Shown here: positions 1 through 45,547 of the stretch, one piece after another
How the letters are laid out: each line of letters opens with the position of its first letter
Position numbering within the stretch: position 1 is the stretch's first letter
Virus record (IMG/VR): IMGVR_UViG_3300044849_000010
Span: 1 to 45,547 of that record
Direction: 5' to 3' (one strand)
Source of the DNA: a virus
Lineage: Duplodnaviria; Caudoviricetes
Length of the DNA stretch: 45,547 nt
Program-made: the position numbers and the translations under genes
The notes under the pieces: model-generated
The model's database searches: none
What the model was told of the DNA's origin: nothing
Seen by the model: the letters and a program-made list of their open reading frames with translations, nothing else

Positions 1-1
1 A

Positions 2-2407
2 GGCCCATGGACTTACCATTGCTTCGGATGCGGCACGCATGGCGACGTCGTCGACTTCGTTCGCGAGCGCTACGGCTACGACAACAACGGCGACGCGGCG
101 AGGTTCCTGATCGGAGAGGACACCCGCGCGCCAGTGTCGACGGCCGCCTACGTCGAGGCCCACAACCCCTATGAAGGGTACGAGATCACGCGGCCGCCAG
201 CCGACGCGGTCGAGATCGTCGCAGGCGTCCGCAGCCCGCCGCTCTTGAACCCGAAGCGCATCAGCGACACGACAGGCAAGCCGAAGCACGTCACCTATAC
301 GCCGTCCGCCGTCTACCCGTACCGCAACAAGAACGGCCAGCTTCTAGGCTATGTCCTTCGCGTCGAGTTTGACGGCCGCAAGATCACGCCCGGCATATGG
401 TGGACGAAGTGCGAGGCCAACGGCTTTGAGGGATGGGCTCATGGAAGCTATCCGTCGCCCCGCCCACTTTACGGTCTTGACCGGCTTTACGCGAACCCGG
501 ATCATCAAGTCCTCCTCGTCGAGGGCGAGAAGTGTGCCGACGCGGCATGCGTCTACATGGAAGGCAAGCGCGTCGTGCCCGTTACCTGGATGGGCGGTGG
601 CAAGGCGATCGAGAAAACCTACTGGAAGTCGATCGCCGGCCGCAGCGTCATCATCTGGCCGGACAACGACGCCGAGGGATGGAAGACTACGCTAGGCTAT
701 GCCCGTCCAGGAGGCGGATGGAAGCCCGGCCTCGTCGAGCTGCTCTACAAAGCCGGCGCGGCCAAGGTTAAGATCGTCGAGATCACGCCTTCATCCAGGC
801 CCGAGGGTTGGGATATCGCGGACGCCCTATTCGTTGACAAGCTGGACGTGAGATCCGTCGAGCTGTTGATGCGGGACCGTATCCGCGAGTGGACGCCGAA
901 GATGGCGGAGGATCACAAGCAAGCGCAAATTGAAAAGGAGATGCCGCATGGACCCGATAAGCAGGATGATGCAGGAGCGAGCCAGACTACAGCACGCGGC
1001 AGCAGTCGACAGGCTGACAGCGGAGCAGGCGCAGGCCAGGACGGAGCGGATGACGGCCGAGACGAGAGCCAACAACGAGCTATCCGCCCGACAAAGGTGG
1101 ATCGCCAGTCTGCCGCGAAAGAAGACGACGCTCCGCCGCCTGATGAACCTGCCGAGCGTCCCGTTGGGCGCGGCTACGAAATCACCGAGGACACCTGGAG
1201 ACAGCACCTCATAATGAAAGCCGACGGCGACGGCCTCAAGTCTACGTCGCTCCAGAACTTTACGCTGATCCTCCAGTATGAGCGCCGCTTTTCAGGCGTC
1301 TACGCATGGAACGAATTTGCGAAAGAGGTCTACCTTATGCGCCGTCCACCATGGGACATGGAGGGCGAGCTTAACCGCTGGCGGCCGCGCAAGATCACGG
1401 AGCCAGACATCACCGCAACAACTAGCTGGATGGAGTATTGTGGAATGAGCCCGAAAGTTTCTGACATGGGACGCGTCATCGTCCGCGTCGCCGATCACAA
1501 CAAATATAATCCCGTAGTCGATGCGATCGACGGCCTCAAATGGGACGGGACGCCGCGCGTCGATACATGGTTGAGCTACTATCTCGGAGCCGACCAAACC
1601 GAGGCTAACCGCATGTTCGGCCGGCGCTGGCTTGTCGGCGCGATCGCCAGGGCGAAGCAGCCCGGCTGCAAGATGGACAACATGATTATCCTGGAGGGGC
1701 CGCAAGGCCTCAAGAAGTCCTCCGCCCTCCGCGCGCTGTCGGACGGCCTAGTCCCGCATGTCTTCACCGACGAGATGAGCGACCCGAATTCGAAGGACGC
1801 GGCGCTCCAGATGCAGGGCGCGTGGATCATCGAGATCTCCGAGCTGGACAGCTTCAAGCGCGCCGAGGTCTCGCAGATTAAGGCGTGGCTTGCCCGCCAG
1901 ACCGATCGCCTCCGCCGCCCGTATGGCAAGATCGTCGAGGAGTTTCCTCGCTCGTGCGTGTTCGCTGGCACCGTTAACCCTGTAGGAAACAGCGGCTACC
2001 TGAAAGATCCGACAGGCGGCCGGCGCTTCTGGCCTGTCATGTGCAAGGCGATCGACCTGGACGCCTTGAGCAAGGACGCCCGGCAGCTATGGGCCGAGGC
2101 CGCCGCCTTGTACGCGGCCGGGGAACGGTGGTGGTTGACGCAGGAGGAGGAGGAGATTGCCTTTGCCGTCCAGTCGGAGCGCTACGAGGACGATCCGTAT
2201 AGCGAGCTGATCGACAACGCGCTTGCCATGACGACAGAGACCACCATGAACACCATTCTCGGTATCCTTGAGATCCCAATCCAGAACCGCAGCGTTATCA
2301 CCGCGCGCCGGATCGAGGCTCACCTATCAACGCGCGGATGGACGAAGGACAAAAGACCAGGAGGTAAGGTTTTTTATGTCAGACCCAAGAAAGAGGTTCT
2401 TGTCTAA
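2..2407 (+). CDS. DNA primase-helicase (CHC2 Zn finger C-half, TOPRIM, VirE/VapE-type P-loop ATPase); 5' truncated by window edge
   Basis: Frame is open from position 2 (GPWTYHCFGCGTHGDVVDFV), in frame with ORF 134..2407. TOPRIM motifs VLLVEGEKCADA and IIWPDNDAEG; Walker A EGPQGLKKS; IIEISELD; FAGTVN and DPTGGRRFWPV typical of VirE/VapE. Confidence 0.9.
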   Translation, partial: GPWTYHCFGCGTHGDVVDFVRERYGYDNNGDAARFLIGEDTRAPVSTAAYVEAHNPYEGYEITRPPADAVEIVAGVRSPPLLNPKRISDTTGKPKHVTYTPSAVYPYRNKNGQLLGYVLRVEFDGRKITPGIWWTKCEANGFEGWAHGSYPSPRPLYGLDRLYANPDHQVLLVEGEKCADAACVYMEGKRVVPVTWMGGGKAIEKTYWKSIAGRSVIIWPDNDAEGWKTTLGYARPGGGWKPGLVELLYKAGAAKVKIVEITPSSRPEGWDIADALFVDKLDVRSVELLMRDRIREWTPKMAEDHKQAQIEKEMPHGPDKQDDAGASQTTARGSSRQADSGAGAGQDGADDGRDESQQRAIRPTKVDRQSAAKEDDAPPPDEPAERPVGRGYEITEDTWRQHLIMKADGDGLKSTSLQNFTLILQYERRFSGVYAWNEFAKEVYLMRRPPWDMEGELNRWRPRKITEPDITATTSWMEYCGMSPKVSDMGRVIVRVADHNKYNPVVDAIDGLKWDGTPRVDTWLSYYLGADQTEANRMFGRRWLVGAIARAKQPGCKMDNMIILEGPQGLKKSSALRALSDGLVPHVFTDEMSDPNSKDAALQMQGAWIIEISELDSFKRAEVSQIKAWLARQTDRLRRPYGKIVEEFPRSCVFAGTVNPVGNSGYLKDPTGGRRFWPVMCKAIDLDALSKDARQLWAEAAALYAAGERWWLTQEEEEIAFAVQSERYEDDPYSELIDNALAMTTETTMNTILGILEIPIQNRSVITARRIEAHLSTRGWTKDKRPGGKVFYVRPKKEVLV
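948..1214 (+). CDS. Putative overprinted 88-aa helical protein nested in the primase linker
   Basis: AAGGAG at 935-940, 7 nt before ATG 948. Third codon positions are more GC-rich in this frame than in the primase frame over this stretch. Product is helical/coiled-coil-like. Confidence 0.55.
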   Translation: MDPISRMMQERARLQHAAAVDRLTAEQAQARTERMTAETRANNELSARQRWIASLPRKKTTLRRLMNLPSVPLGAATKSPRTPGDSTS

Positions 2408-2478
2408 CGAGATACCCGAGGATATAAAGGCGATGCAAGTCGGCGTGTGGTAGCGCTTTTGCAAGCCCTCCTTGGGTC

Positions 2479-2516
2479 GGCCCGTCGCTTTCATCCGGTA
2501 GCGACGGGCCTTTTTT
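2479..2516 (+). terminator. Rho-independent terminator between convergent genes
   Basis: GGCCCGTCGCT (2479-2489) pairs with AGCGACGGGCC (2500-2510), followed by TTTTTT. Confidence 0.85.
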
Positions 2517-2844
2517 ATGCGCCATTGATGATAGCGCGAGCCTCGTCGACCGAGCGCGCCTCGCCGGACAGGCCGCCGCCGCGCACTACCCACCCCATCC
2601 ATTTGATCTGTCCGGCCGACAGCTTGTCCCGGCCAACCTTTGCGTCGATCGAGACGAACTTACCGTCCGAGATCCGCCAGCCTATCAGGTCATGGCCGCC
2701 GCCATCATCAGGACCAACACCATACCGGACGGCCGATCGCTTGCCCTTGTTGACGTACCTCGCGACGCCGCTATGGTTTTTGAACAGGCAAGCGATGTCC
2801 GCGCAGCCCGTCCGGATTTCCTCGACTAGCTCGCCGTGTGTCAT
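2515..2844 (-). CDS. VRR-NUC domain nuclease
   Basis: GGHDLIGW...FVSIDAKVGRDKLSAGQIKW PD-(D/E)XK-type pattern; size and position beside an SF2 helicase are typical. Confidence 0.8.
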   Translation of the reverse strand: MTHGELVEEIRTGCADIACLFKNHSGVARYVNKGKRSAVRYGVGPDDGGGHDLIGWRISDGKFVSIDAKVGRDKLSAGQIKWMGWVVRGGGLSGEARSVDEARAIINGA

Positions 2845-4343
2845 CCATATTTCTCCTGCATGAGCTTCGCGTAAAAATCAAACTGCTGCTTCGCCGCGTG
2901 GCCTTTCGCCTTCTCGCGCCGGGTCCGAGCCTTCCACATGAGGGCCGCCCACGCCTCTGGATTTTCATACCCGCGACGCTTGCCGATGTCCTCCAGCTCG
3001 CCGATAGATCCGGCCTGCCATTCCTCCAGCTTCTTCGTGTCGCGAGCCGCCTTGCGGTCGATCTCCTCTAGCTCGCCGTCGCGAAACTCAACGAGACGCT
3101 CGCCGCCTCCGGCCGAGGCCTTGCGATCCGGCAGCTCCAGCGTCGCACCACAGTTGAGGCATTTGATCGCGTCACGCTTGAGCGCCGCGCCGCAGCCGTC
3201 GCATTGGAGGACGGACTTCGTCTCTTTCTTGATCGCCCCTTTCAGCGACCACTCAACCGGATCATCGGGCAAGCCATGGTTCTGGAGGTGGCCGGCATGG
3301 TCGAGGATGATGGCCGGATAGTCCTTCGGCCGCAGCGCCCGGCCGACCATCTGCCTGGAGAGCCCGAGGCTTTGCGTCGGACGCGCGAGACCGACGCACT
3401 CAATCGTCACATCCATCTCAGCTTGCGCCGCCAGATCGAAGCCCTCGCCGAATAGGTCGACGTTGGTCATGCCGTCCAGCTCGTTACGGGCGAGCATCTG
3501 TGCCGCTTGCTTGCGCTCCCAGGCGGACGAGTTGCCGTCGAGGTGGATGAACCGGAAGCCGGCACCGTTGAACGCGGCGGCCGTGTCCAGGCTGTTCTTG
3601 ATCGACGTGCAGAAGTACACCGCCTTGAGCCCGCGCGCCCGCTTGGCATAATGCTCGACGAGGTTGCCGATGACGACGGCTTTACCCATCTCCTCGTCAA
3701 TCTCGCCTTGTGCATAGTCACCCATGCGCGTGTGCAGCGCCGTGAGATCCGGAGACGACGGCGCGAAATACCGATAGTCCGACAGCGAGCCGATCTCCAT
3801 GAGCATCGAGACCGAGGGACCAATGACGATGTCGTCAAAGTAAGCGTCCAGCCCCTTGCCGTCGAGACGGATAGGCGTCGCGGAGAAACCGATATGCGTC
3901 GAGGCGGACCATGCCTCCATGATCTTGGCCCACGTTGACGCGGCGATATGGTGACATTCATCCCACTCGCAGAGCGACGGAGCCGTGACTTTCTTGAGCC
4001 GGTTGCCGAGCGTCTGGACCATGTTGACGTGCGTCAGCGCCCAAGGGTCATACCACCGGCCGGCCGCGACGTGGCTATGGTCGATCCCCAGGCTGGAGAA
4101 CGTCTTGCTTGTCTGGTCTACGAGGAAATCTCGATGACAGTTGAACGCGACGGACTTGCCGCGCTCGACGACCCCTTTGCAGATGAAGGCAGCCATGACC
4201 GTTTTCCCGCCACCTGTCGGGCATTGTATGAGAAGGCGAGGCCCCCGGTCGATCATCTTGCGCTTGAGCGCTTCCTTGATCTTTCGGAGCTTAACGCGAG
4301 CCTCGTCAATAACCTCCTCCTGGTAAGGACGGAGAGAGATCAT
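2841..4343 (-). CDS. Superfamily 2 DEAD/DEAH-like helicase with C-terminal Zn ribbon
   Basis: LRPYQ, PTGGGKT, DECHH, SATP, GEGFD, QMVGRALR, then CDGC...CLNC. Confidence 0.92.
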   Translation of the reverse strand: MISLRPYQEEVIDEARVKLRKIKEALKRKMIDRGPRLLIQCPTGGGKTVMAAFICKGVVERGKSVAFNCHRDFLVDQTSKTFSSLGIDHSHVAAGRWYDPWALTHVNMVQTLGNRLKKVTAPSLCEWDECHHIAASTWAKIMEAWSASTHIGFSATPIRLDGKGLDAYFDDIVIGPSVSMLMEIGSLSDYRYFAPSSPDLTALHTRMGDYAQGEIDEEMGKAVVIGNLVEHYAKRARGLKAVYFCTSIKNSLDTAAAFNGAGFRFIHLDGNSSAWERKQAAQMLARNELDGMTNVDLFGEGFDLAAQAEMDVTIECVGLARPTQSLGLSRQMVGRALRPKDYPAIILDHAGHLQNHGLPDDPVEWSLKGAIKKETKSVLQCDGCGAALKRDAIKCLNCGATLELPDRKASAGGGERLVEFRDGELEEIDRKAARDTKKLEEWQAGSIGELEDIGKRRGYENPEAWAALMWKARTRREKAKGHAAKQQFDFYAKLMQEKYG

Positions 4344-4618
4344 TAAACCACACGCCCCCCAAGAGGTTGCCCGCAGCAGGCGCAGACGTCAGGCGGCAGC
4401 AGGCCAGAGACCTCCTCAAGCCAAGCGTCCCGCACAGTCTGGCTGGACGCCCGCCGCTCGATCACCGCACGCAAGCCGCCGATGATGCACGCGCGATATC
4501 TCACCGGGATCTCGCCTTTCTTCGCGAACCGCGTGACCATAGACTTGTCAACGCCGCACAGCGCCGCCAGCTCTTGCTTGCCGCCGAGGATCTCAGCGAG
4601 CCTCTCAACCTTATTCAT
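4343..4618 (-). CDS. Cro-like HTH transcriptional regulator
   Basis: ATG 4618 preceded by AGGAGA; GGKQELAALCGVDKSMVTRF...GEIP HTH; C-terminal CACCG. Confidence 0.75.
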   Translation of the reverse strand: MNKVERLAEILGGKQELAALCGVDKSMVTRFAKKGEIPVRYRACIIGGLRAVIERRASSQTVRDAWLEEVSGLLPPDVCACCGQPLGGRVV

Positions 4619-4641
4619 CCGGTATCTCCTTTTTGTGGTGA

Positions 4642-4680
4642 CGGCAGTTGACAACATGGTTGACCTCGTGTCAACTGCCG
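4642..4680. promoter_or_regulatory. Divergent promoter/operator: 12-bp inverted repeat with TTGACA on both strands
   Basis: CGGCAGTTGACA (4642-4653), 15-nt spacer, TGTCAACTGCCG (4669-4680), between divergent operons. Confidence 0.7.
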
Positions 4681-4719
4681 ATCACTGCCAGCGAGCAGCT
4701 AACTCAAGGAGCTACCACA

Positions 4720-5595
4720 ATGCCTATCAAGGTCGAGACAGACGAAGAGTACCACGCTGGCGAAGGCGTATCGAAGTCCAAACTCTGGACGCTGGACAAC
4801 AAGACGCCCTTTCATGCCCGCTTCGGAGCGCGCAAGGAAACCAACGCTTTCGCTATCGGTAAGGCCGCGCATTGCGCCATCCTGGAGCCGGAGGATCTGG
4901 AGAACCGCTACACCAAAGGACCGGACGCGCGACGCAACTCCAACGAATGGAAGCACGCCGAGGACTTCGCCCGTCATGCCGGCACCACCCTCTTGAAGCC
5001 CGACGACTACGATATGGCGATGGTCATCCGCGACATGGCCGCCACCGTCCCGGAGCTGGAGCTTATGCGCCAGGGCGGTTGCACCGTCGAGACGTCGGCA
5101 TACCACCTCGACGAGGAGACGCAGACGCTCGTCAAGACGCGGCCGGACATCTACAACCCGACGCATCGGCTTATCGGCGATATCAAGAACATGGCTGACG
5201 CCAGCCCCGAGGCCTTCAAGCGCGACGTCGGCAAGTTTGGCTATCACATGCAGCACGCGCTTTATTCCGAGGTATGGGCGGCCGGCGCGGAGATGCCGGT
5301 TGATGGCTTCTTCTTCATCGTATTCGAGAAGTCGGACCCGCCGCTTGTCGCCGTCTATGAGCTGTCGGCGGCCGCGATCGCGGAAGGGTATGCCCGGTAT
5401 CGCTCCGCCCTCGCCCGCTATGCCGAGTGCGTTCGCACCGATACATGGCCCGGCTATCCGGAAGGCGTGCAGCAGATCGGCTTGCGCTACTACGACTACA
5501 AGCTGACGCCTCCGCCGAAGGAAGAGGAAGGCCAGTTCGCAGAGGATGACGACGCGGGCGAGGACGAGGCGGAGGTTGCTGCCGATGGAGAATGA
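4720..5595 (+). CDS. RecE/ExoVIII-like PD-(D/E)XK exonuclease
   Basis: ATG 4720 after AAGGAG; EEYHA..GVSKSKL, IGKAAHCAILEP, KTRPD..IGDIK, GYHMQHALY, FFFIVFEK; upstream of a RecT-like gene. Confidence 0.88.
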   Translation: MPIKVETDEEYHAGEGVSKSKLWTLDNKTPFHARFGARKETNAFAIGKAAHCAILEPEDLENRYTKGPDARRNSNEWKHAEDFARHAGTTLLKPDDYDMAMVIRDMAATVPELELMRQGGCTVETSAYHLDEETQTLVKTRPDIYNPTHRLIGDIKNMADASPEAFKRDVGKFGYHMQHALYSEVWAAGAEMPVDGFFFIVFEKSDPPLVAVYELSAAAIAEGYARYRSALARYAECVRTDTWPGYPEGVQQIGLRYYDYKLTPPPKEEEGQFAEDDDAGEDEAEVAADGE

Positions 5596-5755
5596 GACGC
5601 AAGAGCGGATACAAGACGATCTCGACTTCTGGCGCAAGCGTCTCCGCCTCGCCCGCGAGGAGCGCCAGCACATCGACGAGACAATCAAAGGCTACCTCGA
5701 CCTCATCAACGCCGTGAAGGTCGAGGCCCAACTGAAAAAGGTAGAGATCCGATGA
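5585..5755 (+). CDS. Small coiled-coil hypothetical protein (56 aa)
   Basis: MENETQERIQDDLDFWRKRL...; GGAGG upstream; overlaps both neighbours in operon style. Confidence 0.65.
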   Translation: MENETQERIQDDLDFWRKRLRLAREERQHIDETIKGYLDLINAVKVEAQLKKVEIR

Positions 5756-6795
5756 ACCAAGTTTCAACCGAAGTACGCCAGCCGAGCCAGAGCCAAGCGC
5801 TTGTCTCGTGGCTGGAGGGAAAGCAGTCCGACTTTAATTCCGTCATGTTGATCGACCCCGATCGCTTCATGCGGATGGTCAAAAACGCCATCATCAAAGA
5901 TCCGCAGGTTGCCGAGGCGTCGAAGCAGTCCGTATTCCTGGAGATCATGAAGGCAGCAGCGGACGGCCTCGTCCTGGACGGCCGCGAGGCCACGCTTACC
6001 CGCTTCAAGACCAACAAGCTAATCAATGGCAAATGGGAGAAGGTGACGGAAGTCGCGTATATCCCGATGGTCGCCGGCATTATGAAGCGTGTGCGCAACT
6101 CCGGCGAAATCAAGAGCTGGATCGTCGGCCTCGTCTACGAGAAGGAATACGAGGACGGCCGTTTCTCTTTCGTCGCCGCGCCCGATCCGATGTTGCGGCA
6201 CGAGCCGATCATTGTCGGCGATCGCGGACCTGTCGTCGCCGCTTACTCCGCCGTCAAGCTCAATGACGGGAGCTACCATTACGAGGTGATGACCCTCGAC
6301 CAGCTCAACAACATCAAGAACCGAACCAAGTCCAAGAAGACGGTCAACAATGAGACCGTCATCACCGGACCATGGGCGACGGACGAGGAGGAGATGTTCA
6401 AGAAGACGGTCATTCGCCGGCACTCCAAACGCCTGCCCGTCTCTTCCGAATTGCTCGACGTGACGCAGCGTGTCGACGCCCTCTACGACGAGGATCGCGA
6501 GGCCTACGTTGTCGACCAGTCCAGCGGCGGCCCGGAGCCGGCACCTGTCGCGGCCAAGCGGCAGGCTAGTGCAGCGGCACGGTTGAAAGCCGCCGCCGCA
6601 CAGACCCGCCAGCAGGCTCAGGACGCCGAGCATGAGCCGGCAGAGGACGAGGGAGATCCGGACGGCGACGAGGTTCCTCACGACGAGGAGACCGGCGAGA
6701 TCCTGGACGGCGAAGTCATCGAGCCGACTAAGGAGGACAAGCCGGCAGGACGGAAGGCCGCCGCCAGGACGGTCGATCCGAACGACGAGTTTTAA
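5752..6795 (+). CDS. recT: RecT-family single-strand annealing protein
   Basis: DPDRFMRMVKNAI, KAAADGLVLDGREA, GPWATDEEEMFKKTVIRRHSKRLP; acidic tail; paired with a RecE-like exonuclease. Confidence 0.88.
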   Translation: MNQVSTEVRQPSQSQALVSWLEGKQSDFNSVMLIDPDRFMRMVKNAIIKDPQVAEASKQSVFLEIMKAAADGLVLDGREATLTRFKTNKLINGKWEKVTEVAYIPMVAGIMKRVRNSGEIKSWIVGLVYEKEYEDGRFSFVAAPDPMLRHEPIIVGDRGPVVAAYSAVKLNDGSYHYEVMTLDQLNNIKNRTKSKKTVNNETVITGPWATDEEEMFKKTVIRRHSKRLPVSSELLDVTQRVDALYDEDREAYVVDQSSGGPEPAPVAAKRQASAAARLKAAAAQTRQQAQDAEHEPAEDEGDPDGDEVPHDEETGEILDGEVIEPTKEDKPAGRKAAARTVDPNDEF

Positions 6796-6804
6796 TTTCA
6801 ACGT

Positions 6805-6877
6805 CCGCGCCGGACCAGCAAGACAACGGCCCCGGCTCCATGTTCGAAGGCGAGGATTAGGCCAGACCTCGACGCGG
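6805..6877 (+). ncRNA. Candidate structured leader upstream of the Acb2-like gene
   Basis: CCGCG/CGCGG closing stem enclosing CCGGACC..GGCCCGG and CGAGG..CCTCG hairpins; ends just before the RBS. Confidence 0.3.
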
Positions 6878-6896
6878 CATACTAAGGAGAAGACGC

Positions 6897-7169
6897 ATGG
6901 CACACACAGGCTTGCCAGTTCATGGCTATCAGGAGCAGTCGGATGACAACGTCCGCACCGTCAACGAGAACAAGGTGCTGGAGGAACGCGTCCTCCGTCA
7001 GCTTGATTTCATGCAAGCGAAGGTAACCAGCTACGACCAGCGCATGGTTGCCCTCGCGCGAACGAAGATCCAGGAGGCCTTTATGTGGGCGAACCGTGCC
7101 GTATTCCAGCCCGGCCGCGTCGCCCTCCCCGAGGAAGCCGTTAAGGATGACGGCCCGACAGCCGCATGA
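6897..7169 (+). CDS. acb2: Acb2-like anti-CBASS cyclic oligonucleotide sponge
   Basis: 90 aa; G-Y11...N23-x-x-K26, then QRMVALARTKIQEAFMWANRAVFQP, matching the Acb2/Vs.4 pattern as recalled; RBS AAGGAG. Confidence 0.75.
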   Translation: MAHTGLPVHGYQEQSDDNVRTVNENKVLEERVLRQLDFMQAKVTSYDQRMVALARTKIQEAFMWANRAVFQPGRVALPEEAVKDDGPTAA

Positions 7170-7180
7170 CCAATCGCCCG

Positions 7181-7354
7181 GCCGGCAGGTGGCATAGTAA
7201 CAGCCGGCAGTGTTGGAGGCGGGAGGTAAAGGCAACCTCGTTCCGCTCTTGGAAGGCCGATATGTGGCGATCCGGATAACCCGGCAACGCTGTGTCGCAG
7301 GCTTCAAGTCCAAGAGAACCGTTAAGCCAACACGGACAGGCCGGAAAGACGGCC
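7181..7354 (+). ncRNA. Candidate multi-stem structured RNA
   Basis: 210-nt gap without a credible ORF. Nested stems GTGTTGG 7210-7216/CCAACAC 7327-7333, GAGGT/ACCTC, CTCTTGGA 7246-7253/TCCAAGAG 7309-7316, and 3' hairpin GGCCG-GAAAGA-CGGCC 7339-7354. Confidence 0.5.
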
Positions 7355-7379
7355 ACCCTATCAACCCAAGGAGAAGACA

Positions 7380-7886
7380 ATGAACGACAGACAAGACTTG
7401 AGGCACAACATTGCAGTCGAGGTGCTTCGCCAGACTAACAACCCGCACAATGTGGCTAAGATCGCAGCGGCGATCGAGGCCTATGTGATGGGCGACGAGG
7501 CCTCCCCGGAAGCTCTCGACAAGGCGGCGTCCGCATTCGGAGACGAGGCTTACGAGCGAGCCATAGGGCGAGAAGGCGGATGGAATTATGAACTGACGTG
7601 CGCCTTCAAGGCCGGCGCAGACTGGCAGCGCCGCCAGTATGAACCCGACTTCGCCGAGGTCGAGGGCGGCCCGGCAGACGGCAAGATGGAAGCCGCCGCT
7701 GACAACGTTGTTGACATGGAGCAGGCCCGAGGAAAGGCCGAGAAGCCGGCCGAGGACTGCAACTGCCCGGCATGCCAGCTCCGCCGTATGCTCATGTGGG
7801 GCCTCGATCCGTCAAAGCCCGGCAGCGATCGCACTGGCCTCCGCATTTTCCAGATCACACCGGGCGGAATTAAGCCCATCGACTAA
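7380..7886 (+). CDS. Hypothetical protein with CxCxxC motif
   Basis: RBS AAGGAG; GC-rich third codon positions; CNCPAC. Confidence 0.75.
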   Translation: MNDRQDLRHNIAVEVLRQTNNPHNVAKIAAAIEAYVMGDEASPEALDKAASAFGDEAYERAIGREGGWNYELTCAFKAGADWQRRQYEPDFAEVEGGPADGKMEAAADNVVDMEQARGKAEKPAEDCNCPACQLRRMLMWGLDPSKPGSDRTGLRIFQITPGGIKPID

Positions 7887-7943
7887 CCGGCCGACAATCG
7901 GCCACAGCAGCCCACACAGAGCCAAACGCAGGAGAACAACCGC

Positions 7944-8339
7944 ATGGCACCCCGCACCACCACCACGACGCCCGTACCTACCGCAGCGCCGGCCGCCGAG
8001 CCGATGACGACGCTGTCCGGCTTCAACGTCTCCGTCCTCGCCTTCATCCCGATCGACCCGAAGGATCTCCGGAAGCAGGCGGAAATCCCGCTCCTCCTCC
8101 TAGACATCCAGGAAGGCAAGAAGACAGTCGCGGATCTCGCGCCCTACCTCAAGGACGTGGAGTTCCGGCAGCAGCATATCCGCAAGCGGTTCACCAAGGC
8201 CGACGCTGACAAGATGATGGGTCCGGTATCCGTCTTCGACGACAGCGAGGGCATGACCCACACGCCGGAGACCACGGACCTGGACGAACACGGCCGCGAG
8301 GAAGATGAAATCCCAGGCGACGGCGACGCCGAGGATTGA
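7944..8339 (+). CDS. Hypothetical protein with acidic C-terminus
   Basis: RBS AGGAG; typical codon usage. Confidence 0.75.
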   Translation: MAPRTTTTTPVPTAAPAAEPMTTLSGFNVSVLAFIPIDPKDLRKQAEIPLLLLDIQEGKKTVADLAPYLKDVEFRQQHIRKRFTKADADKMMGPVSVFDDSEGMTHTPETTDLDEHGREEDEIPGDGDAED

Positions 8340-8366
8340 TCTTCGTCGACATTCTGATAATTTGGG

Positions 8367-8393
8367 AGAGCCGGTCTTGACCGGCTCTTTCTT
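8367..8393 (+). terminator. Probable terminator/attenuator hairpin
   Basis: AGAGCCGGT-CTTG-ACCGGCTCT followed by TTCTT. Confidence 0.6.
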
Positions 8394-8417
8394 CATCCAG
8401 CCCAAGGAGCTACCGAA

Positions 8418-9344
8418 GTGAAAGAAGCTTTCAGAGAATACAAATTCCAGCCGCGTGTTCTCGCGCGCATCCAACTCGCCAATTCAATCCTGGAGGATCT
8501 TGCCCGGCAGGGATACAGCATCTCCCTCCGCCAGCTCTACTACCAGCTCGTCAGTCGCGGCGAGATCCCGAACAGTCAGAAGGAATACAAGAAGCTAGGC
8601 GACACCCTGTCCAAGGCGCGCCTCGCCGGCCTCGTCGACTGGAGATCCCTGGAGGATCGCGGCCGCAGCCTCAAGGGATGGGACGGCAGCGACGAGAGCC
8701 CGGCCGAATGGTTCGCCGGCCTGGAGAGCGCCTACTACAAGGAATGGTGGCGCGGCCAAGAGAATTACGTTGAGGTATGGGTAGAGAAGGACGCGCTTGC
8801 CGGCGTCGTCGAGCGGCCGTGCGGCCGTCACCGCGTCAGCTATTTCTCCTGCCGTGGATACTCGTCGCAGTCCGAGCAGTATGCGGCCGGCAAGAGGTTC
8901 GCTCGCGCCGCCAGCCAAGGCAAGAAGTGCCACGTCATCCACCTTGGAGACCATGACCCGAGCGGCCTCGACATGACGCGCGACAATCAGGATCGCCTCG
9001 ATATGTTCTCGGAGAACAATGTTGAGGTTCACCGGATCGCGCTCAACATGGACCAGATCGAGGAGCTTCGCCCGCCGCCGAACCCTGCCAAGATGACGGA
9101 CGCCCGCGTTGGCGGGTACATTGCCGCGCACGGCCGCAGCTCGTGGGAGCTGGACGCCTTGCCTCCTGCCTACATCGACAGGATCATTGACGAGGCCATC
9201 AGCGAACTGATCGACACGGTAGCGCTCGCGGCCGTCAAGGCGCAGGAAGAGGAAGAGAGGACGGAAGTGTCCGCGATCGTCGAGGCGATCGGCAGCAACT
9301 ACGAGGACATCAGGAACCTCCTCCGCGACAACGACTACATCTAA
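8418..9344 (+). CDS. TopoVI-A/Spo11-like protein (wHTH + TOPRIM; Mini-A-like)
   Basis: SLRQLYYQLV (Spo11/TopoVI-A catalytic Tyr-type motif), VEVWVEKDAL, CRGYSS, HLGDHDPSGLDM (DxD), WELDAL. Confidence 0.75.
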   Translation: MKEAFREYKFQPRVLARIQLANSILEDLARQGYSISLRQLYYQLVSRGEIPNSQKEYKKLGDTLSKARLAGLVDWRSLEDRGRSLKGWDGSDESPAEWFAGLESAYYKEWWRGQENYVEVWVEKDALAGVVERPCGRHRVSYFSCRGYSSQSEQYAAGKRFARAASQGKKCHVIHLGDHDPSGLDMTRDNQDRLDMFSENNVEVHRIALNMDQIEELRPPPNPAKMTDARVGGYIAAHGRSSWELDALPPAYIDRIIDEAISELIDTVALAAVKAQEEEERTEVSAIVEAIGSNYEDIRNLLRDNDYI

Positions 9345-9380
9345 TCGAGAAGACGGCGCGGATAACCATGCCGCGCCGAC

Positions 9381-9408
9381 TTGACATATCGGCCATGACC
9401 GGATTAAA
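9381..9408 (+). promoter_or_regulatory. Possible sigma70 promoter
   Basis: Perfect TTGACA at 9381 in an intergenic gap, directly after hairpin CGGCGCGG/CCGCGCCG; -10 box weak. Confidence 0.35.
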
Positions 9409-9455
9409 GAAGTGACTAGACACTTCGCCTCGCTACCACGAAGAGGAACCGGATC

Positions 9456-9818
9456 ATGGCTACCAAGTACAGCGCCCGCGAATGCAACGAATGCGGCTCC
9501 AGCTACACCCCCATAAGATGCGACGAGTTCTTTTGCTCCGTCCCATGCCGCAAGACATTCGACAACCGGGCGATGACGCGCGGCCGCGAGCTTTATCATC
9601 TCTTCATGGTCATGCGCTATGAGCGCGGCCTTGCCAAGGCGTTGGGAATTTGGGCGATCATGTGCCGCATGGCGCTGATGTGGCGTGAGGAGGACAATGT
9701 CCAGCGCGCCGGCCGCAAGTCTTGGATGGCACCGAAGCGCGTCGTCGAGAAGTTGCCCGTCTCGATCAAGTCCAGCGGCGTGTACGTCGGAAAGGAAACG
9801 ATCGGCCGGCGCGGTTAA
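9456..9818 (+). CDS. Hypothetical Zn-binding protein
   Basis: CNEC...FFCSVPC; RBS GAGGA. Confidence 0.7.
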   Translation: MATKYSARECNECGSSYTPIRCDEFFCSVPCRKTFDNRAMTRGRELYHLFMVMRYERGLAKALGIWAIMCRMALMWREEDNVQRAGRKSWMAPKRVVEKLPVSIKSSGVYVGKETIGRRG

Positions 9819-10168
9819 CCGCCCTTTAGGCCGCCGTCGATGATGAAGTTGACGACGCTTGTCGCGAACGCGCCGGCAGCGGCGGCCATGATAAGGATGC
9901 GCGGGCGCTTGCTGTTCTCGGTATCTTCCTTGACGGCCGAGATCTTCTCTTTCACGTCGCGCTTGTGGTCATGGAAAGATGACTTCACGTCAAGGAACCC
10001 CTCGCGGATCATCATCTTGATATCTTCCATTCGCTCGTTCGCGACGGCAAACTTCTCGTCGATGTGTTTTTGCGTCACCTCGACGACGGTGAGGCGGCTC
10101 GAAAGATCGTCAATGCGGCGCGTGATCTGCGTCATGTCCTGCATCCATCTCTTATCGTCTTCACCCAT
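9815..10168 (-). CDS. Coiled-coil protein with C-terminal TM helix; possible holin-type lysis protein
   Basis: Last gene of the lysis cassette; hydrophobic ILIMAAAAGAFATSVVNFII. Confidence 0.55.
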   Translation of the reverse strand: MGEDDKRWMQDMTQITRRIDDLSSRLTVVEVTQKHIDEKFAVANERMEDIKMMIREGFLDVKSSFHDHKRDVKEKISAVKEDTENSKRPRILIMAAAAGAFATSVVNFIIDGGLKGG

Positions 10169-10196
10169 TGCCCCGCCTGTCCTGCTTGAAGAATGA

Positions 10197-10481
10197 TTAA
10201 CGGCCGGAGGCCAGCTCTGCCTTGCGTGCCGCGCTGGCGGCCGTGTGCCGATCGCACTGCGACGGGCCTAGAACGCCACTCGTGCAACTGCCGGCAATAG
10301 TGCGGTCGATCTTTCGTTGATCGTCGATCGTTTTGCCTTGAGCCCCAGGCAGAGGCGCAACGACATCGTCCAGTTCAAGGAAGTTTACAGGAGCCCTTGC
10401 GGAAGTCGTACACCCCGCCAGCATCGTCGCAAGCATCATAACCGCTAATGCCTTTGGTCGCGCGATCCTTGAAGCGTTCAT
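10197..10481 (-). CDS. o-spanin (Rz1-like lipoprotein)
   Basis: Basic N-region, hydrophobic core and lipobox LAGC; overlaps the i-spanin in another frame. Confidence 0.8.
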   Translation of the reverse strand: MNASRIARPKALAVMMLATMLAGCTTSARAPVNFLELDDVVAPLPGAQGKTIDDQRKIDRTIAGSCTSGVLGPSQCDRHTAASAARKAELASGR

Positions 10482-10599
10482 TTTCTTCAACCTGCTTTAG
10501 GCGTTCGGCAGTCCCGCCGATCTCGCGTTGCTCTTTGATGAAATACCAGAGGCCGCCGATGATGGCGACCCCTAGCGCAATATAAAGATAGAGCTTCAT
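10375..10599 (-). CDS. i-spanin (Rz-like)
   Basis: N-terminal TM, helical periplasmic part, two C-terminal Cys; directly after the endolysin. Confidence 0.8.
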   Translation of the reverse strand: MKLYLYIALGVAIIGGLWYFIKEQREIGGTAERLKQVEENERFKDRATKGISGYDACDDAGGVYDFRKGSCKLP

Positions 10600-11597
10600 G
10601 CGCGGATTTCCTCAACTTTCTTCTCGACCTGCCGGACGTCGCGGCTCTTGAGATAGAGCAGGATGCCGCCAGCCATGCCGATGCCGGCCATGACAATCAA
10701 GAGGTTTTGCCAAGGCATGCCGCCGACAGCGCTCAACGCAGCGGCGAGGCCGCCGCCCGTCACCGTGGAGACGACTGTCTCCCTCGACTTCCACCACGGA
10801 GCATCCATGCTGTCTGGCGTGACCGCGACAGGCACGGCCTTCTCTTCCGTGACCGGCGCGGCCGTGACTGCCGAGTGAGGGACGTCGAGATCCTGCATGG
10901 CAGCAAGAGCCAGATGGATCGCCGATCGCGTCTGAGGGCCATCGTCGCCGTCCAGGTTGCCAGTGTAGCGGCCATGACCCTTCGCCCACTTCTGGAATTT
11001 CAGGATCTCCTCCGGACCATAGCCGAGAACGACGAGGCCGAGCCGCGTGTAGTAGTCGAGGCGATCCGCATAGCCATTGAGACCGCCGTTGATGCGGCGA
11101 GTAATCATCTCCTGATCGCCCTTGTCGGCGTAGCGGTTGAGAGACTTGCGTTCCGGGTTGCCCTCGTCCCAATACCAGATAGGAGCGAGCCCCTCCCATG
11201 GATCGGTATTCAGGAGATCCGGATTGGAGACGAAGTCCGGAGGGTTGAGGCCCTTCCGCTTGCACCATTCATAGAAGCGCTCGTAATTGTCCCGGCCGGT
11301 AATCTGGATACCCGTCCGCCCCATATACTTCTTGCCGTCGCCGTCCAGCTCCGGCGTGTTGCCGAGATCCGTCCGCGTGTCATAGCGGGCCTGTGCCTTG
11401 GTCGGACCCCATAGCTCGCGGTCATAGCGGAACGATCCGCTTTCGTGCATGAGCTGCGCCATGAACGGCACGAAGCGATGGGGCAGATGGAGACCGGCGA
11501 CTTCGCCGTAGCTGTCGAGCGCCACCAAGACGGAGGCGAGATTTGCTGCATTGACCGAGCCCTTTGCGGCGCGGCGGATCTGGTCTGCGGTAATCAT
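10596..11597 (-). CDS. GH19 chitinase-like endolysin with PG-binding segment and C-terminal hydrophobic helices
   Basis: FMAQLMHESG, YMGRTGIQITGRDNY, ITRRINGGLNGYADR; DGDDGPQT PG-binding-like motif. Confidence 0.9.
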   Translation of the reverse strand: MITADQIRRAAKGSVNAANLASVLVALDSYGEVAGLHLPHRFVPFMAQLMHESGSFRYDRELWGPTKAQARYDTRTDLGNTPELDGDGKKYMGRTGIQITGRDNYERFYEWCKRKGLNPPDFVSNPDLLNTDPWEGLAPIWYWDEGNPERKSLNRYADKGDQEMITRRINGGLNGYADRLDYYTRLGLVVLGYGPEEILKFQKWAKGHGRYTGNLDGDDGPQTRSAIHLALAAMQDLDVPHSAVTAAPVTEEKAVPVAVTPDSMDAPWWKSRETVVSTVTGGGLAAALSAVGGMPWQNLLIVMAGIGMAGGILLYLKSRDVRQVEKKVEEIRA

Positions 11598-11608
11598 TAT
11601 TTTCGCCT

Positions 11609-14194
11609 TTATAGCTGAGTTATAACCACGCCCGTAGGTGTTCCGAACTGGTGCGACGGCGCGCCAAAGAATATCCGGAACGATGTTGCGGACGTAATGC
11701 TAGTGTCAACGTTCACTTGGATCGTCGCTACGTTCCCGCTGACACTTACAGAAAACGCAGGATCTGCCATGGTTCCTGATTGCAGCGCCTTCGCAAGCCC
11801 CGCCACTGCTACTACGCCGCTCAACAAACCGGACGCGTTTGCCAAGCTGACAACCAAGATGCCGGACGCTACTTGCCGTCGGACAAACGACGCATCGGAC
11901 ACTTGGATCATAAATGGGATGTGCAGGGCAACCGCTGCGTTTGCTTCGCCGAGGTTGATATTCAAGACGTTAACAGTGCCGGCGTCCGTCAGGTCCGTGT
12001 AGTGCGCGCGATTGACGTGCATGGCCTTCAAGGTCTTTGACGGCTGAACGATCTGGATCTTTTCTCCGAAGAACTCGCCTTCATCGGCGGCGTTCGTTTG
12101 CATGTACGATTTGAGGACGTCACGGCGATATACCTGAAACCCACCGCCGTCAGCGCCATTGACGTGGCGAGTGAATTTTCCGTTCGTCCGGTCGAAGACA
12201 GCTCCGTCATACGCGTAATTATATGCACTCGCGTTCGTATAGTCTTCAATCCCCGGCGTGGTCCCGGTGATGTTGATATTCAAGTACGAGATGCACTGTT
12301 CCGTGGCCCCGAACATGGCGAGTGCAGGGTACTTCAAGTCGTTGAAGTCCATCACGCCTGTAACAGTTATCTTGCTGTTGTTGCGACACACGATCCCGCG
12401 TGAATACTTGTCGATATAGCCAGTTGCGATCTGGCCACGGGAGTTTTCGTCGAGCAACAAGGCCGCAAAGTTTGGTCGAGGAATTTCAGTTGGCTCGTCC
12501 GGGTCTCGACGCTCGTTGTAGAACGTGCCGATATCCAAACCTCGAATGTCATTCGCATAGATGCCTATACCAAAGTATTCAGCCTGGACCGATGGAATAG
12601 CAACCACCTTGGCCCTACGAATGCTGAGGCCGACGGTCTGTCGAACTACCTTATAGTTCCAAACTTCGCCAGGAACCTTCTGCACGTCGAAAGTGCTTCC
12701 CGAGAAAAGCGGGTTCTCCCAATTCGGCGGGACGTGCCAATCAGTGAGACCGTCAGAGGAGCGCATGACCACATCGCCATATAAAGATCCAGATGCAGTC
12801 CACGCTACACGGTCAAAAGACGTGCTAGGCGTGTTGACAGTGACAACCGTATCCGCAGCCTCGATGCCTGGAACGCCGGGGTTGGTGATGATGATGCCCG
12901 AGAGGTCGAAGCAGCTTTCCCCACTTGTCGCCTCGCCAGTGACACCGCCCAAGTTTACACCGCCCGATCTGCCAGCCTGGACATACACGCGCCTGTAATC
13001 GACGCCCAGCGGATGTTCCCACGCGTCGTCAAAGAAGATCGGCAGATCGCAGTTCGAGATGTAAAGGTCATGTGCCTTGGCAAAAGTTGCCGAACCTTCC
13101 TGGTCTGTGCCGAGACCGTAACATCCGTCCTCTCCATTCCCTTCAATACGGAAGCCCGACAGTTCGTAGTTTTTAGAAGGCTTGATGATGAACCCCTGAA
13201 ACCCAGGAGCAGCTTTGATTGTGCAGCCGCCGCGCGTGGTATCGCCTATCATGACAAGGTCCGACCCCGGCGGCGAAGCTATTTCCCCGTTTACCACCAG
13301 CGTGCCGCCGTTCTTAAACAGCATAGGCTTGCCCGTCGCGGCGGCTGCTTGCAGTGCGGCTGTCGTACCAGCAACACTTTCGCCAAAGCCCGCATAGTTT
13401 TCCGGCCGCACAGCGTTGCGGTAGTTGTCGATGGCCTGACGAACCCGCAGCGGCGGCATGATTGTGCCGAGGGAGGAGAGGTCTTCTGTGTCGCCCTCAT
13501 CCGCAATAACGTAGCCGGTAGCCGCACCTAGTGCGTCGGCAGCGTATTCATTTGCAAGAGCCGCAGATGCAGCCGAGTTGCCAGCCGAAGCCGAGGAGGA
13601 CGCTGCGCTAGACGCCGAATTGTAGGCAGAATTAGCGGCGGCTATTGCGGAAGCGGCCGCTGCGCTAGATGCCCCTACGACGGCCTCCGCCGCAAGCGCA
13701 ACGATGTCAGGCCCGCCAATGATCTCGTCGCCGACCTTCATCAGCGTGCGATTGTCCTCAATGTCGCGAAGGATTTTGTACGCTGTCTCACCAAGCTCGA
13801 CCTTTGTCGCAAGCGCCACGTCGCGAGCTACCTGCTGGACCTGCATCGACAGATTGTCAAAGGCACGCTCGTGTGTCTCAGGCTGAAAGCCGCCTTGGTT
13901 GCCGATCCGCGTTGTCTGACTGTAAGGGATAAGCCGATAAGGGATGATGATCTTGCCGGCCGGAAGGGCGACAGCCGGATACGGATAGATGACCGTTCCA
14001 CCCGTATCCTCACCAAGGAACGAAGGCGCGACATAGAAGCCCGACGTCACGTCCTCCGCGTTGCTGCCGTCGAGATCCGTAACCCGCAAGACCAGATGAG
14101 CCGCGCTCGTGATCTTGAACCCGAAGTCCCATTCAGTCGTGACGCCATCGGTGAGGTAAGGCCCGGCAAATGGGCTTGTAGGCTGTACGGTCAT
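11609..14194 (-). CDS. Tailspike/tail fibre (receptor-binding protein, probable beta-helix depolymerase)
   Basis: Podovirus anchor N-terminus (DGVTTEWDFGFKI...HERAFDNL), Ala/Ser linker, then TTAALQAAAATGK and beta-rich body. Confidence 0.8.
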   Translation of the reverse strand: MTVQPTSPFAGPYLTDGVTTEWDFGFKITSAAHLVLRVTDLDGSNAEDVTSGFYVAPSFLGEDTGGTVIYPYPAVALPAGKIIIPYRLIPYSQTTRIGNQGGFQPETHERAFDNLSMQVQQVARDVALATKVELGETAYKILRDIEDNRTLMKVGDEIIGGPDIVALAAEAVVGASSAAAASAIAAANSAYNSASSAASSSASAGNSAASAALANEYAADALGAATGYVIADEGDTEDLSSLGTIMPPLRVRQAIDNYRNAVRPENYAGFGESVAGTTAALQAAAATGKPMLFKNGGTLVVNGEIASPPGSDLVMIGDTTRGGCTIKAAPGFQGFIIKPSKNYELSGFRIEGNGEDGCYGLGTDQEGSATFAKAHDLYISNCDLPIFFDDAWEHPLGVDYRRVYVQAGRSGGVNLGGVTGEATSGESCFDLSGIIITNPGVPGIEAADTVVTVNTPSTSFDRVAWTASGSLYGDVVMRSSDGLTDWHVPPNWENPLFSGSTFDVQKVPGEVWNYKVVRQTVGLSIRRAKVVAIPSVQAEYFGIGIYANDIRGLDIGTFYNERRDPDEPTEIPRPNFAALLLDENSRGQIATGYIDKYSRGIVCRNNSKITVTGVMDFNDLKYPALAMFGATEQCISYLNINITGTTPGIEDYTNASAYNYAYDGAVFDRTNGKFTRHVNGADGGGFQVYRRDVLKSYMQTNAADEGEFFGEKIQIVQPSKTLKAMHVNRAHYTDLTDAGTVNVLNINLGEANAAVALHIPFMIQVSDASFVRRQVASGILVVSLANASGLLSGVVAVAGLAKALQSGTMADPAFSVSVSGNVATIQVNVDTSITSATSFRIFFGAPSHQFGTPTGVVITQL

Positions 14195-14206
14195 GCGGCA
14201 ATCCCC

Positions 14207-17200
14207 TTATTTGGCAGGCCTTGTTAGCACGATATCGCGAAGCTGGAAATCATCTTCCTCGATTGCCCTCCACACATTATCGACGGACGTCGCAAGCTGC
14301 CCGGTCGGCAGGTTGAACCAGAGGCCAGCCCCGTTGATGACCACCTTCGACGCCTTGCGCGCATCTGCCTCGCCCTCGACGATGTCGCCTACAAGCTCGA
14401 TCGGCTTAACGATCATATCGTTAAGCGTTCGCTCGATCGGAGTGAAGGAATAATCGAACCCGTTGTTGAAGTAGTTGGCGAAGTCGCGAGCGACAGGCAC
14501 GGCCGCGACGGGATAGAGCGCAACCTTGCGGAGTGCCCACTTCTCCCAATCCTCATCCTCCTCCGGACCCTTGCCCGTCAGCATCTCGCCGAGGAGCGCC
14601 GGCCCGATCGTCATGAAGACCTGACGCGCCAGGAGCTGCGGAAACTCGCGGACATTTCCGGCCTTGACCGCTTTTGCTGCATCACGGCCCCACGCCCGTT
14701 GGCGGTTGTAGTAGGCGGCAAAGTACGAATAGAACATGGTCACGAGCTTCGTCAGCTCATTGCGGCGCTGGAGCGCGGAGAGATCCTTTGCCCCGCCCGA
14801 ACCCTGAGTGAGGCGGACAACCTTGTCCGCGTGAGCGATCGCCCCTTCCTTGTCTGTCGGATACCTGGAGAGATGGTCGCGATAGGCGGCCATCCATGTC
14901 GGCACAGTCACGACGCGGTCGAGGTAGCCGATACCGTAGAAGGCGAAGCGGCGAGCCCTGTCGGCCGCCGACGTCGCGCCCGTCAGCTCGCGGAGGCGTT
15001 CCTTGATGTCGCGGTCAAGCGTCTGCTGCCGGAACTTCATCTCGCCGGACAGGCTGTCGACCTCGCGCCACATGGCGGCCGGGTTAAGGCCGAAGTCCTT
15101 GATCGCTCCGGCAAGGTGCTTGATCGGCACCATTTCCGCCGAGGACGAGATACCGGCAATCTGTGCCAGCATGGTCGAGACGCGGAAGCCCATGGCGACC
15201 ATCGTCGCCCGCGAACGGACGGAACGGAAAACCTTGTTGACCGCGTTGAGCCCCTCGTTGGGCTGCATGTCCTTCGCGATCGACTGGAGCCATGGCGTGA
15301 TTTGTTGATAGATCGCCTTGCCGTAGCGCGTCTCGATCTCGTTGCGGACTGCTCCGTTGGTGACGAACTTGACCGCGTCCATGATCGCCTCGCGGTGCGT
15401 CAGGTCATGGATGACGCCGTTGATGTGGTTGCCGATCGCGTCCAGGTCGAAGAGCATCGGCCGCGCGTACATCTGCGCACGTTCCTTCGTGAAGCCCCGA
15501 GGAGTGTCCGGCCGGAGATACGTGTTCTCAATGAAGAGATCCGCATTGGCGGCCGCGCGGTCCTCGACGTCTGCCGATCGACGCGGGTCATAGATGGCCG
15601 GATAATAGCCGCCCTTCATCTCCTTGCCCGTAGGCGTGACGAACTTGCGCGCCTCGACCTTCGGCGGCACGACGCCGGCAAGACGTTTCTGGAGCGCGGC
15701 GATCTCAGGCCAAAGCGAGTTGATGATGTCCCACACCTCTTGCACGGTTTCCCATTCCGCATCGTTGAGGTTGGCAACGGCGCGATCGAGGATCTCTTGC
15801 GTCCAGCCTTCACCCCGGAGCATCTTATCCAGGTTGCTCGCGTTGCCCATGTTGAGCGCGATCGCCATGATCTCGGAGCGCCGGAACGTCTGCGCCACGC
15901 CTGGAATAGTGATCCGAGCGGTCAGGCGATCCTTGTCAAGCTTCTGGAAAGCCATGGCGATCTTGGCCGCGTATTCAGCCCGAAGCTCGTTCTCGCGCGC
16001 CTCTGCCTTGGCGATCGGCCGCCAGATGTAGCGGTTGAACGGCCCGTTCACGTCGCCGCCATCCATCCAGTCGAACACCTGTTCCATTTTCAACTGCGAC
16101 GCTTCCAAGCTGCGAGCCGTCTCCAGCGCGAGCATGACCGGCGTCGGGTTGCGAGTGCCGGGTTCCTTCCGCTTGTCCTGGTGAGCCTCCAGGGCGGCTA
16201 GCATCTCGTCTCGCGCGCCGAGGAACTCGCGTTGTTCCTTGTTGGAGAGGAGCTTGTCCTTGAGCCGGCCGAGATGCTCGATGTTCTTGACCGCGTCGCG
16301 AACGGCAAGGAGATCGTCAACCGTCATCTCTTTGTACGGCTTGCGGAAGGCGTCGCGGCGGAGGACGTCCGGCACGTCGACGATATGACCTTGCGCCTCT
16401 TGCTCCTGTATCCAGGCGGCGAGGCTGTTGCGGCGCTGTGCATCCTTCAAGGAGATCGACTTGCGAAGGTCGAAGCGTTCAAGGACGCCCTCGATTTGGT
16501 CGAGGTATTCAGGATCAATGCCCTTCGGACGCGTCCTGCCGGCGAACTTGTTGAGGTAGCGGACGGCGCTCTCTGTGTCCTTCTCCGCCTCGCGCGCCTC
16601 GACGGCCATGAAGTGATTGAGGACTTGCCGTTGCTTCGCGGAGACGGCCGCCTTCCAGTCGCCGGCGATGATAGCCTTCTCCACCTCTTGCGCGGCCCGA
16701 AGGTTCGCATTCTGGTAGAGCTTGACGCGGACGGCCTCGCGAATGTTCTTGCCCCTGACGGCTTCGCGCGCCACCCGTTGAGCATCCTGTTTCCGGAGCT
16801 TGGTAGTGACTAGCCCCTTCTTCATCAGGACTTCCATCTCCGCCATGAGCAATTCGCCGGTAGCGTCATTGTCGATAGCGGCCGAAACCTCACGAGCGCG
16901 CGCCACAGCGTCACCCATCAAATCGCCGAAGCGTTGGCGCATGCGAAGGTCTGTTTCTTCGACGATCGCCCGGTTGAGCGGCCGCGCGGACATGATGTTC
17001 GTGAGCATCTCGTGGCCGGACGGATATCCGAACATCTCGGCGAGGCTGTCAGCGTGCAGGCCATCGGCCGCCCGGTAGAGAGGCGGAACGCTCTTCGGCA
17101 TCTTGAGCAACGCGCCCTCGCCCATGACCTCGACGATACTGTCTCGATCGAGATAGACCCGCTGCATGGTCTCCGGCAGCATTGTGGTCTTGCCGGTGCG

Positions 17201-20200
17201 GAGATAGTTGATGACCTGATAGACCGGCAGGCGGCCAAACTCTGTCGCTACCTGCTCGCGGATCTCGCGCTTGGCATTGCGCCATTCGGTCGACGTCTCG
17301 CGCCGCACGTCCTGGAGCATGCGCGCCGACAGCTCTCGCGTTGCCTTCTCGACGGCGCGGCCGGCGACCTCGACGTAATCCTTCCATTGAGCCGGCGACA
17401 TGCCAGCCTCTTCCGCGCTCGCGAATTGCGGGCGGAAGTCGGAGCCGGTCTGAGCAAGTCGGATCTCTTCATCAGTGGCAACGAGGCGATCCATGACGCC
17501 CCGGATCTTGTCATTGATCGGGACGTTGAGATTACTCACGGACTGGTAGACGAAAACCAGCCATGACCGGAAACGTGAGAATATCCCCGCGACTTCGTTG
17601 GACGGTGCTTTACCTTCAAACAGGTACGCCTCAAACGAGCGGGCGAACTTCTCGTGAGCCTCGACCGAGATGGCCGCGTCATCAGTGATACCGAGATATT
17701 CCTTGGCAACCAGCCAGTCGGCCGAGACTGTCCCTGTGCCGCCTTCCTGGACGGCGAGATCCCGGAACACCTCAAGGAAGAAGTGCCCGCTCTCGTGCAG
17801 GAACGTCGAGGGGTTGGCGGCCTCAAACATATTGATGATCGTCCGGCCCTCGCCGAACTGGATCGAGCCACGCTTGACGCCGGCAGCGTCCTCGCCTTCC
17901 TGCGTTCCTTCCTGGAAGAGGATGCGCTGCTGCTCGCTGGCTGCCCGGATGGCTTCCGCCCGTGAGCCCTCAACGCCAGGATCATATTCGACGACGGGAA
18001 CGCGAGCATAAGTCAGCACGTCGCGGGTTTCCTTCGGAGCGTCCGATGGGATGACGGCCGCCTTGAACTCGCTCAATTCAACGGCGCGCTGTAGCTTCGC
18101 CTCGAAATATTCGGTCGGCATATTCGTGAGCTTGTCGAGGAACCTCGCCGCCGCCTGCTTCAAATCATCCGGCAGGTCTGTGTAGTATTTGTCGAGGACA
18201 GTCACGCCACGGCTGGCGACTTCCTTCAAGTGTTCGGAGAACGTGTCGAGGAAGCCATAGCCTCGCTGGCTTGGCATGAACTCTTCAAAGCGGCCAGCGA
18301 GAACAACGAACTCGTTGTCCACCTCTTCCTTGAGTGCCTGCATTGCCTCGCGGGAGATAAGGTCTCCGCGTGCCGCCTTGATGGCCGCGACGTTCTTGAA
18401 CTGCCGCGCGACGTTGGAGCGGATCGACGCGACGCCATAGTTAAAGCCCTCGCCATCGCGGAGCTTCTTCTTGAGGATCTTGACGACATTGTCCAGCGTG
18501 TGCGGCAGGTACTTTATGTCGCCGCTTGCGGTCTCTGCCATGACCGTTTCGCCGGAGATGACGGAGCTGAAATTCTCGTCTATCCATGCGGAGAACTCTT
18601 CCTGCTGCCAGGAGATCTGATCGCGCAATTCGTACCGAGCGGCCGACCTGTCGATGCCTGGACGCTTGGAGATGCTTATTTCGCTTTGGATCTTCCGGAT
18701 GACGTCGCTTCGGATTTCTCCATCCTTGCCGTAGTACCATCCACGGATATCAGCCTCAGAGAAATCGTCACGCGCATCAAGGTTGCGAGCAACGTCAAGG
18801 TCGATCGCGGCGCTGATAGCAGCGACCGCTTCCGGTTTTTGCAGGACTTCGTAGACCGTATCGTACTCGTTGACGAAGCTGGCGATCTCCGGAGACTTCT
18901 CCAGATAGTTTGTTGCCGCCTTCATTTGAGGCAGCTCGATTTCCTGTCCAGTCTCGCGCAGGTAAGTGAGCTGCACGGCAGAGCTGTTGCGGAACGCCTC
19001 AAGTCCCTGCCGCTCAACTTCGTTGTTATCCAGCTCGCCAGAAAGGACATGACCGAGATCTTCGGATGCCTTGCTCAGTTTCTTCCAAGCCTTGTTCATC
19101 TCCTTCGTCGCGATCTTGTAGCGAAGGGTCGGATAGCGAGGAGAGTAGACGTCAGCGTTGAAAACCTTCGATGCGCTGTCTTTGCGCGGATCTATCATGT
19201 CAACGTCGCCGAGAAGAGTGATCTCGCCGAAATTAGTCAGAGGAGCCTCGACGGACGAGATCGCAACGGACGGAACGGCCAGCCCCCGGATCTTGTCGGC
19301 ATGCAAGAGATTGGCAGAGGTAAGATTGTGCTGGACAATCATGTTTGGAACTGCGGCCTGATACAGTGCGCCGGTATTCGGATCGTCGGCGATAATACGC
19401 TCCAGCTCCGCGCGGATGTCGTCATCCGTCATACGGTTAGGATCGAGGCCGAGACGGTCCAGCTCGTCGGCGAATGTTACGAGAGCCTCCGCCCGCTCTA
19501 CGGCAGGATCGCGCGTCACTTGCGCCTTGAAGCGTTTCGTTCCGCCCATCTCTTCGGCGATCGCGTCGATCAAATCGTTGGCAGTCGGGCGATCTTCAAA
19601 CTCCGGGAAATATCCCTCCTCCCACATCTGGCGCGCGACGTCGTCGGCCGAGTATTGGTTATCGCCTCCGGCCAGCATGGACGCCTGTCCAGCCGTTCCC
19701 TTGCGGATGACGCCCTTCGGTGCATTGAGGGACGCGAGATCGCCTCCAGCGTCCTCTATGCCGCCACGCGCCTTGATGGCGTCAAGGAGCGACGCGCCCT
19801 TGCTCTTCTCAACGCGCTTGCGGAGAGGATCGACCGCGCCCTTGCGGATTGCCTCCAGGGAGATGTTGAGCCCGTCGACAGGCTTGTATTCGTTGTCCCA
19901 CCCTGGAATTGCGCGGCGGATCTCAAAACCATATTTCCGATATACCTCGCCAGGATCTTGACCAGTGCGATCGCCCATCACGCGGAAGAACGTAGAATAG
20001 AGCTTTGCGTATTGCTCCGCCTGATCCGGGACGAGGCCGGCATTCATGGCGCGATCCTTCACGTCGGCATGGATCTCCTCGACCGCCGTGACGGCCGCCG
20101 TCGTGGTCAGGTAGTCGCGCTCCGCCTGTGTCGCGACCTCTTGAGCCGCCTCCGCCCATGCCTCATTGAAGGCGTTCGCCTCGTTCATGTCCATACGGTC

Positions 20201-21835
20201 AGGATCGAGCTTGACGAAATCGCGGATAGCCTGCCCGATCTCGGTCCCGGCGATCGACGAGTAGTAGACGTCAATCGGGATCTCCATATCCCGGCCGGTG
20301 CGCGATGCCTCGTTGTATTCGTCCGTGATGCCTATCTCTGCGGCGTAAGCTCCAATCTCCTCGCTAGTCTGGAAGAATGTCGAAAAGGCCGTTGGGTTAA
20401 CATAGACGGTCTTGACCGGGCCATTTTCGGTAAGAGTGCGGACAACTTCCTTGGCCTTTTCGGGTAGACGCGCATTCAGCTCATTCCCTTGTGCATGCTC
20501 GTTGAGCGCCTGGATAACGGCCGCGTCGCTCGACGCTTGACGGGCGCGGCGGACGTCCAGGCCGAGGCGAGTGCCGGAGAGAGCCGGCCCCATGATCGTC
20601 ATGGTCTGGAGCGTCTGTTCAAAGGTTTCGGCCAGCCGGCCGGTGATGTCGTCGGAGGACATGAACGCGAAGTCCGCGCCCTCTCCGTTCGCCATGCTCT
20701 TCGCCATCTCGCCGGCAAAGATCTGGATGCCCTCTTGCAGGACTTCCGTCGTCACCTCTGTCGCGCCGGACTTGGCAATGTTCTGCGCAAAGGTCTTGAG
20801 CGCGGCCGCCACGGTCGGACGCGCGATCGCAGCTTTGACACCGTCGACCGTCAGATGCCCGGCGACCTTGTCGAGGCCCGGCACGAGCTTCGCCATGGCC
20901 TGGAAACCGATCGTCTCCAGGATCGCGCCGGCAGCGCCAGAGATCAACGCCGCGCCCTTGGCAACGTCCTGATCCATCGGACGGCCGTCCGCGTCCTTCA
21001 TGTTCTTGAACTCGTCGAAGGCAAGGCCGGACTGCAAACGGAACGATGCCTTGAGCTGGCCGGCGACAGCGCCGACCTTATAGCCAGCGGCCGCGCCGGC
21101 AGGAACCGTCAGGACTTCCTCCGGGAGAGCGACTTGCGGCCCGAGCTGGCCGGCGACGGCCGCGATCGTTGCGCCGCCGATCGCGCCCTTTATGCCCTGG
21201 TCAACGCCACCAAGGAGCGTCTCGATCATATTCGGGAGCTGCTGGAAAGTGCCCGCCCAGCCCTTCTCAAGCCAGCTATCCGCGCCGAAGGTTCGACCGT
21301 CGCGGCCTTGAGACATGAGATCGGCCGCGCGGATCTGCTCGCCCGAAGCCGTTCCCATCAATTCAGCATAACGCGCATTGGCAAGGTTCACGTCGGCGCG
21401 GCCGGATTTGAATGCCTGCCCTGCCGCCAGGGCGAGCCACTTCATGCCGGAGAACTGGCGAAGCTCGTCGATCTTGATCGCGTCGGCATTGTCTCCGGAG
21501 GCGTAGAACTGACCAAGGACGGGATCAGCATCGAAAAGCCGCTGCGCGTCCTGGATGCCCTTGAACGACTTGAGGCGCTCGCGATTGCGGCCGACGAAGT
21601 CGACAGGCACGCCGAACGTCTTGGCAAGCTCCGTATCTTCCGCATAGCCATCTGGATTGGCGCGCTGCCCACGGACGGCCGCGATATACCCTTGCTCCTG
21701 CGTCTTGGCGGCCTCGCGCTGGAGTAGCTCGCCAAAGATCGGGTCTTGCTCTTCCGGCTTCTCCAGCTCCGGAGACGGCGCGAACGTGCCTTCCTGCACC
21801 TCGCCAAGCATGCTGTCGAAGATGTCGTTTGCCAT
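14207..21835 (-). CDS. Giant internal virion/ejection protein, polyvalent-protein-like, with HExxH motif (2542 aa)
   Basis: ATG 21835 overlaps the upstream TAA; occupies the T7 gp16 position; STFLHESGHFFL...HEKFARSFEAYL zincin-like motif. Confidence 0.8.
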   Translation of the reverse strand: MANDIFDSMLGEVQEGTFAPSPELEKPEEQDPIFGELLQREAAKTQEQGYIAAVRGQRANPDGYAEDTELAKTFGVPVDFVGRNRERLKSFKGIQDAQRLFDADPVLGQFYASGDNADAIKIDELRQFSGMKWLALAAGQAFKSGRADVNLANARYAELMGTASGEQIRAADLMSQGRDGRTFGADSWLEKGWAGTFQQLPNMIETLLGGVDQGIKGAIGGATIAAVAGQLGPQVALPEEVLTVPAGAAAGYKVGAVAGQLKASFRLQSGLAFDEFKNMKDADGRPMDQDVAKGAALISGAAGAILETIGFQAMAKLVPGLDKVAGHLTVDGVKAAIARPTVAAALKTFAQNIAKSGATEVTTEVLQEGIQIFAGEMAKSMANGEGADFAFMSSDDITGRLAETFEQTLQTMTIMGPALSGTRLGLDVRRARQASSDAAVIQALNEHAQGNELNARLPEKAKEVVRTLTENGPVKTVYVNPTAFSTFFQTSEEIGAYAAEIGITDEYNEASRTGRDMEIPIDVYYSSIAGTEIGQAIRDFVKLDPDRMDMNEANAFNEAWAEAAQEVATQAERDYLTTTAAVTAVEEIHADVKDRAMNAGLVPDQAEQYAKLYSTFFRVMGDRTGQDPGEVYRKYGFEIRRAIPGWDNEYKPVDGLNISLEAIRKGAVDPLRKRVEKSKGASLLDAIKARGGIEDAGGDLASLNAPKGVIRKGTAGQASMLAGGDNQYSADDVARQMWEEGYFPEFEDRPTANDLIDAIAEEMGGTKRFKAQVTRDPAVERAEALVTFADELDRLGLDPNRMTDDDIRAELERIIADDPNTGALYQAAVPNMIVQHNLTSANLLHADKIRGLAVPSVAISSVEAPLTNFGEITLLGDVDMIDPRKDSASKVFNADVYSPRYPTLRYKIATKEMNKAWKKLSKASEDLGHVLSGELDNNEVERQGLEAFRNSSAVQLTYLRETGQEIELPQMKAATNYLEKSPEIASFVNEYDTVYEVLQKPEAVAAISAAIDLDVARNLDARDDFSEADIRGWYYGKDGEIRSDVIRKIQSEISISKRPGIDRSAARYELRDQISWQQEEFSAWIDENFSSVISGETVMAETASGDIKYLPHTLDNVVKILKKKLRDGEGFNYGVASIRSNVARQFKNVAAIKAARGDLISREAMQALKEEVDNEFVVLAGRFEEFMPSQRGYGFLDTFSEHLKEVASRGVTVLDKYYTDLPDDLKQAAARFLDKLTNMPTEYFEAKLQRAVELSEFKAAVIPSDAPKETRDVLTYARVPVVEYDPGVEGSRAEAIRAASEQQRILFQEGTQEGEDAAGVKRGSIQFGEGRTIINMFEAANPSTFLHESGHFFLEVFRDLAVQEGGTGTVSADWLVAKEYLGITDDAAISVEAHEKFARSFEAYLFEGKAPSNEVAGIFSRFRSWLVFVYQSVSNLNVPINDKIRGVMDRLVATDEEIRLAQTGSDFRPQFASAEEAGMSPAQWKDYVEVAGRAVEKATRELSARMLQDVRRETSTEWRNAKREIREQVATEFGRLPVYQVINYLRTGKTTMLPETMQRVYLDRDSIVEVMGEGALLKMPKSVPPLYRAADGLHADSLAEMFGYPSGHEMLTNIMSARPLNRAIVEETDLRMRQRFGDLMGDAVARAREVSAAIDNDATGELLMAEMEVLMKKGLVTTKLRKQDAQRVAREAVRGKNIREAVRVKLYQNANLRAAQEVEKAIIAGDWKAAVSAKQRQVLNHFMAVEAREAEKDTESAVRYLNKFAGRTRPKGIDPEYLDQIEGVLERFDLRKSISLKDAQRRNSLAAWIQEQEAQGHIVDVPDVLRRDAFRKPYKEMTVDDLLAVRDAVKNIEHLGRLKDKLLSNKEQREFLGARDEMLAALEAHQDKRKEPGTRNPTPVMLALETARSLEASQLKMEQVFDWMDGGDVNGPFNRYIWRPIAKAEARENELRAEYAAKIAMAFQKLDKDRLTARITIPGVAQTFRRSEIMAIALNMGNASNLDKMLRGEGWTQEILDRAVANLNDAEWETVQEVWDIINSLWPEIAALQKRLAGVVPPKVEARKFVTPTGKEMKGGYYPAIYDPRRSADVEDRAAANADLFIENTYLRPDTPRGFTKERAQMYARPMLFDLDAIGNHINGVIHDLTHREAIMDAVKFVTNGAVRNEIETRYGKAIYQQITPWLQSIAKDMQPNEGLNAVNKVFRSVRSRATMVAMGFRVSTMLAQIAGISSSAEMVPIKHLAGAIKDFGLNPAAMWREVDSLSGEMKFRQQTLDRDIKERLRELTGATSAADRARRFAFYGIGYLDRVVTVPTWMAAYRDHLSRYPTDKEGAIAHADKVVRLTQGSGGAKDLSALQRRNELTKLVTMFYSYFAAYYNRQRAWGRDAAKAVKAGNVREFPQLLARQVFMTIGPALLGEMLTGKGPEEDEDWEKWALRKVALYPVAAVPVARDFANYFNNGFDYSFTPIERTLNDMIVKPIELVGDIVEGEADARKASKVVINGAGLWFNLPTGQLATSVDNVWRAIEEDDFQLRDIVLTRPAK

Positions 21836-24732
21836 TATTTCCCTGCCTTCGCGCGCTTGAGCCATTCCCGGTAGAAGTTCGCAACCTCTTCGGTGGAAGC
21901 CGGGCGGCCGTAGGATCTAGCTAGACCCTGCCGTATCTTGGCGTCAAGTGCGGATGGCGGAGATGGAGCGCCGCCGAGGTCGACGCGGACCATGTCGTTA
22001 TACATGGCAACCGCCTCCTCCTCGCCTGGAGGAGCCGTCGTGCCCCAAATCTTGCGGTAGACCGAGACGACGGCCGGACGGATCTCCGGAGCGATATCGT
22101 CGACGGTTTCGGCCGTGTAGAACTTGGAGCGCTGCTCCGGCGTCAGCTCGAAAGCGCGGGCCTTGTCGTCGGAGATCAAGCCGGTCCCGGCAATTCTGCC
22201 CTCAAGCAAGAGATCGTCAACCATGGTCTGGATCTCAAGGCCAGTCGGCTCCTTGCCTGACGTCTCGACGTGCGCGGCAATCTTGAGATCCAGCGCCCGG
22301 TTGAGTGTCGCCATACGCATGGCGTCGTCGGGCTCTTTGCCTGGATCGAGGCCGAGGATGTTTTGCGCCTCGCTAACGATCTGCGTCCTGGTCCGGCTTG
22401 CGTTCTCCAGCGCCTTGCTTGCGTTCGGACGAACCAGCTCCGCCTGCTTATCGGCGAACGCGCGGAGATCACCACCCGACAGCTTGTCAGCGAAGTCGAT
22501 CAGGTCGACGGACTTGAACTCTTCCGGCGTCATGTTGACGAGCTTGATGTATGTCGCGTCGTCTGTCTTGTCGTCGCCGCCTGGAGCAAACTTGCTCTCA
22601 AGAGTTATGAGCTGAGATACGCCCTCGCTGCCGATCTGCTCCAGGATGAGAGGATCAAAGTCGCGGACCTTCTGCCCGCCGATGATGCCGCGAAGGACTT
22701 CCTTCTTGAGCCCGTCGATCTGCGCCTTGCCGGCCGCCTGCTGCGTCTTGATCTGATCTGTAATCTGGCGCTCCGCCTCCGCCAGCTTTACCGGGTTGTC
22801 GGCATAGATCTCGCGGACGTGCGACAGCGCGCCCTCAAGCGAGGGCTCCGCGCCGACAGTGAACGGCGAGACGGTCTTTGTGTAGAGATCCGACGCGCTC
22901 GCCGCCTGCGGCATAAGCTCGACGAGGCCGCTTACCTCGATGTCGGACCAGGCGCTTTCAATCCGCCCCTGTATCGCCGCCGCGTCCGTCGTGGTCTGGC
23001 CTCGCTCAACGCGGCCGCCCTTGGCAGGCTCGACGACACGAGCGCCCTTGCGAGCTTCCGCCGTCTCTATGTGCCACGGCTCATAGGACATAGGGAACGT
23101 GAGGCCGTACTTCTCCGCGTTCGCATGCACCCACTCGCGAACCTCTTTCGGAGCCGCCGAGAACCGGCCGCCGTTCCAGCCGAGATCCGCCGCCACGCCG
23201 TGATTGTGCTTGCTTCCGCCTGGACGAGCCACCCACTTGCCGGACTTGTCGGAGGCGTCCCATAGCTGTTGCTGCCGCTCGATCGAGCGCGCTCCGGACA
23301 TGATGTCGAGGCCGGCCTTCACATTGTCAGGAGCTTCGGCGATCATCGCGGCGAGGCGATCCGACATATCGGTAGACAGCCCGTCGACATGGTCCGGCCC
23401 ATGCTGTTTCTGGAGCCGTTCCTTGAGGAACGCCTTGCTGTCGCCGTTGTAATATTTCTTCGTCGTTCCGTTCACAGCGCCTTGAATATCGGCCGAGGTG
23501 TCGCCCTGGATCTCGACGCCACGATAAGCGGCCATGACCTTTTTTACATACGGAAGCGTCTCCTCCATCTTCGGGAGGACGGTATAGTCCCGGCCCGAAT
23601 TGAGGAACTTGACCGCATTCGCCGGCCCGGCGTTGTACGCGATAAGCGCCGCCTCCAGGTCTCCGCCGAACTTCTTTATCTGCGTCCCGAGGTACGCCGT
23701 ACCCATGCGGACGTTCGCGCTCTTGCCGGCCGGCGTCTGCCAGTATTCCTGGAGCTGGCTGTCATCCATCTCCGCGACGTGCTGTAGCCCGAGGCTCCTC
23801 GCCACCTCGCGCGCCGTCTCCGGCATGAGCTGCATGAGCCCTGCCGCGCCAGCCTCAGAGACAGCATCGGCGCGGCCCTCGCTTTCCGCGCCAATGACAG
23901 CGCGCACGACGTCAGCGGCCGGGCCGGAGCCAATGGCCTCCTCGACGGTGGTCCGAACCTCGCGGATATTGGAGATCGCGCCGATCAGCTTTTGAGCCTG
24001 CGCGTGATCCGTGCCGCTCACCTCGCCCTTGTGGCTCTCGTAGTAGTCGAGCGCCTTGCCTGGATCGTCTTGCGCCATGCGCTGGACAACCTGCAAGTGA
24101 AGCGCCGAGACGCTTTGACGCTCCAGTTCAGACACAGCCTCCGGAGGAAGTCCGTCCGGATTGGCGCGGATCGTCTTGCGGGCAAGGTCGAAGACGTTGC
24201 CGAGCGCGTCCGGGTTGTCGTAGCTGGCGATCGCGTCGGCTTCCAGGCCGGACAGCGCCGCCGTCTTGGCCGTGGTGCGGACTGCCTGCCGCTGTGTAAA
24301 CTCGTGCTTCTCGACATTGTCGAGCATGCTGTTTTCGTATTGCGTCCAGGTATTCTCAAACGCGGCCTTCTCTTCCGGCGTCTGGAAATTGCCGGATTGC
24401 TCCTCGCGGATCTTCTTGAGATCGGCCGCGACGCGATCGCTCGCGCCGTCAGCGTTGACGCCGGTCTGCTCCATGATGCCGCCAGGGCCGTAGAGCTTCT
24501 CACGCATGGTATCGGCGGCCGAGTTGGTAGCGTTCAGGATCTTCGCGGCCGCGTCCCGCTGGCGATCGCGCTCCTCGATCTGGAGCATATTGCCGCCAAC
24601 CTGCTGCAAGGCGTTGCCCGCCTGCGTCATGGCGCGAGCCTGCATGCCCCCGAAGTCGTCGGCCGAGACCTGGGGCAAGCGCTGCGGCTGCGTCTGCCTC
24701 GTGCCGCCTGGATCATAAACGGGAAGAGCCAT
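21835..24732 (-). CDS. Internal virion protein with lytic transglycosylase (SLT) and M15 peptidase domains
   Basis: AES..AVSEAGAAGLMQLMP..GTAYL..ALIAYNAGP (SLT); SGARS..QQQLW..SKHNHGVAADL..EPWH (M15). Confidence 0.88.
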   Translation of the reverse strand: MALPVYDPGGTRQTQPQRLPQVSADDFGGMQARAMTQAGNALQQVGGNMLQIEERDRQRDAAAKILNATNSAADTMREKLYGPGGIMEQTGVNADGASDRVAADLKKIREEQSGNFQTPEEKAAFENTWTQYENSMLDNVEKHEFTQRQAVRTTAKTAALSGLEADAIASYDNPDALGNVFDLARKTIRANPDGLPPEAVSELERQSVSALHLQVVQRMAQDDPGKALDYYESHKGEVSGTDHAQAQKLIGAISNIREVRTTVEEAIGSGPAADVVRAVIGAESEGRADAVSEAGAAGLMQLMPETAREVARSLGLQHVAEMDDSQLQEYWQTPAGKSANVRMGTAYLGTQIKKFGGDLEAALIAYNAGPANAVKFLNSGRDYTVLPKMEETLPYVKKVMAAYRGVEIQGDTSADIQGAVNGTTKKYYNGDSKAFLKERLQKQHGPDHVDGLSTDMSDRLAAMIAEAPDNVKAGLDIMSGARSIERQQQLWDASDKSGKWVARPGGSKHNHGVAADLGWNGGRFSAAPKEVREWVHANAEKYGLTFPMSYEPWHIETAEARKGARVVEPAKGGRVERGQTTTDAAAIQGRIESAWSDIEVSGLVELMPQAASASDLYTKTVSPFTVGAEPSLEGALSHVREIYADNPVKLAEAERQITDQIKTQQAAGKAQIDGLKKEVLRGIIGGQKVRDFDPLILEQIGSEGVSQLITLESKFAPGGDDKTDDATYIKLVNMTPEEFKSVDLIDFADKLSGGDLRAFADKQAELVRPNASKALENASRTRTQIVSEAQNILGLDPGKEPDDAMRMATLNRALDLKIAAHVETSGKEPTGLEIQTMVDDLLLEGRIAGTGLISDDKARAFELTPEQRSKFYTAETVDDIAPEIRPAVVSVYRKIWGTTAPPGEEEAVAMYNDMVRVDLGGAPSPPSALDAKIRQGLARSYGRPASTEEVANFYREWLKRAKAGK

Positions 24733-24747
24733 GGAGTACCCCTTTGA

Positions 24748-25242
24748 TTATCGTGCTGCGGCGGTGCGCGGCTTGTACCACTTGTCCGCCAGCGTGCCGA
24801 CGCCCGACATGACGGTAGAGAAAGCGCCGATCGCGCCGGCTTGTTTCGCGCTCTTCGCTCGCATGCCGGCCATGTCAGCGCCGGCCATGAGGCCAGCCCG
24901 CTCGCGTTCTGCATTGCCTTGGATGACTTGTGCGTCCAGCTCGCCGAGCATGGCCGTGTCCGACAAGATGGCGAGAGGAGATCCGGAGCCGAGATCCAGA
25001 TTGGACGCGGCGAGGACGGCGCGCTGTCGACCCTCAAGCGCTGCGGTGCGGCGACGGACTGCGTCCTTCTCCTGTTCGCCACGCTTCAACGCATCTTCGG
25101 CGAGGATCGTGTTTTGCTTCTGCTCGTATTCAGCGGCGGCAGCGGCGGCGTCGCCCTGTCGCTTTTGGCCGTAAGCACTCACGCCCGTCCCGACGAGGGA
25201 GGCGATAGCGCCGATGCTGACGGGATCGAAGCCCACACACAT
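24748..25242 (-). CDS. Small internal virion protein (T7 gp14-like position)
   Basis: Ala/Gly-rich, MC start, SGSPL motif; synteny. Confidence 0.7.
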   Translation of the reverse strand: MCVGFDPVSIGAIASLVGTGVSAYGQKRQGDAAAAAAEYEQKQNTILAEDALKRGEQEKDAVRRRTAALEGRQRAVLAASNLDLGSGSPLAILSDTAMLGELDAQVIQGNAERERAGLMAGADMAGMRAKSAKQAGAIGAFSTVMSGVGTLADKWYKPRTAAAR

Positions 25243-25701
25243 TTAAAGCCCCTTTCCAAAGCGGACGAACAAAGAGCCGAAACAACCGTGCGGCGCTGGT
25301 TCTTCCATATCAAAGCCCATCCATTTCAGCCAGCGAAGAGTTTTGACGTTCTCAGCCAGCGCGAAGTTCTCCAGCCTGGAGTATGCCTGAGTGATGCCGT
25401 CGAAGAACATGCGCGACTGTCTCGCATATTCCGTCACATGCCGATCGGCCTCGTCGGTCCCGAGAGCCCACGGCATGCCAGTATCTGACATTGTGGTACG
25501 ACGGCAGACGCCGAAGATGAGCGCCGGCTTGTCCTCGACAAAGGCGGTCCAGGAATAATCGGACATGGCCGCCGTCGTGCGGATCGCCGGCAGAGGCTTG
25601 AGCGCGGCGAGATAGTAGATCTCTTTCCGATCGGAGGCGCGGATATTGGCGGCGATATACTCGCCGTCCTCCGGCCGGTAACGCCGGATATCAGCCCCCA
25701 T
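25243..25701 (-). CDS. GNAT-fold protein (T7 gp13-like)
   Basis: IRASDRKEI..PWALGT..LENFALAENVKTLRWLKWMGF; synteny. Confidence 0.75.
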   Translation of the reverse strand: MGADIRRYRPEDGEYIAANIRASDRKEIYYLAALKPLPAIRTTAAMSDYSWTAFVEDKPALIFGVCRRTTMSDTGMPWALGTDEADRHVTEYARQSRMFFDGITQAYSRLENFALAENVKTLRWLKWMGFDMEEPAPHGCFGSLFVRFGKGL

Positions 25702-28063
25702 AAACGTACTCCATCGTCAGCCCCAAGATGTTCATCGGAAGAGGATAGTCCTGAATAAACATCATGGGAATGTCGTTGTCCCAATTCTCCCAACTGTCGA
25801 TTTCAAACGATCCGCTCTTGAGATCCGGAGGCGAGTAGTAATCCTCGTCATCGCGCGAGAGAAGCTCAACAGCGGTCTCCTCCGTCTGCCCCACCTTGAC
25901 GCCTCGCGTGCGGTCGAAGCGCGCGTAGATAGGCCCGGTGGCCTTGAGGACGCCGTTGTCATCCCGCGCCGTGTTGACGAGGTCGAGCGTCTCCATGAGC
26001 GAGCGGTAAGGCAGGCCGACGCTTATGCGGGCATAGGCGCGAGGGAAGGCGGGAAGAGCGCCGTCCGTCACAACAAGATCGTCTAGCTCGACGCCGTCGA
26101 TCACGTAGCCATCGGCGAGGACGGTGACGCGGCGGCCTTCCAGATGGTCGAGGCCTGTCACTTGCGAGATGCAACGGCGAACGACGCCGGCCGTGTAGAA
26201 TAGGCCCGCGAGATCCGTCGTGTCGACAGCGTCTCCAGGCTCCCACTCATCGCTCACCGTCGCATGCTTAAGGCGGAGGTTGTTAGCATCGACCACCTCG
26301 ACAGTATAGCGGCCGTCGATCGAGCCAGCCCTTTGATCGTCGCTGTCGAAGAATGACGTATTGCGAATGTCGACCTCGTCGCCGGCCGTCCAGCCGTGCG
26401 CCGTCAAGGTGATGACCGTCTCCGCGCCAGTCGTGACGGCCGAAACGGTGCGAGGCTCGTCATAGGAAAGGGCGCTGTCCATGAACAAAGCGCTCTCGAC
26501 TTCGGTGAACTCGCGATCCTCCATCATCTCGATATACTTCTTCCACACTCCGCCAATGCGGCGCTCGACGATGAAGTATGGAACGTCGCGGCCATCCTCC
26601 GGGACAACGGCGACGTCATAGAAGCGGCCGCGCGTGTCGTGCTGGCACCATCCCCAAACATCATGCTCTTTCAGGTACGTAAAGGACAGGCAGTTCCCGT
26701 CATCCATCACGCACCAGATAACACCATAGGGCTTGGCAGCATACGCCCAAGCCTTGATTGTGCGCCCCTCAAACAGGTCGCGGGCGAGGAGCGTCTTGTC
26801 CGAGGCGCGGTACCCGTCGACGTCAAGGTTGTATTCCATCTCGTAGACGATGCGCTTTGTGCGGTCGGCGAATAGGATCGTTTCACCGGCCAAGATCGGG
26901 CGGATCGTTTTTGCAGATCCATAGCGGCTTTGCGGTTCAGGAAGGACGTCCTCCGGAGTGATGACAAATCCATCCCGACCCGTCACCTTCCATTCCCCGG
27001 AACGAGTGAAGACAATAAGGCCGTTCTTGATTGAGAGGATGTGATAGATATCCTGCTTCCGTTCCGCCGCAAGGGTGAAGTCGAAGCCGTCGCTCTCCCT
27101 GGACGGAGACGAGCGCGCGAAACTACGATAGTTCCCGGATTGCGTCATATATATCGTCTGCGGATTGTTCAGCGTGCCAGCAAAGACGCGCCTCTGCTGT
27201 GCGAAGGTAACAACGGATGGAAAGTTGCCTGCCCCGACGAATGGGTTGTATCCGTCCTGCGGCGTCGACGTGAAGTCTGGCGAGATATTGTTGTCCTTGA
27301 ACGTTTCGTCAGGAGTGCGGCCGATACTGCCATATACTCCATTGCTCGCCTTGTAGACCACATATTCGTCAGCGCCAGGACCGGACGCGGGAGGGTCCCA
27401 AGTGATGGTATTGTAGTTTTTGTCGTACCCAAGGACGTTGCCTGCCACAACAGGCCCGGTCGGGAGGCTTTCCTCCCCATTCCCAGAGATCGTCGAGATC
27501 TTGTAGAAATGGTTGATAGCCTCCTTGTCCTCGCCATATCCAGTGTAACCCGTGGTGGCTGCGGCGGCCTGATTTGTTGGGGCTTGGACGTCCGTGACGA
27601 AGCTTACCGTCGCGAATTGCCAGTTCGTGGCTGAGAGACGCCGAAGCTCGCGGACGTCCGTCAAAGGGTGGACGATCGTCGCGACGTCGTTCGATTGCTC
27701 CGTATAGATTTCGCGAACAATGTTGCTGCCGTATGGAGATGCGACTTCATAAGGAGCGCCTCCGCCAGCGTCCACAAATCCGCCACGGCTTACCGGGCGC
27801 ATGTAAAGGTGCCCGAACTCCATTAGGAACGCATCATCCCCGGCCGCCTCAAACGTCATCAGCCTCCCTTCATTCGTGCTGTCCTTGACCTCACCCACAA
27901 ACCGAAGGCCCGGCCGGTTCATAGCCCCACCAGTCGCGGTAATCATCATGTTCTCAGCACGCTTTAGCGACGTCAGTTTGCGGGCGATATCGTCGCGGCC
28001 GTAGAGAGCGCGAGAGATAATGCCGCCATTGAACGAGTATTGAGTTGTCCGATAATCGCTCAT
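25691..28063 (-). CDS. Tail tubular protein B (nozzle)
   Basis: SFNGGIIS..LYGRDD, PSVVTFAQQRRVF, VGLPY, QDYPLPM; 790 aa; synteny. Confidence 0.85.
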   Translation of the reverse strand: MSDYRTTQYSFNGGIISRALYGRDDIARKLTSLKRAENMMITATGGAMNRPGLRFVGEVKDSTNEGRLMTFEAAGDDAFLMEFGHLYMRPVSRGGFVDAGGGAPYEVASPYGSNIVREIYTEQSNDVATIVHPLTDVRELRRLSATNWQFATVSFVTDVQAPTNQAAAATTGYTGYGEDKEAINHFYKISTISGNGEESLPTGPVVAGNVLGYDKNYNTITWDPPASGPGADEYVVYKASNGVYGSIGRTPDETFKDNNISPDFTSTPQDGYNPFVGAGNFPSVVTFAQQRRVFAGTLNNPQTIYMTQSGNYRSFARSSPSRESDGFDFTLAAERKQDIYHILSIKNGLIVFTRSGEWKVTGRDGFVITPEDVLPEPQSRYGSAKTIRPILAGETILFADRTKRIVYEMEYNLDVDGYRASDKTLLARDLFEGRTIKAWAYAAKPYGVIWCVMDDGNCLSFTYLKEHDVWGWCQHDTRGRFYDVAVVPEDGRDVPYFIVERRIGGVWKKYIEMMEDREFTEVESALFMDSALSYDEPRTVSAVTTGAETVITLTAHGWTAGDEVDIRNTSFFDSDDQRAGSIDGRYTVEVVDANNLRLKHATVSDEWEPGDAVDTTDLAGLFYTAGVVRRCISQVTGLDHLEGRRVTVLADGYVIDGVELDDLVVTDGALPAFPRAYARISVGLPYRSLMETLDLVNTARDDNGVLKATGPIYARFDRTRGVKVGQTEETAVELLSRDDEDYYSPPDLKSGSFEIDSWENWDNDIPMMFIQDYPLPMNILGLTMEYVYGG

Positions 28064-28653
28064 CTTACATCCTGGTAGCCAGCAGTGACGTCGGTATCCT
28101 CGACGCCCTCATTGAGGTTCTTCGCGGTGGCCGCCGAGTTGGACGTGAGCCACATCTTCCAAGCCTCTTGCTGAATTTTGAGGTTCTTCGTGATCGGCAT
28201 AGCGATCTTTGACGCCAACAGCCAGGACGTGGCCTGGATGAAATCGTAATCGAACGTCGTCGGATCTTCCTTGTCGCGGGTATAGATGAAGGTCGGCGTC
28301 TCCAGGTCGCAATGCACGAGCTTGCCGGCCTGATCCGGCCGATCCGTCACCTCGAAAGGAACCGGAGGCTCGCCCTTGACGCGCTGGATCTCGAATAGCT
28401 GGAGAGCGTCGGCAGGGAACGCGAAGGCGTAGGCGTAAGGATACTTGGCCTCGATATCGAGACGCGCGCCCTTGCGATACATGGACGCGAAATTCCAGAG
28501 ATTGCCGGCTAGAGCCTCAAGCCGCGCCTCGTCATAGCGAAGCTTGCACGCCTTCTCGCTTGCGCCTGGATTGCGGCTCTCCAGCGTCTGGATCGGAGGT
28601 TGCCCGATGTTCGCCAGCGCCATGTTGCAGATGTCGACCTTGGAGATCAGCAT
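28060..28653 (-). CDS. Tail tubular protein A (adaptor)
   Basis: DICNMALANIG..WNFA..YAFPAD pattern; 197 aa. Confidence 0.85.
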   Translation of the reverse strand: MLISKVDICNMALANIGQPPIQTLESRNPGASEKACKLRYDEARLEALAGNLWNFASMYRKGARLDIEAKYPYAYAFAFPADALQLFEIQRVKGEPPVPFEVTDRPDQAGKLVHCDLETPTFIYTRDKEDPTTFDYDFIQATSWLLASKIAMPITKNLKIQQEAWKMWLTSNSAATAKNLNEGVEDTDVTAGYQDVR

Positions 28654-28658
28654 GAGGA

Positions 28659-28991
28659 TTATGCTCCGTAGAGTGTCGTCGCGGTGTCCTCGCGCTTCGC
28701 CTCTTGTGTGACGGCGATCTTGCGGAGCTGGAGCGACATGGAGCGCCGCGTCTTGCCGTTGACGGTGTTGATGCGATCTTCCGTCACCGTGGCCTCAGAG
28801 ACCAGCATGACGGGCTCGCCTGCATCAAGATCCATATCCGAGAGGCCGAGCTTTTCGATCGTCTCGTGATCGAGGTGGACGGTCAGGCCATACGGATAAT
28901 CATCCATCCGCTCGACGCTGTCGCCTTCCCAACTCTTCCGCTCCGCCTCTTTGTCTGCCTTGGTACGCTTCACGTCGACGAGGTTTTGCAC
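28659..28991 (-). CDS. Probable minor capsid-associated protein
   Basis: GTG start after AAGGAG; DYPYGLTVHLD..LGL motif; within the head-tail gene block. Confidence 0.6.
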   Translation of the reverse strand: MQNLVDVKRTKADKEAERKSWEGDSVERMDDYPYGLTVHLDHETIEKLGLSDMDLDAGEPVMLVSEATVTEDRINTVNGKTRRSMSLQLRKIAVTQEAKREDTATTLYGA

Positions 28992-29010
28992 AGCCTAGCT
29001 CCTTGTTTAC

Positions 29011-29049
29011 AAAAAAGGCCCGCTCAAGCCATGAATGCGAGAACGGGCC
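29011..29049 (-). terminator. Rho-independent terminator after the capsid gene block
   Basis: Minus strand GGCCCGTTC...GAGCGGGCC followed by TTTTTT. Confidence 0.75.
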
Positions 29050-29077
29050 AGCTCTTTCCGGGAGGAAACGGTTTGCC

Positions 29078-29581
29078 TTACGCGTCTGCCGCGCGTTCTT
29101 CGGCGTGTTCCTTGCGTTCCGACTTGTCCGCGACTTCCATCCAGCGACCCTTGCGGCCGGTGAAGTAGAAGCTCTCGCCGGGCTCGCGGATCTTGGAACC
29201 GTAGTAACCCGCCTCGACGGCAACGACAAGCTTGTTGACGAGCATCGGCTGATCTTCGGCCTTGATCGGCTTCTTCCGCTTGGATGCCTCGACGATCGGC
29301 GCGGTATCCGTTGCGGTCTTGGCGGTGGCTGGCGCGGCGGCCGGATTGACGTTCGCCTTGGCCTTGCCGGCGTCAGGCGTCGGAGTGATCGTTGCCTGAT
29401 TGACGGACTGGTTTCGGCGGAGATCCGGAAGCGCGTCGTCGAGCTGCTCCTGAGTGATCGCCGTCGTCTTGGCAAGCTGGTGGATACGCTTGAGCGACGG
29501 CCGGCCGTCCTCCTGCCAGTCGTCGTCCTTCTTGTGGTCGAGGCCGTTCGACGCCGTCTTGATCTGTTCTTTAAGGCTCAT
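29078..29581 (-). CDS. Hypothetical head-block protein with Ala/Pro/Thr linker
   Basis: RBS GAGGAG; two domains joined by a low-complexity linker. Confidence 0.7.
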   Translation of the reverse strand: MSLKEQIKTASNGLDHKKDDDWQEDGRPSLKRIHQLAKTTAITQEQLDDALPDLRRNQSVNQATITPTPDAGKAKANVNPAAAPATAKTATDTAPIVEASKRKKPIKAEDQPMLVNKLVVAVEAGYYGSKIREPGESFYFTGRKGRWMEVADKSERKEHAEERAADA

Positions 29582-29626
29582 GTCGAGCGCTCCTCTTGTT
29601 GCTTGCTGGCGGACGCCGGAGGCGGC

Positions 29627-30085
29627 TTACAGCGGGTTTGTCTGAACGGCGGCGACTACGCCGGCCTGAATGCGCCCGGCCGTCATGGGGCCGGTGGCGA
29701 CGGTGTAGTTGAGGCGGAAATACCGCTCCGTTACACCCTTGCCGTTGACGCCCTTCGGCACGTAGTTGACGACGCCGAGGTTTTCGCCGGCCTTGAGATC
29801 CGCGAGCGCGATCGCGCCCGAAGTCCATACGGTGGTCGGCGAGGAGAACGCCTCGTTGTCGTCGACCTGGAGCGCGACGGTCAGCGTCGCAGCGCCGGCA
29901 GCGGCAAAGTCTTCCGTCACCTGGATCAGGAACGGGATCATTGCGCCGATGCCGAGGTTGCGCTTAAGCGGTGCAGCGTGGCGCGGTGCAGTGCCGGCCG
30001 CCAGAAGGTCGATCACGTTGGTCGACGGAGCCGTGACCGTGATCGCCTGCTTTTCGGAGAGGAGCAGCGTCTTGTCGAAGATCAT
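29627..30085 (-). CDS. Capsid cement/decoration protein (Bbp16-like)
   Basis: MIFDKTLLLSEKQAIT..STNVIDL..RYFRLNYTV..AGRIQAG; directly after the major capsid gene. Confidence 0.85.
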   Translation of the reverse strand: MIFDKTLLLSEKQAITVTAPSTNVIDLLAAGTAPRHAAPLKRNLGIGAMIPFLIQVTEDFAAAGAATLTVALQVDDNEAFSSPTTVWTSGAIALADLKAGENLGVVNYVPKGVNGKGVTERYFRLNYTVATGPMTAGRIQAGVVAAVQTNPL

Positions 30086-30117
30086 TTCAAGTTTCCTTCA
30101 AGGTTGACCGATGGCAA

Positions 30118-30143
30118 GGGAGCCGCGACTAGCGCGGCTCTCC
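30118..30143 (-). terminator. Hairpin after the major capsid stop codon
   Basis: GAGCCGCG/CGCGGCTC stem with a weak U-tract. Confidence 0.45.
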
Positions 30144-30146
30144 AGC

Positions 30147-31217
30147 TTAGGCGGCGGCCGGGACGACGGCCTCAGTGTTGAGCAGGCTGTCCGTCTCGCG
30201 GATCGGAATACCGCGATAGGTGAGGACTTCCTTGCCTTCGATTTCCTTCGGCACAAGGCGGACGAAGTTGTCCGTTCCGGTGCTGTTCGACTGCGCCTTG
30301 TCCAGCGCGGCGAGAACGTCGGTGTTCATGTAGATCGCCGTGCGGGCGATCGGCACGGACGGATCGGCGACCGAGTTGCCCCGGTTCATGTTGTTGCCGG
30401 TGCGGGCCAGCTTGCGGCCGAGCATCTTGTAGTAGCCCTCGCGCATCAGATCGTAGACGTTCGTCGTGCCGTCCGAGATCTCGGAGATGTCGACGTTGGC
30501 AACGCGGGCATTGTAGCGCCAGTCGCGGACGGAGAGACCGAGATGCCAGCGGAACATTTCTTCGCGGACGTAGTACGGGCGGCCCTCTGCGTCGAGAACG
30601 CGCTGGCGCCCCATGTCCTCGCGCTTGACGCCGGCCTGCGTCCCTTCCGGGTAGATCAGGTGCGTCGCGTACTCGCTCCAGGTGACGAACCAGATCGAGG
30701 TATTGTCGGAGCCGATACCGCCGCCGTCGATCACCTGATTGCCAGCGCCGCCGCCGCCGATGACGTTGTAGCGAGCGCCGAGACCCTTGAAGGCTTCCGG
30801 CGTGGTGGCGGTGTCCTGGTAGAACATGCCGAGGCCCATGGACTGGTTCATGCTTTCGATGAAAGCCATGGCTTCGGAAAGGCGAACCGCGTTCTGGTTC
30901 TTCTTGAACAGCTCAAGCAAGCGTTCGTCGACGGTCGAGAGGCCTTCAAGGAAGCCGGTCGTGTCCTCGACGGTCTGGCGCTGAGACTTGCTCTGCTTCA
31001 TGCCCTGGTAAATCGCACCCCAGGCGACTTCGGGCAGGCCTGTACGGATGGAGTGCTTGTGGTTGCTACCGCTGTTGCATTCGACGGCAATCGCATCGTC
31101 GAGCTGCGGGTTGTTCTGCGCCAGCATTTCAGCGACGGAGGCAATCGCCTTGTCGCTGCCGCTGTCGTTCTTCATCATGTCGATGAGGTTGAGGAAGGTA
31201 TTACCGAGCGTCGCCAT
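30147..31217 (-). CDS. Major capsid protein (BPP-1 Bbp17-like)
   Basis: RTGLP..W, GLGARYN, NTSIWFVTW, GLSVRDWRY..RVANVD, YRGIPIRETD. Confidence 0.9.
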   Translation of the reverse strand: MATLGNTFLNLIDMMKNDSGSDKAIASVAEMLAQNNPQLDDAIAVECNSGSNHKHSIRTGLPEVAWGAIYQGMKQSKSQRQTVEDTTGFLEGLSTVDERLLELFKKNQNAVRLSEAMAFIESMNQSMGLGMFYQDTATTPEAFKGLGARYNVIGGGGAGNQVIDGGGIGSDNTSIWFVTWSEYATHLIYPEGTQAGVKREDMGRQRVLDAEGRPYYVREEMFRWHLGLSVRDWRYNARVANVDISEISDGTTNVYDLMREGYYKMLGRKLARTGNNMNRGNSVADPSVPIARTAIYMNTDVLAALDKAQSNSTGTDNFVRLVPKEIEGKEVLTYRGIPIRETDSLLNTEAVVPAAA

Positions 31218-31292
31218 TTCTTGACTACCCCTTGCTTGTTTAAGTCATGCGCGCGGTGGTAGTCACGCCCGATTTGATTTGCTTATCCCGAA

Positions 31293-31319
31293 CCGCGCAC
31301 CATTTCAAGTGGTGCGCGG
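31293..31319 (-). promoter_or_regulatory. 10-bp hairpin in the capsid leader
   Basis: CCGCGCACCA-TTTCAAG-TGGTGCGCGG with no U-tract. Confidence 0.45.
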
Positions 31320-31335
31320 CAGGATCATCCGTTTA

Positions 31336-32214
31336 TCAGCTATCGCCGTAGAGGTTTTCAAGGATTGTGGACTGTTTCGTCTGCCCCTTGCCCGGCAGCG
31401 TTCCCATTTCGCCCATCGCCTTGCCGATCCGGACAAAGCCCTTGATGAAGCCTGGATGATTGCCGAGGCCGGTCTTGTCAAGGATCGCGTCGACCTCCGG
31501 AGGGAAGAACGCAAGCTTGGCCTCGCGCGCCTTGGCCGCGTTGACATCGAAGTCCCGGCCGCCGATTTCCTTGTCAGCCTTGACCTCTTCCGCCCAGCCG
31601 GCGACGCGCTCCGCGTGAGCTTCGGACTGCTTCGCGTAGAGCTTGACCTGCATGGCCGATAGCTCCTTGACGTCTTCCTTCGACCACTTGCGCGAGGCCG
31701 CGAACTCGCGGAACTCCTTGTCAATCGCCGGGTCCAGCTCAAAACCTTCCGGGATCTCGACCAGCTCGTAGCTCGTGGGGTCGATGGGCTTGCCCTCTTC
31801 CTCCTCGCGCTTTTTCTTCTCCTCGTCGGTCTCCGGCTTGTCCTTGTCATGCTCCGCCTTGGCGGCCGCGTTCTCCTCGTCCGTCTTGTCCGGATCGTTC
31901 TCGTATTCCTTCCACTCCGGCGCGGCCTCGCCCTTCTCGTCCTTCTTCTCGGGCGGAATGATATCGCCTTCCTTCGGCTTCGTCTCTCCGCCTTCCTTGC
32001 CGTAGAGGTTCTCGCCAGCGCCGCCGTTGCTCTCGCCCTGCTGCCCGCCCTGTTCGCCGCCAGCGCCGCCAGCGTCAGCACTGCCGCCCGTCAGGATCGT
32101 GCCGCCGCCGCCGCTCTCTCCGCCCTCGCCTTCCGCGAAGCAAATGCCCGGCGAGGCCATCGAGAGAGCGGCTGCCATGCCGAAGAACGAGGAGAAGATT
32201 GAATGTCTGGTCAT
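31336..32214 (-). CDS. Capsid scaffolding/assembly protein
   Basis: Acidic and Gly-rich; TGLGNHP..RIGKAMGE..LYG; between portal and major capsid genes. Confidence 0.8.
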   Translation of the reverse strand: MTRHSIFSSFFGMAAALSMASPGICFAEGEGGESGGGGTILTGGSADAGGAGGEQGGQQGESNGGAGENLYGKEGGETKPKEGDIIPPEKKDEKGEAAPEWKEYENDPDKTDEENAAAKAEHDKDKPETDEEKKKREEEEGKPIDPTSYELVEIPEGFELDPAIDKEFREFAASRKWSKEDVKELSAMQVKLYAKQSEAHAERVAGWAEEVKADKEIGGRDFDVNAAKAREAKLAFFPPEVDAILDKTGLGNHPGFIKGFVRIGKAMGEMGTLPGKGQTKQSTILENLYGDS

Positions 32215-32570
32215 GTCCGGTTTTCCTTCATCATGGTCAGGACGTCATCCTTGGAGATCGTCCACAACACGTTAAACAGCTCGATCGCCGCCGCATGCTT
32301 GCCGTTGAGATAGCTCGTCATGTGCGGAGATGTCGGGTCGAAAGGTATCAGCGAATAACCGAGCTTGTCGAGTATGTCATGCAACATCAGCCGGCCGCTC
32401 CAGGTCGACAGCGCCGAGGCGTAGGCGGAGCGAAGATCCTCCTCCTCGTCCTTGACCGTCCGCTTGCGCTTCGCCTTCTTGTCCTTGTCCGCCTCCGTTG
32501 GCTCCAGCGGCTCCAGGTCCGTGGTGCGCTCAAGCATGTAGGCGTCGCGATCGTCCTCTTCATTCGCCAT
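32211..32570 (-). CDS. Conserved head-region protein (Bbp19-like)
   Basis: SGRLMLHDIL..FDP....SYLNG pattern; directly after the portal. Confidence 0.6.
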   Translation of the reverse strand: MANEEDDRDAYMLERTTDLEPLEPTEADKDKKAKRKRTVKDEEEDLRSAYASALSTWSGRLMLHDILDKLGYSLIPFDPTSPHMTSYLNGKHAAAIELFNVLWTISKDDVLTMMKENRT

Positions 32571-32586
32571 AGGCTAGTCACTCCGG

Positions 32587-34332
32587 TTAAATTAGGCGCT
32601 GCGGCCCGCCGCCGAGGATGTCGGCAAGCAGGTTGCTATCCCGGCCGGTGTCAGCCTTGGACAGCACAGCGGCCGTATCCGCGCCCATGGCCGCCGTCTC
32701 CATGGCTTGAGCCTGCTGCGTCTGTTTGGCGCGCGCGCTGCGGATCTCCGCCACCTTGTCATCGCTGCGGACCATGGAGGCAGGCACGCCGACGACGTCG
32801 CCATACTCGTCAACGGTTTGATCCATGTCCCACTTGTCGAGGATCTCAGGATTGCCGGCAGCGAGGTTGCCGAGGAAGCCTGCAAAGCGCTCGATGGGTC
32901 CAGCGCCGATCGCCCGTTGAGCCGTGGCGAGGAGCGAGATGTATTCAACCTCAAGCTGGAGACCGTCCAGGACGGGCGGAGGCGGCGGAAGGACGCGGTG
33001 ACGGAGGAGGATGCCAAACGCCCGCTTGACGTCGTGGTTGAGCCCCTCGTAATGCGTCCGCTCCAGGACAGGACCGAGAGCGATAAGCTTCTCCTCGTGC
33101 CGTTCAGCGATCTCGGTCGCCGTCACCTGTCGGCGGTCGCTCTCCAGCGTGGCGAGGAAGAGATTGACGAAGTAGCCGACGTCAATCCGCTGCTCAAGGA
33201 TATACTCCTCGCCTTGCACGGCCTGGAGCTGTGTGCCCTGGATCTCGTAGATCGGCCGGATAGGCTGGCCGCCGCCGCCAGCGGCCGCAATGTCTGGATA
33301 GTAGGAATTTGCGCCCGGCATATGGTTGACGCCGAACTTGGCTTTCTTCATCGACGCGGGAGACTGCGTCGCTGGAGCCGCCATCTTGTCGACCATCTGG
33401 CCTTTGCGGCGCTCAAGAACCTGCAAGCTCTTGACGATCGGCAGCACGAGCGAGCCAGGACCGTCGCCGTAAGTGTCTCCAGGCTGGAGATCCCAACGAG
33501 GAGCGGAGATCGGGTTTTCATTCGCGCCGCCGACGCCGAGGATCGCGTTGCCGCCCTGGTCAGCCACGTCGAGGCAATAATATATCTTGGTGTAGACCAT
33601 GCCATTGGGACCGCGCGCGCCTTGGATGCGGCGAACGTTCGGCTGGTCGACGCCGACGATCTTCCATGGACGCTGGTAATCGCCGGTATCGTAGGCGTAG
33701 CGAACCTCGCGCGGGATATTGCCCTGAAACTCCTCGACGAGCTGGAGCGTCGTGCGCTCCATGTCGCGGTACATGGTATCGACGACGCCGCGCCGATCGA
33801 CGCCGAGGTAGTATTCCCCCGGAGGCGAGCAATAATTGTTGATGACGTTCTCATAGTCCTCGTCGATCAGGACCGGGCCTTGCCCGAAGTCCGCCATATC
33901 GCGATAGGACTGCTGCTTGATGTGGTAATAGTTCGACGACGCGAATACCTCGTAAAGCATCCGCTCCGCGATGTTGAACCACATCTTGGCCTCTTGGCTC
34001 TCATTCAACGCCGGGTTCGACGTCTTGAGCTTGAGCCATGGCCTCGACGGCGAGGAGACGCCGGCAAGCATGCCAGCGCCGCAAGTCCGGCTGGCAAACG
34101 TTCCCTTCTCGTTGAGTACGTTCTTGGATCGACGGCGCTTCTTGCCGTTGCCGACGAGGTATCGGCCAAGCCGGAGCTGGATATACTCCGAGATGTCGCG
34201 CCATTCCTCAAGGTACTCCTGGCGCTCGCTGTTCAGCTCCGACTTGCGGTACTCAAACTCCTGCCGCTGAGACGAGAAGTTGAGGAGACGCGGAGGCGTG
34301 ATCCGGACTTTAGGTGCTTCGCCGAGGTTCAT
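32587..34332 (-). CDS. Portal (head-tail connector)
   Basis: SPSRPW, YGDGPG, VTATEIAERHEEKLIALGPVLER, VEYISLLA. Confidence 0.92.
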   Translation of the reverse strand: MNLGEAPKVRITPPRLLNFSSQRQEFEYRKSELNSERQEYLEEWRDISEYIQLRLGRYLVGNGKKRRRSKNVLNEKGTFASRTCGAGMLAGVSSPSRPWLKLKTSNPALNESQEAKMWFNIAERMLYEVFASSNYYHIKQQSYRDMADFGQGPVLIDEDYENVINNYCSPPGEYYLGVDRRGVVDTMYRDMERTTLQLVEEFQGNIPREVRYAYDTGDYQRPWKIVGVDQPNVRRIQGARGPNGMVYTKIYYCLDVADQGGNAILGVGGANENPISAPRWDLQPGDTYGDGPGSLVLPIVKSLQVLERRKGQMVDKMAAPATQSPASMKKAKFGVNHMPGANSYYPDIAAAGGGGQPIRPIYEIQGTQLQAVQGEEYILEQRIDVGYFVNLFLATLESDRRQVTATEIAERHEEKLIALGPVLERTHYEGLNHDVKRAFGILLRHRVLPPPPPVLDGLQLEVEYISLLATAQRAIGAGPIERFAGFLGNLAAGNPEILDKWDMDQTVDEYGDVVGVPASMVRSDDKVAEIRSARAKQTQQAQAMETAAMGADTAAVLSKADTGRDSNLLADILGGGPQRLI

Positions 34333-34344
34333 TGAGTTGCAGCC

Positions 34345-34548
34345 TTACTGACCGAGGAGAGCCTTGCCGACAGTCGGAGCGGCCGCGCTGTTGCCAGACG
34401 TGAGGATTGTCGACTGAGAGCCGGCCGCCGCGCGGAGACGCTTGGATGCGTCGTTCTTTGCGGTCTGGACGTTCTGGTCCTGCATGCGAGCCGGCTGCTG
34501 GATTGCGACAGGCTCCGGAGCGGCCGGTTGGCTACCAAAGACGCACAT
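34345..34548 (-). CDS. Small virion protein (T7 gp7.3-like)
   Basis: MC start, STILT..KALLGQ end; RBS AAGGAG; before the portal. Confidence 0.7.
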   Translation of the reverse strand: MCVFGSQPAAPEPVAIQQPARMQDQNVQTAKNDASKRLRAAAGSQSTILTSGNSAAAPTVGKALLGQ

Positions 34549-34559
34549 GGAAATCTCCT

Positions 34560-36116
34560 TTAGATGCGATCGTATTCGACGCCTACCACATTGTCATCTC
34601 GTTCGCCAGCCATCTCGCGACGCGTATCCTCAACCGTCCGCATGGCGACAGGAACGGCGAACGTGAGGGCGAAGGCGTCGGCCCGGTCTGGCGATCCGTC
34701 GCCGCCGTCCGCGCCGGCCGACTTGATCGCCCGCTTCTTCAATTCTTCCTTGCTCTCGATTTTGACGGCCGTACCCTTCTTGCCCTGGACCATCCAGTAT
34801 TGTCGCGCCGTGAGCTGGCGCTTCAAGATCGGATCTTTCGTCGGTAGGCAGACGCCGACTTGCTTGAGCCAGGACCGCGCCTCGCCGAGCATATAGGTCG
34901 CCATGTCCGCATATTCCGGCTCCGGAGACGTGCCGCCAAAGTTGATCTCGTTGACGTTCGGCACGCCCCACCCGTTGAGCGCGTCGATGACGCCGACGCC
35001 GATGCCGCCAGCGTCGACGTTGATCGCGTCCGGCAGGTATTCCATGGCGAGCTTGCGAACCTCCATGGCGAGTTGATTGGTGTCCAGGCCACGGAAATGG
35101 AACGGCCCGACCGATCGAGCATCACGGCCGCGCCGGACGTGGATCACGCTTTCATCGTCACCATACCGAGCGACGTCGACGCCGAAGATAACAGGATCAT
35201 GGATCGTAGGAGCCGGCTGGCGCTCCTCGCTCATTGCCATTGTCACGACATTCGTCGGAACAAACTGCCGATCGCCGGTAACTGGAAATTCGCCCAAGAC
35301 ACGCACCTTCACGTAATCGCTGTCTATTCCATAGTCCTCGACCCATTGCTTGAGCAAGGCCTTGTTCGTCATCTTCGCTTCACGGCTGTCGACGCGGAAC
35401 GTCTTGAAGCGGTGGCGCATGTCGTGATGGCTGTCGAAGAAATAGCCTTGCGGCCGCGTCGGGTTGCCGAACAGGAACATCATCGGCTCGCCATCCGTGA
35501 GGCCGCCTTGCGCCGTCTCCAGGATGATGCGCGCCACTTCGGACGCCTCGTCAAAGACGTAGAAAGGCGTCGAGGTTGCAGCGTGGACACCAGCGAACGC
35601 GGCCGGCCGATGCTCGTCCCACGCAATGCCGTTGACGCGCCATGTCTCAGGATGGAGCCGATGGGCGATCTTCATTGCGCCACGGCCGGACGTGATCCGG
35701 AACCAGCGGCGGGTAATCATCAGGTTCGCCCACTTGACGATCTCGGGCCATGTCGTGGTCTCAAGCTGCGGGATGCTGTTCGCCGTCACGCGGCCGCGAC
35801 AGTGAGGACGCGTCGACATGATGAAGCCGACGATCCAGGCGACGAGGCCGGACTTGCCGACACCATGGCCGGACGTGGTCGAGGACATGAACGGCATGAC
35901 AGGCGTGCGTCCGTCAAAGTCCTTTATCCGGATCTCCTCGCCCCACTCGCGAAGGAAACCCTCTTGCCATTTGTCTGGACCGTCGAAGCCATCAAGCTCG
36001 CCCTCGCCCCACGAGTAGGAGAAGCGCACCCACTCAAGCGGATCTTGCGAAAGGTCCGCCATCTCGATTGCAAGATGCTCGTCAGCTTCGGCGAGGGAGT
36101 TGTATTCGACCTGCAT
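34560..36116 (-). CDS. terL: Terminase large subunit
   Basis: SGHGVGKS Walker A, VFDEAS Walker B, GNPT, GVDVARYGDD and SPDRADA nuclease motifs. Confidence 0.93.
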   Translation of the reverse strand: MQVEYNSLAEADEHLAIEMADLSQDPLEWVRFSYSWGEGELDGFDGPDKWQEGFLREWGEEIRIKDFDGRTPVMPFMSSTTSGHGVGKSGLVAWIVGFIMSTRPHCRGRVTANSIPQLETTTWPEIVKWANLMITRRWFRITSGRGAMKIAHRLHPETWRVNGIAWDEHRPAAFAGVHAATSTPFYVFDEASEVARIILETAQGGLTDGEPMMFLFGNPTRPQGYFFDSHHDMRHRFKTFRVDSREAKMTNKALLKQWVEDYGIDSDYVKVRVLGEFPVTGDRQFVPTNVVTMAMSEERQPAPTIHDPVIFGVDVARYGDDESVIHVRRGRDARSVGPFHFRGLDTNQLAMEVRKLAMEYLPDAINVDAGGIGVGVIDALNGWGVPNVNEINFGGTSPEPEYADMATYMLGEARSWLKQVGVCLPTKDPILKRQLTARQYWMVQGKKGTAVKIESKEELKKRAIKSAGADGGDGSPDRADAFALTFAVPVAMRTVEDTRREMAGERDDNVVGVEYDRI

Positions 36117-36119
36117 GAT

Positions 36120-36212
36120 CTACCAGCGCGGCAAGCTGTCCTGGTACAGCATGAACAGGATGAACCCCGCGATATACGCGAGGCCCAAGAGTGTGGAGAT
36201 CAAGCCGGTCAT
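36120..36212 (-). CDS. 30-aa single-TM peptide (below ORF-track cutoff)
   Basis: MTGLISTLLGLAYIAGFILFMLYQDSLPRW*; TGATG coupling to the upstream gene; fills the gap to terL. Confidence 0.65.
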   Translation of the reverse strand: MTGLISTLLGLAYIAGFILFMLYQDSLPRW

Positions 36213-36661
36213 CAATGCACCGTAGGCGCGGCAGGCGGATGGCCCCACGACGCGCACAGCGCCGCGTAGCTCACCTCGCCACGTCCGGTCTGGAGCTGCA
36301 TGCCGAGGTATGTCACGCCGGCATCGTTCAACGCCTTAGCTCGATCGGCCAGCAAGAGGTTGTCGACCATGTTGCGCACGGCCGCCTCGATCTGCACCGA
36401 CGCCATGCGGTGGAGCAGCTCTTGCGTCTTGTCGATCGGCTGGACGCCGGCAGCGCGCTCAACATCAGGATCGAGGTGGAGCATGCCGGTCTCGATCGCG
36501 TCGTTAAGCTCGTGGTCGTTCATGCGGTTGATGTTCTTCACGGAATGGCTCCTGCCGACGTCGACGCCGATGATATTCGGAGGCTCTTGCATATACAGCT
36601 TCCTGAGATCGCCGCCGCAATCCTTGGCAAGCTCTTCGTAATACTCTTTGGGATAGTCCAT
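36212..36661 (-). CDS. Hypothetical protein
   Basis: Strong RBS AAGGAGG; operon packing. Confidence 0.75.
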   Translation of the reverse strand: MDYPKEYYEELAKDCGGDLRKLYMQEPPNIIGVDVGRSHSVKNINRMNDHELNDAIETGMLHLDPDVERAAGVQPIDKTQELLHRMASVQIEAAVRNMVDNLLLADRAKALNDAGVTYLGMQLQTGRGEVSYAALCASWGHPPAAPTVH

Positions 36662-36678
36662 AGTTAACCCTCCTTTGG

Positions 36679-37449
36679 TTAATCTTCCGTTGGGTAGTCG
36701 CCGAGGTGGTCAGTCTCCTCCTCGATCCTGGCGCGCTCTTCGCGCTCCTCCAGCTCGTCGGCAGTCAGCGTCTCGCCGGCCGCCTCGCGCTCCGCCAGTC
36801 GGCGCTTGCGCTGTTCTTCCTTGCGGCGACGCATGACGTCCGCCGCGTCCGTGATATCCTGCACCTCGACGACGTCGGTGAACAGCTTGAAGTGTTTCCC
36901 GAGGGCTTCCAGCGCGCCGAGCTTCGGAGCCAGCTTGAGCTTGACGCTCTTGACCTTCTCAGCGTTCTCGCCGCGTCCTTCGGTGTATGTGTCGATCGTC
37001 ATCTCCTGGATCGCCGCGTATTGCTCGCGCGACAGGCCGGAGAGATCGTAGCCGGCCGGATTGCCGTCCTCACCGATGACGAGGAAGTCCACCATGTTCG
37101 ACATGGCGAGCTTGTTCAGTTCCTCAAGGACCGCATCCTTGGTCAGCGAGAGCCTAGCCTTTATCTCCTCGCGCATGTGCTTGACGTAGTCGCGGATGGC
37201 CGGCTGCATCAGGAGCTTGTTTCCCTCCAGGCGAGCGCGGGCGAGATTGACGCGGCTATCAAAGAACCCGTCCGCGTCCTCGCCCTTGGCTGGCCGATAT
37301 GCCTCGACCCATGCGCGAGAGACGTCGCCCGTCCGGAGATAGGCTTGCACGAACACGGCTTCCTGTACCGTCCAGTCGTGCCGTTGCCACGCCGGGGTTG
37401 CGTCCTCGACGTGGTCAAACTCTTCAATGGGCTTGTCTGTCTTGCTCAT
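36679..37449 (-). CDS. terS: Terminase small subunit
   Basis: FVQAYL HTH-like start; VLEELNKLAMSN..KLKLAPKLGALEALGKHFKLFTD. Confidence 0.88.
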   Translation of the reverse strand: MSKTDKPIEEFDHVEDATPAWQRHDWTVQEAVFVQAYLRTGDVSRAWVEAYRPAKGEDADGFFDSRVNLARARLEGNKLLMQPAIRDYVKHMREEIKARLSLTKDAVLEELNKLAMSNMVDFLVIGEDGNPAGYDLSGLSREQYAAIQEMTIDTYTEGRGENAEKVKSVKLKLAPKLGALEALGKHFKLFTDVVEVQDITDAADVMRRRKEEQRKRRLAEREAAGETLTADELEEREERARIEEETDHLGDYPTED

Positions 37450-37461
37450 GCCGCTAAATGC

Positions 37462-37791
37462 CTACGCTTGCCCCTGCCCGTCAAGGTCGCGCTTGACAAA
37501 GATCCGGATGGATGGAGCCGTCCCTTCCGTGAGTAGCTCGAATTGCTCCTGCCGATACGGCATGAGATCCACGCCCTCCGCCACGCGATAGCGGACAGCC
37601 TCGCCGTGCGCCGGCATGTCATCAAGTCCTTGCTCGCGCGAGATCATGCCGGCAGCTACCAGCTCATCAAGCGCCACCTGGATCTCAGGCGACGGGACAT
37701 ACTCCTGCATGTGATAGGTGACGACAGCGCCGAAGCCGAACACGGAACCGAGAACGCAGCGAGCCTCTTTGGATAGGTTTGCCATTGTCAT
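37462..37791 (-). CDS. Hypothetical protein
   Basis: ATG 37791 coupled (TGATG) to the upstream gene; ALDELVAAGMI resembles a winged-helix segment. Confidence 0.65.
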   Translation of the reverse strand: MTMANLSKEARCVLGSVFGFGAVVTYHMQEYVPSPEIQVALDELVAAGMISREQGLDDMPAHGEAVRYRVAEGVDLMPYRQEQFELLTEGTAPSIRIFVKRDLDGQGQA

Positions 37792-38093
37792 CACCAAACG
37801 TAGACGGCACGGAGCAACGCGACCAGGACGAGGATCACGACGACAGCGTAGCAGGCGACAGCCGCGCCGAAGATGAGGCCTTGAGCAGCCGGCCGGCCAT
37901 GGCCGTGTTCCATCTCCGCTTGCACGAGCGCGACTTGCGCCACGTATGCGCCGAAGGTGGCGAGGAGGACGCACTTGATCGAGATCCAGTCGCCCTGGAC
38001 ATAGGCGAAGCCCATGAGCGCGACGAGGCCGAGGGAGGCGAAGGTGATAGCGGCCGAGATCATCGGCGCGAGGATTGATGGGCGATCGTACAT
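37791..38093 (-). CDS. Three-TM membrane protein (100 aa)
   Basis: ATG 38093 with GGAG; three hydrophobic segments. Confidence 0.7.
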   Translation of the reverse strand: MYDRPSILAPMISAAITFASLGLVALMGFAYVQGDWISIKCVLLATFGAYVAQVALVQAEMEHGHGRPAAQGLIFGAAVACYAVVVILVLVALLRAVYVW

Positions 38094-38329
38094 GGAGCAG
38101 CTCCGGGGTTTGAGTGTGGTAGATTTTCGCCCGGCCCTTGCCGCTCGCCTACGGAAGTCAGCGATCAACGGGGAGGCCGGGCGATCATTCATGGCAGTGA
38201 TGGCCGCCACGTTCGGCGACAGCGGTTAACGACGCCGCTGCCCCAAGGCGGACAGTTATCGCACCAAGGACGGCGCGGCGCAAGAGATGCCTACATAGTG
38301 GGAGGCGAGGTGAGGCAAGAGGCTAGCCG

Positions 38330-38585
38330 CTATTCCTTATTGCGAATGCGTCGCAAGTGCATGTTGCGTTTTTTGCAGCTATGTAAGGATCGGACTATAA
38401 TATATATCAATCTACCTATCTCTTTATTAAAGTCCGATTTTCTCCTAGGTTTCAAAAAAGCAACATGGGAAAACCCGTTTACCAAAAATCAATGACTTAG
38501 GTCGATCTACCGATAACTAGACAACGTTAAGCGTTGTATATATAAAGCTACCTATTGCAGCACATCATCAAGGAGACGTTTAGCA
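38330..38585. promoter_or_regulatory. AT-rich divergent control region with IHF-consensus site
   Basis: Sharp AT enrichment; AATCAATGACTTA 38487-38499 fits WATCAAN4TTR; inverted repeats ATCGGACT/AGTCCGAT and ACAACG/CGTTGT. Confidence 0.6.
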
Positions 38586-38912
38586 ATGGCTAAGACAATG
38601 ATCGACCTACCAGACGACTTCAAAAACGAATTGATCCGCAACGCCTCGCGCGGCGGCGGCACAATCAAACAGCAGATCCTCATAGCCTTGTGCGAGAAAT
38701 GGTCATGGCCGGAAAGCCGAATGCCGATCGACGGCCGATACAAGCTCCTCGACCCGGAGACCATCCCGCCCGTCCGCTTCAATGGCAAGGAACCGCGCGG
38801 CAAGCTGCCCCTTGATAGTGAAGGCCTGCCATCCTTCGACGAGGCATTCGATCGAGCCGAGGAAGCCGCACGCCTCCAGGCTGGAGCAGTAGGAGGCAAG
38901 GATGAGTTCTGA
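38586..38912 (+). CDS. Ribbon-helix-helix-like DNA-binding protein
   Basis: MAKTMIDLPDDFKNELIRNASRGGGTIKQQILIAL strand-helix-helix pattern; AAGGAG upstream. Confidence 0.6.
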   Translation: MAKTMIDLPDDFKNELIRNASRGGGTIKQQILIALCEKWSWPESRMPIDGRYKLLDPETIPPVRFNGKEPRGKLPLDSEGLPSFDEAFDRAEEAARLQAGAVGGKDEF

Positions 38913-39132
38913 AAAATTCAAGAACGTCTCGCCGATCGCCTTCCCTGCTATGACCGCCGAGCTGGAGGATATCGTGCAAGGCTTCAAGGCCAGGAACCGG
39001 CCGGCTGGCATCGCCATGGCGAAGCTAATCCTCCGCGAGGCCAGAAACGAAGGCCAGATATCCGTTGATGATTGGGCCAGGATCTTCCGCGATAACTTCG
39101 GCTTTCGCGATGAACTGTGGAGCGCTCCCTAA
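38902..39132 (+). CDS. Hypothetical protein (76 aa)
   Basis: RBS AGGAGG; overlaps the upstream gene. Confidence 0.7.
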   Translation: MSSEKFKNVSPIAFPAMTAELEDIVQGFKARNRPAGIAMAKLILREARNEGQISVDDWARIFRDNFGFRDELWSAP

Positions 39133-39175
39133 CCATCGTCGGCCGCTCCAGCCCCACGCCGGAGCGGCCGATCTC

Positions 39176-39345
39176 TTGCACACAATCCATTACCGCAAAA
39201 TCAAATTAACCATTTTCCAGTTAACTTTTTACCGCACAATTATTTATCGCGACAAGCATATAGCTAAGTCATTGCGCTGCTTGAGGCTTGCGCTGCTACT
39301 GTGCAAGACGTCCCAAAAAAAATCATACAGCTTCGCGCGGAATAA
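39176..39345. repeat. Second AT-rich region with short direct repeats
   Basis: TTACCGCA(A/C)AAT at 39190 and 39229; TTGCGCTGCT at 39272 and 39288. Confidence 0.5.
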
Positions 39346-39373
39346 TTGACATCATGTCAAATGCGCGTAAGGT
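39346..39373 (+). promoter_or_regulatory. Early sigma70-like promoter overlapped by a palindromic operator
   Basis: TTGACATCATGTCAA palindrome 39346-39360; TTGACA-N16-TAAGGT. Confidence 0.6.
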
Positions 39374-39408
39374 GCGGGCTCTACCACATCAAACCCGGAG
39401 AAACGGAC

Positions 39409-39930
39409 ATGGCTAAGGCAATCTTCACAGCGATCGACCCAAACGGCGTGACGCACAAGCGCACGAGCGACAGACGCATCTATTCGCACACCGTCGTTTT
39501 CCAGGAGAGCAAGGCCGCCCACATGGCTACCGCGACATCTGCCGAATGGGCGAAGCAGGACGGCAAAAACTACGATTATGATGTTGAATGCGCAGCCGGC
39601 ACTCACCCCCACGTTACGCACGTTTCTCCGGCTTCCGGATATCACTCCAGCTACACCCCGGAGAGGATTGCCGAGATGCAGCAGGCGCAGCGCGACAGCA
39701 ACGTAAAGCGGATCGCCAGCGCCAAGGCAACCATCGAAGGCCTGACGCGCGCCGAGTACATCGCCAAGAAGCAGGCGGAGCGCGTCGCTCGCGTCGAGGC
39801 CGCTGATTACACGGTCTGGCATAACGCCGGATGGTGCGGCCGCCTGGATCTCGCCCACAAGCTGGAAGCGCAGATGCGCGGCTTGCGCCATACCTCGACC
39901 GTCATGATCCTGGAGGCTGTCAAAGCCTGA
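39409..39930 (+). CDS. First early gene, hypothetical
   Basis: ATG 39409 after GGAG; GC-rich third codon positions. Confidence 0.75.
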   Translation: MAKAIFTAIDPNGVTHKRTSDRRIYSHTVVFQESKAAHMATATSAEWAKQDGKNYDYDVECAAGTHPHVTHVSPASGYHSSYTPERIAEMQQAQRDSNVKRIASAKATIEGLTRAEYIAKKQAERVARVEAADYTVWHNAGWCGRLDLAHKLEAQMRGLRHTSTVMILEAVKA

Positions 39931-39985
39931 TCCGCTTAGGCGTCCGCCCTCGTCGGCGGACATCCAAACGGACCAAGGAGCTACC

Positions 39986-40345
39986 ATGTCCTTCATAGCC
40001 GAGCTTAAGAACATCGCCGACCGTATCCACCAGATCGCGGCGCATGGCGGCGACACTGTCGAGAGCAAGCGCAGGGAGATAGTTCGCCGTGCGAATGCGA
40101 TCGAGATCAGCCACTACAGCGGCATGAAGGAAGATCAGGAAGCCGCGCGAGAGTTGAAAAAAATGTTCGTCGAGCAAGAGAAGGCCCGAGCTGACGAAGT
40201 CGCCAGAACGTTGGAATTGGATATGGCGCGTGAGCTGGAGACGTTGCGCGCCTATCTGCCCCAGGTCGCGGCCAAGGCGGCAATCGAAGCCGGAGAGCAT
40301 GCGCGGGCCATATCCAAGCGCGCAACCAAGGAGCTACCACAATGA
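39986..40345 (+). CDS. Hypothetical helical protein
   Basis: RBS AAGGAG; ATGA overlap with the next gene. Confidence 0.75.
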   Translation: MSFIAELKNIADRIHQIAAHGGDTVESKRREIVRRANAIEISHYSGMKEDQEAARELKKMFVEQEKARADEVARTLELDMARELETLRAYLPQVAAKAAIEAGEHARAISKRATKELPQ

Positions 40346-40887
40346 CCAAGACGATCGACCAGCTTGAGGACGAGGCGCAGCGCAACGAGAGCCGACAGGC
40401 CAGCGATGGCCGCGTGTGCGTCTTTCATGACGGCTTCCAGTTCGACTACTACGACACCAAGCCCTTTGCGAAGCCGCAGATCGACCGCGAAGAGGCAATC
40501 GCCCTCCTCGCCGCCGAAGCCTACGATCGCCAAGGCATGCCGGCCGCGACGCCTCGCGTCCCAAGCAGCGTAATCGTCGGCTGGAGCAAGAGAGCTTTGA
40601 TAAAAGAATATTGCCTGCCGACGCACATGCTGGCGCGCGAGAAAAACGTTAGCGCTACGGAGGTATCCGAGAAGTCGAAAGAGTGGCGGAGCCGGTGGGA
40701 CAAGTCCCTGACGATGGCGGTCACTCAACTTGTGACCGAACGCGGCATGCGCCAGTTCCACGCCCGCTACCTGATCCAGCCGTCCTGGATGGCCGCCAAG
40801 ATCGCCGTCCAGTGGTGGCACGACGAGGACGGCGATGAGACCGGGCGAGGCTGGCAGGGCGACTTTATCGACACGATTGGAATGTGA
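40342..40887 (+). CDS. Hypothetical protein
   Basis: RBS AAGGAG; operon packing. Confidence 0.75.
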   Translation: MTKTIDQLEDEAQRNESRQASDGRVCVFHDGFQFDYYDTKPFAKPQIDREEAIALLAAEAYDRQGMPAATPRVPSSVIVGWSKRALIKEYCLPTHMLAREKNVSATEVSEKSKEWRSRWDKSLTMAVTQLVTERGMRQFHARYLIQPSWMAAKIAVQWWHDEDGDETGRGWQGDFIDTIGM

Positions 40888-40888
40888 G

Positions 40889-41197
40889 ATGACCACCAAG
40901 CAAGACGTCATCCGCCTGAACCGCGCTCACCCTGACTGGACGGCCCGCGAGATCGCCGATGAGCTTGGCTGTAACCCCGGCTACGTCCGCGCCACGGCCA
41001 AGCGCTGCATGCTTGAGCTGGCGCGCGGCGACGTGGCCTATCGGCGAGCGGTCAAGCGCCTGGAGGAAGCGGCGGCCGTCATGCTTGCCAAATACATCGG
41101 CCTCGTCAATTCACGCGAGGCTGGATTTTGGAACCCCGAGGAAGAGGGCTCAGTGATAGAGCTGAAAGAGGCCCTCAAGATGGAGAAGGCACAATGA
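40889..41197 (+). CDS. HTH domain protein
   Basis: HPDWTAREIADELGCNPGYVRAT. Confidence 0.7.
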   Translation: MTTKQDVIRLNRAHPDWTAREIADELGCNPGYVRATAKRCMLELARGDVAYRRAVKRLEEAAAVMLAKYIGLVNSREAGFWNPEEEGSVIELKEALKMEKAQ

Positions 41198-41718
41198 CCA
41201 AACGAGGACGCAACTGGATGGCCGCCATGGCCCTATCGCTCCTGTTTTGGGCGATCATCATTTCAGCCGTGTCGAGCATTGCCTTCGGTGCGGAGATCAG
41301 GCCGGTAGGCCATTCGATTTTCTGCATCCGCTGGCCGGAAGAGTGCACCAAGGCGGAGGAGGCCAAGACCGATCGCCTCGACGTTCTGGCATCTGTCAAC
41401 GCCAGCATCAACCGCAAGCCATACCGACAGGACCGCATCAAGAGACGCTCCGCCGAGGTTTGGGGCATGGGGCAGGATTGCGAGGAGTACGCCATCCAGA
41501 AGCGCCGCGCCTTGATCGCTAAGGGTATACCGGCCGGAGCCCTCAAGATCGCTGTCGGCACGGCCGGCAGGGAGCGTCACGCCGTGTTGATCGCCGAGAC
41601 CACGGCCGGCCGGCTTGTCCTGGACAACATGACAGCGGAGATCCTGCCGTTGAGCAAGAGCGCATTCAAGGTCGACGCAATGGCTACCGCCAACCCGGCC
41701 GTATGGAGGAAGATGTGA
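41194..41718 (+). CDS. Secreted transglutaminase-like cysteine peptidase (BTLCP, family C93)
   Basis: Signal peptide; FCIRWPEEC; VNASIN; DCEEYAIQKRRAL, HAVL, LVLDN (Cys-His-Asp triad). Confidence 0.85.
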   Translation: MTKRGRNWMAAMALSLLFWAIIISAVSSIAFGAEIRPVGHSIFCIRWPEECTKAEEAKTDRLDVLASVNASINRKPYRQDRIKRRSAEVWGMGQDCEEYAIQKRRALIAKGIPAGALKIAVGTAGRERHAVLIAETTAGRLVLDNMTAEILPLSKSAFKVDAMATANPAVWRKM

Positions 41719-42308
41719 TGACCAAGCAACCGACAGAGAACCCCGCTCCCGTTCCACATGTGCGCGGTTTAGTACCGCTATCCGATGTCGTAGATTTCGT
41801 CGCGAATTGGTGGGCTACCGAAGACGGGCACATCGCCATGTCTCCGCCCGCAGCAGCCCAGTACATCGAGAAGCACTTCGCAACCGACGCTCAATGCCGT
41901 CACTGTAACGGAAAAGGTTATCAGGCGGGAGACCCGGAAGGAGCGCCGATAGAGGACTGCGACCACTGCGGCGGTAGTGGAGAAAGCACTAAGACAGGCG
42001 AAATGAAGTTATTCGGCCATTGGTCGAAGCACAGGCTTGCGGACGGCATATTCCTGCCGTTGGTTTGCTACGTGCCGACAGGGCCAGATTATACGACTGT
42101 GCCATTGTACGCACCGGCTGACATGGGTCCAGGCATCGACGCCATCCGTGGTTTCCTGCGCCGCCCTCGCCCTGATGGCATCCTGCCCCCATCGCCCGAA
42201 CCGAGGGAGGGCGGCCCGGTCGATCTATCCGCCGACGATATGGAGACCTTGCGGCAAGAGAAAATTAACGAGCGCCGGATTAACATCCGCAACGGATACG
42301 GAGATTGA
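41718..42308 (+). CDS. Hypothetical protein with DnaJ-type Zn finger
   Basis: CRHCNGKG...CDHCGGSG; TGATG coupling. Confidence 0.7.
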   Translation: MTKQPTENPAPVPHVRGLVPLSDVVDFVANWWATEDGHIAMSPPAAAQYIEKHFATDAQCRHCNGKGYQAGDPEGAPIEDCDHCGGSGESTKTGEMKLFGHWSKHRLADGIFLPLVCYVPTGPDYTTVPLYAPADMGPGIDAIRGFLRRPRPDGILPPSPEPREGGPVDLSADDMETLRQEKINERRINIRNGYGD

Positions 42309-42309
42309 C

Positions 42310-42564
42310 ATGAGCAAGAGAACCAGGGCGCTCCAGATCGAGGCTAAACGATCGGGCGGCTACATCAGCATCGGAGACCGGCATATTGTGGTCGGCAACC
42401 ACTTCGTATCTACGAGGCCGCGCATTGAGAGCGCCAGCTTGTCGAACCGCGTCAACTCTCCGTTTGGCTATAGCTACACCACGAAGGCCATGCGACGAGA
42501 TGCTATGAGCGCGTCTCGAAATTGGCGCGAGGCTTGCGCCTTGTCCCGTCCTCGCCTGCCGTGA
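42310..42564 (+). CDS. Basic hypothetical protein (84 aa)
   Basis: ATG 42310 after GGAG. Confidence 0.55.
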   Translation: MSKRTRALQIEAKRSGGYISIGDRHIVVGNHFVSTRPRIESASLSNRVNSPFGYSYTTKAMRRDAMSASRNWREACALSRPRLP

Positions 42565-42605
42565 TATCAACATCAACCCGCCTACCACATCGAAAGGGAA
42601 CACGG

Positions 42606-42809
42606 ATGGAATGCCACACTTTCACAACGCTGAAACCGCACACCGATCGCGCCGCATGCAAGCACGTCGACTTGAGAGGCGTCCGCTTCCAGGTCCACAA
42701 GAGCGGCAAGGTCTACTATTGGCAGACGTCGGCCGAAGGCTACCGCGAGATCGCGTTCCTGTCGCCGCTGTCGGCCGAGGTGCGCAAGGCGTCGGGATGG
42801 TTCAAATGA
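42606..42809 (+). CDS. Hypothetical protein (67 aa)
   Basis: ATG 42606 after AAGGGA; ATGA overlap with the next gene. Confidence 0.65.
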   Translation: MECHTFTTLKPHTDRAACKHVDLRGVRFQVHKSGKVYYWQTSAEGYREIAFLSPLSAEVRKASGWFK

Positions 42810-42970
42810 AGGATCTCGGCACATTCACCAAGGCCAGGACCGCACCACCGGCCGGTGCATTCACCAACGCTATCGTCATCGGCCTCCTCCTCGTCGGGAT
42901 CTGCTGCACCTATGCGGCCGTCAGGATCAACGAGGAGAGCAAGGCTCAAACCCAAGGAGAAAGAGTATGA
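42806..42970 (+). CDS. Single-TM small protein (54 aa)
   Basis: AIVIGLLLVGICCTYAAV; ATGA overlaps at both ends. Confidence 0.65.
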   Translation: MKDLGTFTKARTAPPAGAFTNAIVIGLLLVGICCTYAAVRINEESKAQTQGERV

Positions 42971-44118
42971 CGCAGTTCGTTACCGTCGAGGGCCGGACCC
43001 TCGCCAAGGCGTTGAAGATCGCCGTCGCGATCGTCGAGAGGCGCAATACCATCCCCATCCTGTCAAACGTCCGGCTCACTCGCCGGCTCGCGCGCCTGGA
43101 GATTGCATCCACGGACCTGGACATCATGCACGTCGGCGCGATCGACATGATCGACGCGGAAGGTGATTTCGACATCACCGTTGCAGCTCACCTCCTGGAG
43201 AAGATCGCCCGACTCGCCGGCCCGGCACCGATCCGGATCGAGATCGTCGAGGAGAAGCACACGCGATCTCTCTACAAGGGTAAAATTGTCGAGCAGCAGG
43301 AATACACACTCACAAAGGCCCGCCTCCTGGTCGCGGACGGCGACGCCGCCTACACGCTGGACACCTGCCCGCCTTCCGACTTCCCGGAGTTGACCGTCAA
43401 CGAGACCAGGACCGTCGCGTCATTCACCAACGGCCGCGCCGCCGAGCTGATTTCGATCGTCGCGCCGTTCATCTCGACCGAGGAGACCCGCTATTACCTC
43501 AATGGCATCCACATGACTGCGAACCACATGGAGGCCACGGACGGGCATCGGCTTTGCCGTGTCGAGTTTGACAAGGAGCAGACGACTGCGCTGGACGTCA
43601 TCATCCCGCGCAAGGTTTGCGCCTTGCTACTGAAATTCGCCGGGCCGGATCTTGTGCTTGAGGTTTCCGAGACGCAGACGCGCATGGTTGCCAAGACGGC
43701 GGCCGGCCGCTTCACGTTCAAACTGATCGACGGAACCTACCCGGACACCGTCCGCGTCATCCCCAGGCGCGAGGACGTCAAGTTCACATTTGACATCGGA
43801 GCCGCCAACATGCGAACGGCCGTCGAGCGGGTGATGACGGTCAAGACCGATCACAGCAAAGCCGTCCGCATCCACGAGCAGAGTGGAGAGATTGCTGTCA
43901 CCGCCAGCAATCCGGAGATGGGAGACGCTACCGCCAGGGCATTCGACGCATGGCCGGAGGACGCCATACCGTTCGGCCTCAACGGCAAGTATCTTCTCGA
44001 CATCCTCCCCAAGACCGGCCGCGTCAAGATCCACGGCAGCGAGGCCGGAGCGCCGTTCCTCGTCGACGTCGAGGGCCAGGAGGATACTACCCGCGTCATC
44101 ATGCCTATGCGTGTCTAG
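42967..44118 (+). CDS. dnaN: DNA polymerase III beta sliding clamp homologue
   Basis: ERRNTIPILSNV, STDLD, ISTEETRYYLNGI, ATDGHRL, IIPRK, KLIDGTYPD..RVIP, GLNGKYLLDIL, VIMPMRV. Confidence 0.93.
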   Translation: MTQFVTVEGRTLAKALKIAVAIVERRNTIPILSNVRLTRRLARLEIASTDLDIMHVGAIDMIDAEGDFDITVAAHLLEKIARLAGPAPIRIEIVEEKHTRSLYKGKIVEQQEYTLTKARLLVADGDAAYTLDTCPPSDFPELTVNETRTVASFTNGRAAELISIVAPFISTEETRYYLNGIHMTANHMEATDGHRLCRVEFDKEQTTALDVIIPRKVCALLLKFAGPDLVLEVSETQTRMVAKTAAGRFTFKLIDGTYPDTVRVIPRREDVKFTFDIGAANMRTAVERVMTVKTDHSKAVRIHEQSGEIAVTASNPEMGDATARAFDAWPEDAIPFGLNGKYLLDILPKTGRVKIHGSEAGAPFLVDVEGQEDTTRVIMPMRV

Positions 44119-44120
44119 CC

Positions 44121-44324
44121 ATGACCAACGCCGGCAGGACCAACGGGCCACCCGTCATCCTCCCGAGTGTCGCGGACGAGATGCGGATGTATGATCGCTG
44201 CCCGCCCGAGATCCGCGCGGCATTGCGTGAGGCACCTATAGAATACTCAGCGGCCCAGGCGCTTTTTCTGATCGAGCGCCAGGGCTGGACGATGGATCGA
44301 GTAATTGAGGCGCTCAAGAAATGA
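44121..44324 (+). CDS. Hypothetical protein (67 aa)
   Basis: MRMYDRCPPEIRAALREAP; tight packing with neighbours. Confidence 0.65.
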   Translation: MTNAGRTNGPPVILPSVADEMRMYDRCPPEIRAALREAPIEYSAAQALFLIERQGWTMDRVIEALKK

Positions 44325-45217
44325 CAGACGGAACGACGTTCGACCACCTCGCCTACACGTTCAAGGCCATGGGCGTCGAGCAGTGCAGCCTTGAACATCT
44401 CGCCGAGAGGGCCAAGGTCAACCTATTCGACGTGACGCCGATCACGCTCCGCAATGCCATGCTGTTTCGCGGGATCGAGATAGAGAACGGGATAGCCTCG
44501 CTCTACGAGGGCCACGACTTCAAGGACACCGTGACGCTAGGCTATAAGAAATTCTGCCAGCGCGCGGCCGAGATCGTCGAGGTAGCGGATGAGCCAGTCC
44601 CGGCCGTCGACCTGATCGCCCTCGTCGGCTTCGCAGAGGCGGCAATTCCCTTGTCGACCATGTCGCGGCATCTCAAGAAGGTCGGGATCTGGTTTATCCC
44701 CGGCCTTGGCTATTGGCACAAGCGCCAGTTCGTCGACCAGGACGGCAACATCTATGGCCGCAAGACGGACAACGCACAGGCCGCCGCCCTCGTCGAGGCC
44801 TTCAAGGAATACGGATGGCCTATGACCGCGATCGACCTGGAGGCAGCGACTTACGGAGTAGTGACTAGACGCTATGTCACTCACGCCGTTCGTCGACCAT
44901 GGCCGGATATCGTTTCAGTCGGATACGGCCTTTACGTTCCGGCCGGAGCGGCGCGGCGCGTGGGCTTTCCAGTATCGACCAACGTCGCGCGCGCGATCCT
45001 GGACCTGGAGCCGAGCGAGGTTCTCGACAGCAAAGACAACACCCGCATGTATCGGCTATGTGACTTGCTCCGCCGTTTCCGCTATGGAGTGGTCAGGCGA
45101 TCGAACACAGTCCGCGACGGGAAGCAAAGACGGATCGCCTACTTCAAGCTCAATGATACCGGACGGCGAGCGCTCAATGCTGTCGTTCGCAACAAGAAGC
45201 CGGATGATGAATTCTGA
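44321..45217 (+). CDS. Hypothetical protein, possibly tandem winged-helix DNA-binding
   Basis: 298-aa ORF with normal codon bias; GWPMTAIDL..GYGLY and FKLNDTGRRAL resemble wHTH wings. Confidence 0.7.
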   Translation: MTDGTTFDHLAYTFKAMGVEQCSLEHLAERAKVNLFDVTPITLRNAMLFRGIEIENGIASLYEGHDFKDTVTLGYKKFCQRAAEIVEVADEPVPAVDLIALVGFAEAAIPLSTMSRHLKKVGIWFIPGLGYWHKRQFVDQDGNIYGRKTDNAQAAALVEAFKEYGWPMTAIDLEAATYGVVTRRYVTHAVRRPWPDIVSVGYGLYVPAGAARRVGFPVSTNVARAILDLEPSEVLDSKDNTRMYRLCDLLRRFRYGVVRRSNTVRDGKQRRIAYFKLNDTGRRALNAVVRNKKPDDEF

Positions 45218-45431
45218 CAGCACGCCTACAGAGCCGAGGAAGGACGCGAGGTACGGCCGGATAAGGTCGACGGATACCAACGTCTTTTTGCACCCCTGCC
45301 GCGTCTGCGGGGTTGCGAACGCCGGACATGGCGTTAATGTGTCACTTCGTAAAGGGCAGCTTGGTGATTGGTATTGCGCCGAACACCTCCCGGCCGAACA
45401 CCGCACTACCACAAAGCGGATACCGGAATGA
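45204..45431 (+). CDS. Small Zn-binding hypothetical protein
   Basis: HPCRVCG...WYCAEH; ATGA overlap with the primase start. Confidence 0.6.
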   Translation: MMNSDSTPTEPRKDARYGRIRSTDTNVFLHPCRVCGVANAGHGVNVSLRKGQLGDWYCAEHLPAEHRTTTKRIPE

Positions 45432-45547
45432 AATTCGACTTCGATCAAATCAGACGGGATAACCCGTTGCCCCAGGTAGCCGCCGCCAGTGGCTTGGCGC
45501 TCGCGCCGAACGGCAACGAGTTTGAGGCTTGCTGCCCTTTCCATGCG
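45428..45547 (+). CDS. N-terminus of the primase (CHC2 Zn finger), runs off the window end
   Basis: MKFDFDQIRRDNPLPQVAAASGLALAPNGNEFEACCPFHA, the first half of a DnaG-type CPFH..CxxC finger. Confidence 0.85.
   Translation, partial: MKFDFDQIRRDNPLPQVAAASGLALAPNGNEFEACCPFHA

Follow-up and report, generated by a model that had tools for sequence, protein, structure and literature searches.

A putative overprinted gene in the linker of a phage primase-helicase

An 88-codon ORF nested in the +1 frame of a phage primase-helicase gene (bases 948-1214) is very probably translated, judging from its sequence and those of its relatives, and comparative evidence supported it well as a real nested gene. 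On balance, we favor the reading that 948-1214 is a translated overprinted gene in a recombining hypervariable linker slot, and that its product, a small accessory protein, would act on the host. The ORF has its own initiation signal and an open alternative frame inside an older gene, and the arrangement is limited to a sub-clade (8 of 11 close genes vs 4 of 89 distant genes). Constraint on the new-frame sequence also appears to be present, as judged by +1-frame hydrophobicity, conservative substitutions in a homologue, and codon-position bias, the last of which did not contrast significantly with the helicase domain.

The nested ORF and the surrounding primase-helicase gene

The window, i.e., the whole stretch of DNA analyzed, is a virus record of 45,547 bases (IMG/VR IMGVR_UViG_3300044849_000010; Duplodnaviria; Caudoviricetes) with portal, capsid, and tail genes of podovirus type. 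It also encodes a protein of 2,552 aa that has LPD22 and PBECR5 nuclease domains (14207-21865, minus strand), one of 965 aa with SLT and VanY domains (21835-24732, minus strand), and a sliding clamp of the phage's own (42967-44118, plus strand). The record begins inside the primase-helicase gene, the 5' end of which is missing; the frame from base 2 to base 2407 comprises 801 codons. Pfam and PHROGs placed a Zn finger and primase at the N-terminal side and a VapE helicase at the C-terminal side, and the best structural match of the model was the PriRep1 helicase (7pds). The AlphaFold model was ordered up to residue 313 and had pLDDT values below 50 at residues 316-390. The ATG at 948 sits in codon 316, the first disordered codon, and the coincidence of the nested ORF with a disordered linker, as described in the earlier note, was thus borne out.

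Table 1 Features of the primase-helicase gene and the nested ORF in the window.
Feature	Position	Strand	Basis or remark
Primase-helicase gene: Zn finger, TOPRIM-type primase, disordered linker, VapE helicase	2..2407	+	ORF, Pfam, PHROGs, AlphaFold, fold match
Shine-Dalgarno (SD) sequence AAGGAG	935..940	+	Primase codons Lys-Glu, end of last primase-domain helix; -8.7 kcal/mol
Linker between primase and helicase, disordered (primase-frame residues 316-390)	947..1171	+	AlphaFold
Nested ORF, 88 aa and TAA (1212-1214), +1 to primase	948..1214	+	ORF list, frame analysis
Variable core of the putative nested gene, codons 2-57; strongest dual-coding signal	952..1119	+	Comparison with nearest relative, recoding
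Conserved 3' flank; nested tail here looks primase-frame-governed; TAA overlaps in-frame primase ATG at 1214	1120..1214	+	

The start signal was found as previously described, with an SD sequence 7 nt upstream of the out-of-frame ATG. The hexamer occurs nowhere else within bases 1-2500, and just one of the starts listed for 17 long genes has a stronger SD energy. An in-frame ATG at 941 was rejected as the start, its spacing from the SD sequence being zero. SD-stimulated frameshifting into the +1 frame was also considered; neither a slippery run nor an in-frame stop was seen at the site by eye, and retention of the ATG favors initiation over such frameshifting. The predicted product is basic (net charge +8, pI 11.7) and has no membrane segment. 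Residues 3-53 were predicted to form a single helix, which is weak evidence as the peptide was folded from a single sequence. A complex prediction with the full primase-helicase and nested residues 1-66 scored 0.00, the fold of the partner being uncertain in at least one run, and is given no weight for or against binding. Among sequencing runs, no RNA dataset was listed as containing the sequence, which says nothing about expression.

Two further features overlap this region. A 126-codon antisense ORF with a GTG start crosses the same linker (827-1207, minus strand) and had no PHROGs match. A sigma-70-like match (9/12) at 1188-1215 on the plus strand overlaps the end of the nested ORF; two such matches were found in 600-2700 against 0.5 expected, which is a weak signal.

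The GC3 contrast claimed in the earlier note was reproduced frame by frame: GC3 was 76% in the nested frame (68/89) and 57% in the primase frame over the same stretch (51/89; 27/51 in 948-1100), compared with 78-80% in the primase frame elsewhere (252/315 upstream and 308/397 downstream of the nested ORF). The high nested value is uninformative by itself because the third position of the nested frame is the first position of the primase frame, which is GC-rich in any linker; it was also 0.73-0.88 in L086, L166, and L010, whose linkers have no nested site. Similarly, the +1 frame was free of stops in 89% of synonymous recodings of the window linker (P=0.89), because stops in this frame need primase Leu, Ile, Val, or Met codons, which are absent from linkers. 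Both properties, which had been put forward as an argument for a gene, are therefore by-products of linker composition, and the basic charge of +1 peptides is probably also partly automatic in acidic linkers. In a codon model of the window genome, the nested core scored -0.11, +1 shadow frames -0.92, and ordinary genes 0.86; codon usage in the nested frame is thus intermediate and not gene-like.

An SD sequence of -7 kcal/mol or lower followed by an ATG and at least 45 codons appeared in 37% of recodings of the window primase gene (P=0.37). Across 10,570 codons of 18 window genes, five nested SD and ATG sites were found, and GC3 of the surrounding gene dropped at 948 only. The other four, all in long genes (441-695 on the plus strand; 14413-14556, 19756-19932, and 26707-26973 on the minus strand), had no GC3 shift and are likely due to chance. 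The earlier conclusion that the nested protein is real was well supported by the comparison with relatives described below; the open frame and the nested GC3 prove little alone.

Nested sites in related primase-helicases

Scans of viral, metagenome, and genome contigs yielded 287 matching ORFs, from which 100 fused, non-duplicate primase-helicases were kept. Eleven of these, including that of the window, formed a close group (best segment at least 49% identical), and the other 89 were classed as distant. Among isolated phages no close relative was found (best about 36%), and plasmids gave none. Three additional pattern scans through viral contigs yielded no further member of the clade; the linker of L268 (41%) has no SD and ATG. 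In one distant relative (L003, 36%), the primase frame is cut short by a stop within the primase domain (4700-4800) and the remainder starts in another frame with an ATG overlapping the stop (TAATG), which may reflect a split gene, a frameshift, or an assembly error.

The same thresholds (SD of -7 or lower, ATG, and at least 45 codons), applied to the +1 frame of the linker, defined eight of the 11 close genes as carriers, with an SD sequence and ATG followed by 55-88 codons at the start of the linker. Seven of the eight starts fall within nine aligned codons; that of L087 lies 14 codons earlier, inside a helix. Outside linkers, the criterion was satisfied twice in 8,163 codons, and in the distant genes four of 89 had a site in the linker, their linkers being shorter and their borders noisy. 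The primase residues that encode the SD sequence differ from phage to phage. Under synonymous recoding, the probability of a site was 0.06-0.37 per carrier, so that 1.46 were expected against eight observed (joint probability 4e-7, or 2e-6 without L251, which shares its site with the window by descent). For the three non-carriers of the close group this probability was 0; in other words, all eight linkers able to form a site have formed one. The conservation check proposed earlier accordingly came out in favor of the ORF: close relatives keep the SD sequence, the ATG, and the open frame, and the interruption by stops that was to count against a gene was not seen.

Two other measures were compared between carriers and non-carriers. 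GC3 of the primase frame dropped in the linker by 0.13-0.30 in carriers and by 0.01-0.10 in the four non-carriers tested. The hydrophobic fraction of the +1 frame exceeded that under recoding (P<0.02) in six of eight carriers and none of nine non-carriers; in the window it was 0.23 vs 0.09 (P=0.0007), and the excess was absent in L089 and L087.

We also used relatives known as protein only, examining the best 74 of 120 homologues, of which 64 could be anchored. In these sequences, the primase residues allow an SD and ATG at the linker start in 34 of 40 long linkers, where shuffling predicts 17.4, and in five of 24 short linkers, where it predicts 7.6. Several short plain linkers (P0012, P0019, P0020, P0025, P0029, P0031, and L086) have a PQG motif at the linker start. 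This motif can spell the SD sequence in carriers, and in short linkers it would be either a remnant after loss of a nested gene or a pre-adaptation.

The substitution pattern was investigated in 10 pairs without a shared member, taken from 18 pairs whose linkers are at least 45% identical; primase-silent changes are invisible in such protein-only pairs. Primase substitutions at codon position 1, the nested wobble position, and position 2 numbered 55:27 in six carrier-type pairs, three of which were so classed by composition alone, and 13:22 in four plain pairs (p=0.004). The bias did not differ significantly from that in the helicase domain of the same carrier pairs (60:42, p=0.29). On a tree of 88 proteins with the linker removed, a proxy label (linker long and rich in G/R/S/D/N/H) changed 15 times (12 forced; 28 when shuffled). 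The label is thus clustered but patchy, and sister lineages differ.

Peptide diversity, core replacement, and competing explanations

The eight carrier peptides have Met1 as their sole common residue. Seven of the eight have a pI of at least 10, and none contains Cys or a membrane segment (maximum 19-residue hydropathy 0.88 or lower). No carrier peptide matched a Pfam or PHROGs family at the curated cut-off, and PHROGs gave no match below E=0.02. Below the Pfam cut-off, the L251 peptide (1845-2024) weakly resembled OmdA (E=0.0049) and the L254 peptide (1489-1656, minus strand) the start of the LuxR/GerE helix-turn-helix (E=0.047). The window and L251 peptides aligned weakly with each other (36% over 56 residues, E=0.03 among eight peptides). 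Neither viral contigs nor a word-indexed protein search gave a useful match for the window peptide, and the ESM Atlas gave none for the window and L251 peptides. The L253 peptide retrieved itself alone; on a short contig, a gene caller had chosen exactly this nested ORF.

Searching 1.84 billion proteins with the window peptide returned two matches, a weak one in a repetitive protein and P0122, a protein-only singleton from a 1,048-base contig, which is identical at 42 of 64 residues (66%). In the helix, its 12 substitutions averaged BLOSUM +0.58 compared with -0.49+/-0.42 for neutral change (P about 0.01), although P0122 was found by score, which favors conservative changes. No new Pro or Gly was introduced in the helix, and the tail substitutions averaged -0.20. 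The last 25 residues of P0122 could be encoded in the +1 frame of P0002, whose primase is 0.34 changes per site from that of the window.

The core was replaced as a block in the nearest relative, a 45,960-base contig (run X2) that is likely the source of P0001. Its flanks are about 95% identical to the window (11 of 352 bases differ upstream and 32 of 579 downstream); between sharp junctions at 951/1120, 174 unlike letters replace 952-1119 with the frame kept. Run X4 has yet another unlike sequence before 1121. The nearest primase is 98% identical outside the linker (tree distance 0.024), yet it has a different core, while a distant backbone of the P0002 type likely carries a related one. This combination would point to recombination in the conserved flanks. 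The protein alignment leaves room for the P0001 core being a diverged homologue instead of an unrelated sequence.

From these results we propose the following model. Ribosomes would in all likelihood start internally on the primase mRNA at the SD sequence and ATG 948, yielding the basic 88-residue protein. Its working part would be the predicted helix of approximately 50 residues, and the tail would be read-through to the first stop. The primase probably needs nothing more than a stop-free hydrophilic spacer here, so selection would act mainly on the +1 frame, and the conserved flanks would permit allele swaps from one primase backbone to another. The chances are about even that the product takes part in host interaction (counter-defense or takeover) through protein or nucleic-acid binding. 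A host-interaction role is suggested by the diversity of the peptides, their patchy presence, and their co-expression with replication genes, and the host-takeover factor offered in the earlier note fits the variability of the peptide.

The other role offered there, that of a replication cofactor, is unlikely, as is that of a regulator; either would bind the primase-helicase or the fork and be co-expressed through nesting. A cofactor should track the conserved enzyme; instead, the core is replaced although the primase-helicases are 98% identical, the eight peptides have nothing but Met1 in common, and three of 11 relatives have no ORF, with sister lineages differing (15 label changes on 88 rows). 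On its side are the location in a replication gene, the basic and predicted helical peptide, the weak alignment of the window and L251 peptides, and the precedent of RSF1010 mobB, which lies inside mobA/repB and acts in mobilization, the process of its own host gene (passages of PMC2200642).

We consider it rather improbable that the cores are ordinary independent small genes taken into the linker together with their ribosome-binding sites, their -1 frames happening to be stop-free. The sharp junctions, a textbook ribosome-binding site in L254, and the weak OmdA and GerE resemblances would agree with capture. However, no stand-alone homologue was found in the searches: the sole real match of the window peptide has a primase-overlap tail, and the L253 peptide matches itself only. 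In addition, codon usage is not gene-like, and the SD sequence lies within conserved primase codons, outside the swapped part. Capture concerns the origin of the cores and is compatible with a host-interaction function.

A chance shadow frame, in which an acidic, fast-evolving linker rich in G/R/D/S yields an open +1 frame, SD-like purine runs, and ATGs that are never translated, is improbable. It would account for the open frame, for the window site taken singly, and for the four other sites in the window genome, and a relaxation of codon bias would by itself be enough to raise T at third positions. It does not fit the presence of a site in all eight linkers capable of one, the larger GC3 drop in carriers, the SD sequence made from different primase residues in different phages, or the conservative substitutions in P0122.

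Finally, the idea that the +1 ORF is a translational device, by which re-initiation at TAATG (1212-1216) gives a helicase-only protein and the peptide is incidental, is very unlikely: four of eight carriers stop at most 2 nt from that ATG and RSF1010 repB initiation needed re-engineering once mobB was removed (passages of PMC2200642), but in the other four carriers the stop comes 11-16 codons earlier, the long-linker members P0015, P0022, P0036, P0038, and P0046 lack the Met, a start there loses the nearly invariant W399, R400, H402, and L403, the non-carrier L086 has the same +1 stop, and the change in the peptide itself is conservative in P0122.

Returning to the proposed overprinted host-acting gene, one position in an essential gene would encode different peptides in most relatives (eight of 11 with DNA; the signature in 34 of 40 long linkers). 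Nested linker ORFs would then form a reservoir of small phage proteins overlooked by gene finders and hidden from annotation, and a second frame may have a part in shaping the "disordered linker" sequences of these primases. With the nested ORF lost in lineages whose linkers are short, and blocks exchanged between phages that are nearly identical, the clade would provide a natural series on de novo gene birth and turnover. More tentatively, the linker might be a gene nursery, in which start signals are spelled anew by different primase residues, unrelated small +1-frame proteins arise de novo over and over, and the useful ones pass as cassettes from one primase backbone to another; an essential replication gene would then contain host-interaction proteins by the dozen that annotation has missed. 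In listings of open-licence papers, we found no report of a nested-gene arrangement in VapE primases.

Comparison with known overprinted genes

Out-of-frame genes within viral genes are well known. Papillomavirus E4 lies out of frame in the interdomain hinge of E2, T7 genes 4.1 and 4.2 overlap the primase-helicase gene 4, and lambda Rz1 and phiX174 E are out-of-frame lysis genes whose products have a lipoprotein cysteine or a membrane helix. To our knowledge, known overprinted genes are single fixed events. For E4, T7 4.1/4.2, Rz1, and phiX174 E, the gene is fixed and the product conserved, unlike a slot with unrelated alleles, and the eight carrier peptides differ from Rz1 and phiX174 E in having neither Cys nor a hydrophobic segment.

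In the IncQ plasmid RSF1010, mobB lies in mobA/repB in another reading frame and, as in the window, is a small gene inside a bifunctional replication gene that includes a primase (as described in part of PMC2200642). In contrast, the surrounding gene in the window is a phage Zn finger-primase-VapE helicase and not a relaxase-primase, and the window product has no detected family homology (no Pfam match) and differs from one relative to the next. The case for coupling to a downstream start is weak here: four of eight carriers stop at most 2 nt from the ATG, and the Met is not conserved.

The ALTO/middle T ORF of polyomaviruses is overprinted on the helicase-containing large T and is highly variable (passages of PMC4446436 and PMC5852106). 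It resembles the nested ORF in being a de novo, clade-restricted ORF over a helicase-containing replication protein, outside the helicase domain, and in its extreme sequence variation and two-fold size variation (same passages). ALTO is a eukaryotic, largely disordered protein in which short motifs are conserved and the C terminus forms a membrane anchor, whereas here we find a bacterial SD start, a predicted helix, neither a membrane segment nor a common motif, and the replacement of a block between phages that are almost identical. Overlap constraints are regarded as milder where a protein is disordered (part of PMC8227390).

Judged from sequence, the nested ORF is like mobB, ALTO, E4, T7 4.1/4.2, Rz1, and phiX174 E in layout and appears to be a member of none of their families. 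Overprinting itself is already known; what is probably distinctive here is a hypervariable, exchangeable overprinted slot across a phage clade.
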